Numbered from the stretch's first letter, positions 1 through 47,904 are shown. The stretch: 47,904 nucleotides of DNA from Aquificota bacterium (GCA_013153315.1 JAADES010000049.1:1-47904), one strand, 5' to 3'. A program made the numbers and translations. Notes: generated by a model from the sequence alone, not told the origin.

Positions 1-1
1 A

Positions 2-550
2 TCCTTTTTGCAAAAGAAAAATATCAAATTCAAACTTTTTCAGATTTCAGAAAAATTAGAGGAACTTAGGGTTTATTCTCAACTATTGGCCCTTGTGTTG
101 ACCGATGTTTTAAAAGTTGGTGTTAGGGGAGTCAAAAACCGCAGAAGCGAAGAGAAAGATATCCCAAACATTCTTTTTATTGCTCCCAAAAGAGTTAAAA
201 AAGCTTTTGTAGAAGCCTATATAAAAAGCGATGGAAGCCCTAATGGTAATAATTTTGTTGTGTCAACTGTTTCCGAACGGATTTATAAAAAATTACCTTA
301 TCTATCTCATTCCTGCGATTTTCCTGTGGTATTTACAACCAAGCGAAAAACCCCTAAGGGGGTTATTTACATAGGTCACACCGTAAGTTACAAAAAAGTG
401 AAGAAATATTGGGGCAATTTGGTATCAGTTAAAATTATTGAAATTGAAGAGATTAAAGATTACCCTTACCCATGGATTTACGACCTTTCTGTAGATACTG
501 ATACCGAGGGAAACTTTATTTGCGGGCGGGGCGGTGTTTGTCAGCACAAT
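2..550 (+). mobile_element. C-terminal part of an intein with LAGLIDADG-type homing endonuclease remnant
   Basis: Block E-like FVEAYIKSDGS, block F YDLSV..GNFI and block G ending HN (545-550), followed by +1 Thr (551-553), which is the T of the TOPRIM TDxxREGE motif. Confidence 0.88.
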
Positions 551-1021
551 ACAGACCCGGGTAGAGAAGGCGAATTAATTGCAAGGGAAATTCTCCAAAT
601 GGCAGGTTGGAAAAATTGGGATAAAACCTACCGATTTTGGACTTCCGAAGCACTAACACCCGAAGTTATAAGAAAACATTTAAAAAACCTTAAACCAGCC
701 AGAGAATTTGATAGTCTCTATTATTCGGCCCTGGCACGCCAACATGCCGATTGGGTTGTAGGAATAAATTTCACCCGTTTGGCAACCCTAAAAAGCAACT
801 CCGGCGACGTTTGGAGCGTTGGAAGGGTTCAAACGCCAACTTTGCGGCTTATTGTCGAACGCGAGGAAGAAATTCAAAACTTCCAACCGGAGGAATATTT
901 TGTTATTAAAGCTACCTTCCAAAAGGAGAACAAAAATTACGAAGGAATCCTTATTAGGGATAAATCTTTAAAACTTTTGAAGGAAGATATTAAAGATTTA
1001 GAACCTTTGGAGGATGAATAA
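2..1021 (+). pseudogene. topB: 5'-partial, intein-containing and C-terminally truncated type IA topoisomerase (topoisomerase III/TopB-like)
   Basis: The frame is open from the window start. After the intein come TDPGREGE (TOPRIM acidic motif), ARQHADWVVGINFTR and SVGRVQTPTL, which are typical of TopB. The stop at 1019-1021 comes long before the catalytic-Tyr domain. Confidence 0.8.
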
Positions 1022-1028
1022 ATAGACA

Positions 1029-1102
1029 TGCCCCGGGGGGGATTCGAACCCCCGACCTCGAGATTAGGAATCTCGCGCTCTATCCTCCTGAGCTACCGGG
1101 GC
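1029..1102 (-). tRNA. tRNA-Arg (anticodon CCT), CCA not encoded
   Basis: The minus strand folds as acceptor GCCCCGG/CCGGGGC+A, D-arm AGCTCAGGAGGATAGAGC, anticodon stem CGAGA/TCTCG with loop TTCCTAA, and T-loop GGTTCGAATCC. Confidence 0.97.
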
Positions 1103-1165
1103 TAAAATTACTAATCTAACAAATTTAGTGTTTTATTTCAACCAACCTTGTTAAGGTATTTTTCA

Positions 1166-1777
1166 ATGAAACTACAAAAGGTATTGATAGCTTCTTCAAA
1201 TCCCAAAAAGGTTAAAGAGATAAAAGAAATTCTCCGACCTTTGGGTATAGAGGTAATAGTTCCTCCCAAAAAGCTGGAGGTTGAAGAAAAGGGAACTACC
1301 TTTTTGGAAAATGCCTATTTAAAGGCCAAAGCCTACTATGAAGAGTTCAAAATTCCTACCGTTGCCGATGACAGCGGTCTAATAGTGGAAGCAATAGCAC
1401 CCTATCCCGGGGTTTATTCGGCTAGGTTTCATTCAATTCCCGAGTGGGGTAAGGAAGAACCTATCCCCAACGAGGACGAGGCTAATATAAGAAAACTCCT
1501 TAGGGTTTTAAAAAATAAAACCAACCGTAGGGCTAAGTTCGTGTCCAACATAGTCCTTTATTTGGGAGACGGAAAAGGTATTTTTACCGAGGGGGAGGTT
1601 TACGGGAACATTATAGAGAGTCCAAAAGGGGATAAGGGTTTCGGCTACGACCCTATATTTGTCCCTGAAGGTTATAACCAAACCTTTGCCCAAATGGAAC
1701 CCGAAGAAAAACATAAAATATCCCACAGGGGGAAAGCCTTAAGAAAACTTTACGAGCTATTAAAGGAATTTAAATAG
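1166..1777 (+). CDS. rdgB: RdgB/HAM1 non-canonical purine NTP pyrophosphatase (dITP/XTP)
   Basis: ASSNPKK, ENAYLKA, ADDSGL, PGVYSAR, GFGYDPIF and ISHRGKA motifs. ATG at 1166 preferred over TTG at 1148. Confidence 0.95.
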   Translation: MKLQKVLIASSNPKKVKEIKEILRPLGIEVIVPPKKLEVEEKGTTFLENAYLKAKAYYEEFKIPTVADDSGLIVEAIAPYPGVYSARFHSIPEWGKEEPIPNEDEANIRKLLRVLKNKTNRRAKFVSNIVLYLGDGKGIFTEGEVYGNIIESPKGDKGFGYDPIFVPEGYNQTFAQMEPEEKHKISHRGKALRKLYELLKEFK

Positions 1778-1791
1778 GAAAATATCCCTTC

Positions 1792-2841
1792 ATGGCTACC
1801 TTTGATAATAAAAACGACAAAAGCTCGGGAATAACCTATAAGGACGCGGGTGTAGATATAGAAAAAGCCGACCGTTTTGTGGAATATATCAAACAAAAGG
1901 TTAGAGAAGTTCAAGGGCCGGAAATAGTAACCCCCTTTGGGGGCTTTGCCGCCGGTTTCCTTTTGGATATAGGCAAATATAAAGAACCCGTTTTAATGTC
2001 CACCACCGACGGAGTGGGAACCAAATTAAAGATAGCCCAAATAATGAACAAACACGACACCGTAGGAATAGACCTTGTGGCAATGAACGTTAACGACCTA
2101 ATAACAACATTGGCTAAACCTCTATTTTTCCTAGATTACATAGCGACGGGGAAACTGGATTTAGAAGTTCAAAAACAAATTATTGACGGTATAGTGGAGG
2201 GTTGCAAGCACGCTCAATGTTACCTTGTAGGTGGTGAAACCGCCGAAATGCCCGGTTTTTATGCCCCCGGAGAGTATGACCTTGCCGGCTTTTGTGTGGG
2301 AGTTGTAGACCGCCAAGAGATGTTAACAGGAGAAAATATCCAAGCGGGGGATTTATTAATAGGATTACCTTCCAGCGGAATCCATTCCAATGGTTATTCC
2401 CTAGTTAGAAAAATAATTGAAAACCTCTCTTTGGATTACCACCAATATATAGAGGAACTTGGTGGGATTTTGGGAGAAATTTTATTAACCCCTACAAGGA
2501 TTTATGTAAAGGACATATTCAATCTAAAAAACGCAGGAATACAAATGAAAGGTATAGCCCACATAACCGGCGGAGGAATACCAGGAAACCTAATTAGGAT
2601 TCTTCCCGAAGGTGTCCGTGCTGTGGTTCAAAAGGAAAAATTACCAACCCAAAAAATCTTTAAATGGATTCAAGAAAAAGGAAATGTTCCCGAAGGGGAA
2701 ATGTTTAAAACCTTCAACATGGGAGTGGGAATGATTATCGTAGCCGATAGGGAAAATGCAGAAAAAATTCTATCCCTAAATAAGGATGCCCGTTTAATAG
2801 GACATTTGGAGGAAGGAAAAAAAGAGGTTGTTATTGTTTAG
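1792..2841 (+). CDS. purM: phosphoribosylformylglycinamidine cyclo-ligase (AIR synthase)
   Basis: TYKDAGVDI, TDGVGTK, GGETAEMPG, SSGIHSNGYSLVR, AHITGGG, TFNMGVG. Confidence 0.97.
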   Translation: MATFDNKNDKSSGITYKDAGVDIEKADRFVEYIKQKVREVQGPEIVTPFGGFAAGFLLDIGKYKEPVLMSTTDGVGTKLKIAQIMNKHDTVGIDLVAMNVNDLITTLAKPLFFLDYIATGKLDLEVQKQIIDGIVEGCKHAQCYLVGGETAEMPGFYAPGEYDLAGFCVGVVDRQEMLTGENIQAGDLLIGLPSSGIHSNGYSLVRKIIENLSLDYHQYIEELGGILGEILLTPTRIYVKDIFNLKNAGIQMKGIAHITGGGIPGNLIRILPEGVRAVVQKEKLPTQKIFKWIQEKGNVPEGEMFKTFNMGVGMIIVADRENAEKILSLNKDARLIGHLEEGKKEVVIV

Positions 2842-2846
2842 TTTTG

Positions 2847-4691
2847 TTATTCTTCTTCCAATTCCTCTATTTTGCAATGAACTTCTTTCAACTGTTTGGG
2901 GTCTACATAATCGGGGGCGTTGGTAAGCGGGCAGATACCTTTTTGTGTTTTAGGGAAGGCTATAACGTCCCTTATGCTGTCGGCTCCCACCATTAGGGCC
3001 ACCACCCTGTCTAAGCCGAAAGCAAATCCACCGTGGGGAGGAGCTCCGTATTTGAGAGCCTCTAAGAGAAATCCGAATTTTTCTTGCGCTTCAACTTCAC
3101 CTATGTTTAGAAGTTTGAATATTTTTTGCTGAATGTCGGTGCGGTGTATCCTAATTGAACCGCCCCCTATTTCGTAGCCGTTTAGAACCATATCGTAGGC
3201 CAGGGATTTAACTCCTTTTAGGATTTCTTTTCTTTTTTCTATATCTTCCGTTGCTAAAGCCTCGTCTATTTTGGGAAGGTCTTCTTCCCTGGGCATTGTA
3301 AAGGGGTGGTGCACCGATACAAATCTTTCTTCCTCTTCATCCCACTCCATTAGGGGAAAATCTACCACCCAAAGGAATTTGAAACCTTCTTCGCGGGCGT
3401 TAAGCTCGTCGGCAAGGCGGCGGCGTAGGGCGTCCATAACCTTGTAAACAAATTCTTTGTCGGTATCGGCTTGGAAGAAGATAATGTCTCCCACCGAGGC
3501 ATTTACCCTTTTTAAAAGGTTTTGAATTTCTTCATCACTGAAGAATTTTGTTATAGGGGAGGTTAATTTATTTTCATCTACCCTTATCCAGGCTAATCCT
3601 TTTGCCCCCAACTTTTGGACGAATTTTGTTAATTCATCAATCTTTTGACGGGATAATTTATTAGCCCCACCACGGACTACTATAGCTTTGATAATTCCCC
3701 CTTTGTCTACAACATTTTTAAAGACCTTAAATTGGGTCTCTTTAAAGATATCGGTTAAATCTATTAGGGGGGTTATTATTTCCTCCTTAATCCTTAGGTC
3801 GGGTTTATCGGTTCCATATTTGTCCATTACATAGTCATAGCTGTAAACGGGAAAAGGTTCTTTTAGCTCCACATTAAGGACTTCTTTAAAAACTTTTTTA
3901 ATTAACCTTTCGGCGGTATCCATTACATCTTTTTGCCCTACAAAGGAAAGCTCGAAATCTATTTGAGTAAATTCGGGTTGGCGGTCGGCCCTAAGGTCTT
4001 CGTCCCTTAGGCACTTTGCTATCTGGAAATATTTATCTATTCCCGCCACCATTAATATCTGCTTAAAGAGCTGGGGAGATTGGGGTAGTGCGTAGAACTT
4101 TCCGGGGTGCAACCTCGAAGGAACTATAAAGTCCCTAGCCCCTTCGGGGGTGGATTTGGTAAGCAAGGGGGTTTCAACCTCTATAAATCCTTCTTCGGTC
4201 ATGAAGTTCCTAACCACTTGGTAGGTTTTATGTCTAATTAGGAGGTTATTGAGCATAGGTCTCCGACGCAAATCCAAATAGCGATAGCGGAGTCGGGTTT
4301 CTTCGTTAACGTTTATATCGTCCTCGATTTGGAAGGGCAAAGGTTGCTGGGCGGTGTTTAAAACAACCACTTTATCGGCCAAAACTTCCACATACCCCGT
4401 TGGAATTTTGGGGTTTTCCGTTCCTTCGGGGCGGCGTCTTACAACCCCTTCTATCGCTATAACATACTCGGGTTTTACGCGGTCGGCTATTTCGTAGGCT
4501 TCAGGGGTTTTTAATTCTTCCACAACTACCTGGACTATTCCGCTTCTATCGCGTAAATCTATAAAGACAACTCCGCCGTGGTTTCTGACAGTATCAACCC
4601 AACCGGCGAGGCGGACTTTTTGGCCTATATTATTTTCGTTTAATTCTCCACAATAGTGGGTTCTTCTAAAATCTCCTAAAACTTCCAGCAT
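2847..4691 (-). CDS. aspS: aspartate--tRNA ligase (probably non-discriminating)
   Basis: RTHYCGEL, RNHGG (His typical of non-discriminating AspRS), STPEGARDF, LPQSPQLFKQ, DEDLRADRQPEFTQ, GAPPHGG. Confidence 0.97.
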   Translation of the reverse strand: MLEVLGDFRRTHYCGELNENNIGQKVRLAGWVDTVRNHGGVVFIDLRDRSGIVQVVVEELKTPEAYEIADRVKPEYVIAIEGVVRRRPEGTENPKIPTGYVEVLADKVVVLNTAQQPLPFQIEDDINVNEETRLRYRYLDLRRRPMLNNLLIRHKTYQVVRNFMTEEGFIEVETPLLTKSTPEGARDFIVPSRLHPGKFYALPQSPQLFKQILMVAGIDKYFQIAKCLRDEDLRADRQPEFTQIDFELSFVGQKDVMDTAERLIKKVFKEVLNVELKEPFPVYSYDYVMDKYGTDKPDLRIKEEIITPLIDLTDIFKETQFKVFKNVVDKGGIIKAIVVRGGANKLSRQKIDELTKFVQKLGAKGLAWIRVDENKLTSPITKFFSDEEIQNLLKRVNASVGDIIFFQADTDKEFVYKVMDALRRRLADELNAREEGFKFLWVVDFPLMEWDEEEERFVSVHHPFTMPREEDLPKIDEALATEDIEKRKEILKGVKSLAYDMVLNGYEIGGGSIRIHRTDIQQKIFKLLNIGEVEAQEKFGFLLEALKYGAPPHGGFAFGLDRVVALMVGADSIRDVIAFPKTQKGICPLTNAPDYVDPKQLKEVHCKIEELEEE

Positions 4692-4766
4692 TTAATCCAA
4701 ATAATTCTAAAGAGGCAACAAATAAACGCCCCCAATAGGAGTAAGAAAAGAAAATCCTTTTAGAGA

Positions 4767-5651
4767 TTAAAAAATAATGTCCAACAACACTATTAGGAAG
4801 AAAATAACACTAATCCAACCGTTTATGGTAAAGAAAGCCTTGTTAATCTTACTAAGGTCGTTGGGTTTTATCAGACTATGTTCGTAAACTAAAAAGAGTG
4901 CCAAAATAAGGAGTCCTAAAAAGTAAATAACTCCGAGTTTGGGAAAGATTAAACCTACCGCCAAAAGGGATAGAAAGGTTATAAGATGACTTAACCGTGC
5001 AACCAAAATAGCTTTTTCCTTACCGAGTTTAACGGGTAAAGATTTCACACCGTGTTTTTTATCAAATTCGTAGTCTTGGAGGGCGTAAAGAATATCAAAA
5101 CCGATAACCCATGAAGCCATAGCCACGCCCAATAAAAGGGCTCCAAGGGAAATTCGACCGTTTAAAGCTACATCCACCGCCAAGGGTATAAGAAAGTAGA
5201 CAATTCCCAAAATTAGGTGGGGAAAATAGGTAATCCTTTTGGCAAAGGGATAAAACCAAAGGAAGAAAACCACAATGGGAGAAAGAATAAAAGCCAACAT
5301 ATTGATTGCGTAGGAAACAACCATAAAGGCGGCAGAGGAAAATATGGCAAATAGCTTAACCCACTCAAGGGGAACCTCTCCTTTTATATGAGGCCACACT
5401 TTGGTTCGGGGATTTTTTCGGTCTATTTCGTAATCTATCCAGCGGTTGAAAGCCATTCCTGCGGTGCGGGCCAAAACCAAAGCGAGGATTATTAAAAGTA
5501 TTTTTTCCACCGAAGGGGTTTTTTGGGCTAAGAGTGCTACCGAAGCTAGGGCAAAGGGTAAGGCAAATATTGTGTGCTCAAACTTTATAACCTCGAGAAG
5601 TTTTTTAATTCTTTGAACCAAAGAAAGGTTTTTAAAGGCTTTTTGTTCCAT
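4767..5651 (-). CDS. mqnP: UbiA-family prenyltransferase, futalosine-pathway MqnP-like
   Basis: IKFEHTIFALPFA, AMAFNRWID..IDRKNPRT, FDILYALQD; multiple TM helices. Confidence 0.85.
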   Translation of the reverse strand: MEQKAFKNLSLVQRIKKLLEVIKFEHTIFALPFALASVALLAQKTPSVEKILLIILALVLARTAGMAFNRWIDYEIDRKNPRTKVWPHIKGEVPLEWVKLFAIFSSAAFMVVSYAINMLAFILSPIVVFFLWFYPFAKRITYFPHLILGIVYFLIPLAVDVALNGRISLGALLLGVAMASWVIGFDILYALQDYEFDKKHGVKSLPVKLGKEKAILVARLSHLITFLSLLAVGLIFPKLGVIYFLGLLILALFLVYEHSLIKPNDLSKINKAFFTINGWISVIFFLIVLLDIIF

Positions 5652-5710
5652 TTAAGGGTTTTAATTATTCCTTCCAAAGAAGGAACTAAAAAGAAAAGAT
5701 GTAAACGAAA

Positions 5711-6787
5711 TTAGGAAAGATAGGTTTTCTCTTTTAGTTTGGGTTTAACTTTTTCTTGATACTCGTCCCAAGACATTTCGAAGATTTCGTCCAAAGTGAA
5801 ACCGAGGTCTTCGGCCAGTTCTTTGGAGAGTTTTTCCATTCTTAGGAGATAATCCCATTTGGTGTAGATTTCTTCTTTAATTTTGTCCAAAACTTGGGGC
5901 ATTTTTAGGACGTGTCTCCAACGGGGTTGCATTGCGATGTAGTCTTCAATGGGCTTGGGTTTAGAGGGTTTTACATTGATTCTCCAAAATCTTCCCTCTA
6001 TAACTTCGTAGAGGGGCCAATAGAGGGATTCGGTAGCCAATTTTAGAGCACGGAAGGCTTCTTCGGGTTTAGTTCTCCACGATAGGGTGCAGGATTGCAG
6101 AACGTTTATAAACTTAAATCCTTTGACATCTTTGGATTTCCTAATTTTGCGGGTGAAGTCCTTGTAATTGAAGGGGTTTGCTTGGGCGGTATAGGGGATT
6201 TCGTGGGCGGCCATTATTAGAGTTAGGTCTTTTCTTTTTTCTTCTTTACCTACAATTTTGGAACCTACAGGTGTTGTTTTTGTGAATGCTCCGATGGGTG
6301 TAGCGGAAGACCTTTGATAACCAGTGTTTTGATATCCTTCGTTGTTGTAGCAAACATAGAGCATATTGTGGTTTCTTTCGGCCGCTCCAGAGAGAGCTTG
6401 AAAACCAATATCGTAGGTTCCACCGTCTCCGTTTATGGAAACGAAGTGTATTTCTTTGTCTATTTTTCCTTTCTTTTTAAAGGCTTTATAGGCAGCTTCA
6501 GCACCCGATAGAACGGCGGGGTTGTTTTCGAATGCCACGTGTATCCATGGAACGGTCCACGCTGTGTAAGGGAATACTCCCGTGGTCACTTCCAAACATC
6601 CGGTGTTGGAACCGGTTACGGTGTCTTTACCGTATTCGAGAAGAATCATATTAACGATGGGGGGAATGGAACATCCGGGACACATTCTGTGACCGGGGGC
6701 AAGGGGGTTCTCGTAAGGCCACTGATGGCTTTCTTCCGCCAAGTGGGTCAAAACAGGTATGTTAACAAACTTCTTTCTTTTGGCCAT
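5711..6787 (-). CDS. porB: pyruvate/2-oxoacid:ferredoxin oxidoreductase beta subunit (TPP-binding)
   Basis: GHRMCPGC, TGCLEV, GDGGTYDIGFQALSGA, NNEGYQNTG.QRS.ATP. Confidence 0.92.
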   Translation of the reverse strand: MAKRKKFVNIPVLTHLAEESHQWPYENPLAPGHRMCPGCSIPPIVNMILLEYGKDTVTGSNTGCLEVTTGVFPYTAWTVPWIHVAFENNPAVLSGAEAAYKAFKKKGKIDKEIHFVSINGDGGTYDIGFQALSGAAERNHNMLYVCYNNEGYQNTGYQRSSATPIGAFTKTTPVGSKIVGKEEKRKDLTLIMAAHEIPYTAQANPFNYKDFTRKIRKSKDVKGFKFINVLQSCTLSWRTKPEEAFRALKLATESLYWPLYEVIEGRFWRINVKPSKPKPIEDYIAMQPRWRHVLKMPQVLDKIKEEIYTKWDYLLRMEKLSKELAEDLGFTLDEIFEMSWDEYQEKVKPKLKEKTYLS

Positions 6788-6868
6788 CTTAAACCTCCTT
6801 TTTAACTTAAACGGAGGAGAAAAAATTTTCCTCCTTAAAAGGTTAAAAGGGAAAATCCCTAAAGGGGT

Positions 6869-8080
6869 TTATTCCCTAACCTGTAGGTATTCCACAAATC
6901 TGTTGCGGGTTTCTTTTCCTGTGTAGAGGTTAATAACCCTGTTAAAGGCTTTTAGCATATCTTCAACTGTCACTTCCCTACCACCCAAACCGTATATAAA
7001 GTCATGCAGTAGGGGTTTTTCGGGTAGGTGATACATAGATGCCGCCAAATCTTGGAATAGAGGCGAGGCCAAAGCGTTCATGGAATCGTGTCTGTCGAGA
7101 ACGGCGACAGCTTTTAGATGTTTTAGGGCGTCTACGATTTCTTCTACGGGGAAGGGTCTAAATAGTCTTATTTTCAATACACCCGCTTTAATCCCTTGTT
7201 CTCTCAATATATCGGCGGCGGTGCGGGCAACTCCGGCGGTCGAACCCATCACAACAATGGCAAAGTCGGCATCTTCCAACTTGTAGGGTTCGATAATGTC
7301 GTAGTTGGTTCCCGCCAGTTCGTTAAATTCTGCCAAAACTTCTTTAACGTATTTTTTAGCTTCGAAGGTGGCTTCGTGCTGTTGATATTTTAGCTCGGTG
7401 TAGTAGTCGGGCAAGGCGGTTGCACCGTAGGTAACAGGGTTGTCGGTATCCAAGAGAGGATGGGGAACATTTTTCCTCCAATCGCTTTCACCTATAAATT
7501 CCTGAACCTCTTTGTCGGTTAGAAGATTTACATTTCCTATAGTGTGGGAAACGATATAACCTTCCATATTCACGATGGTGGGGAGGAGAGCTTTTTCGGC
7601 TATTTTTACAGCCATTATTAGGTTGTGGTAGGCCTCTTGGGAGTTTTCGCTAAATAGCTGTATCCAACCGCTGTCGCGGGCGGTCATTGCGTCGCCGTGG
7701 TCGCAGTGAATGTTCAGTGGTGCCGAGAGAGCCCTGTTAACCAATACCATTGTGATGGGGAGGCGCCAGTTGGAGGCTATGGGTAGGTTTTCATACATAT
7801 ATAAAAGACCTTGGGCGGCCGTTGCGGTCATCGCCCTTGCACCGGAGGCGGCCGCACCTATAACGGCCGACATTGCCGAGTGTTCGGATTCTACGGTAAC
7901 GAATTCGGTATCAACCAAACCGTTGGCCAAATATTCGGCAAAAAAGCCCATCAATTCGGTTTGGGGGGATATAGGATAGGCTGCTACAACATCGTAGTTT
8001 ATTTGGCGCATAGCTTCGGCTATGGCCTGGTTACCGGTCATTGCGACGGTTTTTCTTTCTTTTATTAGCTCAACCGCCAT
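6869..8080 (-). CDS. porA: pyruvate/2-oxoacid:ferredoxin oxidoreductase alpha subunit
   Basis: AAYPISPQT, VESEHSAMS, NRALSAPLNIHCDH, YGLGGR. ATG at 8080 has a GGAGG RBS. Confidence 0.92.
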   Translation of the reverse strand: MAVELIKERKTVAMTGNQAIAEAMRQINYDVVAAYPISPQTELMGFFAEYLANGLVDTEFVTVESEHSAMSAVIGAAASGARAMTATAAQGLLYMYENLPIASNWRLPITMVLVNRALSAPLNIHCDHGDAMTARDSGWIQLFSENSQEAYHNLIMAVKIAEKALLPTIVNMEGYIVSHTIGNVNLLTDKEVQEFIGESDWRKNVPHPLLDTDNPVTYGATALPDYYTELKYQQHEATFEAKKYVKEVLAEFNELAGTNYDIIEPYKLEDADFAIVVMGSTAGVARTAADILREQGIKAGVLKIRLFRPFPVEEIVDALKHLKAVAVLDRHDSMNALASPLFQDLAASMYHLPEKPLLHDFIYGLGGREVTVEDMLKAFNRVINLYTGKETRNRFVEYLQVRE

Positions 8081-8146
8081 TTTTTTACCTCCTAATTTAA
8101 AGCCCTGTATGGAGGGCAAATATTTCTTTCGTGCTAAATGCTTTTC

Positions 8147-8464
8147 TTATTTTTTGTCTATTAGTTTTAGTTCTTCGAGGATAACGTCCGCCTCTTGAAC
8201 CATTTCTATAGCTTTATAGGGGCATTCAACGGCACAAATTCCGCAACCTTTGCAGTGGTAGAGTTCGGTTTCAAAACGGATTTTTCCGTTGGAAGGTATG
8301 GAATCATCGGGGCAAAATACCCAGCATATTAGGCAGTCGGTGCATTTTTCGGGGTTCACTATAGGACGGGCTATTCTCCAAGTTCCGGTTTCAACCTCTC
8401 TGGAGTTTCCGGGTTCGGTAACAACTCCACCTATGGGTAATTCTTTCCAACCTTTTAATTTCAT
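8147..8464 (-). CDS. porD: 2-oxoacid:ferredoxin oxidoreductase delta subunit (2x[4Fe-4S])
   Basis: TGTWR..RP, CxxCxxCWxFCPD and CKGCGICAxECP. Confidence 0.93.
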   Translation of the reverse strand: MKLKGWKELPIGGVVTEPGNSREVETGTWRIARPIVNPEKCTDCLICWVFCPDDSIPSNGKIRFETELYHCKGCGICAVECPYKAIEMVQEADVILEELKLIDKK

Positions 8465-8596
8465 TTTTTAAACCTCCCTTTGGTCTTTACGAGATTTCCC
8501 CTTAAAGGGGATTAACACTAACCCCTTCCTTCCAAATGGGGGTTTACGCTTTACTACTTTATCCTTTCGAAGGAAGGGAAAAATATGAAAAAAGTT

Positions 8597-9235
8597 TTAA
8601 GCACATTTAACTTCGTTATAACCCCTTTCCATTGCCTTTAGGTTGGCGGGGATAAGGGCCCTCAATTTGGAAGATGCTCCGAAACTCTCTTCCAACTCCT
8701 CTTTAACGGTTTCCATATCCACCACTTCGGGCAGAATTTTTGCCATTGCTCCCAAAATGGCGGTGTTGGGAACGTTTCGACCTATTTCCTCGAGGGCTAT
8801 TTTGGTAGCGTCTACGGTGCAAACTTTGTTAGGTTTTCCTTCCAATCCGAGGATTTTTTTGGCTTCCTCGGGGGACATAGGGGTATTGATAATGAAAATG
8901 GTTTCGTCGGTAATCCCTTCCCTGGGGTCGGGTATGCTTTCGGGCAGTTTTCCGCCTCGGCTGGCTGCCAAGTAAACCATTACGGAGGGGTCGGTTATAA
9001 CCACTATGTGGGGGTGTCTAACAGGGTCATTTCTCATTATAGGCTCCTTAGATACTCGAGAGTAAACGGCGACGGGAGTTCCTGAACGCTCCAATCCGAA
9101 CATAGGAATGGATTGGCCATGATAGCCCCTTTTTACAGCCACCGATGCGAACATTTTTGCGGCGGTAACGGTTCCTTGACCACCCCTACCGTGCCATCTT
9201 ATCTCGATTGTGCCTTGGTCTAAGGATATTGCCAT
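8597..9235 (-). CDS. porG: 2-oxoacid:ferredoxin oxidoreductase gamma subunit
   Basis: EIRWHGRGGQG, FGLERSG.PV, PNTAILGA. Confidence 0.92.
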   Translation of the reverse strand: MAISLDQGTIEIRWHGRGGQGTVTAAKMFASVAVKRGYHGQSIPMFGLERSGTPVAVYSRVSKEPIMRNDPVRHPHIVVITDPSVMVYLAASRGGKLPESIPDPREGITDETIFIINTPMSPEEAKKILGLEGKPNKVCTVDATKIALEEIGRNVPNTAILGAMAKILPEVVDMETVKEELEESFGASSKLRALIPANLKAMERGYNEVKCA

Positions 9236-9405
9236 TTTAAAAAACCTCCCTAACTTAAAAGGTTTTTAACAATTTTAGGTTATCAGAGCTAAAAGAGGCT
9301 AACAAACTACTTACCCAAAATTAGGAACCAACCTTTTTAGAAACATTACAAGGTAGAAAAAGAAAAAAACCCTTTTAGGGAGCTAAGTTAAAATAACAAA
9401 AACCG

Positions 9406-9816
9406 ATGTTTGTAATATTCCACAATTTTGCTTCCCAAATAAAGTTGGAGGAAATGGCCCGCACCGCTTTAGCTTACGGAGCTCCGTTGGTTGTTGTCTC
9501 TAAAGCCACCGGAATGGCAGCCCAAGCCGGTATTCCCACCGTAAGCCGTTTAGTTTTTGAAAAAGGGGGGAAACTTTTAGTTACCCACTCCTTGGAGGAA
9601 GCTCTTGAAATTTTAAAACCCCAAAAGGTTTATTTAATAACAGACCTAGCAGAGGAGGAGCTAAAGCCCGAAGAAATCCAAGAGGGGGCGGCTTACGTAT
9701 TTTTTGGTAACTATCCCGTTAAAAAAGAAGAAACCCTCGGTGAGAAAAGATTTATTTCTCCCAAAGGAATTTCCGAAGTTGCCCAAGTTTGCCTTCTCTA
9801 CGAAAGGAAAAAATAA
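9406..9816 (+). CDS. DUF2122/COG4080-like protein (predicted SPOUT-fold, mostly archaeal)
   Basis: HNFAS..KLEEMAR..A.G..LVVVSKATG.AAQAGIP and SLEEALEILKP.KVY match my recollection of this family. Confidence 0.65.
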   Translation: MFVIFHNFASQIKLEEMARTALAYGAPLVVVSKATGMAAQAGIPTVSRLVFEKGGKLLVTHSLEEALEILKPQKVYLITDLAEEELKPEEIQEGAAYVFFGNYPVKKEETLGEKRFISPKGISEVAQVCLLYERKK

Positions 9817-9865
9817 TTTTTTTCTTCCTTCTTTGGGATTTAATCTATCTTGAGGGAAACCAACT

Positions 9866-10852
9866 ATGGCATTATCTTCAAACCCATTTAAGGATAATCC
9901 ATTGATTAAACAATATTTGGAGTTAATAGAAAAGTCCCTAAATAGGTATATGGATTCAACCGTTAAAACCATTTTGGAAGTTGGTTCCTATATTTTCGAC
10001 GGTGGGGGAAAAAGATTAAGGCCCCTTTTGGTTCTGTTAACCTCTAAGGGCGGAGGGGCTTGCGAAGCGGAGATAGAGAACCGTATAACTCCCCTTGCCG
10101 TAGGCTTGGAGTATATACATACCGCTTCCTTACTCCATGACGATGTTGTAGATGAGGCCACCCAAAGGCGGGGTAAAGCGGCCGCCCACACCGTCTTCGG
10201 CAACTCGGTGGCGGTTTTAACGGGGGATTACATGTATGCCAACGCCCTCTATCTATATTCCACCTATGGGAACCAGAAAATGATAGAAGTGGTTTCCGAG
10301 GCCGTCAAAGATATGGCCGAAGGCCAACTGTTGGAGCTTAAAAGTGTAGGCTCTCTAATAGATGAAGAAACCTATTTCCGAATAATCGACGGAAAAACCG
10401 GGGTGCTTTTTGCGGCCGCCACCGCAGTGGGTGCGTTGGCTTCGGAGAATTTTAAAGAACATTATCAAGATTTTTGGCGTTTAGGTTTGGCTATAGGGCG
10501 GGCCTTCCAGCTTATCGACGACGCCCTCGATTACGATGGCGACCAAAAGAAGTTGGGAAAACCTGTAGGACAAGACCTAAAAGAGGGTAAAACAACCTAC
10601 CCCCTTTTGGCGGTTTTGGAACATTTAAACCCCAAAGAGGTTGAAAGAATTCTTTTAAAAGGTTCGGAAGAAGAAATTAATAACCTCCGCCGAGAGGTTC
10701 AGAGATTGGGAGGAGTTGAAAAAACCAAAGAGAGGGCAAGAAAAGAATTAAACCTCGCGTTGGATATTTTAGAAAAACATTCCTTTGAAGATATTCAAAT
10801 TAAAAACCTTTTAAAGGAAATAATAAACTTTGTTGTCGAACGGAATCTTTAG
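9866..10852 (+). CDS. ispB: polyprenyl (octaprenyl-type) diphosphate synthase
   Basis: GGKRLRP, HTASLLHDDVVD (FARM), FQLIDDALD (SARM), GKP.G.DL.EGK.T.P. Confidence 0.92.
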   Translation: MALSSNPFKDNPLIKQYLELIEKSLNRYMDSTVKTILEVGSYIFDGGGKRLRPLLVLLTSKGGGACEAEIENRITPLAVGLEYIHTASLLHDDVVDEATQRRGKAAAHTVFGNSVAVLTGDYMYANALYLYSTYGNQKMIEVVSEAVKDMAEGQLLELKSVGSLIDEETYFRIIDGKTGVLFAAATAVGALASENFKEHYQDFWRLGLAIGRAFQLIDDALDYDGDQKKLGKPVGQDLKEGKTTYPLLAVLEHLNPKEVERILLKGSEEEINNLRREVQRLGGVEKTKERARKELNLALDILEKHSFEDIQIKNLLKEIINFVVERNL

Positions 10853-10913
10853 TTTTTCCTTTCTTTGAAATTAAAAAGAAAACAAACAAGCAAAGTTAAT
10901 TTTTGCCAACTTT

Positions 10914-11786
10914 TTATTTGGAACTTCCAGCGGGAACCCCGATGTTGGATAGAGGTATTATGTGGTAAGTTAAGCCGGTTTGTTCTACATCGTAACCCAA
11001 GGCGTAGGCCAACAATTCGGGTAGATAAACCGAAGGAACATTGGGTTTGTTAGGAGCCATATCTTGGTAAATGTCTTGAGCTTTAAAGCAAAGAGGGCAG
11101 GGGGTTATCAACATTTGGGCTCCGGCTTTTTTGGCACCTTCGGGAGCTTTCACAACTTTTTTTAAAGCAACCTCTTTGTTGGTGTAGAAAGCGTGATAAC
11201 CACAACATACATCCTTTCCTTCGTAGTCCTTTATAGCTTCCCCACCGAGGGCTTCGATTAGTTCTTCCAACCCTTGGGGGTTTTCGCTATCTACCACCGC
11301 TATTTCTTTGGGATATTTAATATGACAACCATAGTAGGTGGCTATTTTCCAACCCTTTAAAGGTCTTTTAACTTTCCTTTTTATGGTTTCCAATCCTACT
11401 TCCTCTAAGAGGTAGGGAAGTATATGCCATATTTTGGCAGTTCCTTTATATTCCAAACCTTCTTCGGCGAGGAGTTTATTTATTTCCTCTTTAAGTTGGG
11501 GGTCGTTGTCGAGGGCGTGCTTTGTTTTTGCCAAAACCATATAGCAGGTGTTGCAACTAACCAACAAATCTAAACCTTGGGCTTCGGCCAGGGCTATGTT
11601 ACGGGCGTTTATAGAGTAGACCAAAAAGCGGTTGGTTTCGTCTATTGTATTACCTCCGCAACAGGTGGTTTTTTCTAAAAGTTGAATGTCCACATCCAAA
11701 TCGTGGAAAACCTTTTTGAGAGTGTCGAACATGTGGGCGTCGGGGCCTTGGAAACAGCAACCTTGATAAAAGCCTACCTTTTTCAT
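10914..11786 (-). CDS. HdrB/SdhE-like double-CCG-domain Fe-S protein
   Basis: YQGC...CCGG...CNTC and YYGC...CCG...CPLC. ATG at 11786 has a GGAGG RBS. Confidence 0.85.
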   Translation of the reverse strand: MKKVGFYQGCCFQGPDAHMFDTLKKVFHDLDVDIQLLEKTTCCGGNTIDETNRFLVYSINARNIALAEAQGLDLLVSCNTCYMVLAKTKHALDNDPQLKEEINKLLAEEGLEYKGTAKIWHILPYLLEEVGLETIKRKVKRPLKGWKIATYYGCHIKYPKEIAVVDSENPQGLEELIEALGGEAIKDYEGKDVCCGYHAFYTNKEVALKKVVKAPEGAKKAGAQMLITPCPLCFKAQDIYQDMAPNKPNVPSVYLPELLAYALGYDVEQTGLTYHIIPLSNIGVPAGSSK

Positions 11787-11950
11787 AGGGAACCTCCTTA
11801 AAATTTTTCCTGCGAAGGGAGAACTCTTTTTATGTTCTCCCAAGTGAGGGTTTACGATAGATTTTTACCGCTTTAGGGTTTTTAAACGCAATAGCTAACG
11901 CTTTTGGTGGGTTATGTCATTTTTGACCTAAAAGGGGAAAATTTAAAAAG

Positions 11951-12220
11951 CTACTCAAAAAGTTGGTTATGTGTTCCTATTCTGACAAGAATTAAACTTT
12001 TTCCCTCTATTTTGTAAATAACTAACAAATCGCCGCCTAAGTGGAATTCTCTAAAATCTTTCCATTCACCAACAAGGGGATGGTCTTTAGCTTCTGGAGG
12101 AAGAGATTTTTCTTCCAAAAGTAGGGATATGTATTTAATGAACTTCTCAAATTGTTTGTCGGTTAGATTAACCTTTTTAAGGTCCTTTTTAAATTGCTTA
12201 TGCCTTTTTAGGGTTAACAC
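11951..12220 (-). CDS. yafQ: type II TA toxin, YafQ family mRNA interferase
   Basis: FKKDLKK, KDHPL.GEWK..REFH...DLL.IY, L.LVRIGTH..LF. Confidence 0.92.
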   Translation of the reverse strand: MLTLKRHKQFKKDLKKVNLTDKQFEKFIKYISLLLEEKSLPPEAKDHPLVGEWKDFREFHLGGDLLVIYKIEGKSLILVRIGTHNQLFE

Positions 12221-12482
12221 TTTCCTTTACCTCGGAGACTAAGGTATCAAAATCAATTTCTTCTAAGTTTTTACCTTCTCTAACCTCTTGAAGAACTTTT
12301 TGGGTTTCTTCATTGGGGATTTGAATTCTGAATGGGAATCCTTTTTCTAATACAACTTGTGTTAAGAAGATATTTACGGCATCCGAGAGGGTTAAACCAT
12401 AGCGCGAAAAAATCTTTTTGGCCTCCCTTTTTATCTCCGCGTTCAGGTAAAGGTTACTCCGTTCTTTTTTTACAGTTCTCAT
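12198..12482 (-). CDS. dinJ: type II TA antitoxin, RelB/DinJ family
   Basis: K.EA..IF..YGLTLSDAVNIFL.QV....GFPF.I.IPNEET. Overlaps the toxin start; AAGGAGG RBS before ATG 12482. Confidence 0.9.
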   Translation of the reverse strand: MRTVKKERSNLYLNAEIKREAKKIFSRYGLTLSDAVNIFLTQVVLEKGFPFRIQIPNEETQKVLQEVREGKNLEEIDFDTLVSEVKESVNPKKA

Positions 12483-12502
12483 AAAATTTTCCTCCTTAAA
12501 AA

Positions 12503-12530
12503 GGAAATATACACAAAGATTGTGTTTTCC
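12503..12530. promoter_or_regulatory. inverted repeat upstream of dinJ, probable TA autorepression operator
   Basis: ACACAA-AGA-TTGTGT (12511-12525) flanked by GGAAA/TTTCC, about 30 nt upstream of the antitoxin start. Confidence 0.6.
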
Positions 12531-12578
12531 TCTTCTATCAGCAAAATAGAAGAATAGCAAAGAAGCCGATGAAGGAAT

Positions 12579-13772
12579 TTAAACTAACAAAACCTTGGGA
12601 GGGGGGAAACCGTTAAAGTGGGAGGCGTAAACGGTTGTGTAAGCTCCCGCTGTTAGAATAAATATGCGGTCTCCTACGCTAAGGTTTTCGGGGAGGGCCA
12701 CATTTTGGGCCACCACATCCATGCTGTCGCAGGAAATACCGCCTATTGTGTAAAAGGTAAGCTTAGGATTTCCTACAGGCGTATAAAAAGAGTAGCGAAT
12801 TCCTCCCAAGGCTTCGGCCAAGCCGTGGAAAACACCGCTGTCTATATAGAGCCAATTTTCTTTTCCTCTTTTTGCTTTTCCTATTACGCTGACCACCAGC
12901 AGGCCGGCCTCGGCTACTAAACCCCGTCCGGGCTCCATTTGAAGTTCCAAAGTTCGGACATTGAAATATTTGTTAAGCAACCCCTTTATATAGCAAGCTA
13001 TTTCTTCCACCGAAAGGCTTTCCCTCGTGTAGCGGGCGGGTATTCCTCCGCCGATATTCAACATTTGCAATCTAATGCCCTTTTGGGTTGCGGCTCTGTC
13101 CCAAAGCTCTTTTGCCCTCTTTATCGCTACAAACCAGTTTTGTAGATTGTTGCACTGGGAGCCAACATGAAAGGTTAGGCCGTAGGGTATAAGTCCCTTC
13201 TCCTTGGCGTAATCGAGAATTTCCAAGGCGGTTTCCACATCAACGCCAAATTTGCGAGAAAGGGGCCAATCGCTACCTACGTTGGGAACGGCCAAGCGAA
13301 CATAGATGCGGGCCCTCTTTTTAAAGCGGGCTATCTTGTCTACCTCGGCAAAGCTATCCACCGCGAAGCGGTCTATATCATTTTTTAAGCAAATATCTAT
13401 GAAATCCAAAGGTTTAACGGGGTTGCTCGATATTATTTTCTCGGGAGGCGTTCCCACCGATAAAACTTTTTCCAACTCTTGGGGGGACGCTATTTCAAAA
13501 CCCGCCCCCTCTTGGGCGAAAGTTTTTATCATCTCTATATGGTCGTTGGCTTTTACCGCATAGTAAACCTTAAATTGGTCAAAGTTTTTTATAACCTCCC
13601 TATAGCGGTCTTGGAGTTTGTCCTTCCTTATAACCAAGGTTGGGGTATCCACATTTTCCAACAACTGCGGTAGGTCGGGTCGGTCTTTGATAAATTCCTT
13701 ATAGAGTTTTTCGGCGAATTTCCATTGAACCTCCTTTGGGTTGGAAAAATTTACCGTGTTGGAATAGGACAT
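12579..13772 (-). CDS. type III PLP-dependent ornithine/lysine decarboxylase
   Basis: YYAVKAN, KFG, FHVGSQ, NIGGG, EPGR, G.SCDSMD, AGAYT..YAS.FNGF. Confidence 0.88.
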   Translation of the reverse strand: MSYSNTVNFSNPKEVQWKFAEKLYKEFIKDRPDLPQLLENVDTPTLVIRKDKLQDRYREVIKNFDQFKVYYAVKANDHIEMIKTFAQEGAGFEIASPQELEKVLSVGTPPEKIISSNPVKPLDFIDICLKNDIDRFAVDSFAEVDKIARFKKRARIYVRLAVPNVGSDWPLSRKFGVDVETALEILDYAKEKGLIPYGLTFHVGSQCNNLQNWFVAIKRAKELWDRAATQKGIRLQMLNIGGGIPARYTRESLSVEEIACYIKGLLNKYFNVRTLELQMEPGRGLVAEAGLLVVSVIGKAKRGKENWLYIDSGVFHGLAEALGGIRYSFYTPVGNPKLTFYTIGGISCDSMDVVAQNVALPENLSVGDRIFILTAGAYTTVYASHFNGFPPPKVLLV

Positions 13773-13809
13773 GGCATTCCTATTATTCCAGAAATTACAA
13801 TAACCCCCG

Positions 13810-14916
13810 ATGTTAGAAAATTTAACCTCTCCCCATATTGGTTTAAGCGAGATAGTCCAAAAGGTGGTTGAAGGAAAAAGAATTTCTCCTCAAGAAGGTC
13901 TTACCCTATTAAAGGAAGGAGAATTAAACCTGTTGGGAACTTTGGCAAACTTTGTGCGAAAGCGTTTCCACCCCGACGATGTGGTTACCTTTGTTGTGGA
14001 TAGGAATGTTAACTATACCAATATATGTATAACCCACTGCAAGTTTTGTGCTTTTTATATTCCCTACAAGGAAAAAGATAAGGGTTATGTCCTCTCGGTG
14101 GAAGAGGTTTTAGATAAGGTTGCCGAATTGGTGGCTTGGGGTGGCACAACCCTCCTAATGCAGGGGGGTATAAATCCCGACCTTGGTTTGGAATATTTTG
14201 AAAACCTTTTTAGGGAGATAAAGAAACACTTTCCCCAAGTTCAGATTCATTCTTTGTCGGCTCCCGAAATAGTCTATTTGGCCAAAAAGGAAAACCTTAG
14301 TTTGGAAGAAGTTTTAAAACGACTGAAGGCGGCGGGATTGGATTCGGTTCCCGGCGGTGGGGCGGAAATTTTAACCGACAGAGTTAGGAACATTGTTAGC
14401 CCTAACAAATGCAGTGTCCAAGAGTGGTTGGAGGTTCATCGGACAGCCCACCGTTTGGGAATGCGGAGCACCGCCACAATGATGTTCGGCCACTACGACC
14501 AACCGGAGGATATTATTGAGCATTTGGAAAAAATCCGTAGTCTTCAGGACGAAACGGGGGGTTTTACCGCCTTCATACCGTGGACATTTATGCCGGGAAA
14601 TACCGAAATGGACCACTTGGGTAAAGCTCCCTCCACTTGGTATTTAAAGGTCTTGGCCCTATCGAGGATTTATTTGGACAACTTTAAAAATATCCAATCT
14701 TCCCATGTAACCCAAACTATGGATATAGGTGTTGTTGGGCTTTACTATGGGGCCAACGATTTGGGTAGCGTAATGATAGAGGAAAATGTGATATCTTCGA
14801 CCAACTATAAGGTTAGAATTCCCAAGGTTGAAGATATGGTTAAAGCAATAAAGAAAGCGGGCTTCAAACCCGCCCAAAGGGATACTTACTACAACATTGT
14901 TCGGAAGTTCTATTGA
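13810..14916 (+). CDS. mqnC: cyclic dehypoxanthinyl futalosine synthase (radical SAM)
   Basis: VDRNVNYTNICITHCKFCAF, PGGGAEIL, TATMMFGH, AFIPWTF, GANDLGSVMIEENV. Confidence 0.92.
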   Translation: MLENLTSPHIGLSEIVQKVVEGKRISPQEGLTLLKEGELNLLGTLANFVRKRFHPDDVVTFVVDRNVNYTNICITHCKFCAFYIPYKEKDKGYVLSVEEVLDKVAELVAWGGTTLLMQGGINPDLGLEYFENLFREIKKHFPQVQIHSLSAPEIVYLAKKENLSLEEVLKRLKAAGLDSVPGGGAEILTDRVRNIVSPNKCSVQEWLEVHRTAHRLGMRSTATMMFGHYDQPEDIIEHLEKIRSLQDETGGFTAFIPWTFMPGNTEMDHLGKAPSTWYLKVLALSRIYLDNFKNIQSSHVTQTMDIGVVGLYYGANDLGSVMIEENVISSTNYKVRIPKVEDMVKAIKKAGFKPAQRDTYYNIVRKFY

Positions 14917-15887
14917 GGTAGCTCTATTTCCTTTAACCAATCCCAATTTTCTTTAAACCATTGGACGGTTCTTTTTATTCCTTCCTCCAAGGGAACTTTA
15001 GGTTCCCACCCCAATAAGGTTTTAGCTTTGGTTATATCGGCCCAAGTAGCTTTTAAATCCGCCTTGTGGAAATCTTTGTAAATTATTTTTGCTTCCTTGG
15101 AGAGGAATTTTTCTATAAGTCTAACCACTTCGAGGAGTTTGTGGGGGTTGTTCCCTCCGAGGTTTATTATTTCATAGCCCAAAGGTTTTAAGGCCCTTAC
15201 CGTTCCCTCGGCTATATCGTCGACATAGGTAAAATCCCGACTTTGGCTACCGTCGCCGTAAATTTCGATAGGTTGGTCTTTCATTATGCGGTAGATAAAG
15301 CGGAATATCGACATATCGGGCCTTCCCGCCGGGCCGTAAACGGTAAAGTAGCGAACTATGGAAACGTCTATCCCATAAAGGTAATGGTATGTGTAGCAGG
15401 TAACCTCGGCCGCCTTTTTGGAAGCCGCATAGGGAGATATAGGGGTATTTACCGGCAGTTCTTCCTTAAAAGGCATAGGCTGGCCGGCGTAGAGCGAAGA
15501 GGTTGAGGCTAAAACGAACTTTTTAACCCCCCTATCTTTGGCAAATTCCAAAAGGTTCAAAGTTCCGTTGGCGTTGGTTGTAAAGTAGACGTGGGGGTTT
15601 TTAATCGAATACCTAACCCCCGCACGGGCCGCCAAATTAATTATTGCATCGAATGAGCCGTAAACATCAAAAACCACCTTTAGGGCTTGGAAATTTTCTA
15701 TATCCACTTGGTGGAAAACGAAATTTTTATTACCTTTAAGGGTGTCCAACCTCCATAGTTTTATCCTCGGGTCGTAATAGTCATTTAAGTTATCTATCCC
15801 TACCACGGTATAACCTTCTTCCAACAACCTATGGGCGGTTTTCCAACCTATAAAACCCGCAACGCCCGTTAAGAGTATTTTTTTCAT
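14910..15887 (-). CDS. NAD-dependent nucleotide-sugar epimerase (UDP-glucuronate 4-epimerase-like)
   Basis: TGVAGFIG, LAARAGVRYS, YAASK, FTVYGPAGRPDM, RDFTYVDDI. Confidence 0.9.
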   Translation of the reverse strand: MKKILLTGVAGFIGWKTAHRLLEEGYTVVGIDNLNDYYDPRIKLWRLDTLKGNKNFVFHQVDIENFQALKVVFDVYGSFDAIINLAARAGVRYSIKNPHVYFTTNANGTLNLLEFAKDRGVKKFVLASTSSLYAGQPMPFKEELPVNTPISPYAASKKAAEVTCYTYHYLYGIDVSIVRYFTVYGPAGRPDMSIFRFIYRIMKDQPIEIYGDGSQSRDFTYVDDIAEGTVRALKPLGYEIINLGGNNPHKLLEVVRLIEKFLSKEAKIIYKDFHKADLKATWADITKAKTLLGWEPKVPLEEGIKRTVQWFKENWDWLKEIELPQ

Positions 15888-16051
15888 AGGGAAACTATTT
15901 TGAAGCTTGCCAAGGGATTAAATATTTCCTTATAAGGGTTGATTTAAATTTGCCTAATAAGGGTTTAGGGTTTAGAACCCCTGAAGGTTTTTCAAAAATA
16001 ACTTTCCTGTCAAAGGAGAAATTTTTCTACAAGTCTAAGGGAGGTTTTTCA

Positions 16052-17407
16052 GTGGGTGAAATAAAAATCCTTCCCGAGGAGGTAAAAAAACTAATAGCCG
16101 CCGGCGAGGTTGTGGAAAGGCCCGCCAATGTGGTTAAGGAACTTATAGAAAACTCCCTCGATGCGGAGGCAAAGAAAATTGAAATAGAAACCCTTCAGGC
16201 GGGTAAAAGGTTGATAGTCGTTCGCGACAACGGCAAGGGGATTTTAGAGCAAGACCTACCTTTGGTAATCCGTGAAGGTGCTACTTCAAAAATTTCCCAA
16301 GTGGAAGATTTATATCAAATAGAAACCTTCGGATTTAGAGGCGAAGCCTTGCACTCCATAAGCCGCGTTTCCGAACTTTATATAGCCAGTAGGCATTTTA
16401 CAGCTTCGAGAGGCTCGGCCCTTTTGGCCAGGGGTGGAAAAATAATAGACCAAAGGGAGGTAGCCCACCCTATAGGAACAACCGTAGAGGTTAGAAACCT
16501 TTTTTATAACCTCCCGGCGAGGTTGAAATTTTTAAAATCCAACCGAACAGAGAGAAAACATATTCAGGAAACGGTGGTATCTTACTGTTTAGCTTACCCT
16601 GAAGTTTATTTCTACTTAGAACAGGAAGGGAAGACGGTTATAGATTTGGAACCTTCTTCGGTAGAAGAGAGATTGGTTAAACTATTCAACCTACCGAGCA
16701 CGCCCTCCTTTGCCGCTGCTGAAAATTCCTTGGGTAAAGCCGAAATTTACTATTACACAAACTACAAAAGTGCAAAGTTTTATATTTTTGTTAACGGCCG
16801 ACCGGTCAAAAATTCCCAAATCCAAACCTATTTGAAAAATAAATTGGGTTATCGAACATTGGCCGCTTTGTTTATAGAACTTCCCCCCTATTTGATAGAT
16901 GTAAATGTTCACCCTAAGAAGGAGGAGGTTCGTTTTATCCGCGAAAGGAAGGTTCTGGAACTTATAGGTTCCCTTTTTGGTAAGAAAGAACAAATTCCTA
17001 CCCCCGCGGATTTTGTTTTAAAACAACCGACTTTGGAAAAATATTTAAACCCTCCAAAGGAAGAGCTAAGCCCATTACCTACATCGGTCGGTTTTCAAAT
17101 ATTGGGCCAAGTTGAGGATACTCTTATAGTGGCTTACCGCGAGGGGTTTATCTATTACTTTGACCAACACCTTTTGGACGAGGTTGTTAATTTCCACCTG
17201 TTGGGGGACGAAAGTAAAGCTTGTCGGGCCTCCCTAAAGGCCGGGCAAAAATTGGATAAAAACCAAATGGAGGAACTTTTAAATAGATGGCTCGAAATAG
17301 GACAACCGAGAACCTGTCCCCACGGTAGGCCGATTTATTACAAACAACCTTTGGAGGAAATTTATAAAAGGTTGGATAGAAAAACCCCGCGCGGGTTTAA
17401 AGTTTAA
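16052..17407 (+). CDS. mutL: DNA mismatch repair endonuclease MutL, short Aquifex-type
   Basis: IAAGEVVERPA, DNGKG, GFRGEAL, DVNVHP.K.EV; minimal CTD DQHLLDE..ACRASLKAG..CPHGRP. GTG at 16052 has a GGAGG RBS. Confidence 0.93.
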   Translation: MGEIKILPEEVKKLIAAGEVVERPANVVKELIENSLDAEAKKIEIETLQAGKRLIVVRDNGKGILEQDLPLVIREGATSKISQVEDLYQIETFGFRGEALHSISRVSELYIASRHFTASRGSALLARGGKIIDQREVAHPIGTTVEVRNLFYNLPARLKFLKSNRTERKHIQETVVSYCLAYPEVYFYLEQEGKTVIDLEPSSVEERLVKLFNLPSTPSFAAAENSLGKAEIYYYTNYKSAKFYIFVNGRPVKNSQIQTYLKNKLGYRTLAALFIELPPYLIDVNVHPKKEEVRFIRERKVLELIGSLFGKKEQIPTPADFVLKQPTLEKYLNPPKEELSPLPTSVGFQILGQVEDTLIVAYREGFIYYFDQHLLDEVVNFHLLGDESKACRASLKAGQKLDKNQMEELLNRWLEIGQPRTCPHGRPIYYKQPLEEIYKRLDRKTPRGFKV

Positions 17408-18162
17408 TAGACCTCAATGTAGATGGGCGAGCTGTTTCTTTCCACATAGGTGGCCCTTTGGTATAGCAGAGGGTAATACTGTTTCCATTGGGCTACCATA
17501 TAGGGGCTTTTTACATAAAAAACAACCTTTTTTATTAATCCATTTTCTAATGCATAATTCAAAGCGTGGAGCAAAAACACATCGTTATCCCTAAGGGGGT
17601 AATCAATAACAAACAAAACCGGACGGGGGGCATTTTTCCAAAAGTCTACCCAGTAGGTTATAAAGTCCTCTTTTACCAACCCTTCGAGGGAACTGTAGTC
17701 GGTATAATCCGCCGAACGGAAGGGGTTGGTTTTGCTTTCAAATATTCCTATCCACCAACTTGCGTAGGCGTCATAGGCGGCCTCTGTGTTGGCCAAAAGA
17801 ATGGGTTGCTCCCTTCGTAGGGTGTAGTAATTTTTTAACCCCAAGTTTAGGAGGAAATATTTATAAGGTTTACAGTCCACCGGCGCCGAGGTGCAAAGGG
17901 CCACTTTTAGCATATCTATGGCCATTTCATCCAAAGCATAGGAGGCGTAAAGCTTTCCGTAGGTGTAATACTTTAGCATTTTTGTGTAGGCGTAGGGATA
18001 ATCTACAGCACGGCCGTCGGTTTCCCACTGGGAGATGGTTGCTTTTACCCCCATTAGGAGCTCCATTAAAGAGGCCGCCCCGGCTTCTTTGGAAGGTAAT
18101 AAAAAAACTATCCCCGTTAGGAGAACTATTAAAAATTTCCAAAAGTTGGGTTTTATTTCCAT
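17404..18162 (-). CDS. hypothetical exported protein (Tyr-rich)
   Basis: Long ORF with a signal-peptide-like N-terminus (WKFLIVLLTGIVFLLPSKEAGA); no family recognised. Confidence 0.7.
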   Translation of the reverse strand: MEIKPNFWKFLIVLLTGIVFLLPSKEAGAASLMELLMGVKATISQWETDGRAVDYPYAYTKMLKYYTYGKLYASYALDEMAIDMLKVALCTSAPVDCKPYKYFLLNLGLKNYYTLRREQPILLANTEAAYDAYASWWIGIFESKTNPFRSADYTDYSSLEGLVKEDFITYWVDFWKNAPRPVLFVIDYPLRDNDVFLLHALNYALENGLIKKVVFYVKSPYMVAQWKQYYPLLYQRATYVERNSSPIYIEVY

Positions 18163-18274
18163 CAACACCTATTTTAGGAGCTTTCTTTAAACCTCCCTTT
18201 ATGCGTCGTTTTTTCTTGACATTCCTTAAACCAGACATTGACACAATTATTTTTCTACCTTTAATGTCCAGTTT

Positions 18275-18302
18275 TTGAAAATTCCCCGAGTTGAAGTATA
18301 AT
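18275..18302 (+). promoter_or_regulatory. candidate sigma70-type promoter
   Basis: TTGAAA (18275-18280), 16 nt spacer, TATAAT (18297-18302), with no annotated + strand gene downstream. Confidence 0.4.
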
Positions 18303-18430
18303 TTCAATTGCATCACTTGACATTTAAATATGATATTTTTTCTAAATTGAAATTTTTATTGCCATTAAATACAAAACTACGCTTGAAAATTTCTTGACAT
18401 TCCATTCGAAAAGCCCCGAGGAGGTAGTAA

Positions 18431-18487
18431 ATGAAATTTGCCCTTTCAAGGTTGATGATTAAAATAGGGCAATCAGAATTTTTTTAA
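18431..18487 (+). CDS. candidate 18-aa small ORF MKFALSRLMIKIGQSEFF
   Basis: Strong SD GAGGAGGT (18418-18425) 5 nt before ATG; below the ORF-track cutoff. Confidence 0.25.
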   Translation: MKFALSRLMIKIGQSEFF

Positions 18488-18500
18488 GGAATTGGTGGGT

Positions 18501-19181
18501 TTAATTATCTTCTTCAACAGGCCACCCGCAACGGACTATTTGAACCTTAACGGGTATAACGCCCTTTTTAATACCCCCTAAATCGCGCATTGTTTTGGGA
18601 TATAAATCCCAATCCCTTCCTTTGACAAAAGGCCCGCGGTCGAGCACAACGGCGTAAGTAGTTCGGCCATTATCGAGGTTAGTAATTTTTACCAAAGTGC
18701 CAAAAGGCAAATCTCGGGAGGCCAAGCCGTTGGTTTCGGGTTTAAAGGGCCTTGAAGAGGCCGTCCACTTGCCGCTACCGTCGCCGTAGCCGTACCAAGA
18801 GGCGTAGCCGACTTTCTCCGAATAGGGGCAGGTGGTGGGGTTGTATTTGTATCCGCAACGGAGGGTTAATATTTTCACTTTTTGACCATCTTTTAAAAGC
18901 CTGTGGTAGGTGTAAGGGAGGCACAAACTATAACGGCTATCGTAGTAGGCGGCAACCTTTAAAACTTTTCCCGAAGGGCTCACTATTTCAATTAAACTTC
19001 CATCTTGCACTTTGTTTGAAAGGGGCATTCGCGTTTTACAAAATTTAACTTCGGTTTCAAAATAGTCCACACACTCGGCTTTTAATTTCGCCCCCCCATA
19101 TAGGGAAGAAGTCTGTTTATAACCACCGCAGGAGGTAATTATCAGAGGAACCAACACAAGGAGGAAAAAAATATACCTCAT
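18501..19181 (-). CDS. rlpA: RlpA-family septal lytic transglycosylase lipoprotein
   Basis: Lipobox IITSC; DPBB domain GYASWYG, LPFGTLVKITNLDNGR, DRGPFVKGR..DL. Confidence 0.85.
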   Translation of the reverse strand: MRYIFFLLVLVPLIITSCGGYKQTSSLYGGAKLKAECVDYFETEVKFCKTRMPLSNKVQDGSLIEIVSPSGKVLKVAAYYDSRYSLCLPYTYHRLLKDGQKVKILTLRCGYKYNPTTCPYSEKVGYASWYGYGDGSGKWTASSRPFKPETNGLASRDLPFGTLVKITNLDNGRTTYAVVLDRGPFVKGRDWDLYPKTMRDLGGIKKGVIPVKVQIVRCGWPVEEDN

Positions 19182-19212
19182 TAAGGTGTTGTTATCTTAA
19201 AGTCCTATAAGG

Positions 19213-19923
19213 TCATTTGTTTTTGTAGAAACCGGCCTCCCTAAGTGCTTCCTCCCTCTGTATGCAAGTGGGACATTCTCCGCAGGGTGGTTCGGTTCCC
19301 CGATAGCAAGAATAGGTTTTCTCATAAGGCACGCCCAGTTTGACCCCAAGGCGGGCTATATCTGTTTTGCTCATACCTAAGAAGGGGGCAAATATATGCA
19401 TTCTCCCTTTGGTTTTGGCGACATAAACCGACCCGGCATTTATTGCAGCTTCGGCGGCCGTTATAAATTCAGGGCGGCAGTCGGGATAGGGGACATCGAG
19501 GGCGTGCACGCCTATTCCTATATAGGGTATCTCCAAGTTATCGGCAAAGGCTGAGGCTATCGAAAGGAAGATTAAATTTCGCATCGGGACGGTGGTTATG
19601 GGAGGTTCGTTTTCGGGATATTCGCCCGAAGGGACTTCAACTTCTTCATCGATAAGGGCACTACCCTTTAATGCTCGGTAGTGAGGAATTTCCACAATAA
19701 AGTGCTCCTTAACCCCCGCATCCTTGGCCAGCTCTTTGGCATATTTCAGCTCCACCTTGTGCCTTTGACCGTAATCGAAGGAGATAGCATAAACTTCATC
19801 AAATAACTCCTTTGCCAACCATAGGAGGGTCGCACTATCCATTCCCCCCGAAAGGAGAACAATAATTTTCTTTCTTTCCCACGGAAGGGGTAATTTTTCC
19901 AAATACTCCTTTAGTTGGGACAT
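19213..19923 (-). CDS. queC: 7-cyano-7-deazaguanine synthase
   Basis: LSGGMDS, FDYGQRH, VPMRN, YPDCRPEF, SCY...CG.C..C. Confidence 0.95.
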   Translation of the reverse strand: MSQLKEYLEKLPLPWERKKIIVLLSGGMDSATLLWLAKELFDEVYAISFDYGQRHKVELKYAKELAKDAGVKEHFIVEIPHYRALKGSALIDEEVEVPSGEYPENEPPITTVPMRNLIFLSIASAFADNLEIPYIGIGVHALDVPYPDCRPEFITAAEAAINAGSVYVAKTKGRMHIFAPFLGMSKTDIARLGVKLGVPYEKTYSCYRGTEPPCGECPTCIQREEALREAGFYKNK

Positions 19924-20006
19924 TGCATTTATTTAAATTAAGGGGCTTTGGTTGCTTTTCCTTTCAGAGGTTTTAGAAAAAACCAGAAAAGGTAAAAAAT
20001 TTTTTT

Positions 20007-20342
20007 TCAACGCATTCCGTGGGCATTTAGCCATTTTACAGCGTCGGCAAAAAGGTTTTTGGAACTATAACCTAATTTTTCCTCAAAGAGGCGGTTTAAT
20101 ACCATTCCCACCCTCTGACCGAGGAAAAAGCTAACAACGAACACGATAACGGTAGGAATATTTAGATGAACCCCAAAAAGGAGTCTAAAAGCAACTATGA
20201 GGGGAACGGGAAGATGAATAGCTAAAAACCATTCTTTGGAAAATTTTTTGACCTTAGCCCTCCAGTAGCCAAAGGGTATATTAACCAAAAAAGTTAATAA
20301 AGCCACCAAAAGGACATGACTTATTTGGTTTTCTCCGAACAT
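20007..20342 (-). CDS. small hypothetical membrane protein
   Basis: Three hydrophobic segments; N.PFGYWR...KFS..WF.AIH.PVP motif. Confidence 0.7.
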   Translation of the reverse strand: MFGENQISHVLLVALLTFLVNIPFGYWRAKVKKFSKEWFLAIHLPVPLIVAFRLLFGVHLNIPTVIVFVVSFFLGQRVGMVLNRLFEEKLGYSSKNLFADAVKWLNAHGMR

Positions 20343-20415
20343 GGGAAAGTCAATTTTAAGAACATTAACCTACAGGGGTAGGGAACTAATAAACAGTTTT
20401 AACCTTTAGAGGGTG

Positions 20416-21369
20416 TTAAATTAACTTTTTAAACTTCAAAAGGTATAAAAGCCCGCCGGTAACGGAAACCATAAAGAAGAGGGATATCCAAAAGCCGAAT
20501 TTATTGTGGAGAAAGGGGATATATTCGAAGTTCATCCCGTAAATGCTGGCTATTAAGGTGGCGGGTAAAAATAGGGTGGCTATTAGGGCAAAAATTTTAG
20601 CCGCCTCGTTTTGTCTAATGGTAATGAGGCCTAAAAGGGATTCCTGAACGCTATCTATTTTTTCCATATAGATGGTGGTGTAATCTGACAAGGAATTTAA
20701 ATCCTCTATAATGAGCTTTAGCTCCCTTTTGGTTACCGTGCTCAGTCGTGTACTTCTAACCAGCTTTTGTAACAAACGCTGTTTTTCGTTTATCGATTCC
20801 CTTAGGGTTAAATTAAGCTCGTCGTAGTAGGCCAGGTCTTTGATAATTTCGGGAGATTGCTCTTCAAAAATTCTTTTCCTAATGCTCCTTATTCTTTTTC
20901 CTATTATTTCTAAACGGTTTCCTATCCTTTCCACCTCGAGGTTTAGAATTTGGGCCATTATCTGGTCGGAAAAGTTGAAAGTTAATTTCCTTTTCCGAAC
21001 AAAATCTTTAAACATTCCGAAGGTGGGAATTCTTCTATATCGAAGTGTTATAAGGACTTTTCCCTTTATAAAGAACAATACGGGTTCGGCATATACCTCT
21101 TCCTTACTTTGGATAATAAAAGAAAAAATCACATAAATGTGGTCCCTACCTTCGGCAAACCTCGATGATATTTCTATGTCCTCAAACTCATCCTTTGGCG
21201 GTTCTTTAAATCCAAATTTCTCGTAAAGGAATTTTAATTCTTTTTCCGAGGGCTGTCTAACATCTATCCATAAAACCTTATAACGGGACAAATAATTTTC
21301 TATCTCCTGAACCCTTTCAAGTTTTTTTAAACCCTCTTCGGAGGTAAAGGTGTAAATTTTTAGCACCAA
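20416..21369 (-). CDS. corA: CorA Mg2+/Co2+ transporter
   Basis: WID, QNE..K, FLP.T.IASIYGMNF..IP, two C-terminal TMs. Confidence 0.93.
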   Translation of the reverse strand: MVLKIYTFTSEEGLKKLERVQEIENYLSRYKVLWIDVRQPSEKELKFLYEKFGFKEPPKDEFEDIEISSRFAEGRDHIYVIFSFIIQSKEEVYAEPVLFFIKGKVLITLRYRRIPTFGMFKDFVRKRKLTFNFSDQIMAQILNLEVERIGNRLEIIGKRIRSIRKRIFEEQSPEIIKDLAYYDELNLTLRESINEKQRLLQKLVRSTRLSTVTKRELKLIIEDLNSLSDYTTIYMEKIDSVQESLLGLITIRQNEAAKIFALIATLFLPATLIASIYGMNFEYIPFLHNKFGFWISLFFMVSVTGGLLYLLKFKKLI

Positions 21370-21429
21370 AGGTTTATATTTTTAGGGTTTTCCTTTTCCT
21401 TTGGAGGTCTAGCATAATAAAAACCCATA

Positions 21430-22758
21430 GTGGGTAGAAAAAAAATCCTAATAGTGGAAGATGAAATTCCAACCCTCGAAAATTTGAAATTACTCTTGGA
21501 ATTGGAAGGCTACACCGTCGATACCGCCACAAGTTTTTACAAAGCAAAGGAAAAACTCCAAAAATACAACTATGCGGTTGTTCTGCTAGACCTTTTCCTT
21601 GACGACGGCAACGGCATGGATTTGCTTTCCTATATCAACCCCGAAAGGACTAAGGTGATAGTCCTGACAGCCCACGGCACGGTAAATACCGCCGTCGAGG
21701 CAATGAAAAAAGGAGCATTCGACTTTCTTCAAAAACCCATAACCTTTAAAAAGCTAAAACCTCTAATAGACAAAGCTTTATCTTCTTTAAAAAACAGTGA
21801 AAAAAACAGGGAAGAAATTTTAAATAAGCTGGTCGGAAAATCGGAATTTATCCAAAATTTGAAGAAGGAATTACCCCTGTTGGCACAAAGTCAAAAAAAT
21901 ATCCTCCTGAGGGGGGAAGAAGGGGTAGGAAAAACCTTTGTAGGAAAACTAATTCACCATCTTTCACCCAAGGGAGATAGAGAAGTTTACGAATTTAACT
22001 GTTTTGGAAAGGACGAATTTCTACTGGAAAAGGAACTCTTTGGCTCCCAAATTCCCGGAAAGGAGAGCGAAGGGATATTATCTACAGCAAAAGGTTCAAC
22101 GGTTTTACTAAAAAGGGTTGAACTTTTGCCTCTACAAATTCAGGAAAAACTGGCAACAGCCATAGAAAGGGGATATTTCCAACCTATAGGAGGAAAAAAA
22201 GAAATACCCTTGGAAGTGAGATTTATAACAACAACCCGACAAAACCTTTATGAAATGGCAAACCAAAAACTCTTTTCGGAAAGGTTATTGGTTCTCCTTA
22301 ATGAGGAAGAAAAAGAAATCCCCCCTCTAAGGGAAAGAAAAGAAGACATAATGCCGCTTTTGGAGCATTTTATTGAAGAGTATTGCCTCCAAAGTGGACA
22401 TGAAAAACCTATCCTATCGGAGGAGGTTAAAAAGTTCCTTCTAACCTACCACTGGCCGGGAAATGTTAGGGAGCTTAAAAATTTAGCCGAAAGGTTGGTT
22501 TTACTATATCCCGGCAAACTGGTAGATATATCCGACCTTCAATTGCAACCCCAAACAACCAAGGAGGAAACCCTTTTCAACATAGAAAATTGGCGGAAGG
22601 CTAAAAAGCTTTTCGAAAAAGAATTCCTAAAACGCAAACTTTTGGAAACCGGCGGGGACGTTAAAAAGGTTGCAAAAATGATAAACCTCGATATATCCAA
22701 CGTCTACAGAAAGATAAAGGAATATAACCTCGAAGAGTATATAAAGAAAATGAGATAA
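21430..22758 (+). CDS. NtrC/NtrX-like response regulator (REC-AAA+-Fis HTH) with degenerate AAA+ domain
   Basis: REC motifs VEDE, LLD, LTAHG, KP; WPGNVRELKN; C-terminal HTH. GAFTGA and Walker B are missing. Confidence 0.88.
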   Translation: MGRKKILIVEDEIPTLENLKLLLELEGYTVDTATSFYKAKEKLQKYNYAVVLLDLFLDDGNGMDLLSYINPERTKVIVLTAHGTVNTAVEAMKKGAFDFLQKPITFKKLKPLIDKALSSLKNSEKNREEILNKLVGKSEFIQNLKKELPLLAQSQKNILLRGEEGVGKTFVGKLIHHLSPKGDREVYEFNCFGKDEFLLEKELFGSQIPGKESEGILSTAKGSTVLLKRVELLPLQIQEKLATAIERGYFQPIGGKKEIPLEVRFITTTRQNLYEMANQKLFSERLLVLLNEEEKEIPPLRERKEDIMPLLEHFIEEYCLQSGHEKPILSEEVKKFLLTYHWPGNVRELKNLAERLVLLYPGKLVDISDLQLQPQTTKEETLFNIENWRKAKKLFEKEFLKRKLLETGGDVKKVAKMINLDISNVYRKIKEYNLEEYIKKMR

Positions 22759-22769
22759 TATATAGCAAG

Positions 22770-23807
22770 ATGGAAAGGTCTAAAAAATGGGGGCTGTTGT
22801 TAACGGCTACTTTAGTCTTTTCTCTCGAAGCGGAAGCGGTAACCTACAATATCCACAAAGGGTGGAATTTACTGGGAGCTCCCTGTAACATACCGGCCTC
22901 TACCTTCAATAAGGATGGAATTGTTGTCGTTTGGAAGTGGGTTGCTGGCAGCTGGGAAGGATATAGTCCTGATGAAAATATAAACGCATTGATAGAGGCT
23001 TATGGGTTCCAGACATTTGATGAAATCAACGCACTGGCAGGTTTTTGGGTTTATTCGAACGAAGAGCTGTCTATTAATCTTTCGTCATGTCTTGTATCTA
23101 ATGGAACAATAGACCTCAATAAAGGTCTAATAGCTTATTGGAGCTTTGATAATTGCGAAGCTAAAGATGACAGTGGAAATGGACATGATGGAATTCTCTA
23201 TGGAAATCCTACATGTGTAAAAGGTGTCAAAGGAGAAGCTTTTTTATTCAATGGCGAAAATCAATATATCTCTATTCCATTTAAAGAAGACTTGAACCTG
23301 GAACAATACCATGAATTTACTATTTCCGTGGTAGCAAAGGCAGATAAAAGTAATGGAGTTTACAGTGTTGGTTTTTATGAAACTCCTAATGGAGCTCCTA
23401 CTCTAATAAGTAAAGATTGTATAGGGGATCCCACAGGCCCATATAATTTATACATGGGAAGCTGTGATCATCAAAATAGCACGCAATGTGTAAGTTTCGA
23501 AATTCAAAATAATAATAACCAGATTATAGAGCAAGATTTTGATTGGCCAAAGGTAAGTGCAGAGGAGTTTCATCATATTGTCTGGCGCCACTATGAAAAT
23601 GTCTATGAACTTTGGATAGATGGAGTATTAAAGCTTAAAGTTCATTCCGACTTAGAACCTGTTTCTGGAGATAATTGTCTCTTAATAGCGCGAAGAGGAT
23701 GGAGTAATGGATTTTTTAAAGGGATAATAGATGAAGTCCGTATATACAACAGAGCTTTAACCGAAGAGGAAATTAAACAACTGTACGCCGAAACAGTTGA
23801 ATATTAA
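22770..23807 (+). CDS. secreted LamG/ConA-like jellyroll domain protein
   Basis: Signal peptide; GWNLLG..W...GFWV repeat-type N-domain; GLIAYWSFD..DDSGNG.DG and FKGIIDEVRIYNRALTEEEIKQLY. Confidence 0.85.
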   Translation: MERSKKWGLLLTATLVFSLEAEAVTYNIHKGWNLLGAPCNIPASTFNKDGIVVVWKWVAGSWEGYSPDENINALIEAYGFQTFDEINALAGFWVYSNEELSINLSSCLVSNGTIDLNKGLIAYWSFDNCEAKDDSGNGHDGILYGNPTCVKGVKGEAFLFNGENQYISIPFKEDLNLEQYHEFTISVVAKADKSNGVYSVGFYETPNGAPTLISKDCIGDPTGPYNLYMGSCDHQNSTQCVSFEIQNNNNQIIEQDFDWPKVSAEEFHHIVWRHYENVYELWIDGVLKLKVHSDLEPVSGDNCLLIARRGWSNGFFKGIIDEVRIYNRALTEEEIKQLYAETVEY

Positions 23808-23928
23808 ACACACAACAGCATTGTATTAACTTTAACATGTTAATTCCCGACTAATTTGGCTTATAACGTATTTTTTGATTTTTCAATTCTAAAATTCGAA
23901 AAAAATAGCCCACTAAAATAGGTTTCCT

Positions 23929-25074
23929 ATGAAAATCACTTTGAGTGTTATAAAAGCGGACATAGGTGGTTGGGTAGGACACTCTTCCACCCACCCCGAG
24001 GTGGTTGCCACAGTTAGGGATTTCGTAAACAAAAAAGTAGCCGACGGAACCCTTATCGACGCCGATATATTAACCTGCGGTGACGACATTGCCATAGTAA
24101 TGACCCACACCCACGGGGTTGACAACGAAGTAGTTCACAAATTGGCTTGGGATGCTTTCGAAGCGGGTACCGAAGTTGCTAAAAAACTAAAGCTATACGG
24201 CGCCGGGCAGGACTTGTTGGCGGAAGCCTTTTCCGGAAACATCAAAGGTTTGGGCCCCGGCGTTGCCGAAATGGAATTTGAAGAAAGACCTTCCGAACCA
24301 GTAATAGTATTTTTCGCCGACAAAACCGAACCCGCCGCATGGAACCTACCCCTCTACGAAATGTTTGCCGACCCTATGAAAACCGCCGGATTGGTAATAG
24401 ACCCCAAAATGCACCAAGGCTTCACTTTCGAAGTGTTGGACTTGGTGGAAGGTAAAAAGGTTAAGATTAGAACCCCCGAAGAGCTTTATGACCTGTTGGC
24501 TCTAATCGGAACAACCTCCAGATACGCTATAAAGGCCGTTTATAGAAACCTCGACAATGAAATAGCAGCGGTGGCCTCCACCCAAAGATTGAACTACATA
24601 GCCGGAAAATATGTAGGAAAGGACGACCCCGTTCTAATAGTAAGGGCCCAAAGCGGATTCCCCGCAGTGGGTGAGGTGTTGGAACCCTTTGCCAACCCCT
24701 GGTTTGTTGCAGGTTGGATGAGAGGCTCCCACAACGGCCCCCTAATGCCCGTATCCTTCGAAGATGCCAGACCTTCCCGTTTCGACGGCCCGCCCCGAGT
24801 AATTGCCGCCGGCTATCAAATCGCCGAAGGTAAATTGGTAGGCCCCGCCGACCTATTCTACGACCCCGCCTTCGACAAAGCGAGAGAAATGGCCAACCAA
24901 ATGGCCTACATCATGAGAAGACACGGAGCCTTCGAACCCCACCGTCTACCTCCCGAGGAGTTGGAATACACCACCCTACCCAAAGTTTTGGAAAAACTCA
25001 AAGACAGATGGGAAGAAGATACCCAAGAAAGACTTTCCGAAGAACAACAAAGAGAACAAGGAGAGGTTGAATAA
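23929..25074 (+). CDS. fbp: bifunctional fructose-1,6-bisphosphate aldolase/phosphatase (class V)
   Basis: TLSVIKADIGG..GH, CGDD, LYGAGQDLL, DKTEP.A.N, YVGKDDP, GWMRGSH.GP, FEPHRL. Confidence 0.95.
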   Translation: MKITLSVIKADIGGWVGHSSTHPEVVATVRDFVNKKVADGTLIDADILTCGDDIAIVMTHTHGVDNEVVHKLAWDAFEAGTEVAKKLKLYGAGQDLLAEAFSGNIKGLGPGVAEMEFEERPSEPVIVFFADKTEPAAWNLPLYEMFADPMKTAGLVIDPKMHQGFTFEVLDLVEGKKVKIRTPEELYDLLALIGTTSRYAIKAVYRNLDNEIAAVASTQRLNYIAGKYVGKDDPVLIVRAQSGFPAVGEVLEPFANPWFVAGWMRGSHNGPLMPVSFEDARPSRFDGPPRVIAAGYQIAEGKLVGPADLFYDPAFDKAREMANQMAYIMRRHGAFEPHRLPPEELEYTTLPKVLEKLKDRWEEDTQERLSEEQQREQGEVE

Positions 25075-25100
25075 TTCCTTTATTTTTTCTTTTTCCCTCT

Positions 25101-26030
25101 TTAGGAACTTAGCATTATTTCGACCGTTTTAGGAACATTTCTTTTTAACACATCGAGGTTATAACCACCTTCCAAAGCAAACAAAACGGGGATATTTAAT
25201 TCTTTCGCCAACCTTACTATGGTTTCAACAATAAATTCCACCCCTTTGTCGGTTACGTTAAGCCCCGTTAAAGGGTCATCCTTATGAAGGTCGTAGCCGG
25301 CCGAAACAAGCATAAATTGAGGTTTATAGCCCTTGACGGCCGCAACGAGGGTTTGACCGTAGGCCTGCTTATAAAGCTCGTCGTCGGCACCAAATGGCAT
25401 GGGTATATTTAAGGTGGTTCCGTAACCTTCGCCGGCCCCCCTTTCCTCCGCGCTACCCGTTCCGGGATAGAAGGGATATTGGTGGGTAGAAAAGTAAAAA
25501 ACCCTACTTTCGGTATAAAAGGCGTGCTGGGTGCCGTTTCCGTGGTGGGCGTCAAAATCTACTATAAAAATCCTTTCCAAACCTTTATTTAGCAGATAGC
25601 GTGCCGCAATAGCCACGTTGTTAAAAATACAAAATCCCATAGCTTTGGCATACTCGGCGTGATGTCCCGGGGGTCTTATTGCACAAAAGGCCCCTTCTAT
25701 TTCGCCGTCCAGAAGGCTTTGAGTGGCCTTTATTACCCCCCCAACCGCCAAACGGGCAACATCGAAGGTGTGGGTATTTACGTAGGTATCGGGGTCTAAC
25801 CACCCGCCTCCACTTTTGGAAGTTTGCATAACCTCCTCTATGTATTGGGGGTCGTGGTTTAGGGTAATAAGGTCGGCGTTGGCAAAAAAGGGCTCTATAA
25901 GTTCCACGTGGTTATAAAGCCCGTGGGCCCGCATACCGTCGTCGATGGCCTCCAACCGATATTTGTTTTCGGGGTGTCCCTCGTAGTGATGGAGAAGATA
26001 ACTTTCATCAATTACAAAGCCAACTTTCAT
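25101..26030 (-). CDS. histone deacetylase-family (AcuC/AphA-like) Zn deacetylase
   Basis: HPE, RPPGHHA, GFC.FNN, DFDAHHGNGTQ, YPGTG, SAGYD...D, LEGGY. Confidence 0.93.
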   Translation of the reverse strand: MKVGFVIDESYLLHHYEGHPENKYRLEAIDDGMRAHGLYNHVELIEPFFANADLITLNHDPQYIEEVMQTSKSGGGWLDPDTYVNTHTFDVARLAVGGVIKATQSLLDGEIEGAFCAIRPPGHHAEYAKAMGFCIFNNVAIAARYLLNKGLERIFIVDFDAHHGNGTQHAFYTESRVFYFSTHQYPFYPGTGSAEERGAGEGYGTTLNIPMPFGADDELYKQAYGQTLVAAVKGYKPQFMLVSAGYDLHKDDPLTGLNVTDKGVEFIVETIVRLAKELNIPVLFALEGGYNLDVLKRNVPKTVEIMLSS

Positions 26031-26115
26031 AGGAATTTATTGTGGAATTTTTAAACCTTTGTAGTTAAACAATTTTTAATCTTCTCTATCAGGTTTTTTA
26101 TAATTTGACCCCCCC

Positions 26116-26871
26116 ATGGAAACTATAAAAGAGGGCGATTGGATTCTTATAAGGTTCAAAGATAAAAGATACCTAAAAAGGGTCGAAGCCGATAAAAATT
26201 TCTCCTATAAAGGGGGAATTCTTTATTTTAAGGACATAATAGGAAAACCCTACGGTATCCGGGTGGGGGATTTGCTAATATTCAAACCAACCTTGGAAGA
26301 AATAATCCTTTACGGCATTAAAAGGGAAACCCAAATTATTTATCCCAAAGATACTTTCTACATAGCAAAAAAACTAAATCTTGAAGAGGGAAAAATTTTT
26401 TTAGAGTTCGGCACCGGTAGCGGAGCGGCCACAATGGTTTTTTCCTCCTGCTTGGGTAAATCGGGAAAAATTTATACCTTCGAAAGTCAGGAAAGAATTT
26501 TTAAGGTCGCCAAAAGGAATTTGGAAAAATTTGGCTACACCCACAATGTGGTAATGTTTAATAAACCTTTTGACCCTAAGGAGGTAGAAGATATTTCCTT
26601 TGACGCCGCCTTTGTCGATGTTAGAGAACCCTACCCCTATGTGGAGCAAGTTTGGAAAGTATTAAAACCTTCCGCTCCTGTAGGGTTTCTATTACCTACC
26701 GCCAACCAGGTGCAGGAACTTTTAAAACATTTATCCCCTTATTTTGGGGATATAGAGATATTGGAAATCCTAACAAGGTATTATAAAGTGAACCCGGAAA
26801 GGTTCCGACCCGAGGATACTATGGTGGGGCATACCGCCTACCTTTTGTTTGCCAAAAAGATTTCTATGTAG
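26116..26871 (+). CDS. trmI: tRNA (adenine58-N1)-methyltransferase
   Basis: TQIIYPKD, EFGTGSG, DVREP, PT.NQV, RP...MVGHTAYL. Confidence 0.9.
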   Translation: METIKEGDWILIRFKDKRYLKRVEADKNFSYKGGILYFKDIIGKPYGIRVGDLLIFKPTLEEIILYGIKRETQIIYPKDTFYIAKKLNLEEGKIFLEFGTGSGAATMVFSSCLGKSGKIYTFESQERIFKVAKRNLEKFGYTHNVVMFNKPFDPKEVEDISFDAAFVDVREPYPYVEQVWKVLKPSAPVGFLLPTANQVQELLKHLSPYFGDIEILEILTRYYKVNPERFRPEDTMVGHTAYLLFAKKISM

Positions 26872-27770
26872 GGTTTAATTACCCTTACCAACTTTTTTAC
26901 TTTTTCCCTGTAAAAAAAGTCTCCCGCGAAAAGGGAAAGTTTGGGATATACCCTAAAGAGGATACTCTCTTCTTCAACTTCTATAGGTTGTGTGGAGAGT
27001 TTTTTATCCTTTTCGGGTTCAAAATTAACATCGTCCCCTTTGGAGTTTAAAGGAATTATTTCCACCTTTTGGGCTTCCAAAAGGTTGGCCAGTATTTTGT
27101 CCAAGTTTTCTTTCCAGTCTTTGCGCTTGGCCAGTGTATTGACAATAGTTTCTATTTCCCAATATACCTTCAGCTGTTTGGAGTAATTTGCCGCCGAAGA
27201 ACTGTAGGCTGCAAGCCGCCGTCTACAACTCGTAATAGATTTTACTTCAGTTTTTACTATTCTTATTAGGTTCACTTTCCAGGAAGTTAGATATATAAAG
27301 GCCAAAGCTACCAAGGCTATAGAGGCAACCTCGGGATTAATTTGGTGAAAAAGCGTCGCCTTTAAAACTAATAGCAGTCCCAAAGACAATACATAGAGAA
27401 AAACCTCCTCGTTGTAGAGGGGTGAATAGAGGATTATAGGAAGAATTGCGGGGCAGATTCCGCAAAAATTTTTAGCCCAAAATACTGCATAAAGGGCCAA
27501 AAGGTAATCCAATATGCGGGAACATTTCTTTCTGAAGAAGAGCCCATCTTTCAAAAATAATAGGGCGTGGAGCAACACATACATTAGGGCGGGAAAAACA
27601 ACCAAAGGGGCGGCCCCTGCATAACCTTTTCCAAAAACCCCAATTAGGATAATCCAAACAACCAACCCTATTTTGGCTATAAAGTAATAAGCCCTCTCAT
27701 TTTCCGTCTCGAATTCGTTTATAAACCTCCGTAAGGTTTTTATAAACTCTTTATTGCCATTCGGAGACAT
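26838..27770 (-). CDS. hypothetical multi-pass membrane protein with soluble C-terminal region
   Basis: About 5-6 hydrophobic helices then a helical/charged tail; no family recognised. Confidence 0.7.
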   Translation of the reverse strand: MSPNGNKEFIKTLRRFINEFETENERAYYFIAKIGLVVWIILIGVFGKGYAGAAPLVVFPALMYVLLHALLFLKDGLFFRKKCSRILDYLLALYAVFWAKNFCGICPAILPIILYSPLYNEEVFLYVLSLGLLLVLKATLFHQINPEVASIALVALAFIYLTSWKVNLIRIVKTEVKSITSCRRRLAAYSSSAANYSKQLKVYWEIETIVNTLAKRKDWKENLDKILANLLEAQKVEIIPLNSKGDDVNFEPEKDKKLSTQPIEVEEESILFRVYPKLSLFAGDFFYREKVKKLVRVIKPYIEIFLANKR

Positions 27771-27816
27771 TTAAGAAAAAGCTTAATTCTTTCGGAGTTT
27801 TTTCTAATAATTGTTT

Positions 27817-28848
27817 ATGTCCCGTGAAAAAATAACCGTTGCCCAAATTGCCCGTTTATTAAATATCGAACCTAAAGAAAATTGGAAAGAAATTTATATA
27901 ACCTCCGTTTGTTCTCCCCGAAATGTAAAAAATCCCTGTGCGGTTTTTATTTCGGATAAAACACAACTTAAGGAACTTTCCGATTTACCAACCCTTTTGG
28001 TGGTTAAAAATGATATTCCCGTCGAAGGTATTGACATTGAAAAGACCGTCCTATTGAAGGTTTCCAATCCCAAATTGGCGCTGGCGTTGGTTTTGAAAGA
28101 GCTATATCCTGTCCACCACCCGGTAGGTATATCTTCTAAGGCAACCATTTCGGAAAATGTAAAAATTGGAAAAGATTGCTATATTGGGGATTTTGTTTAT
28201 ATAGCCCCCAACGTGGAGATAGGTAATAACGTCAAAATCTACCCCGGCTGTTATATAGGGGAAAACAGCCGTATAGGGGACAATACAGTTATTTATCCCA
28301 ATGTTGTTATCTATCCCAATACCGTAATAGGGAAAGACTGTATTATTCATGCCGGCACCGTGGTAGGTTCCGATGGATTTGGTTATGTCTTCGATGGAAA
28401 AAAACATATAAAAATTCCCCACGTTGGTGTGGTGGTTATTGAAGACCATGTGGAGGTGGGTGCTAATACAACCATCGATAGGGCTATGTTGGAGAAAACC
28501 CTTATAGGGGAAGGAACAAAGATAGATAACCTTGTAATGGTGGGGCACAACAATCGAATAGGCAAACATGTCATTTTGGTTAGCCAAGTAGGGCTGTCGG
28601 GAAGTGTGGAAATCGGCGACTACTCCATCTTGGCGGGACAGGTGGGGGTAGCCGACCACGTAAAAATTGGGAAAAAGGTTATAGTTACGGCAAAATCCGG
28701 CGTGGCTTCCGATTTGGAAGAGGGCAAAGTTTACGGAGCAAACCTTCCCGCGGTAGAGTGGACCCGTTGGAAAAGAATTTACTCTCTTTTATTGAAACTT
28801 CCCGAATTGGTTAAAGATATGAAAAAACTGTTAAAGAAAAAGAAATAA
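27817..28848 (+). CDS. lpxD: UDP-3-O-acylglucosamine N-acyltransferase
   Basis: Hexapeptide repeats, [34 protein letters not shown]. Confidence 0.95.
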
Positions 28849-28855
28849 AAAACCT

Positions 28856-30118
<1,263 letters not shown>

Positions 30119-30185
30119 CTATTTTCCCTAACAGGAACTTTAAAGCTTACCCACCGTAGGGAACGAGTTAAATAAAACCCTAAAA

Positions 30186-31148
30186 ATGTTATCCTTGTTG
30201 AACCCTTACCTTTGGGCGGTCAAATTAAGAAATTTTCTTTACCAAAAGAGGGTTTTTAAAACTTGCCGACCCAAAAGTCGGGTTATTTCGGTCGGAAACC
30301 TCTCGGTGGGAGGAACGGGAAAAACTCCCACCGTTATGGAAATAGCTAAATTCTTAACCTCCAAAGGGTTAAAGGTTTCTATTCTCCTTAGGGGTTATAA
30401 AAGAAAGAGCAAAGGAACCCTAATAGTGGCCGATTATTACCATTTGCTGGCCGATGTTGAAAGGGCGGGCGACGAAGCCTATCTGTATGCGAAATTTTTA
30501 AAAAAGGTTCCCGTAGTGGTTTCCGAAGACCGTTGCAAAGGTGCCCAAATTATAGAAAAACATTTTCAACCCGACGTTATACTGCTCGACGACGCTTTCC
30601 AACATTTAAGGATTCAACGGGATTTGGACATAGTTTTGCTAACCCCCAAAGATTTAAAGGAAAAACTATTGCCCTTCGGGAGATTACGCGAACCTTTTGA
30701 GGTTTTAAAAAATAGAGGCGACTACTGTCTGTTTTCTAAAACTTCCAAACCTAACATGGAACTGGAAAACTTCTGCCAACGGTTGGGAAAACCTTTTGGT
30801 TATCTCCAAGTGGTGGGTTATCGTCTTTTAACCCCCTCTTTGGAAGAAATAGATTTTTCTACCTTAAAGGGTTTAAAAGTTGGTATAGTTTCCGCCGTGG
30901 GGGACAACCGTCTATTTGAACAACAGATGGAAAAGTTGGCTTCAAAATACGGCTTCCTTATTGTGGAAAGGAAATTTTTTCCCGACCATTTTGACTATAG
31001 AGGTGTTAGTTTTAATCCCAACCTTCTTTGGATAACCACCCCAAAAGACCTATTTAAGTTGGAAAAAAAGATAAAAAACCTTTTGGCGGTAGATAGGATT
31101 TTCCAACTGCCGGAAAATCTAAAACAACAACTTAAGGAACTTCTCTAA
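30186..31148 (+). CDS. lpxK: tetraacyldisaccharide 4'-kinase
   Basis: VGNLSVGGTGKTP, RGYKR, GDE, LDDAFQH, LLPFGRLRE, FPDH. Confidence 0.93.
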   Translation: MLSLLNPYLWAVKLRNFLYQKRVFKTCRPKSRVISVGNLSVGGTGKTPTVMEIAKFLTSKGLKVSILLRGYKRKSKGTLIVADYYHLLADVERAGDEAYLYAKFLKKVPVVVSEDRCKGAQIIEKHFQPDVILLDDAFQHLRIQRDLDIVLLTPKDLKEKLLPFGRLREPFEVLKNRGDYCLFSKTSKPNMELENFCQRLGKPFGYLQVVGYRLLTPSLEEIDFSTLKGLKVGIVSAVGDNRLFEQQMEKLASKYGFLIVERKFFPDHFDYRGVSFNPNLLWITTPKDLFKLEKKIKNLLAVDRIFQLPENLKQQLKELL

Positions 31149-31232
31149 GGACCTAAAAAAGTTAGAATTTTTAAAAGAGCCTTTTACGGAAGCCTTTTCC
31201 TTTTATATAGAAGGAGGTGAAAACTGTTTGCC

Positions 31233-32363
31233 ATGCGACAAAAAAAGTCTGAAATTAAATCGGAAAGCTCCTTTGGGAATCAAGAATTTGGGCTACTTAA
31301 AGCAGGTTCGTGGACGGGAATTATTAACCACTATAGGGATTTTTTGCCCGTTAGCGATAAAACCCCCGTTATAACCCTCTACGAAGGTAATACCCCCCTT
31401 ATAAAGGCCAGGAATTTAACCAAATTTTTGGGGGTCGATGTAAACCTTTATTTCAAATTTGAAGGTCTAAATCCCACCGGCTCCTTCAAAGACCGCGGGA
31501 TGACCATGGCAATTTCCAAAGCGGTGGAGGCGGGTAAGAAAGCGGTAATTTGTGCATCCACCGGAAACACCTCCGCCTCGGCTGCCGCCTACGCCGCCCG
31601 AGCCGGATTAAAAGCCTTTGTAGTATTGCCCCACGGTGCGGTAGCTTTAGGAAAGCTATCGCAGGCTATGATTTACGGGGCCAAAATCGTGGCCATTAAA
31701 GGAAACTTCGATGACGCCCTCTATTTAGTTAGGAAAATAGTAGAAAACCACCCTATAGAGATAGTTAACTCGGTAAACCCCTACCGTTTGGAAGGTCAAA
31801 AAACAGCCGCCTTCGAAATATGCGACGCTTTGGGCGACGCCCCCGATTACCAATTTATCCCCGTAGGTAACGCAGGAAACATTACCGCCTATTGGAAGGG
31901 TTATAAAGAGTATTACCAGGCGGGGCTTATTAAAAAACTTCCTAAAATGATGGGCTGGCAGGCGGAAGGTTCGGCCCCCATAGTTAAGGGCTACCCCATT
32001 AAAAACCCCCAAACCATAGCGACCGCCATAAGAATAGGAAACCCCTACAGCTGGCAGGGAGCATTAAAAGCGCGCGACGAAAGCGGCGGCCGCATAGATG
32101 CCGTAAGCGACGACGAAATTCTCTATGCCTACAAGTTGGTCGCCTCCATGGAAGGTATTTTCTGCGAACCCGCTTCGGCCGCCTCGGTTGCAGGCTTTAT
32201 AAAGTGCGTTCGCGAAGGTCTTTTCAAAGGAGGGGAAACGGTAGTCTGCACCCTAACGGGAAACGGCTTAAAAGACCCCGACACGGCTATTAAAATGTCG
32301 GAAGAACCTATAGTGGTTCCCCCCGACCTAAAAGCCCTCGAAGAGGTTTTCGAAATTAGTTAA
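31233..32363 (+). CDS. thrC: threonine synthase
   Basis: [46 protein letters not shown]. Start uncertain (short N-terminal extension). Confidence 0.95.
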
Positions 32364-32390
32364 CATCTTTTTAGTTTGTTTTTTACAGCT

Positions 32391-32708
32391 TTAAATGGAT
32401 AGTTCTTTTTCCAATTCCCTTTTTAGAGCTTCAAATTTTTCAAGAATCCTACCGTAGGTTTCTAAAAGTTTTTTACCTTCCTTGGTTAAAGAGGTTCCTT
32501 TTCCCCTGTGGCGTTGAAAAATAGGTTTTCCCAATCGTTGTTCGATAAGCTTTACATAGCTGTGAGCTTTCTTGTAAGGGAGGTTCAAATTTTCCGCCGC
32601 CCTTTTTATGGAACCGGTTTTTTCTATTTCCTTTAGTAGGAGATATTTACCCAAACTTAAAATGGGTTCTCCATCTTTTTCCAACCAAACCTTGTATTGG
32701 ATTTGCAT
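32391..32708 (-). CDS. stand-alone ModE N-terminal-type winged-helix regulator
   Basis: K.WLE.DG..I...G...LL..I..TGSI..AA..L...YKKA, G.GT.LT.EG; no molybdate-binding domain. Confidence 0.85.
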   Translation of the reverse strand: MQIQYKVWLEKDGEPILSLGKYLLLKEIEKTGSIKRAAENLNLPYKKAHSYVKLIEQRLGKPIFQRHRGKGTSLTKEGKKLLETYGRILEKFEALKRELEKELSI

Positions 32709-32815
32709 TAAAAGTTTTAAAGCTACCTACCTCTTCCCAACAGAGGTTATTTATTTGTCCCTACGAAGTTTAGCCCCAATAAATTAGCCCTTGCGTCGGT
32801 CTATCATAAGTTGAC

Positions 32816-33676
32816 ATGCCCCTTGAGAAGGAACACTCTAATTTAGTTTACCTCTACGTAAAACATTCTCCCGAAGCCTACAAATTTGCCCGAGAAGTTA
32901 AAAAACTCCTCCAAAAGGAAGGATTTAAAGCGGTTACCGACCAAAAGGAGTTGGACTTTCTTGAAAAAATCCCGACCGAGGAGATTAAAAAGTGCCACCT
33001 TTGTGTGGTTGTGGGAGGAGACGGAACCTTCCTTGCGGCCGCCCGAAAAGTTGCCCCCTTGGGGGTTCCCATAGTTGGAATAAACCTTGGTAGGTTTGGA
33101 TTTTTAACCGAAATAGAGACGGTGGAAGTTAATAGACTTTTGCCCAAAATTTTGCGTTACGAAGTTCCCATTCAGGAGAGGTTGGTTTTGGAAGTTCATA
33201 CCTCCCTGGACGGTAAAGAAAACTTTGTTGGCTATGCAATAAATGACGCGGTAATTAGCAAAGCCGCCTTAGCACGGATGATAGATATTTCCATAGATAC
33301 CTCCATAGGCCATTTGGGAACCATTTCGGGAGACGGGATAATAGTGGCTACACCCACCGGTTCGACCGCCTACGCTATGGCCGCAGGTGGGCCTATCGTT
33401 TACCCAACGCTGGACGCCAAGGTGCTGGTTCCCATTTGCCCCCATACCCTAACCCAACGCCCTATAGTGCTTGCGGGCGATGTAAGCCTTAAACTAAGCT
33501 TAAAAACAGATTACAGCACCGTTTACCTTACCGTCGACGGGCAGATAGGAAGGGCTTTAAAACCCCAAGAGCAGGTTATAGTTAAAAAAGCACCCTTTAA
33601 GTTGAAAATGTTTGTCCACCCCTACCGTAGTTATTTCGACCTTGTAAGAATAAAGCTTAAGTGGGGTAAGCGTTAA
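32816..33676 (+). CDS. nadK: NAD(+) kinase
   Basis: GGDGT, G.N.GR.GFL, ND, DG.IVATPTGSTAY...AGGP, PICPH. Confidence 0.95.
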   Translation: MPLEKEHSNLVYLYVKHSPEAYKFAREVKKLLQKEGFKAVTDQKELDFLEKIPTEEIKKCHLCVVVGGDGTFLAAARKVAPLGVPIVGINLGRFGFLTEIETVEVNRLLPKILRYEVPIQERLVLEVHTSLDGKENFVGYAINDAVISKAALARMIDISIDTSIGHLGTISGDGIIVATPTGSTAYAMAAGGPIVYPTLDAKVLVPICPHTLTQRPIVLAGDVSLKLSLKTDYSTVYLTVDGQIGRALKPQEQVIVKKAPFKLKMFVHPYRSYFDLVRIKLKWGKR

Positions 33677-33714
33677 AACTTCTTCCAAAGTTTTTATTCC
33701 TTTCCCTCTACATT

Positions 33715-33731
33715 TTGAGACTGAATATTAA
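33715..33731. promoter_or_regulatory. Fur-box-like site upstream of feoB
   Basis: TTGAGACTGAATATTAA matches TTGATAATnATTATCAA at 12 of 16 positions, about 27 nt before the feoB ATG. Confidence 0.45.
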
Positions 33732-33757
33732 TTAGAATACCCATCGGAGGAATTTAT

Positions 33758-35929
33758 ATGAAAAAGAAAACTCTAAAGGTGGCTTTTATAGGCCAACCCA
33801 ATGTAGGAAAATCCTCCCTCCTATACAAAATAGCGGGCGGAGACGTTCAAATAGGAAACTGGGCGGGAATAACGGTAGATAAACATGTAGCAAAAATTTC
33901 TTACCAAGGGTTTGAATTAGAGCTGGTAGACCTTCCCGGAGTTTACAACCTTACCCCCTACACCCCCGAGGAGAGGATAGCAAGAGACTTCTTAATTTTT
34001 GAAAAACCCGATGTGATTGTTAATGTTATAGAAACCCCCCTGTTGGAAAGAAACCTATTTCTTACTTCCCAACTGTTGGAATTGGAAATACCTACAGTTT
34101 TGGCCCTAAATATGTGGGACGAATTTACCGCCAAAGGTTATAGTCTCGATATAGCAACACTGAAAAAGGAATTAAATGTCGAAGCGGTGGAGGTGGTGGG
34201 AAAAACGGGCTACAACGTTGACAAGCTTTTGGAAAAAATTATCGAGGTTTATCTTTCGAAAAAAAAACCGAAGCCCTTTAAGTTTTCCAACCTTATAGAG
34301 GAAGTTTTAGAAAAGATAGACCAAAAACTCCAAAAGGAGGAGTTCTATAAACTATTTCCCCGTAGGTGGTTAAACCTAAAAACCCTCGAAGGGGACGAAT
34401 ATTTAGCCCAATACCTGAAGGAAAAATTTAATTTCGACCTTTTAAAGTGCTGTAAAAAAGAACGCCACTATATTAGCGAAGCCTACAATATGCCCCCCGA
34501 CGAGGTTATTACCGAAGAAAGATATAAAGCCGTCGCACGGTTGGTTAAAAAAATTTTGAAAACTCCCTCCGAAGTCAAACGAAAAAGTATCCAAGAGTGG
34601 TTGGATGAAATTTTCTTAAACCCCTACTTGGGACTGCCTTTGTTCTTCCTAATAATGTTTCTTGTTTTCAAATTGACCTTTGACGTTTCGGCCCCCTTTA
34701 TGGATTGGTTGGAAGGCTTCGTCAACGACTTTGTAGGTAAATACATACTTTTGCTTCTCCAAGCCCTACATGCACCCGACTGGCTTTTATCCTTTGTCAA
34801 GGAGGGCATTATAGGCGGTATAGGCTTTTTTGCCACCTTTATACCCGTTCTAATGTTTATGTATTTGGCGATAGGATTTTTGGAGCACAGCGGATATTTT
34901 GCCCGCGCCGCCTTCGTTACCGACGCCTTGGTTAGGAAATTTGGTCTCTCGGGAAAATCGACCGTGGCGATGATTTTAGGCTTCGGTTGCAATGTTCCCG
35001 CCGTTTTGGCCACCCGAACCCTCGAAAGTCCCGTCCTAAGAAAACTGACCGCCTTGGTAATACCTTTTATGTCCTGTTCGGCAAGGTTGCCCGTTTATGC
35101 CCTCTTGGCGTTGGCCTTCTTTCCCGACCATGCGGCGGTGGCTATTTTTTCAATGTATCTCCTCGGTGTGGTTGTAGCTTTATTTATAGCCTTCCTACTT
35201 AGTAGGACTATTTTCAAAAAATCCCTTTTAGAGGTTCCCTTTATAGTGGAACTACCCCCCTATAGGTTGCCCGGTTTTAAAGAAATAATCCGCTCCATGT
35301 GGACACCTGTATGGGAGTTTATCCACCGTGCGGGAACGGTAATATTTTTTGCAAACTTGGCGGTTTGGGTTTTAATGAATATCCCCTACGGTGCACCCCC
35401 TAAGGAAACCCTTTTGGGAAAAATAGCTACCACCGCCGCCCCCCTCTTTAAACCTGCGGGCTTTGGTGAGCATTGGGAAAACGTTGCCGTTTTAATTCCC
35501 GGCTTTTTAGCCAAGGAGATAGTGGTTACCGCCTACGGAACCATATTAGGTATAGAGGAAAACAAGGAAAACCTTCCAAAGGAGAACTTGAAATTTAACC
35601 TTTTGGAGGATTTGAAGGAACAAATAACTAAATTGGTTAACGCTTTCTTTCAAGCCTTTAAAAGGTTGGTAAACCAAATAATACCCCTCTCTTTGGAAGT
35701 TGAAGATGTTAAACCCAAACTTATAGAGAAGATAAAAAAGTTATTTACCCCGGCTTCGGCGGTGGCCTTTATGGTTTTTGTGCTTTTATATACCCCCTGT
35801 GCGGCGACCGTGGCGGTTATGGCCCAAGAGTTCGGTTATAGCTTGGCACTTTTTTCTATCTTTTTAAACTTTACCACCGCTTGGATTTTATCGGTTTTAA
35901 CCTATCAAGTTTTGTCCTTAATTTTTTAA
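33758..35929 (+). CDS. feoB: ferrous iron transporter FeoB
   Basis: GQPNVGKS, GNWAGITV, DLPG.Y, NMWD, GFGCNVPA, FMSCSARL, LYTPC. Confidence 0.96.
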   Translation: MKKKTLKVAFIGQPNVGKSSLLYKIAGGDVQIGNWAGITVDKHVAKISYQGFELELVDLPGVYNLTPYTPEERIARDFLIFEKPDVIVNVIETPLLERNLFLTSQLLELEIPTVLALNMWDEFTAKGYSLDIATLKKELNVEAVEVVGKTGYNVDKLLEKIIEVYLSKKKPKPFKFSNLIEEVLEKIDQKLQKEEFYKLFPRRWLNLKTLEGDEYLAQYLKEKFNFDLLKCCKKERHYISEAYNMPPDEVITEERYKAVARLVKKILKTPSEVKRKSIQEWLDEIFLNPYLGLPLFFLIMFLVFKLTFDVSAPFMDWLEGFVNDFVGKYILLLLQALHAPDWLLSFVKEGIIGGIGFFATFIPVLMFMYLAIGFLEHSGYFARAAFVTDALVRKFGLSGKSTVAMILGFGCNVPAVLATRTLESPVLRKLTALVIPFMSCSARLPVYALLALAFFPDHAAVAIFSMYLLGVVVALFIAFLLSRTIFKKSLLEVPFIVELPPYRLPGFKEIIRSMWTPVWEFIHRAGTVIFFANLAVWVLMNIPYGAPPKETLLGKIATTAAPLFKPAGFGEHWENVAVLIPGFLAKEIVVTAYGTILGIEENKENLPKENLKFNLLEDLKEQITKLVNAFFQAFKRLVNQIIPLSLEVEDVKPKLIEKIKKLFTPASAVAFMVFVLLYTPCAATVAVMAQEFGYSLALFSIFLNFTTAWILSVLTYQVLSLIF

Positions 35930-36195
35930 CTCCCTTTTTGGGGTAATTTTCCCGTTTGCCTCAAAATGTAGGCGATAATTTTGGCAACCGCCTCATAGAG
36001 TTCGGGAGGAATTTCCCTATAAAGGTCGATTTTTATTAAACTGTCCACCAAAAGGGGGTCTTCCACTATAGGGATATTGTGCTTTTTAGCAAGCTCAATT
36101 ATTTTTTTGGCTATTTCACCCTGGCCTTTAGCCACCACCTTGGGGGCGTTGTCGGTCTCTTGGTTGTAGCTTAAGGCAACTGCTTTTTTCTCCAT
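35926..36195 (-). CDS. stand-alone FlhB C-terminal domain-like protein (FlhX/YlqH, EscU/YscU family)
   Basis: AVAL.Y.....APKVVAKG.G.IA..I...A....IPI.ED..L...L, EIPPELYEAVA. Confidence 0.9.
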   Translation of the reverse strand: MEKKAVALSYNQETDNAPKVVAKGQGEIAKKIIELAKKHNIPIVEDPLLVDSLIKIDLYREIPPELYEAVAKIIAYILRQTGKLPQKGS

Positions 36196-36217
36196 AGGCT
36201 AATTTTAATTCTTTGTA

Positions 36218-36985
36218 ATGGAAAGAATAGATTCCAGAGGCCCATACGACCTTCGTCCTACCCGAATACAGCGGGATGTAAACATCTACGCCGAGGGTTC
36301 CGCCCTGATAGAAATGGGCAACACCAAGGTTTACATTACGGCCTCCGTTCAGGAGGGAGTGCCTCCCTTTTTGAAAGGCACCGGTCAAGGTTGGCTTACC
36401 GCCGAATATTCCATGTTGCCGAGGGCGGGACAAACCCGTAGTTTCCGCGAAAGGGGCGGAAAAATTTCAGGCCGAACCCAGGAAATCCAAAGGCTTATTG
36501 GTAGGGTTCTACGCTCGGTGGTAGACCTTTCGGCGTTGGGAGAAAGGACAATTTGGGTTGATTGCGATGTTCTCCAAGCCGACGGAGGAACCCGCACCGC
36601 CTCTATAACGGGTGCTTGGGTAGCTGTGGCCGATGCCCTAATAAAACTTAAAGAAAAGGGAGAACTGGATAGGGTTCCTCTAAAAGACTATTTGGCCGCC
36701 GTTAGTGTGGGAAAGGTGGACGGTCAACTTCTTTTGGATTTAAATTACGAAGAAGATTCCAAAGCCCAAGTTGATATGACCGTGGTGGCAACCGGTAGCA
36801 ACAAACTTGCCGACATTCACGCTTCGGGCGAAGAGGCTTTATTTTCCCGCGATGAGTTTAACGATATGCTTACAATGGCCTTAGACGGTATTGAAAGATT
36901 AATAGACCTCCAAAAGAAATTGGTAACCAAAGACCCAAACACGGGAGATTGGAAAAAAACCGACCTAAAGGAGGTTAGACTTTAA
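36218..36985 (+). CDS. rph: ribonuclease PH
   Basis: [54 protein letters not shown]. Confidence 0.97.
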
Positions 36986-36988
36986 CTT

Positions 36989-38056
36989 TTATTTTCCTTC
37001 CTTTAAGGGCTTTAAATCAAAATATTCCAAAATTGCCCTGTAAAGGGTTCGGGCTATCTTCCATTGGTCGGAAGGATTTAAAAGAATTTTCCTATCGGTG
37101 GGATTACTCAAATAACCGACCTCCACCAATATGGCTGGAACTCCGGGAACTTTTAACACCGCAAAGGCCCTTTTATAAATCCCCCCACAAGGGATTAAAT
37201 TTCGTAAGTTAATACACCACAAATGTTGTAAAATTCGGGCAAACTCTTCGCCCTCGTCTTGGGTTATTTCCAAGGTTGTTTTTGCTACCTCCTTGGTCAA
37301 ATAACGGTTATGGGCGATAGTTTCGGAAAAAAAGGCTTTAGCGTGTTCGGGATGTTCTACCAAGTCGCGGATTTTTAAACGGATACCTTTGTCCGAAAGA
37401 ACATAAAATTCCACCCCCCTGCGGTTGGGATTGTAAGGGTTGGCGTTGGCGTGTATCGATATAAACAGGTCGGCCCCCACCTTGGCGGTAAATTTTTGTC
37501 TCCCGGCAAGGGAAATATATCTGTCTCCCCAACGGGTTAGATAAGGTTTAAATCTCGGGTCTTCCTTCAGTAGGTGGTAGAGTTTTAAAGCTATTTGGTA
37601 GTTAACAACTTTTTCTTTAACACCACCGTAAATGGCCCCGCTATCCTTTCCACCGTGGCCGGGGTCTATTACTATTTTGTATGGTGCATTGCGGGTATTT
37701 TTAAAAGGTATCAGAACCACAATAGTGCGGTATCTTTTTATTGCCTTAGCTCGGTAAACATCCAATTTAGGATTTTTAACCAAAAGGGTTATTAGATTTT
37801 TCGAACCCTTTATAAGGACACTGTAAAATTCCCTCTCAAATTTTTTATCGTTGGGAACTTTTATTATCAGTAAATCCCTTTTGGGGTCTTTGATAAATTT
37901 GAACCATGAAGGGTGGGTAAGGGTTATATAAACCCTATACAGGTGTTTATCTACACCTACCGAAATCCGTTCTACCTTTTGGGCAAAAACAACCAAGGAA
38001 AGGAAACAAAGAAGCAGAAAAACCCTAATCGGGTATGAAATCAATGTCGATATCAT
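36989..38056 (-). CDS. N-acetylmuramoyl-L-alanine amidase (Amidase_3, AmiC-like)
   Basis: Signal peptide; IDPGHGGKD.GA, EK, FISIHAN, FAVLK...PAILVEVGYLSN. Start uncertain. Confidence 0.9.
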   Translation of the reverse strand: MISTLISYPIRVFLLLCFLSLVVFAQKVERISVGVDKHLYRVYITLTHPSWFKFIKDPKRDLLIIKVPNDKKFEREFYSVLIKGSKNLITLLVKNPKLDVYRAKAIKRYRTIVVLIPFKNTRNAPYKIVIDPGHGGKDSGAIYGGVKEKVVNYQIALKLYHLLKEDPRFKPYLTRWGDRYISLAGRQKFTAKVGADLFISIHANANPYNPNRRGVEFYVLSDKGIRLKIRDLVEHPEHAKAFFSETIAHNRYLTKEVAKTTLEITQDEGEEFARILQHLWCINLRNLIPCGGIYKRAFAVLKVPGVPAILVEVGYLSNPTDRKILLNPSDQWKIARTLYRAILEYFDLKPLKEGK

Positions 38057-39839
38057 CTTTTTTTACCTCGTTATAAACCTCCTCCGCGCGGGTAGCCCAG
38101 GCGGGGAAGGGGAAATTAACAATTAAAGGCATTGGTATATCGGGCTGGTGAATAATAACCTCTCCTTTCCTAAGTAGTAAAGCCCTCTGTTTGTAAACGG
38201 GGGGTAGATAGTCGTATTCTTTTGCCGAGGCTTCGGAAGCGTCGAGGCGTCCTGTTATTTTTATGGAGGCGTTGGCCACTATCCTTTTTTCCACTTCGGA
38301 GGCGGTTTGTTGGGCCCCTATTAGGATTATTCCCAAGCTCCGACCCCGCTCGGCTATATCTAAGAGAATATCCTTTATAGGCGACCATTGACCGCGGGGG
38401 GCGTATTTGTTCAGCTCGTCCAAAACTATGTAAATTACAGGTTTTCTTCCTACTTTTTCCTTCTCCCTAAAAATCTTTTTTAGGAGGGCTCCCACCACAA
38501 ACATTTGGGCTACGGTGTGAAGTTTGTTAATTCCCACAACATTTAGGGGGTTTTTTCGCCAATCTATTTTAAAGTTGTCTCTATCTTTATCTTGCAAAAC
38601 ATCGGGATTAACCACCATCGGGGACACATAGGAGGCGGCATGTTCAAACCTTCTTAGAAAGGCGTAGGCGTGGCCAACGGTTACTGCCCCGAACCAACTC
38701 TCAAAAATTTGGGCTACCCTGTTGCAAAAATCTTCGTTTTCCCTTTGGAATTTTTTATCGGCGTTGCATTTTCGGCGGTCTTTTATCACTTTTTTTAAAA
38801 AGGCTACCAAATCTTCCAAGCTCTCGATTTCTTTAGGAGGTAGTATTTGACCCTCTTGGTTGTAAAGGTCGAAGTTAAAAAGCCTATCCCTCCAAGCGGG
38901 GTTGTCTTTTTGTTTTTCCGCCGTTTCTGCGGCCAATTCTTTTAACCGTTCCGCAACTTTGTCTATTACGTAGTGGAGGCTGGAAGTTCCTTCTTCGCCC
39001 TCCACAAACATAAATTTGATTAAACCTTCCTCGGCAAATTCTCTAACCGTCCACAGGTAGGTATTTATTCCGTCCCTTCGGCTATCCACATCGGGAATTA
39101 AACTTCCTTTTTCCTTCGGAGGGGCAAAAAAGCTAACTCCCTGAAAAGGTTGGGCAGGTAAACCCATTTTTCGGTAGAGAGGTTCAAATTTTTCCCTATT
39201 TTGGAGAAAAATTTTGTTGGGCTTGTCGAGGAAAAATAAATCTTCCCCTTTTACGTTGAAAATTAAAGCGTGAACTTTTTCCTCTCTTACGGTGTTAAAA
39301 ATTGAATAAAGAAGAAATAAAGCGTAAGAGGTTTTAGAAGCTACACCCGATATTCCCGAAATTGAAATATGGGCCCCGTCCTTTCCGTTTAAAAAGTGAT
39401 AGTTAATGTAGGCGGGTTGACCTCCCCGCAACAACCCTGCGGGAATTTTAACCTTCATTTGGTCAAAATAGAGGGCCTTTTCCAAACCCTCCCTATCTTG
39501 GCTCAAAGGATAAACAGGGTCGCCGGGAAAGGGAGGTATATAAATTTCGTCCTCTATACGGGTAACCTGAACTTTGGCTATAAACGCCTCATGGGCGGGG
39601 AGGTTTCCACTTGCAAAATCGAGGGCGTCGAAAACAAATTCCGAACCCTCAAGATATCTATAAAGCTCTGTAACAATTCCGTAAAAGTTAACTTTCCTAC
39701 CGTCGGGCAAGAGCGTTTCCACCCTTATAGGGTCGTCCAACTGTACCAAGTTGGGGGGCTCTATTCCCACCCAAAACTCCAAAGGGGAGGTAGGTTTATT
39801 TCCCAAAACAAAACCTATAGGGGAAGGTTTAAAGTCCAT
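38025..39839 (-). CDS. herA: HerA/FtsK-family ATPase (HAS-barrel + DUF87)
   Basis: N-terminal beta-rich HAS-like domain, H.SISGISGVASKTSY (variant Walker A), IFNVKGED, VLDELNKYAP (Walker B), IAERGRSLG..LIGAQQ. Confidence 0.85.
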   Translation of the reverse strand: MDFKPSPIGFVLGNKPTSPLEFWVGIEPPNLVQLDDPIRVETLLPDGRKVNFYGIVTELYRYLEGSEFVFDALDFASGNLPAHEAFIAKVQVTRIEDEIYIPPFPGDPVYPLSQDREGLEKALYFDQMKVKIPAGLLRGGQPAYINYHFLNGKDGAHISISGISGVASKTSYALFLLYSIFNTVREEKVHALIFNVKGEDLFFLDKPNKIFLQNREKFEPLYRKMGLPAQPFQGVSFFAPPKEKGSLIPDVDSRRDGINTYLWTVREFAEEGLIKFMFVEGEEGTSSLHYVIDKVAERLKELAAETAEKQKDNPAWRDRLFNFDLYNQEGQILPPKEIESLEDLVAFLKKVIKDRRKCNADKKFQRENEDFCNRVAQIFESWFGAVTVGHAYAFLRRFEHAASYVSPMVVNPDVLQDKDRDNFKIDWRKNPLNVVGINKLHTVAQMFVVGALLKKIFREKEKVGRKPVIYIVLDELNKYAPRGQWSPIKDILLDIAERGRSLGIILIGAQQTASEVEKRIVANASIKITGRLDASEASAKEYDYLPPVYKQRALLLRKGEVIIHQPDIPMPLIVNFPFPAWATRAEEVYNEVKKDDIDIDFIPD

Positions 39840-39852
39840 AATCTGGTGTTAA

Positions 39853-40086
39853 TTATTTTTCCTCCGGTAGCTCTATTTCAAAGACCTTTTCCCTACCGGT
39901 GGCTCCCTTTATAAGTTTTACCCTACTTTTGGGAACATTGAAATACTTTGCCAACAGCTCGGTAATTCTTTTATTTGCCAAACCTTTAACGGGAGGGGCA
40001 CTAACCTTTACCTCAAAATAGTTTTCCCCCAACTTAGATATTCCCTCTTTTTTGGAGTTAGGTTTTGCCTTTACCCTTATTTGCAT
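39853..40086 (-). CDS. DUF167/YggU (UPF0235) protein
   Basis: VKAKPNSKK, VKVSAPP.KG.AN, LA.YF.VPKS.V.L.KG.T.R.K. Confidence 0.9.
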   Translation of the reverse strand: MQIRVKAKPNSKKEGISKLGENYFEVKVSAPPVKGLANKRITELLAKYFNVPKSRVKLIKGATGREKVFEIELPEEK

Positions 40087-40095
40087 TGGATTAAA

Positions 40096-40260
40096 TTATC
40101 CCCGCGAAGGTTTTTCAAATACCTTTTTCCATACAAAGACCACTATTCCCACCAAGAGGAGAAAAATTAATAGGTTCCAAAAGAGGGAAAAGAAACCTCC
40201 AAAACATATATGGCCAAAAGAGTGCCAACAATGGTGGTAGTAACAACAGTAACCTCCCAT
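40096..40260 (-). CDS. 54-aa Cys/His-rich single-pass membrane microprotein (not in ORF track)
   Basis: Manual translation MGGYCCYYHHCWHSFGHICFGGFFSLFWNLLIFLLLVGIVVFVWKKVFEKPSRG*. It ends 9 nt before the yggU start and fills an otherwise empty gap. Confidence 0.7.
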   Translation of the reverse strand: MGGYCCYYHHCWHSFGHICFGGFFSLFWNLLIFLLLVGIVVFVWKKVFEKPSRG

Positions 40261-40367
40261 AGGGGTTTAAATTTAGTAAAAGCTAACAAAAAGATGGGCA
40301 AATAAGTTTTAACTTTCCGAAATTGTTAAAATGTTCAAATTCAGAAAAAACCTAAAGGGGGCTAATA

Positions 40368-41684
40368 ATGGCTCAGAGGGCAATTAGAGAGTACGACGCG
40401 AAAAGAATTTTGGCCAGAAACTGGAAAGATTACTTCGGCGACGAATTTGAGTATGACTTCAAAAGCGTTTTGATAACTCCCGAAACCGACCTAGATAAGG
40501 TTCCCGAAGAACACCCTTGGGTATTGGAAACTCCCTTGGTAGCAAAACCCGACATGCTCTTCGGAAAGAGGGGTAAACTCGGATTGGTTCTCTACAAAAT
40601 AAACAAACCCGGCGACGTAACTTGGGAAGACGTCAAAAAGTGGATAAAAGAGAAAATGGGTCAGGAAATCGAAATTAAAGGGGTAAAAGGAAAACTGACC
40701 CACTTCATCGTAGAACCCTTCGTTCCCCACGAACAGGACGAAGAATACTATGTTGCCATGTCCATGGGCGACGAAGCGGACAAAATCTATATGTCTGCCT
40801 TCGGTGGTATCGACGTAGAGGAAAATTGGGATAAAGTTGTAGAAGTTAACATTCCTCCCCTCGCAACCGACGAAGAGGCGGCCAAGCTAATCGAAGAAAA
40901 CGTTCCCGCCGAAATCAAAGATAAAAAAACCTACGCCGAGTTTGTTAAGAGACTTTACAAATATTTCAAAGACCTGCACTTCTCCTATCTGGAAATAAAC
41001 CCCATAGTTATAAAGGGCAACAAAGTTTATCCCCTCGATATGGTTGCACGCTTGGACGACACCGCCCAATTTGTGGCCGGTAGAAAGTGGGGCGACATAA
41101 CCTTCCCCGCCGGCTTCGGAAGGGAACTAACTCCCGAAGAAAAATATATCAAAGAATTGGACGAAAAATCGGGAGCATCCCTAAAGCTCACCATCCTAAA
41201 CCCCGAAGGTAGGGTATGGCTATTAATAGCGGGCGGTGGTGCTTCCGTTGTTTACGCCGACACCGTTGCCGACATGGGCTTCGTTGAAGAGTTGGCAAAC
41301 TACGGAGAATACTCCGGAAACCCCTCCCGCACCGAAACCCGCGAATACGTTAAAACCCTATTCGACCTAATGACCAGAGAAAAACATAAGAGCGGAAAAC
41401 CCAAAATATTACTCATCGGTGGTGCTATAGCAAACTTCACCGACGTTGCCAAAACCTTCGACGGAATAATCGACGCAATGAAAGAATATGCCGACAAGCT
41501 AAAAGAGGTGGGCGTAAAAATCTACGTAAGAAGGGGTGGCCCCAACTACGAAGTTGGTTTGGCAAAAATCAAAAAAGCCGCCGAAGAGTTGGGTATTCCC
41601 ATCGAAGTTTACGGCCCCGAAACCCACATGACCTATATAGTTCAAAAAGCCTTGGTCGAAGATGAAAAAGAGGAAAACAAATAA
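40368..41684 (+). CDS. aclB: ATP-citrate lyase beta subunit
   Basis: MAQRAIREYDAK, KPDMLFGKRGK, EPFVPH, SLKLT.LNP.G, AGGGASVVYADT, NYGEYSGNP, GGAIANFTDVAKTF, RRGGPNY. Confidence 0.95.
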   Translation: MAQRAIREYDAKRILARNWKDYFGDEFEYDFKSVLITPETDLDKVPEEHPWVLETPLVAKPDMLFGKRGKLGLVLYKINKPGDVTWEDVKKWIKEKMGQEIEIKGVKGKLTHFIVEPFVPHEQDEEYYVAMSMGDEADKIYMSAFGGIDVEENWDKVVEVNIPPLATDEEAAKLIEENVPAEIKDKKTYAEFVKRLYKYFKDLHFSYLEINPIVIKGNKVYPLDMVARLDDTAQFVAGRKWGDITFPAGFGRELTPEEKYIKELDEKSGASLKLTILNPEGRVWLLIAGGGASVVYADTVADMGFVEELANYGEYSGNPSRTETREYVKTLFDLMTREKHKSGKPKILLIGGAIANFTDVAKTFDGIIDAMKEYADKLKEVGVKIYVRRGGPNYEVGLAKIKKAAEELGIPIEVYGPETHMTYIVQKALVEDEKEENK

Positions 41685-41803
41685 AAATAGCACCCTTTAA
41701 TGGTTTTCTTTCCTAACAGAAAAGGGTTAATGCTTCTTTTAACTTCTTTCTTTGCCTCTGTTATTATGAAAAAAATTTGAAAATTAACCTTGGGAGGTAT
41801 AAA

Positions 41804-43654
41804 ATGGCAAAACCCGATTACATTCTTTTTGACAGAAATACCAAAGCCATTTTCTGGAACCTAAACCCCAACGCTATCCAAAGAATGCTCGATTACGACT
41901 ACCTTGTTCAAAGAGAGCCTTCCATAGTGGCTATAGTGGCCCCCACCTCCAACAGAAAATTTGAAAAATTCTTCTACGGAACAAAAGAGATTTTAATCCC
42001 CATATACAAAAGCACCGTTGAGGCGGCGGAAGCCCACCCCGATGCCGATGTGTTGGTTAATTTCGCATCTTTCAGGACGGCCTACCCCGTAACAATGGAA
42101 GCCCTCGACATTCCCACCATAAGAACCATCGCTATAACCGCCGAAGGTATTCCCGAAAGGTTCGCCCGCGAAATGAGGATTAAGGCCAAGGAGCTGGGTA
42201 AATGGATTATAGGCCCCGCCACCGTCGGAGGAATAGCCGCAGGAGCCTTCAGAATTGGTAATGCGGGCGGAACCCTTCAAAACATCGTAAAATCCAAATT
42301 GCACCGCCCCGGCTCCGTGGGATTGGTAACCCGTTCGGGTGGATTGTTCAATGAGTTGTCTAACATAATTGCCAGAAACGCCAACGGTATAGTGGAAGGT
42401 ATCGCAATCGGTGGTGACCGTTTCCCCGGTAGTGATTTCTTAGACCACCTACTAAGGTATCAGAAAAACCCCAAAATCAAGTTCATGGTAATGCTCGGAG
42501 AGGTCGGCGGTGAATTGGAATATCGCGTAGCCAAAGCCATCGAAGAGGGCCTAATAACCAAACCCGTTATAGCTTGGTGTATCGGAACAATAGCTAAACA
42601 CTTCGGTGGAGAGGTTCAATTCGGACACGCCGGAGCTAAAGCAGGTGCCGACAGAGAAACCGCCGACGCCAAAAACGAAGCCCTAAGAAAAGCGGGTGCG
42701 TTGGTTCCCAACAGCTTTAACGAATTGCCCGAACTTATAAAACAAGTTTACGAAGACCTAAAGGCAAAAGGCGAAATTGAAGAGGTGGTAGAACCCGAAG
42801 TTCCTCCCATACCCGAAGATTTTGCAAAAGCTGTTAAAGCCGGAAAAGTTAGAAGACCTACCCACTTTATCTGCACAATCTCCGACGACCGCGGAGAAGA
42901 GGCTACCTATTGCGGTATTCCTATCTCCGAAGTTGTTGAGAAAGGCTATTCCATCGCCGACGTTATAGGCCTGCTCTGGTTCAAGAGAAAATTCCCCAAA
43001 TGGGCTTCCGACTTCATCGATATGGTTCTAAAAATAGTAGCCGACCACGGCCCCGCGGTTTCTGGTGCCCACAACGCAAGGGTAACCGCCAGAGCCGGAA
43101 AAGACCTAATGTCCTCCTTGGCCACCGCAATATTGACCATCGGCCCCCGTTTTGGAGGAGCTATCGACGGAGCGGCCAAATACTTCAAAATGGCCAAAGA
43201 CAAGGGAATGGAACCTTGGGAATTCGTTGACTATATGAAGAAGGTAGAAAAGAAAAATATCCCCGGTATCGGACACAGGATTAAATCGGTTAAAAACCCC
43301 GACAAAAGGGTGGAACTCCTCAAAAACTACGCTAAAAAACACTTCCCCAGCACCGAATACCTCGACTATGCCTTGGAAGTAGAAAAAGTGACCACCTCTA
43401 AGAAGGAAAACCTAATTCTCAACGTTGACGGAACTATCGGGGTTCTCTTGGTTGATATGTTCAAAGCCCTCGGCTACACCGACGAGCAGATAGACGAACT
43501 CATAGAAGCGGGAGCTTTCAACGCCTTCTTCGTGTTGGGAAGGTCTATCGGATTTATCGGCCACTATCTCGACGAAAAACGCCTCGGTCTACCTCTCTAC
43601 AGACACCCTTGGGACGATATTCTCTATCTCGTGGAAAGACCCGAAGAAGCTTAA
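41804..43654 (+). CDS. aclA: ATP-citrate lyase alpha subunit
   Basis: QRMLDYD, NFASFR, IIGPATVGG, VQFGHAGA (phospho-His), ADHGPAVSGAHN, GIGHRIKS, NLILNVDG. ATG at 41804 has a GGAGG RBS. Confidence 0.95.
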   Translation: MAKPDYILFDRNTKAIFWNLNPNAIQRMLDYDYLVQREPSIVAIVAPTSNRKFEKFFYGTKEILIPIYKSTVEAAEAHPDADVLVNFASFRTAYPVTMEALDIPTIRTIAITAEGIPERFAREMRIKAKELGKWIIGPATVGGIAAGAFRIGNAGGTLQNIVKSKLHRPGSVGLVTRSGGLFNELSNIIARNANGIVEGIAIGGDRFPGSDFLDHLLRYQKNPKIKFMVMLGEVGGELEYRVAKAIEEGLITKPVIAWCIGTIAKHFGGEVQFGHAGAKAGADRETADAKNEALRKAGALVPNSFNELPELIKQVYEDLKAKGEIEEVVEPEVPPIPEDFAKAVKAGKVRRPTHFICTISDDRGEEATYCGIPISEVVEKGYSIADVIGLLWFKRKFPKWASDFIDMVLKIVADHGPAVSGAHNARVTARAGKDLMSSLATAILTIGPRFGGAIDGAAKYFKMAKDKGMEPWEFVDYMKKVEKKNIPGIGHRIKSVKNPDKRVELLKNYAKKHFPSTEYLDYALEVEKVTTSKKENLILNVDGTIGVLLVDMFKALGYTDEQIDELIEAGAFNAFFVLGRSIGFIGHYLDEKRLGLPLYRHPWDDILYLVERPEEA

Positions 43655-43674
43655 TTTTCCCCTTCTTCTACCTT

Positions 43675-44544
43675 TTAATTTCCTACAATTTTTACTTCCT
43701 CTTGAAGGACTATTCCAAATTCCCTAAAAACCCTTTCCTTGGCAATATCCAAAATTTTTAGAACATCATCAAAGGTTGCTTTTAAATCCCTGTTAACCAA
43801 AAAGTTGGCATGTTTTTCGGAAAAACAAAGTCCGTTTTTGGTGCAAAAACCTTTTAATCCCACCTCTTGGAGGAGTTTACCGGCGTATCCTTGGGGAGGA
43901 TTTTTAAAAGTTGAACCTGCCGTTGGATAGGACAAAGGTTGTTTTTCCCTCCTTAGACGGGAAAGCTTTGCTACTACCCTTTTAAAGGATTCTTTCTTTT
44001 TTTCCAACTTCAGGAGAACCTTTAAAACCAAACCTTTTTGGGGAAAGGGGGAGCTTCTATAACCAAATTGGGGTTTTATTGCTTTAAAAACCCCTTCGGT
44101 AGGGTCAAAATAGATAACCTTTTCAACTACCGAAGATATTTCCCGTCCGTAGGCTCCCGCGTTCATAGCCACCGCACCGCCTACAGTTATGCGGGGAATG
44201 CCCATTAACATTTCCAGACCAAAGAGGGATTTTTCTACACAAAGAGGGTAAAAATCTTTTATAGGAGTTCCTGCCAAAGCTTCTATATAAACACCTTCGT
44301 AGGTCTCTTTTACAATTTGCCACCCTTTAAGGTTTCCTGTATAAACCACAACCCCTTTAAAGTTTCCGAAAATTGTATTTGAACCCCCCCCTAGGTAATA
44401 AAGGGGATAATCTTGGGCCAATTTTGGGAGAAGTCGGATTATATCTTCCTCTTTAGAAGGGGTAAAAAATAGCTCTGCCCTACCTCCGATTTTTATTGTT
44501 GTGAATTCCTTTAAAGGATACTTTCTTTTTAATTGGCTTAGCAT
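43675..44544 (-). CDS. murB: UDP-N-acetylmuramate dehydrogenase
   Basis: TT.KIGG.A, LGGGSN, GGAV.MNAGAYG, FGYRSS, AGSTFKNP, SEKHANF, L.EEV. Confidence 0.95.
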   Translation of the reverse strand: MLSQLKRKYPLKEFTTIKIGGRAELFFTPSKEEDIIRLLPKLAQDYPLYYLGGGSNTIFGNFKGVVVYTGNLKGWQIVKETYEGVYIEALAGTPIKDFYPLCVEKSLFGLEMLMGIPRITVGGAVAMNAGAYGREISSVVEKVIYFDPTEGVFKAIKPQFGYRSSPFPQKGLVLKVLLKLEKKKESFKRVVAKLSRLRREKQPLSYPTAGSTFKNPPQGYAGKLLQEVGLKGFCTKNGLCFSEKHANFLVNRDLKATFDDVLKILDIAKERVFREFGIVLQEEVKIVGN

Positions 44545-44584
44545 CTAAAAATGGATTATTTCTTCAGTTAAATTTATCCCCACC

Positions 44585-45565
44585 ATGAAATGGTCTAAAT
44601 ACCTAGAAAACCTTTATAAGAAAGCTATAAATAAAGAAAAAATTCCCAAAGAGGACTTATTAAAACTTTCAGAAATACCTACCTCGGAAATTCCTTTAAT
44701 GGTTTACTACGCGGGGAAAGTTAAAAACCACTTTTTCGGCGACCAATTGGAATTTTGTTCGATAATAAATGCCAAATCGGGAGCCTGTTCGGAAGACTGC
44801 AAATTTTGTGCCCAATCCCGTTTTTACAAGGCCGGGGCGCCCGTTTATACCTTTGTAGGCTTGGAAGAAATTTTAAAAGGTGCCGAAATGGCCCTACAGG
44901 CAGGTTCTAAACACTATAGCCTGGTTTTGAGTGGAAAAAAGGCCACCGATAGGGAAATAGACTTTATGGTGAAGGCGGCACAACTCATAAAAGAGCGTTT
45001 TCCCCAACTAAAACTGTGCTTTTCTGCCGGAACTTTAAGAGCTCCACAGATAAAAAAACTCCAAGAGGCAGGTTTCGATAGGCTCCACCACAATTTGGAA
45101 ACATCCCCAAGGTTCTATTCTCAAATAGTTTCCACCCACCGTTGGGAAGACAGATATAAAACCCTTTTGGAGGCAAAGAAACTTAACATAGAAACCTGTT
45201 CGGGTGGTCTATTTGGAATGGGCGAAACTTGGGAGGATAGGGTTGATTTGGCATTAATCCTTTCGGAGTTAAAGGTTAATTCGATACCTCTAAATTTCCT
45301 AATTCCTATAAAAGGCACCCCTATGGAAGGAAAACCTCTTTTAACAGCCAAGGAGGCTTTAATAATTATTGCCCTATTTAGGTTTACCAATCCCGAGGCA
45401 GAAATTAGATTGGCCGGCGGAAGGGAAAGGGTTTTGGGCGACTATTTGGGTATGGCCAATTTTATGGTAAACGCCCATATGGTAGGGGGTTATTTAACCC
45501 GAGCCTCCCGCGACCCCAACGCCGATAGGGAAATGGTTTTTAGTGGAGGCTTTAAGCTTCTTTAG
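44585..45565 (+). CDS. bioB: biotin synthase
   Basis: IINAKSGACSEDCKFCAQS, HNLETS, CSGGLFGMGE, PLNFL.PI.GTP, R.AGGRE. Confidence 0.95.
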   Translation: MKWSKYLENLYKKAINKEKIPKEDLLKLSEIPTSEIPLMVYYAGKVKNHFFGDQLEFCSIINAKSGACSEDCKFCAQSRFYKAGAPVYTFVGLEEILKGAEMALQAGSKHYSLVLSGKKATDREIDFMVKAAQLIKERFPQLKLCFSAGTLRAPQIKKLQEAGFDRLHHNLETSPRFYSQIVSTHRWEDRYKTLLEAKKLNIETCSGGLFGMGETWEDRVDLALILSELKVNSIPLNFLIPIKGTPMEGKPLLTAKEALIIIALFRFTNPEAEIRLAGGRERVLGDYLGMANFMVNAHMVGGYLTRASRDPNADREMVFSGGFKLL

Positions 45566-46119
45566 CCCAACTCTATTAACATAGCGGTCTCATCGCAGTT
45601 GGGAAACTTGGGACAATTTAGGCAATCGTTCCAAACCTTGTGGGGTAAAAATTTTTTATCGATTTCCCTAAAACCCATTTTTTTAAAAAATTCCACCTGA
45701 TAGGTTAAAACAAAAACTTTTTTTATATCGAAGCTTGCCGCCTCCTCCAAACATAGTTTTACCAATTTTCTGCCTATACCTTTTCCATGCATAGCGGGAT
45801 GAACGGCCAAAGACCTTATTTCCGCCAAATCCTCCCAAGTTATGTGGAGGGCCGCACAACCTACAACTTCATCGCCTACTTGAGCCACCCAAAAATCTCT
45901 AACTACGTCGTAAAGCCTATTTAAACTTACGGGCAACAATAAACCTTCTTTGGCAAAATGGTTTATCAGCGAGTGGATTTTTACCATATCCCTCGGTTTG
46001 GCTTTTCTAAAGATTATTTCCCCCTTAGGAGGTTCTTTTTTTAGTTCTACCGCCGAGGGTAGAACCAGATTTTCCCCTTGGGTAGGAAAAGAAAAACTAT
46101 TACCTTCAAAGGGAGACAT
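45562..46119 (-). CDS. argA: short GNAT N-acetyltransferase, N-acetylglutamate synthase (ArgA)-like
   Basis: LIN.FA.EG.LLP, GCAALHI.WEDLAEIRSLAV, VFVLTYQ..FF.K.GF, LPHKVW.DC..CPKFP.CDE.A. Confidence 0.75.
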   Translation of the reverse strand: MSPFEGNSFSFPTQGENLVLPSAVELKKEPPKGEIIFRKAKPRDMVKIHSLINHFAKEGLLLPVSLNRLYDVVRDFWVAQVGDEVVGCAALHITWEDLAEIRSLAVHPAMHGKGIGRKLVKLCLEEAASFDIKKVFVLTYQVEFFKKMGFREIDKKFLPHKVWNDCLNCPKFPNCDETAMLIELG

Positions 46120-46201
46120 ACAAAAAAACCTTATTTGGATTATTGAAGATAAACCTATTTTTGGATTGGAAAGAAAGAAAAAACCAAGAAAGGTTTAAAG
46201 G

Positions 46202-46588
46202 TTAAATTCCGCAGGCTCCGCTACCGCAGGAGGAGCAACCGCCGCCGAAGTTCATAGCGTTAGGGTTGTTTATTTTAAAACCTTCCCCGAAGGGGGTTTG
46301 AACATAATCTATTTCCGCACCGTTTATGAAGGGAACGGAATTTTGGTCTACAACCACCTTAATACCGTGTTGCTCTACTACTACGTCGTTGTCTCTAACT
46401 TCGTCAAAACCCATAGAGTAGGAAATTCCGCTGCAACCGCCGGGGATTGCCTGAACCCTTAAAACAATATCTTTTATACCGTGCTGCTCGGCCAATTTTT
46501 TTAGCTCTTGGGCAGCTTTTTCGGTTACTGTTATAACAACGGTGTTATTTTGTTCTTGGGTTTGAACATTGTTATTTTGCTCTTGCAT
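46202..46588 (-). CDS. A-type Fe-S carrier (HesB/IscA/ErpA family)
   Basis: IT.TEKAA, GGCSG.SY, IDY....G.GF.INNPNA, C-terminal CSSCG. Confidence 0.92.
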   Translation of the reverse strand: MQEQNNNVQTQEQNNTVVITVTEKAAQELKKLAEQHGIKDIVLRVQAIPGGCSGISYSMGFDEVRDNDVVVEQHGIKVVVDQNSVPFINGAEIDYVQTPFGEGFKINNPNAMNFGGGCSSCGSGACGI

Positions 46589-46652
46589 AATTTAACCTCC
46601 TTAAGGTTTTTCCTCTTCAAATTTAACCTTTAAAGGAATAGCTCCCTATGCG

Positions 46653-46671
46653 TTTCCTCAATTTGAGGAAA
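46653..46671. promoter_or_regulatory. perfect 9-1-9 palindrome between divergent iscA-like gene and cas2
   Basis: TTTCCTCAA-T-TTGAGGAAA, ending 18 nt before the cas2 ATG. Confidence 0.55.
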
Positions 46672-46689
46672 TATTAACTTTATTTTCTA

Positions 46690-46938
46690 ATGCCTAAATT
46701 TTTAGTTTGCTACGATGTAAGCTCCGAAAAAAAACGTTCCCGCCTTAGGAAGAAGTTAAAAGACAGCGGGCTTCACTTGCAATGGAGTGTCTTCGAAGTG
46801 GAAGCCGACAATGCCGAGCAAATTAGGAAATTCCTTTCGGAAAAAATAGAAAATTTCGAAAGTTTAATGGTTTTTCGAATTAAAAAACTTGAAGCCCGCT
46901 TAGGCACCGACTGGGAAATTCCCGAATATCGAATTTAA
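46690..46938 (+). CDS. cas2: CRISPR-associated endoribonuclease Cas2 (orphan)
   Basis: FLVCYDVS..KKR.RL.K.LK..G.HLQWSVFE is the canonical Cas2 N-terminal pattern; 82 aa. Confidence 0.88.
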   Translation: MPKFLVCYDVSSEKKRSRLRKKLKDSGLHLQWSVFEVEADNAEQIRKFLSEKIENFESLMVFRIKKLEARLGTDWEIPEYRI

Positions 46939-46947
46939 AATAAAATC

Positions 46948-47766
46948 ATGGATATCTCTTTCAAAAGCTTGGCTCGGCTCTTTAGGGAAAAGAAACTTAT
47001 AACCATAGCTTCAAAAAATACCCCCTACCGGTTTCAAAATGGAAAACTGACCGTTTTTAGGGAAAGTTTTGATTACAAAAACCTTTTGGGGGTAATCTTC
47101 TTAGAAAAACCTTCATCCCCTCCAAGGGTTAGAAAAGTTCCTTTAATTTTTCTTAGACCTTTTGAGGTTAAAAACATTTCCCTTCAACCCACGGACGAAA
47201 CAGTTTTAAAAGCTCTCCTTTACGAGGTTTGTATAAAAGTGGGTCAAGACCTTCAAAAGTTTTTGTCTAAATACCTAATCCACAAAGGCGGAGGAATAAC
47301 AGTCCTCGCAAGGGGGAAAAGGAAAAGCTACTACAAACGGGTTAACATGCATTTTATTCCCTTTTATGTGGACTGTAAATTTAATCTTCCTATAGAGCAG
47401 TATTTAGCCCGTATTAATCACTATCTGAGGGAAACCTACTATGGTGAGCTAAACTTATATGCCCGCCTCTCCTTGGCTACAGGAATTTTAATAGCCCACG
47501 CTTGGAATATAGAATTACCAGAACCTAAGGAATATTTACCGCTTTGGTTTCTACCTTCGGCCTACGCTCTAACCCAAATGCTTGATTTAAAAGAAAAAAC
47601 CTACGGGTTGGAAAGTTATGCCAAAATCCCTCCGAGGGGTGCTGTTATGGCCTTCTACAACGAACTTATAAACAATGAACCCTATCAGGAATTCCTTCTA
47701 AGGGACTTGATAAATCTCCAATCGAAGGGGGATTTTTCAACAAATTACCGTTTTAGATGGTTTTAA
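46948..47766 (+). CDS. hypothetical protein, possibly highly diverged inactive Cas1-like
   Basis: Intact 272-aa ORF 9 nt after cas2, with Cas1-like N-terminal strand pattern and aromatic C-terminus. The ORF is solid; the family call is tentative. Confidence 0.5.
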   Translation: MDISFKSLARLFREKKLITIASKNTPYRFQNGKLTVFRESFDYKNLLGVIFLEKPSSPPRVRKVPLIFLRPFEVKNISLQPTDETVLKALLYEVCIKVGQDLQKFLSKYLIHKGGGITVLARGKRKSYYKRVNMHFIPFYVDCKFNLPIEQYLARINHYLRETYYGELNLYARLSLATGILIAHAWNIELPEPKEYLPLWFLPSAYALTQMLDLKEKTYGLESYAKIPPRGAVMAFYNELINNEPYQEFLLRDLINLQSKGDFSTNYRFRWF

Positions 47767-47786
47767 TAAAAAATGTTTTAAAAAAC

Positions 47787-47903
47787 CTAAAACCATGAAA
47801 GATTATGTTCCTCAATATAAGCGTATAAAAGTTTTATTAGTCGGGCTAGTTGTATAGGTGTCCATGGCTCGATGCTAATTTCTTCTTCTTCTTCTTCAAA
47901 TTT
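47787..47903 (-). CDS. 3' end of a CDS entering from beyond the window
   Basis: Open minus frame ...KFEEEEEEISIEPWTPIQLARLIKLLYAYIEEHNLSWF* with TAG at 47787-47789. Confidence 0.55.
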   Translation of the reverse strand, partial: KFEEEEEEISIEPWTPIQLARLIKLLYAYIEEHNLSWF

Positions 47904-47904
47904 A

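Follow-up and report, generated by a model that had tools for sequence, protein, structure and literature searches.

When a gene for Cas2 is followed directly by an intact gene of no recognisable family, the question arises what the second protein is, and whether the two genes serve CRISPR adaptation or have been put to another use. The pair considered here, called cas2' and X, sits at the 3' end of contig C36 in the 1.35-Mb genome (58 contigs) of an uncultured Aquificales bacterium. This one entire contig is what we call the window, that is, the whole stretch of 47,904 nucleotides that was analysed. The features around the pair are the following.

46652..46672, plus strand: 9-bp hairpin, 17 nt 5' of the cas2' start codon; a landmark only
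46690..46938, plus strand: cas2', encoding an 82-aa Cas2 paralog of the lineage found 3' of cas1 in related modules
46948..47766, plus strand: X, encoding 272 aa with a predicted Cas1 fold and without conserved Cas1 catalytic residues (pseudo-Cas1)
47787..47903, minus strand: 3' end of a Rep_3 initiator gene; multi-copy, outside the cas module

The gene pair

A first-pass annotation of this DNA had described an orphan cas2 gene and, 9 nt behind it, an intact frame of 272 codons; a convergent gene came next, and no array and no other cas gene was present. The reading frames are indeed as it described them: cas2' and X are separated by 9 nt, X is uninterrupted, and the convergent gene is the ORF fragment 47787-47903(-). 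On its 5' side the pair is preceded by a divergent 128-aa gene and then by housekeeping genes.

For the window itself, the absence of arrays and of further cas genes holds as well. A genome-wide k-mer scan found no periodic CRISPR-like repeats on C36, whole-genome searches with the Cas1, Cas2, RAMP and Cas6 families gave no other match on it, and the remaining 44 window ORFs of at least 90 aa match no Cas model (PADLOC, E<=1e-5). The results of a promoter and terminator scan were not above those for shuffled sequences (three terminator-like signals found against 2.4 expected, the hairpin 5' of cas2' among them), and the direct repeats D5 (71%) and D10 on either side of the pair were dismissed as chance.

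That the first gene encodes a Cas2 protein with its YD motif kept could be substantiated. The protein passes the cut-offs of both Pfam CRISPR_Cas2 (PF09827; E 1.2e-11, 45 bits, curated cut-off 23.8) and TIGR01573 (E 1.7e-8, 34.6 bits, cut-off 24.5), and 20 PADLOC Cas2 models match it. Its N-terminus reads MPKFLVCYD, where D9, the aspartate of the YD motif at the end of strand 1, is presumably the catalytic one; all six orthologues in the alignment have it. The C-terminal tail, GTDWE(I/V)PEYRI, is strongly conserved in all five close orthologues.

X is a different matter as regards family assignment. Nothing in Pfam, NCBIfam or PADLOC matches it at E<=1 and nothing in PHROGs below E 0.2; its profile has no match in the PDB at E<=10, and the ESM Atlas gave no usable match. 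While a word-indexed homologue search recovered X alone, an exhaustive HMMER search of 1.84 billion proteins yielded nine representatives, X included, at E<=1e-3. Among 178 genomes of the phylum, X is present in two, its own (G000) and G005 of the same genus, the same two that an earlier, narrower search had found among 61 relatives. Matches to FeoB in G015 and G059 (E 1e-3 to 6e-3) were considered spurious on reading the ORF. In the eight genomes of the genus it is only G000 and G005 that have X, and both carry a low-scoring, module-type Cas1. A metagenome scan with a four-sequence X alignment gave eight X loci; one of them, L043 on a 183-kb contig, is 98% identical to the window.

It is important to point out that X, despite its rarity, is a maintained gene. 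The dN/dS ratio is 0.12 between the window and L043 (15 synonymous and 7 non-synonymous differences) and 0.054 between L044 and L046 (15 synonymous, 3 non-synonymous), and the neighbouring housekeeping genes have values of 0.07-0.17. These ratios show that X is not decaying, in agreement with the first reading of an intact gene. Length and architecture are preserved among members at 27-40% identity. X therefore constitutes a very small family under purifying selection.

Predicted fold of X

The AlphaFold2 model of X, calculated from a 9-sequence alignment, has a pLDDT of 90.8 and a pTM of 0.89, and only residues 265-272 are disordered. When the model is compared to the PDB with Foldseek, all matches listed are Cas1 or casposase, the best being 4p6i_E at E 4.2e-3, with probabilities up to 0.97; none is found at E<=1e-3. 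VIA-align places 7kft_E first, with Z 12.6 and an rmsd of 3.9 Å over 232 of the 272 residues (model residues 9-272). It gives 67 chains at Z>=8, and the best 50 entries are all Cas1 or casposase. A search independent of Foldseek, over 48,161 representative chains, has Cas1 or casposase as its top 12 (Z 11.8 to 6.0), while the 13th chain, an unrelated one, drops to Z 4.8. The isolated C-terminal domain of E. coli Cas1 (3nke) aligns with X residues 79-267, which means that both domains are covered. According to the model, X has the two-domain Cas1 fold.

The sequences are much less informative. X and the solved Cas1 proteins share about 10% identity. With hhalign, the X family aligned to 22 Cas1 sequences gives only the N-terminal beta domain, 57 columns in register, at E 0.066; at low stringency, a collinear alignment of 226 columns is obtained at E 0.044, and the global comparison of X with Cas1 gives nothing. 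Since this homology is below significance, common descent rests on the fold and on the gene context. The proposal that X is Cas1-like is thus borne out by the structure comparisons and remains below significance in the sequence comparisons.

Catalytic residues

The invariant metal-binding and catalytic residues of Cas1 are, in E. coli numbering, E141, H208 and D218/D221, as given in the available part of PMC4046053. All 22 Cas1 sequences of this order share E141, H207, D219 and E222 (own-Cas1 numbering). The 13 X-family sequences, by contrast, have no invariant histidine column and, in the C-terminal domain, no invariant acidic column. The best acidic columns of that domain are D142 and E239, with 10 of 12 each. 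A closer subfamily keeps D142, E239 and E248, and the acidic columns are broken in the divergent members P0003, P0004, P0006 and P0009. The low-confidence hhalign alignment (E 0.044) pairs H207 of Cas1 with a gap in X, D219 with Y196 and E222 with L199.

The loss of the Cas1 catalytic set across the family strongly suggests that X is catalytically inactive, which agrees with the first-pass description of an apparently dead protein. The sequence PLWFLP, which had been placed by eye at the D..E..RP position, falls in the same place in the low-confidence hhalign alignment. The C-terminal NYRFRWF, in turn, had been taken as an echo of a Cas1 tail; this finds no support, as 11 of the 12 other family members lack the motif, which in X lies in a part of the model with pLDDT below 50.

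Other positions of X are invariant or nearly so, namely C95, Q103, Y109, F136, C143, P191, Y206, P228, R230, G231 and N238. C95 is located in the long helix 84-108 and C143 in the loop after the 116-133 hairpin; the two cysteines may form a disulfide or a metal site.

A four-gene adaptation module

We now turn our attention to the gene context in relatives. In G005 the order is cas1 (302 aa, PF01867 E 3.6e-54), cas2' (84 aa, 74% identity to that of the window), X (257 aa, 38-40% identity) and cas2 (87 aa, PF09827 E 2.3e-19), with gaps of 3-7 nt, and the genes that come next are those for Csx1 and for a SAVED-domain protein. Among the loci that hold the start of X, cas2' lies immediately 5' of it in seven of eight, the exception being L045 with a two-gene insertion. 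Of the informative loci, five of seven have cas1 immediately 5' of cas2', and four of six have cas2 immediately 3' of X; in both cases the exceptions are the window and L043, and it is in these two that cas2' is without an adjoining cas1. The cas2'-X pair is the middle of a four-gene adaptation module, cas1-cas2'-X-cas2. The same two genes had been suggested as a module to look for in other genomes, and they are found together in G005 and in the metagenome loci. The pair had also been thought to reverse the usual cas1-cas2 order. When the module is read as two units, cas1-cas2' and X-cas2, this reversal vanishes.

Two individual cases can be mentioned here. In L045, the insertion between cas2' and X (L045:334-1086) consists of two convergent small ORFs (97 and 152 aa) that, by eye, look like a nucleotidyltransferase/HEPN pair. 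In the metagenomic protein P0005 (201 aa), the N-terminal domain of a Cas1 is fused to the C-terminal half of an X, with the junction at a motif that both have, RFG(K/R)K. The chimera appears to stem from a deletion of the 3' part of cas1, cas2' and the 5' part of X; alternatively, it could be an assembly artefact. The idea that the RFG junction is a structurally equivalent crossover point was rejected, because the X helix 84-108 aligns with the C-terminal domain of Cas1.

The two Cas2 proteins of the genome are each 74-76% identical to their counterparts in G005. In a 26-row Cas2 tree, the cas2' of the window groups with the other copies located 3' of cas1 (families f1 and f2; support 94/88), and the other cas2 copies of the f1 and f2 modules form a second group (support 86/87); both groups are below the starred support threshold, and the modules of family f3 are not placed. 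This division of the tree suggests that the two Cas2 paralogs separated early and do not replace one another.

Related modules of the same Cas1 clade

The Cas1 of the module belongs to a low-scoring Cas1 group, with about 175-190 bits against PF01867. Nine further modules of this group were examined (L040, L041, L042 and L058-L063). In all nine, there are two cas2 genes around cas1, and six have in addition an extra ORF of 216-302 aa. The other three (L058, L060 and L061) have the arrangement cas2-cas1-cas2' and no extra ORF, which indicates that this Cas1 clade can manage without a pseudo-Cas1.

Two of the extra ORFs encode what we call Y proteins, those of G013 and G027 (L040:308-1171 and L063:5036-5944), which are unannotated and encoded between cas2 and the active cas1. 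Their comparison to Cas1 by hhalign indicates full-length homology (probability 94.8%, E 5.4e-8, 247 columns), and they have other residues at the Cas1 catalytic columns. Like X, Y is thus a second, apparently inactive Cas1 paralog beside an active cas1, in the same Aquificales Cas1 clade. Unlike X, it is detectable as Cas1 by profile, and its gene is 5' of cas1, whereas X is 3' of cas2'. Y and X have no significant similarity to each other (E 0.092).

The ORFs of 216-219 aa that precede cas2 in L041 and L059 do not resemble Cas1, X, A8 or Y (E 0.14-0.47). For the ORFs of 240 aa located 3' of cas2' in L042 and L062, hhalign gives just a match to the motif NxVLSY, at E 0.13, and the structure model, with a pLDDT of 32.8, is unusable.

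The dispersed module in this genome

In the genome under study, the remaining genes of the module are located elsewhere. The sole cas1, at C28:11584-12462, has tyrS on one side and the gene of a rhomboid protease on the other, and neither a cas2 nor an array adjoins it; E141, G142, H207, D219 and E222 are all present, and the protein is 56% identical to the module Cas1 of G005. The second Cas2 gene is at C12:42454-42717, beside a leuS fragment, and its counterpart is the module cas2 of G005, to which it is 74% identical. All four adaptation genes are intact, yet they are spread over three loci, and only the cas2'-X junction has been kept.

In the k-mer scan the genome has, in addition, at least 10 CRISPR arrays; their period is 65-86 nt, with repeats of 35-37 nt and spacers of ca 40-48 nt. 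There is also a type III-B locus with cmr1-6 and cas10 on C25, and further RAMP genes are found on C17 and Cas6 on C56. Since the same genome has these arrays and the cmr locus, besides a cas1 that is intact and another cas2, the pair is not orphaned from CRISPR, and its initial description as an orphan is not supported.

The dispersal is accompanied by a peculiarity of X. The X of the window lineage is 41% identical to that of G005, and the X of G005 is 70% identical to that of L046, while Cas1 is ca 56% identical in all three pairs between this genome, G005 and L046. The faster divergence of X may reflect changed constraints after the dispersal of the module.

Possible functions

The explanation that we favour, and which in our judgement has about an even chance of being right, is that X is an inactive Cas1 paralog that works with a dedicated Cas2' in a heteromeric integrase, where the integrase step is one that we infer. 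In solved Cas1-Cas2 integrases, the catalytic and the non-catalytic position are occupied by copies of one and the same Cas1. In the present case X would take this structural position, the integrase would be composed of Cas1 and X together with Cas2 and Cas2', and it would load spacers into the many type III-style arrays of the genome. Distinct catalytic and non-catalytic Cas1 subunits in solved integrases are described in the available part of PMC7969031. A precedent is provided by Y, an apparently inactive Cas1 paralog in the same order, and the two cas2 genes in all nine further modules of the clade likewise fit this explanation. Several observations speak against the heteromeric integrase. 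They include the sequence homology of X to Cas1, which is below significance, the D142, E239 and E248 of the closer subfamily, which could belong to a new active site, and the three of nine related modules that have no extra ORF. They also include the dispersal of the four genes in this genome, which is unusual for the subunits of one complex, and the divergence of X from G005 (41% identity), which is larger than that of Cas1 (56%) and of the two Cas2s (74-76%). Predictions of the complex of X with Cas2' and with Cas1 gave scores of 0.00 and 0.00, which, with controls absent, argue neither for nor against binding.

One can speculate further that the whole clade has split the Cas1(4)-Cas2(2) integrase into a catalytic Cas1, a dead Cas1 (X or Y) and two non-equivalent Cas2s. 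Such an integrase would be asymmetric, and its polarity could set the orientation and length of spacers in PAM-less type III arrays. We put this forward tentatively, as something possible rather than probable.

The conservation of the pair can also be read in another way. X and Cas2' could form a separate Cas1-Cas2-like complex that acts as an accessory of adaptation. Its task might be, for instance, to capture prespacers, to measure their length, to hand them over or to restrain integration, and it would then be functionally comparable to Csn2 or Cas4 and not to an integrase subunit. The junction between the two genes is the sole one to have survived the dispersal of the module, they are adjacent in seven of eight loci, the C-terminal tail of Cas2' is retained in 5 of 5 close orthologues, and the three of nine modules without an extra ORF imply that the core integrase needs none. 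However, the two-Cas2 design is found also in modules without X, which means that Cas2' is not specific to X, and we consider the accessory complex rather unlikely. The first-pass annotation, which called the module exapted, had proposed among other roles that the pair regulates by binding DNA or resembles a toxin-antitoxin system; taken as a role outside CRISPR altogether, this would leave the pair without a part in spacer acquisition. In line with this, the pairs of the window and L043 lie among housekeeping genes without cas1, the 8 kb downstream in L043 are free of arrays, the divergence of X has been faster in the window lineage, and the inactive Cas1 homologues of Cas1-solo group 1, outside CRISPR loci, offer a precedent according to the available part of PMC4046053. 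The gene context points the other way: cas1 is upstream in five of seven and cas2 downstream in four of six informative loci, the genome still has its cas1, which is intact, and the other cas2, together with many arrays and a III-B effector locus, and the genomes of the genus that have X (G000 and G005, 2 of 178 in the phylum) are those with the low-scoring, module-type Cas1. This context argues for a role in adaptation rather than for a toxin-antitoxin pair with a VapD-like Cas2 toxin, and makes exaptation distinctly unlikely; none of the present results favours a regulator or a toxin-antitoxin function.

That X is still an enzyme is a reading to which we give little credence. It would account for the conservation of D142, E239 and E248 in the closer subfamily and for C95, C143, R230 and N238 being invariant or nearly so, and the same caveat was made for Cas1-solo group 1 by Krupovic et al. 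(available part of PMC4046053). On the other side, there is no conserved histidine column, the acidic columns fail in P0003, P0004, P0006 and P0009, and in the full modules an active Cas1 is encoded alongside. Finally, X could be the decaying remnant of a duplicated cas1 that has stayed open by chance, which would fit with the lack of a family match, the fast divergence and a C-terminal domain shorter than that of Cas1. Given the dN/dS values of 0.12 and 0.054, the length and architecture kept at 27-40% identity, and a confident, compact model obtained from only nine sequences, this scenario is already disfavoured and highly improbable.

Relation to known systems

X resembles Cas1 (PF01867) in having the predicted two-domain fold, over residues 9-272, and in adjoining cas2 in an adaptation module. 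It differs from it in that no sequence model matches, the C-terminal domain is shorter and the E/H/D/E columns are not conserved, and also in that it accompanies a real Cas1 instead of replacing it. If the fold assignment is correct, there are Cas1-superfamily members that the sequence models of Pfam, NCBIfam and PADLOC all miss, and surveys of "missing" or "orphan" adaptation genes would consequently undercount.

Additional adaptation proteins encoded within the cas1-cas2 module are well known, namely Csn2 and Cas4 in types II-A, I and V. X is like these as an extra protein of the module; the folds, however, are unrelated, and X appears to be a copy of the integrase itself. To our knowledge, a single Cas1 gene provides for both the catalytic and the structural jobs in every spacer integrase solved so far, and we know of none in which the two halves of the symmetric Cas2 dimer come from more than one Cas2 gene. 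If the heteromeric integrase were confirmed, it would be the first division of the labour of an integrase into separate genes, namely those for an active Cas1, for a dead protein of the same fold and for two distinct Cas2 paralogs, and it would provide a direct handle on the integrase asymmetry that controls the orientation and length of spacers.

The closest parallel for the loss of the active site is Cas1-solo group 1 (Krupovic et al. 2014), whose members have an incomplete active-site set and are thought not to be endonucleases, according to the available part of PMC4046053. X is similar in being a Cas1 relative without the full catalytic set. The two are compared here by description: the group is recognisable by sequence and stands alone outside CRISPR-cas loci (same part of PMC4046053), and X does neither. 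It is always beside cas2' and, in related loci, inside cas1-cas2'-X-cas2, so that it is not a stand-alone gene. The literature searched, including the available part of PMC9755687, mentions no inactive Cas1 paralog inside a cas1-cas2 module and no modules with two Cas2s; the supplementary tables of the CRISPR classification papers may list them.

The 3' end of the contig

C36 ends 138 nt past X, within the multi-copy Rep_3 gene. The last 91 nt of the window recur without a difference, as the reverse complement, at the start of C25, which shows that the assembly broke in a repeat. The Rep_3 gene has nine matches in the genome, six of them at contig ends, and is therefore probably an element, mobile or integrated, at which the assembly breaks up. 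Its full copy matches PF01051 and PF21205 (WH1+WH2). Besides the window, copies are found on C25, C54, C58, C49, C20, C12 and C14; one abuts X and another the cmr locus.

The window departs from L043 exactly at the stop codon of X, and the Rep_3 fragment is the edge of an insertion missing from L043. There, X is followed by nth and pheS, whose copies in the present genome are on C53. At the end of that contig, 677 bp (C53:8627-9303) are absent from L043 and close with a complete CRISPR repeat and part of another. This repeat is of the family used by the arrays on C6, C17 and C54, of which it is a degenerate variant. The earlier claim that there is no array is thus true of the window and not necessarily of the locus. 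The inspection of the sequence beyond position 47904, which the first-pass annotation had called for, accordingly gives a CRISPR repeat at the end of C53, a contig that is placed next to C36 by synteny. No contig bridges the Rep_3 fragment and the C53 repeat. In this strain an array probably lies between X and nth, and the most likely layout, with C36 and C53 joined by synteny only, is cas2'-X, the convergent Rep_3 element, an unassembled stretch, the array and nth.

The 677-bp segment contains, in addition, three copies of a short dispersed element that occurs at 32 sites in the genome. It consists of CAATAGCAC, a variable GC-rich hairpin and GTTAACGC, in that order, and the stems of the hairpin vary between copies yet stay paired.
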